Source: Armatimonadota bacterium (lineage in GTDB: Bacteria; Armatimonadota; Armatimonadia; Armatimonadales; Armatimonadaceae). Taken from it: a stretch of DNA of 12,558 nucleotides. The stretch covers positions 1 through 12,558 of the forward strand of contig JAYUUO010000127.1 of the NCBI GenBank assembly GCA_043754515.1. The letters run 5' to 3'. This document shows positions 1 through 12,558 of the stretch, in pieces. The notes below the pieces were generated by a model. The model was given only the letters and a program-made list of their open reading frames with translations. It was not told where the DNA came from and ran no database searches. Position 1 is the stretch's first letter, and each line of letters starts with the position of its first letter. Made by a program: the position numbers and the translations under genes.

Positions 1-38
1 AGTTGATAGAACACGTTAAAATGTCGGCAACGAACCGG

Positions 39-473
39 GGCGAGATTAGAAGTATGCCAATGTTTCGACGTGGCGAAAACCAATGCGATTCGCAAGTACC
101 AGGGCCGTGGCATCGAAACCGCACAGGTCATTCGAGAACTTATCGATCTTGCGGAAGAGATGCGCGAGGCACAGGCGCACGGTGCTCTGCTTGGCACATG
201 ACGAAGTAGCGTTCTACGACGCGTCAGAGGTGAACGGTTCGGCGGTGAAAATCCTGGGCGATGCCGCACTTCAAGCCGTCGCCCGCGATTCAGTGAGGGC
301 GGTCCAAAGAGAACGTATCGGTCGTCTGAGCGATCAAGGAATCGGTGCGGGCGAACCTGCGCCACATCGTGAAGCGGGTTTTGCGGAAGCACGGCTACCT
401 GTCGGACAAAATGGAGCGAGCGGTGGACATGGTACCACTGCAAGCGGAAACAGTAGCGAGCGAGTGGGCGTGG
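39..473 (+). pseudogene. hsdR: 3' remnant of type I restriction-modification subunit R (HsdR C-terminal, DUF3387-like region), frameshifted with internal stops
   Basis: Joining frames gives GEIRSM (frame 3), [37 protein letters not shown] (frame 1, TGA at 199-201), DEVAFYDASEVNGSAVKILGDAALQAVARDSVRAV (frame 2) and NVSVV*AIKESVRANLRHIVKRVLRKHGYLSDKMERAVDMVPLQAETVASEWA (frame 3). The TGA at 327-329 sits where the family has the conserved Trp of 'DW'. This matches the HsdR C-terminal pattern (AIRKYxNRAIETAQVIxELI...AFYDAL...RAxLRxxVKRxLRKYGYPPD) as recalled. Boundaries are approximate. Confidence 0.88.
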
Positions 474-480
474 TTCCCTA

Positions 481-1356
481 TTAGCCACGCACAACAAGAA
501 CAGAGCAATGTGCCAATTCGATTATAGGCGACGAAACGCTACCGAGGAAGTATTCCTCCAGAGGGCTACGCCGCCGCGCCCCGACGACCAGCAAATCCGC
601 GTCGGGCTTCTGCTCTTTGGCAATCCCGTTCGCTACTCCAAGAAGTTCCGTGACGGGATCGCCGTAGCGAACTTCTGTTGTAATTTCGCTCCCAGTAGCG
701 TGTAGTTCTTGGGCGGCTTCATTTAGTCGTTGACGTCCTTCCTCTTGTCCGTCGTGAACTGCGGAAGCGATGGCATGGCGCACGGATGCCGGAAGCCGTG
801 TGCTACTTTGTGCCGCCATATCACTCGATATGGCGACATACACCAGATGAATGGCGCAGTCGGAGGGAATAGACAGACGCTTCAAAAAGCAAACTACGCC
901 GAGCGAATCCTCGGAATCATCTATGCCGATAACCACCCGTTTCAGTGCGTTGTTTGGTGCTCGTCCAATAAGCACGGAGCAGGGGGAGTGACGGGCGATG
1001 CCGAGAGCCACGCTTCCCAGAAAGAAGTGCGCGACCCGGCTGTGTCCCCGCGAACCCGTGACCACTAGGTCGGCGGGTAACATTTCGGCGGCGACCTGTA
1101 TCCGTTCCACAATCCGGCTTGTCGCGAGGCGAGTTTGTGTATAGTTCGTCGTGATCTGCCCCGCGAAACCGCCCAGTGCTGTGCGTGTCGCCGCGAAAAT
1201 CGCCTCTGCCTTTTCCGCGCACCCGGCCTCGCCCGCCGTTTCTCGTCGAATAGTTAGAATATGCAGGTGTGTGTCCAGCGAGGGAGCGAAACCGGCAAGA
1301 AAGTGCGCGGCATCGGTTGCTCCCTCCGAGCCGTCCGTAACCAAGAGAATGTTCAT
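481..1356 (-). CDS. Universal stress protein, two tandem USP domains (291 aa)
   Basis: Domain 1: MNILLVTDGS...ADLVVTGSRGHSRVAHFFLGSVA. Domain 2: RVVIGIDDSE...GDPVTELL...DLLVVGARRRS...LGSVS...CSVLVVR. The ATG overlaps the upstream stop (ATGA, 1356-1353). Confidence 0.95.
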   Translation of the reverse strand: MNILLVTDGSEGATDAAHFLAGFAPSLDTHLHILTIRRETAGEAGCAEKAEAIFAATRTALGGFAGQITTNYTQTRLATSRIVERIQVAAEMLPADLVVTGSRGHSRVAHFFLGSVALGIARHSPCSVLIGRAPNNALKRVVIGIDDSEDSLGVVCFLKRLSIPSDCAIHLVYVAISSDMAAQSSTRLPASVRHAIASAVHDGQEEGRQRLNEAAQELHATGSEITTEVRYGDPVTELLGVANGIAKEQKPDADLLVVGARRRSPLEEYFLGSVSSPIIELAHCSVLVVRG

Positions 1357-2249
1357 AAAATGCTACTTTCTTCTGCGTCGCCATCCAGTGGTCGGCACAC
1401 CAGCACAGAACAAGGTGCCTGCCATAAGAGACGACCAGAAACACTGCCTATAAAAAAGCGTTCGATGCCGCTGAGACCGCGAGACCCGGTAACGATTAGA
1501 TCGGCGTGTGCGCCAACGGCGACGTTGATCAGTTCGGTTGCCGGATCGCCGTATACGATTTCTGTTATCACCCTCGCGCCGTGGGCTTCTAGCTCGCCGC
1601 GCAGATCCGACAACACTTCTTGGGCATGAAGCCTTACCGCGTCTTGTTTGGCACGGCTTTCCAAACCCGCTTCGGTTGGCATTTCAGGCAACCCAATCCA
1701 CCCGGCTTGCGGAAGCACGGTAGTAAGGCGCAAGATACAACCCTGTGGAAGCGGTAAAGTCGTCGCGGCAAACATCGCGGCATCGGTCGCGCCGGTTGAT
1801 CCGTCTACCCCAACGACAATCTGTTCAAGCGGCGGTAACGTTTCCGCGTGTGTAGTCGCGCCCTCCGACATTCGCGCAACCAACACGGGAATGTTAGCGT
1901 AGCGGGCGACCGCCTCCGCGACGCTACCGAGCAGGAAACGCGCGATAGCTGATCGTCCCCGCGCTCCAACCACAATCATATCGGATTCGGCGATCTCGGA
2001 CTCCCAAAGAATCCTATCCACAATCTCGCTGGTGCTATCCGCACGAAACGCGGCGCGGGTGAAGTGACCGGCGAAATCGCCGATAGCCTCTCGCGCCCGG
2101 TGCAGTGCGAACGTCCCGTCGTCCGTTTGATCCCCATCGGTCGCAATCACCAGATGGACGTGAGCGTTCGGGTGGTGTCCAAGGCGCGGCAGGAACCGCG
2201 CCGCAGCAAGGTTGCTGTCGGAGCCGTCGGTCGCAAACAGTATCCTCAT
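1353..2249 (-). CDS. Universal stress protein, two tandem USP domains (298 aa)
   Basis: MRILFATDGS...VVGARGRSAIARFLLGSVAEAVARYANIPVLVAR; IVVGVDGS...GDPATELI...TGSRGLSGIERFFIGSVS...CSVLV. GGAG Shine-Dalgarno 8 nt before the ATG. Confidence 0.95.
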   Translation of the reverse strand: MRILFATDGSDSNLAAARFLPRLGHHPNAHVHLVIATDGDQTDDGTFALHRAREAIGDFAGHFTRAAFRADSTSEIVDRILWESEIAESDMIVVGARGRSAIARFLLGSVAEAVARYANIPVLVARMSEGATTHAETLPPLEQIVVGVDGSTGATDAAMFAATTLPLPQGCILRLTTVLPQAGWIGLPEMPTEAGLESRAKQDAVRLHAQEVLSDLRGELEAHGARVITEIVYGDPATELINVAVGAHADLIVTGSRGLSGIERFFIGSVSGRLLWQAPCSVLVCRPLDGDAEESSIL

Positions 2250-2328
2250 TTGGTAGTCTCCACTTAGTTCTGTAGTCTACAAGCGGGAAGCACTCGTGTG
2301 CGTCCCGAAACAACATATTCCTAGTGCC

Positions 2329-5172
2329 TCACCTGTGCCACTTATCCACGGTGCGGGTGGCTAACTTGCTGATTTCCCGTAGCCACAGCACCGAACTCGC
2401 CACCGCGACGCACCGGAGCCAGTCACCAGGGTTTAGGCTCACGGTCGAAAAAGCGTTCTGCAAAAATGGTGTGTAAATAACTGCGACTTGCAGAACAAGC
2501 GACAAGCCCACCGCGCACCACAGGTAACGGTTGTGGAAAAGCCCGACGAACGCGCTTTGCTCGCCCGACCGGGCGTTAAAAACGTTGAACAGTTGGAACA
2601 GCACCAGCGTGGTAAATGCCATCGTTTGCCCGTAGCGTAGACTCCCCGAACCGGCAATCAAGCCGCCTGGAAGCGATGCGTCCAGCACCAGCAACGTTCC
2701 AGCCGCCATTATTGCTCCTACAAAAAATGCTCCCGCCCACATTCGCGCCGTCACCACGCCCTCGCCGATAGGGCGCGGCGGACGCGCCATTAAGCCGGAC
2801 TCGGCGGGGTCAACACCTAAGGCAAGGGCCGGCGCACCGTCCGTAACAAGATTCACCCACAGAATTTGTGTCGCCAGAAGCGGCAGTACCACTGTGTCAC
2901 TGTTACCGAGAGCGTCCAGCCCCAGTGTTTTCGCCAGAATCACTCCGAAGAACATGGTCGCCACCTCGCCGATGTTTGACGACATCAAAAAGCGTAGGAA
3001 CTTGCGGATATTGTCGAAGATAGCGCGTCCTTCCTCAACCGCCGCAACAATCGTGGCGAAGTTGTCGTCGATCAGAATCACGTCGGCGGCTTCCTTAGAA
3101 ACGTCCGTACCGGTGATGCCCATCGCAATGCCAATGTCAGCGTTCTTCAGGGCAGGCGCGTCGTTCACTCCATCGCCAGTCATGGCGACGATCGCGCCGC
3201 CGCTTCGCAGTGCCTTGACGATACGCAGTTTGTGTTGCGGGCTCACGCGGGCATACACCGACACATCAAGCACACCTTGTGCGAGTGCCTCCTCCGTCAT
3301 CGCTTCGATTTCTGCACCGGTTAGGGCGCGACTGCCCGCCGGGACAATGCCGAGTTCGGCGGCGATAACAATCGCGGTCTTCGGATGATCGCCGGTAATC
3401 ATTACGGGGCGAATCCCGGCTTCACGCGCCCGCGCCACGGCTTCTTTCGCTTCGGCACGGGGCGGATCAATCATGCCGATCACACCTAAAAACGTCAGGT
3501 CGTTTTCTATATTTGTGTTCACGCTTTCGAGGGGTGTGTGTTCGGAAAACGGGCGTTCGGCGATTCCAAGCGTCCGCAAGGCTTCCCCCGCAAGCACGTT
3601 GCACGCCGCCGTGATTGACGCCCGTCGCGCGGCGGTGAGTCGCACGGATTCCGCGCCTATTAATTCGTGTGTGCAACGGGTGAGTAAAACATCGGGTGCG
3701 CCTTTGACAAAAACGAACCGATTGTTTTCACAGTCGACATCAGTGAAAACCGCGCTCATCAACTTTCGCTCCGATGAGAACGGAACTTCGGCGACGCGAA
3801 CAAAGCGTTTTTCCATCACCGCTTTTTCGATGCCCGCTTTGCGTGCCGCGACAATCAATGCTCCTTCCGTCGGGTCGCCATGCACCGTCCATGCCCCATT
3901 CGCCTCCTGCAAAAGCGCGTTGCTTGCCCGGTCAGCAACAGTCAGCGTTCGTAGTAACTCCGCGAGCCGTGTGGGGTCGGGCGGTGTGTCATCCTCTGCT
4001 TTGATGTTTCCCGTAGGCGCGTATCCCGTGCCACCCACGTTCACACGCCCGCTCGCCGTGACGACGGCGTGAACCGTCATCTCGTTTTTCGTCAGTGTGC
4101 CGGTTTTGTCTGATGCGATGATCGTTGCCGAGCCGAGCGTTTCCACCGCCAATAAGTGCCGCACAATCGCGTTCCGTTTTGCCATCCGTTGCACACCGAG
4201 CGAAAGCACCGTAGTCACGATGGTGGGCAATCCTTCGGGAACCGCCGCGACCGCGAGCGCGACGCCGAGTATCAAAACATCGAACAATGCGGACATACCG
4301 CGCACATTCTCGACGACGATAATGGTTCCTGTCATCAACACGGCGATAGCGAAGACGAAGACGCCGAGCCGCTTGCCGAAATGATCCAATTCCTTTTGTA
4401 GCGGTGTTGATTCGTCGGGAGCGTCCTTCAAGAGCGTGGCGATTTGTCCCATCTCGGTTTGCATTCCCGTCGCGGTGACAACCGCCATGCCGCGCCCATA
4501 CGTTGCCGCAGTGCCGCTGAAAATCATGTTGCGTCGGTCGGCAAGTTCGGCATCCCCCGTGATAGCCGCAGTGTTTTTTTCCACCGGCACGCTCTCGCCC
4601 GTGAGCGTTGCCTCGGCGACCTGAAGCGACGTGGACTCAATCAGCCTTGCGTCGGCGGGGATGGTGTCGCCCTCCTCGAAAAGCAACACGTCGCCCATGA
4701 CAACTTCCGCCGAGGGAACGCTTTTCCGTGTCCCGCCGCGCAAAACATTCGCTTTCGCCGCGCCCATTTGCCGCAACGCCGCGACCGCCGTCTCCGCCCG
4801 TGCTCCCTGCACATAACCCATCACCGCGTTCGCCAGCACGACGGCGAGAATCGCCATTGCTTCGTAAGGTAGCGATGAGTCTCGCTCGATCAACCACAGC
4901 ACAAATGAGATGCCGGTAGCGACAAGGAGCAGAACCACCAGCCTATCAGCGAACTGCGCTAGGAACTTTCGCCATGCCGGGGTAGTGGCTTTCGCAGTCA
5001 ATTCGTTACGCCCGTTTTGTGTCAGACGGCTTGCCGCTTCGGCGTCGGTCAAGCCGTGTTTCGCATCTGTGATGAGAGCAACCAGCACTTGCTCGAAGGG
5101 TTGCCGGTACGCGGCAGGTGCGTCGGCTTGGAGTAATGGATCGGTCGAGGTCAGGATGTTTGCCACTACCAT
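2329..5172 (-). CDS. Cation-translocating P-type ATPase, type IIA (SERCA/PacL/CtpF-like, probably Ca2+), about 947 aa
   Basis: Motifs TGES, PEGLP, DKTGTLT, KGAP, DPPR, MITGD and TGDGVNDAPALK; TM5 SSNIGE; TM6 QILWVNLVTDG. Start moved from the TTG at 5244 to the ATG at 5172 (MVVANILTS), which has GGGGGAG ending 9 nt upstream. Confidence 0.95.
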   Translation of the reverse strand: MVVANILTSTDPLLQADAPAAYRQPFEQVLVALITDAKHGLTDAEAASRLTQNGRNELTAKATTPAWRKFLAQFADRLVVLLLVATGISFVLWLIERDSSLPYEAMAILAVVLANAVMGYVQGARAETAVAALRQMGAAKANVLRGGTRKSVPSAEVVMGDVLLFEEGDTIPADARLIESTSLQVAEATLTGESVPVEKNTAAITGDAELADRRNMIFSGTAATYGRGMAVVTATGMQTEMGQIATLLKDAPDESTPLQKELDHFGKRLGVFVFAIAVLMTGTIIVVENVRGMSALFDVLILGVALAVAAVPEGLPTIVTTVLSLGVQRMAKRNAIVRHLLAVETLGSATIIASDKTGTLTKNEMTVHAVVTASGRVNVGGTGYAPTGNIKAEDDTPPDPTRLAELLRTLTVADRASNALLQEANGAWTVHGDPTEGALIVAARKAGIEKAVMEKRFVRVAEVPFSSERKLMSAVFTDVDCENNRFVFVKGAPDVLLTRCTHELIGAESVRLTAARRASITAACNVLAGEALRTLGIAERPFSEHTPLESVNTNIENDLTFLGVIGMIDPPRAEAKEAVARAREAGIRPVMITGDHPKTAIVIAAELGIVPAGSRALTGAEIEAMTEEALAQGVLDVSVYARVSPQHKLRIVKALRSGGAIVAMTGDGVNDAPALKNADIGIAMGITGTDVSKEAADVILIDDNFATIVAAVEEGRAIFDNIRKFLRFLMSSNIGEVATMFFGVILAKTLGLDALGNSDTVVLPLLATQILWVNLVTDGAPALALGVDPAESGLMARPPRPIGEGVVTARMWAGAFFVGAIMAAGTLLVLDASLPGGLIAGSGSLRYGQTMAFTTLVLFQLFNVFNARSGEQSAFVGLFHNRYLWCAVGLSLVLQVAVIYTPFLQNAFSTVSLNPGDWLRCVAVASSVLWLREISKLATRTVDKWHR

Positions 5173-5473
5173 AAAACTGTTCTCCCCCGTGTGGGCGGAC
5201 TGCCAAACGGTTGTGTGTCGAGCACCGCGCGGATACGTCCCCAAAGCGTTAGATAAACCTGGATCTTGAGTTGAAGCAAGCCAGTCATCCCGATGTTGAA
5301 AGAAGTTGCTGAGCTTTAGCCCTACAAAAGGATGACCTTCATGATCAGTATACAGAATTCTACCGCCAAATCGGCACTATCCCTCGTCGCCAAGCGTTTC
5401 GCCGTCTCGGGCGCACTGTCGCCCGTGGTCGCGAGTGCGCCGCTACCCGAGAGACAGCGACGCGTCGTTGGCC

Positions 5474-5500
5474 AGTCGAAAACCGCAACGGTTTGTCGAG
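5474..5500 (+). repeat. Hairpin motif copy 1 (AGTCGAAAACCGCAACGGTTTGTCGAG), at the 3' end of a ~141-bp insertion
   Basis: Imperfect palindrome; 23/28 aligned positions match the reverse complement of 5610-5637. Confidence 0.75.
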
Positions 5501-5609
5501 AGATGACCTCTCTTTTCGTGACGATCGACGACTTCCTGAAGGAACAACCCCTCTGGAGACGATGGCGTCGCTCTCCTAACAACAGCCCCCGCTTCACCGA
5601 CGCCGAGGT

Positions 5610-5637
5610 CTCGACGAAACCGCCGCAGTTTTCGATT
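5610..5637 (-). repeat. Hairpin motif copy 2, a 28-bp insertion in inverted orientation
   Basis: Reverse complement is AATCGAAAACTGCGGCGGTTTCGTCGAG. Removing these 28 bp restores GCC GAG GTG CTC ACG GTG GCC (AEVLTVA) in the transposase frame. Confidence 0.75.
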
Positions 5638-6451
5638 GCTCACGGTGGCCTTGACGCAGGGGTGTCCGAAGGTGGCCACGCTCAAACACACCTACCGGGT
5701 TGTCGCCCCCGCCTTCCCCCTGTTGCCTTTATAGGCCCAGTTCATGGCTCGCGGGACAAATTGCTCCGCGATTCTCCCGACCCTTGCCTCGCGAGGCCTC
5801 GCCAGCCGCCTACCTTCACAAAAATAACTAAGGCCGGTACTTCGGTTCAATTTACACGTCATCGCCTACCGTGTCGGCACGGTCTTGTGCGTCTTCCTCA
5901 CGCCTATTAACACGCCCGATCAGGATGTGGCGTTGGCCTTCGCCCTAGCGATGAATAGCGGTACTCAGCTCGCCCGCGTGCCTATCGGACTAAGGAGCTA
6001 GAGACAGAATTCGGCGAGCAGATTAATTAGTGCTAACAACCCCAAGAACAGTGACGACGAGAGCCGAACGTTGGTCTCAAAAAATTCGCATCAGGCGATT
6101 CTCTTGAGCAGTTTACGTGAGTGGATCGGGATCACGTTCAGCCAGTTGCATGAGCGGTTCATTGACTGCGTGAGTTAGTGCTCCTTCCATGAACTGTGAA
6201 ATACCGTGAATCTCAAGATTCTGCGCCTCGATTTCTGTCTCTCGGGATTGTTGAGCCACTAAACCAACTCATGATCCGGGTCGAATCACTGCTCTCTGAA
6301 CTTCGGCGTCGCTTCCCGCTCCCCGACGGCGAGCAACATACGCGAGCGGAGCGGCTCAGGTGCCCTCGTCAGGAAGCGAAGTATGATTCTGAATGGCGCG
6401 CCGGTTCCATTTCGCAACAGGCGCGCCTCGTCCATCGTGTAGCCGCGACCG

Positions 6452-6904
6452 CTACTTGGCATCGCCGCCCCGCAACGCCTCGCGCAGCTCCATGAGGAGC
6501 ATACCCAGCATGTTCTTGCCAGTGCCGTCCTTGCCGCACCCCCAGTAGTAATCGTCGCCCGTCTTCTCGATCAACTCCTCGCTACCGGTCGCTTCGAGCA
6601 GTTCGCGTAGCTCCGCGTGCGTGTCGAACTTGGCGCGGAGGGCGCGGCGCATTGCGTCGTCCTTGACCTGATTCCAGTCGGCGCGGAGCGGGCGGCTCCG
6701 CTCCCGGCCCATATCGGCGGCTTTTTTCGGCGTACGCGCGTCCGCTACCGCCTCGAAGTCGGCGAGCGAGCCGACAAATTTCTGCGCCTGAAAGTAGTGT
6801 TCGCTGGTCTGCCAGTACCGCCCGTCGAGCGTGAAGCCGAACGGCGAGAAGTTAGAAAATACGCCGTACGGCTTCTCGGTCTGTAGGTAAAAGTAGATCG
6901 CCAT
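6452..6904 (-). CDS. ybiA: NADAR family protein (YbiA/RibX-like N-glycosidase, 150 aa)
   Basis: YGVFSNF, TSEHYFQAQKF, R-DW-QVKDDAM...AKF, L-ATG-EELIE, DYYWG-G-DG-GKNMLG-LLM-LRE. AAGGGA upstream of the ATG. Confidence 0.93.
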   Translation of the reverse strand: MAIYFYLQTEKPYGVFSNFSPFGFTLDGRYWQTSEHYFQAQKFVGSLADFEAVADARTPKKAADMGRERSRPLRADWNQVKDDAMRRALRAKFDTHAELRELLEATGSEELIEKTGDDYYWGCGKDGTGKNMLGMLLMELREALRGGDAK

Positions 6905-6927
6905 GGTACTGTGTGTCCCTTACACAT

Positions 6928-6936
6928 ACTATACCA
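6928..6936 (-). promoter_or_regulatory. Putative extended -10 promoter (TGgTATAGT) for the NADAR gene
   Basis: Minus strand reads cgTGGTATAGTatgtgtAAGGGAcacacagtaccATG, within the 44-bp gap. Confidence 0.55.
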
Positions 6937-6948
6937 CGAGTGGGAAGG

Positions 6949-9063
6949 TCATCTCCTCACCCGCGCCGCGTTCAGCGTAGCCATGCGCCGGGGCGGCAGG
7001 AGCGACTTGAGTTGTTCCGCCTCGGCCTCCGAAAGGGCGGCGGGTTCCATCCCGTTGAGCCAGCCCTCCAGCATATCCCGCCCCGCCTCCGTCGCGCGCC
7101 GCTTTTCTAGTAGTTGCGCGAGGATGGCTAACCCGATCGCGCGTCCCTCGTGCTCCGGGTATCCGAGTAGCCGCCCCACCGCCGTGAGCACCGCTTCGTC
7201 GGGCCGCCCGAGCAGGATCGCCATCGCGGGGCGTTGCATATCAAGCGGTTGTTTACTCATTAGGACGCCCTCTAGCCGCATCTCCTCCGCCTCGCCGATC
7301 GGGAACCGCTTCAGCGCGTCGGCGGCGCGCTGCCGCACGTTCGCCGCCCCGTCGCCGAGCAGGGTAATCAACAGGTTCGTGGATTCGATGGTTCTCGGGC
7401 GGAGCGCGGCGATCACCCCCACGAGTTGCCAGCGGCCGTTCGCGCTCATAATGGGCAGGAACGGATACAGGCGCGAGACAGGTTGCCCATCCAGCAGGCC
7501 AGGTAGCACGTCGGCGAGGTCGGATTGGGCGGCGGGGCGGCGCGTCCAGCCCCAGATGATCGGCTCTAGTTGCCGCTCTTTAGCGGGGAACCGCGGAAGG
7601 TTACGCGCCACTTGATCGAACCGGCCCAGGGGCGTCACGACCGGGGCGAACACGGGTTCGGGGATGGAGGCAACGGGGTTCAGATCTTTACCGCCCTTCG
7701 GGCCGTTCTCCCGCCTACTGACCTTGGCGACGAAGCCGCGCAACGCCCCCAGTAGTCCGCCTTCGCGCTCCTGCTCTTTGCGCTCCGCTTCCGAGGATGC
7801 CAGCGCGGGGGCGGGTGCCGTCACGCCCGCTTCGTCGGCGGATGCGGCGACGGACATGGCGGAGGTCCAATCGGCGACCCCGAACGCGAACGCGGCGACG
7901 CGGATGTCGGTGTCGCCTAGCGCGGTCAGGAGCGCGGGCTCCGCCTCGGGGAGGCGCGTCTGTGCCAGGAGATACGCCGCCGCGTACCGCCGCTCGGCGT
8001 CTACATCCCGGAGGAGGCGGGCGGCGATCCCGATTGCGGCGCGGACATTCAGGAACGCCGCGCACCACAGTGCGTAGTACACGGTTGTCGGCTCGGTGCC
8101 GTGGAAGATAGTCTTCTCCCGCGCTACGCTGTCCACGAGGAACTGCTCGACCCGCGCCAGGATTACATTACCGTCCGTGACGGCGAAGCCCTCTTCCTCG
8201 ACCCCGAACCAAGAAATCACGGTCAGGACGACGTCCGGGAAGCGGAGAAGGTTCTTCTCGCGGATGACGCCGAGTATCTTCAGGAACGCTTCGGGGTGTG
8301 CCTCGCCCGCGACTTCGAGAATCTGTCGGCGTACGCCCGCGTCCTCCCCCGACTCGGCGAGAAGCCGCGCCATCTCCCGCCAGCCTTCGGGGCGGGATGA
8401 CGACAGGAGCGCACGCACGACGTGCCGCCCCATCGCGCCGATCGGGTGTTCCCCGCGCGCCGACAGGATCAACACCTCCTGAATCGCATTGGATTCCGCC
8501 GGGTCGTTCCGGTCAATCGCGGTCGAAAGCACCGCGCCCAATCGGTCGCCGATCATCGCCCGACTCCCCTCGCTCCCCACGTAGGGCGCGTAGGTGGCGA
8601 ACCAAAGCGGGCCTTGCTCGCAGTACCGTCCGATGCCGAAGTGCGGCGAATCGGAGAGCAAACTCTGCAACTGATGAAGCCGCGCGGCGCGGCTGCCATC
8701 CGCGTTGTTCAGAAGGCGGAACGGCCGGGGGTTCCAGCCGACCTGGTGGAGTGGGGATACGTCCGGCGACCACCATCGCGCCATCGCGCCGCCCAGTCGC
8801 GGGAAGAACGCGCGGAACAACTGCTCGCGCTCCGGCACGCTGATCGAATCGCACAATGCCGCGGCCTCGGTCTGTGCCTCAACCCGGCCTGGTGACGTCC
8901 GATACGACGTGAAGAGGTTTCCCTCTAGGTCACACCCGAGGAGCGAGAAGGCGGCGGCGCGGGGCGCGGGTGGCAGACCACGCGCCCGTTCGACACGCAA
9001 CGAAAGCGGGTTCTCCGAAGCGGCATCGCGCAGGTGTTCCCGCGCTGTCTCTGGATCAAGCAT
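6949..9063 (-). CDS. Alpha-helical HEAT-repeat protein (704 aa) resembling the N-terminal part of large DUF5724/DUF4132-type proteins
   Basis: Long ORF with GGGAG 8 nt upstream. HEAT-like repeats: LLRDVDAERRYAAAYLL, ALGDTDIRVAAFA, LLGDGAANVRQRAADAL. The block GEHPIGAMGRHVVRALL...RPEGW...VRRQILE...EAHPEAF...NLLRF...WFG is recalled from DUF5724/DUF4132-type proteins (unverified). Confidence 0.75.
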   Translation of the reverse strand: MLDPETAREHLRDAASENPLSLRVERARGLPPAPRAAAFSLLGCDLEGNLFTSYRTSPGRVEAQTEAAALCDSISVPEREQLFRAFFPRLGGAMARWWSPDVSPLHQVGWNPRPFRLLNNADGSRAARLHQLQSLLSDSPHFGIGRYCEQGPLWFATYAPYVGSEGSRAMIGDRLGAVLSTAIDRNDPAESNAIQEVLILSARGEHPIGAMGRHVVRALLSSSRPEGWREMARLLAESGEDAGVRRQILEVAGEAHPEAFLKILGVIREKNLLRFPDVVLTVISWFGVEEEGFAVTDGNVILARVEQFLVDSVAREKTIFHGTEPTTVYYALWCAAFLNVRAAIGIAARLLRDVDAERRYAAAYLLAQTRLPEAEPALLTALGDTDIRVAAFAFGVADWTSAMSVAASADEAGVTAPAPALASSEAERKEQEREGGLLGALRGFVAKVSRRENGPKGGKDLNPVASIPEPVFAPVVTPLGRFDQVARNLPRFPAKERQLEPIIWGWTRRPAAQSDLADVLPGLLDGQPVSRLYPFLPIMSANGRWQLVGVIAALRPRTIESTNLLITLLGDGAANVRQRAADALKRFPIGEAEEMRLEGVLMSKQPLDMQRPAMAILLGRPDEAVLTAVGRLLGYPEHEGRAIGLAILAQLLEKRRATEAGRDMLEGWLNGMEPAALSEAEAEQLKSLLPPRRMATLNAARVRR

Positions 9064-9148
9064 GAATGAAACTCCCTGAATGCGGGAACCCCCCCGCCTT
9101 TTCTAAGTGCCCGCCGCACCCACTCGCGCTTCGGTGCTTCGTGTCGTT

Positions 9149-9197
9149 TATACCCACGGCTTCGGGTATATTACCGCTCATATACCCCGGTACCCAC
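9149..9197. promoter_or_regulatory. Array of TATACCC/GGGTATA half-sites in a divergent intergenic region (putative operator)
   Basis: TATACCC 9149-9155, GGGTATAT 9164-9171, ATATACCC 9180-9187, TACCCAC 9191-9197; two overlapping inverted repeats, each with an 8-bp spacer. Confidence 0.45.
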
Positions 9198-9295
9198 ATT
9201 ACTACCGCCTTTCATTGTCGGCAGATCCGCTGACAAAGTTCGCCCACCTCCTTTGGCGGATGCGCACGCGGTACACTGGGGGTGGAAGTGTCCTT

Positions 9296-10807
9296 ATGCC
9301 CGCTAACAACTCATGGAGCATCACGTTCGGCGCGTACGCGTTCGCCGTGGATCGTCGAGACCTGACGTACCGCCTGACCGAAACCGAGACGGGTACCGTC
9401 TGGGCCGACGGCGCGTCGCTCGGCACTATAGAGATTACCAACCGCGAGACCGGCGAGACGATTCCTTATCGGTTCGGCGAGATGAAACTGATCTCGCTGT
9501 CGGAAAAGTCCGGCGCGACCGGCAAGCGCATCCTGTTCGGGCTGGACGCGCCGGGCGGCATCCCGGTGGACGTCTACCTGACCTGCACGGAGCGCGAGAT
9601 ACAGGTCACGGTTGAGGCGAGCCGCGACACCCGAACGCACCGGGTCGGCGGATTCATCTTGTTACCCAGCTTGTGTTCCGTTCCAGACGACGGCACGTCC
9701 CATCTCGTTATCCCGTACCGGGAAGGGGCGATCCTGTTCGCGAAAGACCTTCCGGCGGAACCCGGCCCGTACCCGTTCCCGATCTGGGACGCGGAGAAGG
9801 GACTAACCATGCCGTTCGTGGGCGCGGTGCGCGTGAACGCGGGCGGTGCCACTCCAACCCGAACCGCGCTCGCCCTGCTGACCGATTCGGCGTACGGCGT
9901 CGCCGACCTGTTCCGCTCGCCACCTAGCATCACGCTCGATCTGCGCTACGAGCGCGACCCGGAGCGTCGGCGGCTAGACGTGCGCGTCGTCCCGCTCCCC
10001 GGCGGCGACCACGTCAGCGTCGCCCGCGCCTACCGCGACAAGATCATCGGGGACGGCGCGCACATCAGCCTGCGTAAGAAAATGCGCGACAAGCCGGACC
10101 TTGTCCACTGGCTCGACGGGGATCAAACGGCGCGTGACGCGAAGGTACTCATGCCCTACCTGGCGCAACAGACGAACCGGTGGCAAGCCATTGACGATGC
10201 CATGAAGGTGGCTAAAGACGTCCCCTCGAGCGAGGTAAGCATATCCACGTTGAGCGGCGATTGGGCGACCCCGCTTCTCGACATCTGGTTCTACCTCGTC
10301 TGGCAGCCGCTAGGCATCACCGTCCCCCTCCTGAGCGTCGTTCACCATGACACCGTGCCGATCTGCATCCCGATGGGAGCGGACGAGGAGTACTTTTTAC
10401 GCGCGTTGCTCTACATCGCGCCCCTTTTACCTTCCGACAAGGACGAGCGAATAGTAAGCATCCTGCGTCCTCTCCACAGGTTGTCTCTCGGCGCGTTTTT
10501 GACCGCGCACCGATTCCTGACGCCCGATTTCGCCGTGGAGGAAGCCGTCTATTCGGACGGGGCGCGGATCGTCATCAACCAGAGCATGACCGACGACTAC
10601 GTCGGCAACGATTTGCACCTGCCGCCGTTGGGGTTCTATGTGGCCCATAAAGAGATGGTCGCGCATCACGCGGTTCGCGTCGGCGGCGAGACGTTTGACG
10701 GGTCAGCGTGGCGAGTCAGGCGGGCGCGGGACGGGAAGCCGCTCGCGGATTCGGGGGACGTGCTGGTGGAGGAGTCCCCGGTTGTCGGCCTCGGAGTCGG
10801 AGCATGA
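9296..10807 (+). CDS. GH101/GH129-like glycoside hydrolase homologue with an apparently collapsed catalytic domain (about 503 aa)
   Basis: ATG 9296 is preferred over GTG 9107 because the upstream extension overlaps the regulatory region and a GGTACACT -10-like box lies at 9270-9277. Beta-rich N-terminus; LVIPYREG, LTMPFVG, VARAYR...ISLRKK...P, GDWATP, VPLLSVVHHD and LTAHRFLTPD...YSDG-RIVIN resemble GH129/GH101-like proteins as recalled. Confidence 0.65.
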   Translation: MPANNSWSITFGAYAFAVDRRDLTYRLTETETGTVWADGASLGTIEITNRETGETIPYRFGEMKLISLSEKSGATGKRILFGLDAPGGIPVDVYLTCTEREIQVTVEASRDTRTHRVGGFILLPSLCSVPDDGTSHLVIPYREGAILFAKDLPAEPGPYPFPIWDAEKGLTMPFVGAVRVNAGGATPTRTALALLTDSAYGVADLFRSPPSITLDLRYERDPERRRLDVRVVPLPGGDHVSVARAYRDKIIGDGAHISLRKKMRDKPDLVHWLDGDQTARDAKVLMPYLAQQTNRWQAIDDAMKVAKDVPSSEVSISTLSGDWATPLLDIWFYLVWQPLGITVPLLSVVHHDTVPICIPMGADEEYFLRALLYIAPLLPSDKDERIVSILRPLHRLSLGAFLTAHRFLTPDFAVEEAVYSDGARIVINQSMTDDYVGNDLHLPPLGFYVAHKEMVAHHAVRVGGETFDGSAWRVRRARDGKPLADSGDVLVEESPVVGLGVGA

Positions 10808-10814
10808 ACGGTCT

Positions 10815-10850
10815 GCGGTGAGTGCTCGGTGACCTCTGAGCACTCACCGC
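10815..10850. terminator. 13-bp perfect inverted repeat between convergent genes (bidirectional terminator or REP-like hairpin)
   Basis: GCGGTGAGTGCTC (10815-10827), 10-nt loop, GAGCACTCACCGC (10838-10850). No U-tract on either side. It contains the stop codon of the 10844-11215 gene. Confidence 0.65.
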
Positions 10851-11215
10851 GAACTACCCGGCTTCTTAAACAAGCGCGTGAACCAGTTCCCGCCCTCCGC
10901 GTCGCTCCCCGCACTCCTCTGGGTACTCCCGTCCGCCGATCCGGGCCTGTCGGCGGGGTTGCCACGATCACGCGGGGTGGGGGGCGGTTTCTTCGCCATC
11001 TCCTCGTGTGCCCGCGCCAGTGCCGACGCCTGCATCTCCGCCGTCGGCACCGGCTGATTCAGGGACAACCCGACGACGCGGGCGGTCCGCGCGAGCGAGG
11101 CGATCTCCGTCCGCTCGGCGTCGGTCAGCGCGGACAGCACCTCCGGCGGCGCGGGCTTGCCCTCGTAGAGCGCGTCGAGCGCGACGCGCATCGGTTCAGA
11201 GATCGAGATGCTCAT
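10844..11215 (-). CDS. Small protein, putative soluble anti-sigma factor (123 aa)
   Basis: Directly downstream of, and overlapping by 20 bp, the ECF sigma gene. Helical N-terminal ~75 aa (LDALYEG...EIASLARTAR...PVPTAEM), then a Pro/Gly/Ser-rich linker and C-terminal GGNWFTRLFKK. No transmembrane segment. Confidence 0.65.
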   Translation of the reverse strand: MSISISEPMRVALDALYEGKPAPPEVLSALTDAERTEIASLARTARVVGLSLNQPVPTAEMQASALARAHEEMAKKPPPTPRDRGNPADRPGSADGSTQRSAGSDAEGGNWFTRLFKKPGSSR

Positions 11216-11933
11216 ATCGTTTCTTTATCGCCTGTCCGGCGGGGTTAGTTTGCGTGTTGGTCACGGACGCCGACTGATTCGTGGCTTCGGCCTGGTGTCG
11301 CCACTCTTGCGCGGACGCCGAGTCGAGTGCCCCGGTGACCAGTGCCTTGCGCAGGTTGATCAGGGCGCGGTGTAGGAGCGACTTGATCGCCCCTTCCGTG
11401 CGGTTGAGGGCGATGGCGATTTCCTTGAGCGGTAGATCGCTCCCGAACCGTAGCAAGACGGCCTCCGCCTGATCGCCCGGTAGCGCGCCGACAGCGGCGC
11501 GTACCAGTGCCTGCGTCTCGGCGCGTTCGGCGAGCGCGTGCGGGTCGGGCGAGTCGGTGCCGGGGAGTGCTTCGAGGAGCGAGCGCACCTGATCCGCCGT
11601 GCCGCTATCGAACGACAGGAACGACACCCCCACCGTGCGCCGTGCCTGATCGTGTACAAGGTTCGTGGCGATGCGTGACAGCCACGGGAACAGCGACTCT
11701 CCTTGAAACCGGAACTGCGGCAGGTGCGCGATGGCCTTCACGAACGTTTCGGCGGCGATGTCCTCGGCGTCCTGCGTGTTGCGGCAACGGTACACGGCGA
11801 GACGATAAATACGAGCGTAGTACCGTTTATGAAGGAGCGTGAACGCCTCTCGATCTCCGGCGACCGTCCGCTCTACCAGAGCACGGTCGCTCGGTTCGAT
11901 AGTCTCCAGACGCGCTAGGAAATCGTCGGTCAT
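11196..11933 (-). CDS. ECF (group 4) sigma-70 factor (245 aa)
   Basis: Region 2: GDREAFTLLHKRYYARIY...DAEDIAAETFVKA...WLSRIATN. Region 4: LPGDQAEAVLLRF...LKEIAIALNRTEGAIKSLLHRALINLRK. C-terminal tail of about 45 aa. Confidence 0.95.
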   Translation of the reverse strand: MTDDFLARLETIEPSDRALVERTVAGDREAFTLLHKRYYARIYRLAVYRCRNTQDAEDIAAETFVKAIAHLPQFRFQGESLFPWLSRIATNLVHDQARRTVGVSFLSFDSGTADQVRSLLEALPGTDSPDPHALAERAETQALVRAAVGALPGDQAEAVLLRFGSDLPLKEIAIALNRTEGAIKSLLHRALINLRKALVTGALDSASAQEWRHQAEATNQSASVTNTQTNPAGQAIKKRYEHLDL

Positions 11934-11996
11934 TGTTATGGAAGACAGTTTATGCGTCGCGACGCGATTATCCTGCCCCGGCGCGGGGCGAAGCGG

Positions 11997-12002
11997 TATA
12001 AT
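11997..12002 (+). promoter_or_regulatory. Consensus -10 box (TATAAT) implying a leaderless transcript starting at ATG 12009
   Basis: gcggTATAATagaaacATG: a perfect -10 hexamer 6 nt before the ATG, with no Shine-Dalgarno. Confidence 0.7.
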
Positions 12003-12008
12003 AGAAAC

Positions 12009-12203
12009 ATGGAACCGAAGCCCCTGACCGAGACCAACCCCTACCTGCGCGACCCGGAAACCGTCCGCCGATTAATCCGGGAGGATGCGCGCCAGTCTTC
12101 GGTATTCGAGGGAGCACACGGTTTACCGCGTGCCGAACGTCAACCTGACGTGACCTCGCGCCGTCGTATCGCCTCCACGAAAAAGGCCGTCAACAAGTCA
12201 TAG
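12009..12203 (+). CDS. 64-aa protein with Fic-inhibitory motif SxxxEG; putative Fic antitoxin
   Basis: MEPKPLTETNPYLRDPETVRRLIREDARQSSVFEGAHG...; SSVFEG at 12096-12113 ends a probable helix and matches (S/T)xxxE(G/N). It is adjacent to fic and has its own TATAAT promoter. Start moved from 11952 to 12009. Confidence 0.72.
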   Translation: MEPKPLTETNPYLRDPETVRRLIREDARQSSVFEGAHGLPRAERQPDVTSRRRIASTKKAVNKS

Positions 12204-12558
12204 CGTTGACCGTATCCGCGAATCACGGCGCGTAAGTAATGTTGGCGTTCTAGGTTACTACCACGCCCCTCGAACCGATAAAGCGGTGGCGGGAAACCGG
12301 CCTGTTGCGCCATCAACCCCACGAGCCAGCGCGCGAGTCGCCCGTTCCCTTCGCGGAACGGGTGGATGAACGGCAGTTCGGCGTGAACCTCCGCCATCCG
12401 CTGTGCCACTGCGTCAACCGGCTCGCCAGGACAGGGCGTGCGTGCCCTCAGGAGGGTGGACTCAAACGATGCCATGTTCGCGTCAACGAGATGAGCCGGG
12501 GGCCAGGTGAACTCGCCCTTCGACAGCTCCACCGTGCGCCACTTCCCCGCCCAGCCGT
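12140..12558 (-). CDS. fic: Fic/DOC family protein (AMP-transferase), 5' end beyond the window
   Basis: Canonical catalytic loop HPFREGNGRLAR. The frame stays open to the window edge and reads GWAGKWRTVELSKGEFTW (Fic 'WAG-xR' and flap region), so the GTG at 12532 is internal. Confidence 0.93.
   Translation of the reverse strand, partial: GWAGKWRTVELSKGEFTWPPAHLVDANMASFESTLLRARTPCPGEPVDAVAQRMAEVHAELPFIHPFREGNGRLARWLVGLMAQQAGFPPPLYRFEGRGSNLERQHYLRAVIRGYGQRYDLLTAFFVEAIRRREVTSG

Follow-up and report, generated by a model that had tools for sequence, protein, structure and literature searches.

The DNA analysed here, a window of 12,558 bases that is the whole of contig C127, ends in what is, with high confidence, a FicTA toxin-antitoxin module of class I, arranged like FicY/AntY, in which a 64-amino-acid protein would inhibit a Fic toxin. 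The putative antitoxin, assigned to an NPYL subfamily, is encoded on the forward strand at 12009..12203, from an ATG at 12009 to a TAG at 12203, and converges on a reverse-strand fic gene that runs off the end of the contig. This assignment draws on the sequence, its homologues, a codon-position test and a predicted helix; the small gene is very probably a functional convergent Fic antitoxin, with binding and inhibition expected by analogy to characterized pairs. The layout is already known from one published pair, and the present work is therefore an extension and not the discovery of a new system. What it adds is the breadth of the clade, the NPYL subfamily and a leaderless promoter signal.

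The 64-amino-acid ORF is a real gene under protein-level selection. For its 31 codons outside the overlap with fic, comparison of 21 close loci gave a pS of 0.72 against a pN of 0.26, with identities of 0.70, 0.76 and 0.40 by codon position. In the same loci, whose selection by an HMM score of at least 55 bits favours the small-ORF frame, that frame contains no in-frame stop and each of the five other frames contains 10-29. The sequence-only reading had described a 64-amino-acid forward ORF with its motif at 12096-12113, outside the overlap, and these coordinates were borne out, the overlap being 12140-12203. Its expectation that gene callers would miss the ORF was mistaken, since the protein collection holds an 83-amino-acid version started at an upstream ATG (P0001). 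Neither the small protein nor its 68-member alignment matched a family in Pfam and NCBIfam, the Pfam VbhA and YhfG families included, and no second copy of the gene was found in the same genome. A weak feature-level lead connects the protein to YhfG (0.85). Searches with the folded model, whose tail is of low confidence (pLDDT 53-63), returned nothing above noise with either Foldseek (best E 5.6) or VIA-align (best Z 2.7; EcFicA at Z 2.1, rank 25).

The inhibitory motif, S30-S-V-F-E34-G35 (residues 30-35, 12096..12113 on the forward strand), matches the pattern (S/T)xxxE(G/N) and stands at the end of a helix predicted for residues 16-33, on a protein separate from Fic. A second conserved segment, LxxTNPYL (residues 6-13, 12024..12047, forward strand), lies near the N-terminus, where a short helix is predicted for residues 6-9; it probably makes an additional contact with Fic. 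A phmmer search with the small protein yielded 79 representatives at E <= 0.001, from which one 1640-amino-acid repeat protein (P0154) was removed and to which four earlier matches were added. Within the resulting set of 82, whose conservation figures are inflated because homologues were picked by similarity to the query, S30 is kept in 82, E34 in 81 and G35 in 81, and the N-terminal segment is likewise retained (L6 82, N10 81, Y12 72 and L13 67 of 82).

The convergent gene encodes a predicted class I-type Fic AMPylase, of which the window holds the 3' part (12140..12558, reverse strand; 138 codons of a 215-residue protein), identified by PF02661, by its identity to P0005 and by a fold match. 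The stop codon lies at 12140-12142 and the 5' part is beyond the contig end; no contig continuing fic was found in the same genome, but a 15,481-base contig of run X1 covers the stretch. The protein collection supplies a full-length Fic of 215 residues, P0005, which is 100% identical across the 138 residues of the window. As the sequence-only reading had it, fic converges on the small ORF with its active-site loop intact: the loop HPFREGNGRLAR (12329..12364, reverse strand; H142 and R153 in P0005) conforms to the canonical HxFx(D/E)GNGRxxR, which is present in 119 of the 120 Fic rows labelled convergent. The Fic model is confident (pLDDT 94.6), and its best fold match is the FIC domain of VbhT (3shg_A, E 7e-10), VbhT being also the best match by sequence. 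In its flap, VELSKGEFTW is similar to the motif V(D/E)IxKxxxxF(A/C) of FicT flaps (PMC8401265). The inhibitory motif (S/T)xxxE(G/N/T) was not found within P0005, and among close Fic homologues the pattern occurs in 3 of 120, at scattered positions. At least six further, distant Fic genes are present in the same genome (G000 contigs C23, C44, C81, C90, C116 and C276).

The association of the two genes holds in both directions. With the Fic alignment 160 loci were collected, the best 80 from each of two scans, and motif ORFs were counted by the pattern [ST]xxxE[GNT] in an open frame; the T was admitted after STAIET had been seen, and the controls used the identical pattern. Among the matches listed, a downstream opposite-strand motif ORF accompanies fic at 118 of 152 assessable loci, compared with control counts of 9 of 152 downstream on the same strand, and, upstream, 13 of 150 on the opposite and 23 of 150 on the same strand. 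In reciprocal fashion, a search with the small-protein alignment gave matches in 38 of 401 genomes of the window's phylum, and 26 of the 30 small-protein loci among the matches listed have a convergent fic. For the other four (L206, L207, L215 and L216), which are possible orphan antitoxins, no Fic match lies within about 1.5 kb. Upstream of fic, a motif ORF was present at 1 of 126 assessable in-clade loci vs 13 of 22 outgroup loci; the DNA 5' of the window's own fic lies off the contig, and its upstream region is judged from these relatives. To that extent, neither the Fic N-terminus nor an upstream gene appears to supply the inhibitory helix. The inhibitory-motif gene is thus downstream of fic and convergent, not upstream and co-directional as in the textbook VbhA, EcFicA and AntF arrangement, and the module is therefore not of the textbook operon subtype. 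The small protein would belong to an antitoxin family so far without a family model, and that family would provide partners for many Fic proteins to which a search confined to upstream genes would assign none.

The closest published counterpart is the FicY/AntY pair of Yersinia pseudotuberculosis, in which the motif of FicY (YPK_0608), S22TAIET27, is carried by the downstream convergent gene antY, AntY blocks AMPylation of ParE in vitro, and the authors propose independent promoters for the two genes while filing the convergent FicY as class I (PMC7479194). In five of 11 listed Fic loci of the genus Yersinia (L178-L182), a convergent ORF carries STAIET from residue 22 onwards and fic could start where its His would be residue 141; it is by these two published coordinates that they are equated with FicY/AntY. 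The window shares with this pair a class I Fic, a motif on a small downstream convergent gene and membership of the same Fic clade as the coordinate-matching loci. It differs in having SSVFEG where AntY has STAIET, in the extra LxxTNPYL segment near the N-terminus, and in an overlap of 64 nt against 4 nt in the Yersinia type. Identity between its Fic and the convergent Fics of Yersinia is no higher than 31-35%, and the target may therefore differ.

The sequence-only reading had suggested that the NPYL segment may mark a separate antitoxin family. In favour of this, direct HHalign comparison of the NPYL/SSxFEG group with AntY-like proteins gave a probability of 0.26%; against it, stepwise comparison through NPY-bearing STAIE groups joined the two ends at 99.0, 98.9 and 99.1%, and an HMM of the middle group reached at least 15 bits with all 20 window-type and all 36 AntY-like proteins. 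On these alignments the NPYL antitoxins appear to be a distant subfamily and not a separate invention. The AntY-like branch has NPY-bearing genes at its base, and the NPYL segment was therefore probably lost on the route to AntY. A mostly Bacteroidota branch (L039, L040, L054, L056, L068, L071 and others) has convergent antitoxins bearing SF(R/K)IEG. These barely match the NPY or AntY profiles and may represent an early-diverged or separately recruited partner.

An IQ-TREE analysis of 85 hand-picked Fic proteins, rooted on upstream-type pairs with a limited outgroup, placed 66 convergent rows and two rows with a co-directional downstream partner in one clade of 68 rows (support 98/94), to which the window Fic and Yersinia L178 and L179 belong. 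Its sister consists of four rows with upstream antitoxins (99/94), the joint branch being supported at 100/99, and the convergent clade was similarly recovered in two further analyses, one of 83 hand-picked rows; all trees left out 32 of 187 loci with a short or broken Fic. Named records in the clade include some from Verrucomicrobia, Nitrospira, Bacteroidota, Synechococcus, Shewanella, Serratia and Yersinia. Judged by these trees, the convergent layout marks one widespread, multi-phylum Fic clade, and the history is most simply read as one change of layout, from upstream to convergent. The two co-directional loci, L139 (downstream of 1168) and L150 (downstream of 2603), have a downstream small ORF with TQAREG on the same strand as fic and constitute a third layout; their Fic proteins have long branches and a degenerate loop (HPFREGNGRSAF/AAF) and are placed within the convergent clade.

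The module is patchily distributed, being present in 14 of 71 genomes of the host's class. No phage match was found for it, and the plasmid set gave four matching records, three of them chromosome-sized. Of the loci selected by Fic, 10 combine an intact antitoxin gene with a fic that is split or missing its 5' part, two have both genes broken, and one is altered in the antitoxin Glu alone; frameshifts in metagenome assemblies may be errors and possibly add to these counts. The single changed Glu, a Glu to Lys replacement at L076 (downstream of 3576), stands beside an apparently intact fic and may be an assembly error. Damage thus falls more often on fic than on the antitoxin, as is expected if the small gene guards against fic. 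At L171 (G062) fic is interrupted by a sequence that we take to be an IS1-type transposase, and the antitoxin there is intact.

A TATAAT hexamer at 11997..12002 on the forward strand lies 6 nt 5' of the antitoxin ATG, suggesting that the gene has its own promoter and a leaderless mRNA. The 6-nt spacing is kept, with variant hexamers, in both same-genus loci (L161 and L172). In gene sets that include kin and a few duplicates, a -10 box stands 5-7 nt before the start in 50 of 74 NPY-type genes (34 at exactly 6), compared with 1-8 at shifted control positions and never more than 10 over 500 shuffles, and a box at that spacing occurs in 18 of 56 other convergent genes. Within the window's phylum a leaderless-spaced box is found in only 8 of 30 listed loci, and several loci have a Shine-Dalgarno-like leader instead. 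A strict promoter scan of the window found no -35/-10 pair and no -35 box, and terminator-like matches were within chance (2 found vs 0.9 +/- 1.0 expected). An own promoter with a leaderless mRNA thus appears to be common in these genes, not universal, and is a reasonable supposition for the window. The one sequencing run considered as possible RNA is probably DNA and does not cover the ORF. A G+C-rich hairpin (about -12 kcal/mol) at 11972-11989 occupies the expected -35 region of the antitoxin promoter; it is not evident in the same-genus loci. The earlier suggestion that the inhibitory helix is provided by a separately transcribed convergent gene is well supported by the conservation of the small protein, the two-way linkage, the lack of an internal or upstream motif and the TATAAT 6 nt before the ATG.

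How such a pair would work can be proposed from its relatives. Like VbhA/VbhT of Bartonella and EcFicA(YhfG)/EcFicT, the window pair combines a class I fold and a canonical loop with a small partner bearing (S/T)xxxE(G/N) at a helix end, the difference being that the antitoxin genes of those pairs lie upstream in one operon (PMC3667792, PMC5033356). The antitoxin Glu of class I pairs stands in the way of productive ATP binding (PMC3667792). In Fic-1/AntF of Pseudomonas, likewise a class I pair, the antitoxin Ser and Glu touch the second Arg of the loop and make the complex a deAMPylase; all three residues are conserved in the window pair, which differs in that antF is upstream and co-transcribed (PMC13327609). 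By analogy, the 215-residue Fic would move AMP from ATP onto a target that, judging from relatives, is most likely a type II topoisomerase subunit, ParE and/or GyrB. The 64-residue protein would bind Fic through helix 16-33 and set Glu34 against R153, the second Arg of the loop, a contact that, on the VbhA and AntF model, would hold ATP in a non-productive pose. The antitoxin would be made from its own opposite-strand promoter, here probably as a leaderless mRNA, and two promoters, instead of a single operon, would therefore determine the toxin-to-antitoxin ratio. According to PMC3667792 and PMC13327609, it is an open question by what means a class I Fic toxin becomes free of its antitoxin. 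A clade with separate promoters would make transcriptional control of the ratio directly testable. The literature search covered papers open without subscription and, for PMC7479194, the main text; within that scope PMC7479194 alone describes a convergent Fic antitoxin, and no clade-wide survey, NPYL motif or leaderless antitoxin mRNA was found.

The tail-to-tail coding overlap of 64 nt (12140..12203, both strands) invites two other readings. One of them, in which the small ORF only shadows fic or a conserved DNA or RNA element and yields no functional protein, is almost certainly wrong. Its C-terminal IASxKK conservation (K58 in 72 and A55 in 66 of 82) does mirror fic, being the antisense reading of the FFxEAI codons, and for that reason is no evidence of function; the conserved core, however, lies outside the overlap, third codon positions vary, only this frame is free of stops, and AntY, apparently a homologue, is active as a purified protein (PMC7479194). 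The codon test outside the overlap largely refutes the shadow reading. It is also unlikely that the convergent transcript additionally controls fic as a type I-like antisense RNA through the 3' overlap. Coding ends do overlap at 97 of 109 convergent loci (by at least 20 nt in 70, with a median of 26 nt) and by 55-79 nt within the window's subclade, but the length ranges overall from none to 79 nt and is only 4 nt in the Yersinia type, and protein-level selection was found outside the overlap. Moreover, convergent genes often share short 3' overlaps, which counts against such a role.

A third reading, compatible with the preferred toxin-antitoxin module, has the pair acting mainly as a reversible switch, in which free Fic AMPylates, the complex removes AMP and two promoters set the state. 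This is a serious possibility that falls somewhat short of probable. DeAMPylation by Fic-1-AntF requires the antitoxin Glu (PMC13327609), the identical Ser/Glu pair and the second Arg are conserved at the window locus, and separate promoters would let the ratio be tuned; deAMPylation is known, however, for one upstream-type pair only, and the frequent decay of fic and the patchy occurrence within the class better fit a dispensable module than a housekeeping switch. More speculatively, one old inversion may have made a FicTA operon into a two-promoter device that spread across many phyla, the NPYL branch having a leaderless antitoxin mRNA in overlap with that of the toxin. Under stress that shifts convergent transcription or the translation of leaderless mRNAs, the pair would then flip between AMPylating topoisomerases and de-AMPylating them, and neither a protease nor operator autoregulation would be needed; taken as a whole, this scenario is unlikely.

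Beside the module, an ECF sigma factor gene and a downstream 123-amino-acid gene occupy 10844-11933 on the reverse strand, divergent from the antitoxin gene across a 75-nt gap, and the sigma gene adjoins the module in both same-genus loci as well (L161 and L172). Farther away, 6452-9063 (reverse strand) and 9107-10807 (forward strand) hold a NADAR-domain gene, a DUF5724/HEAT-repeat gene and a 566-amino-acid ORF with no Pfam match.
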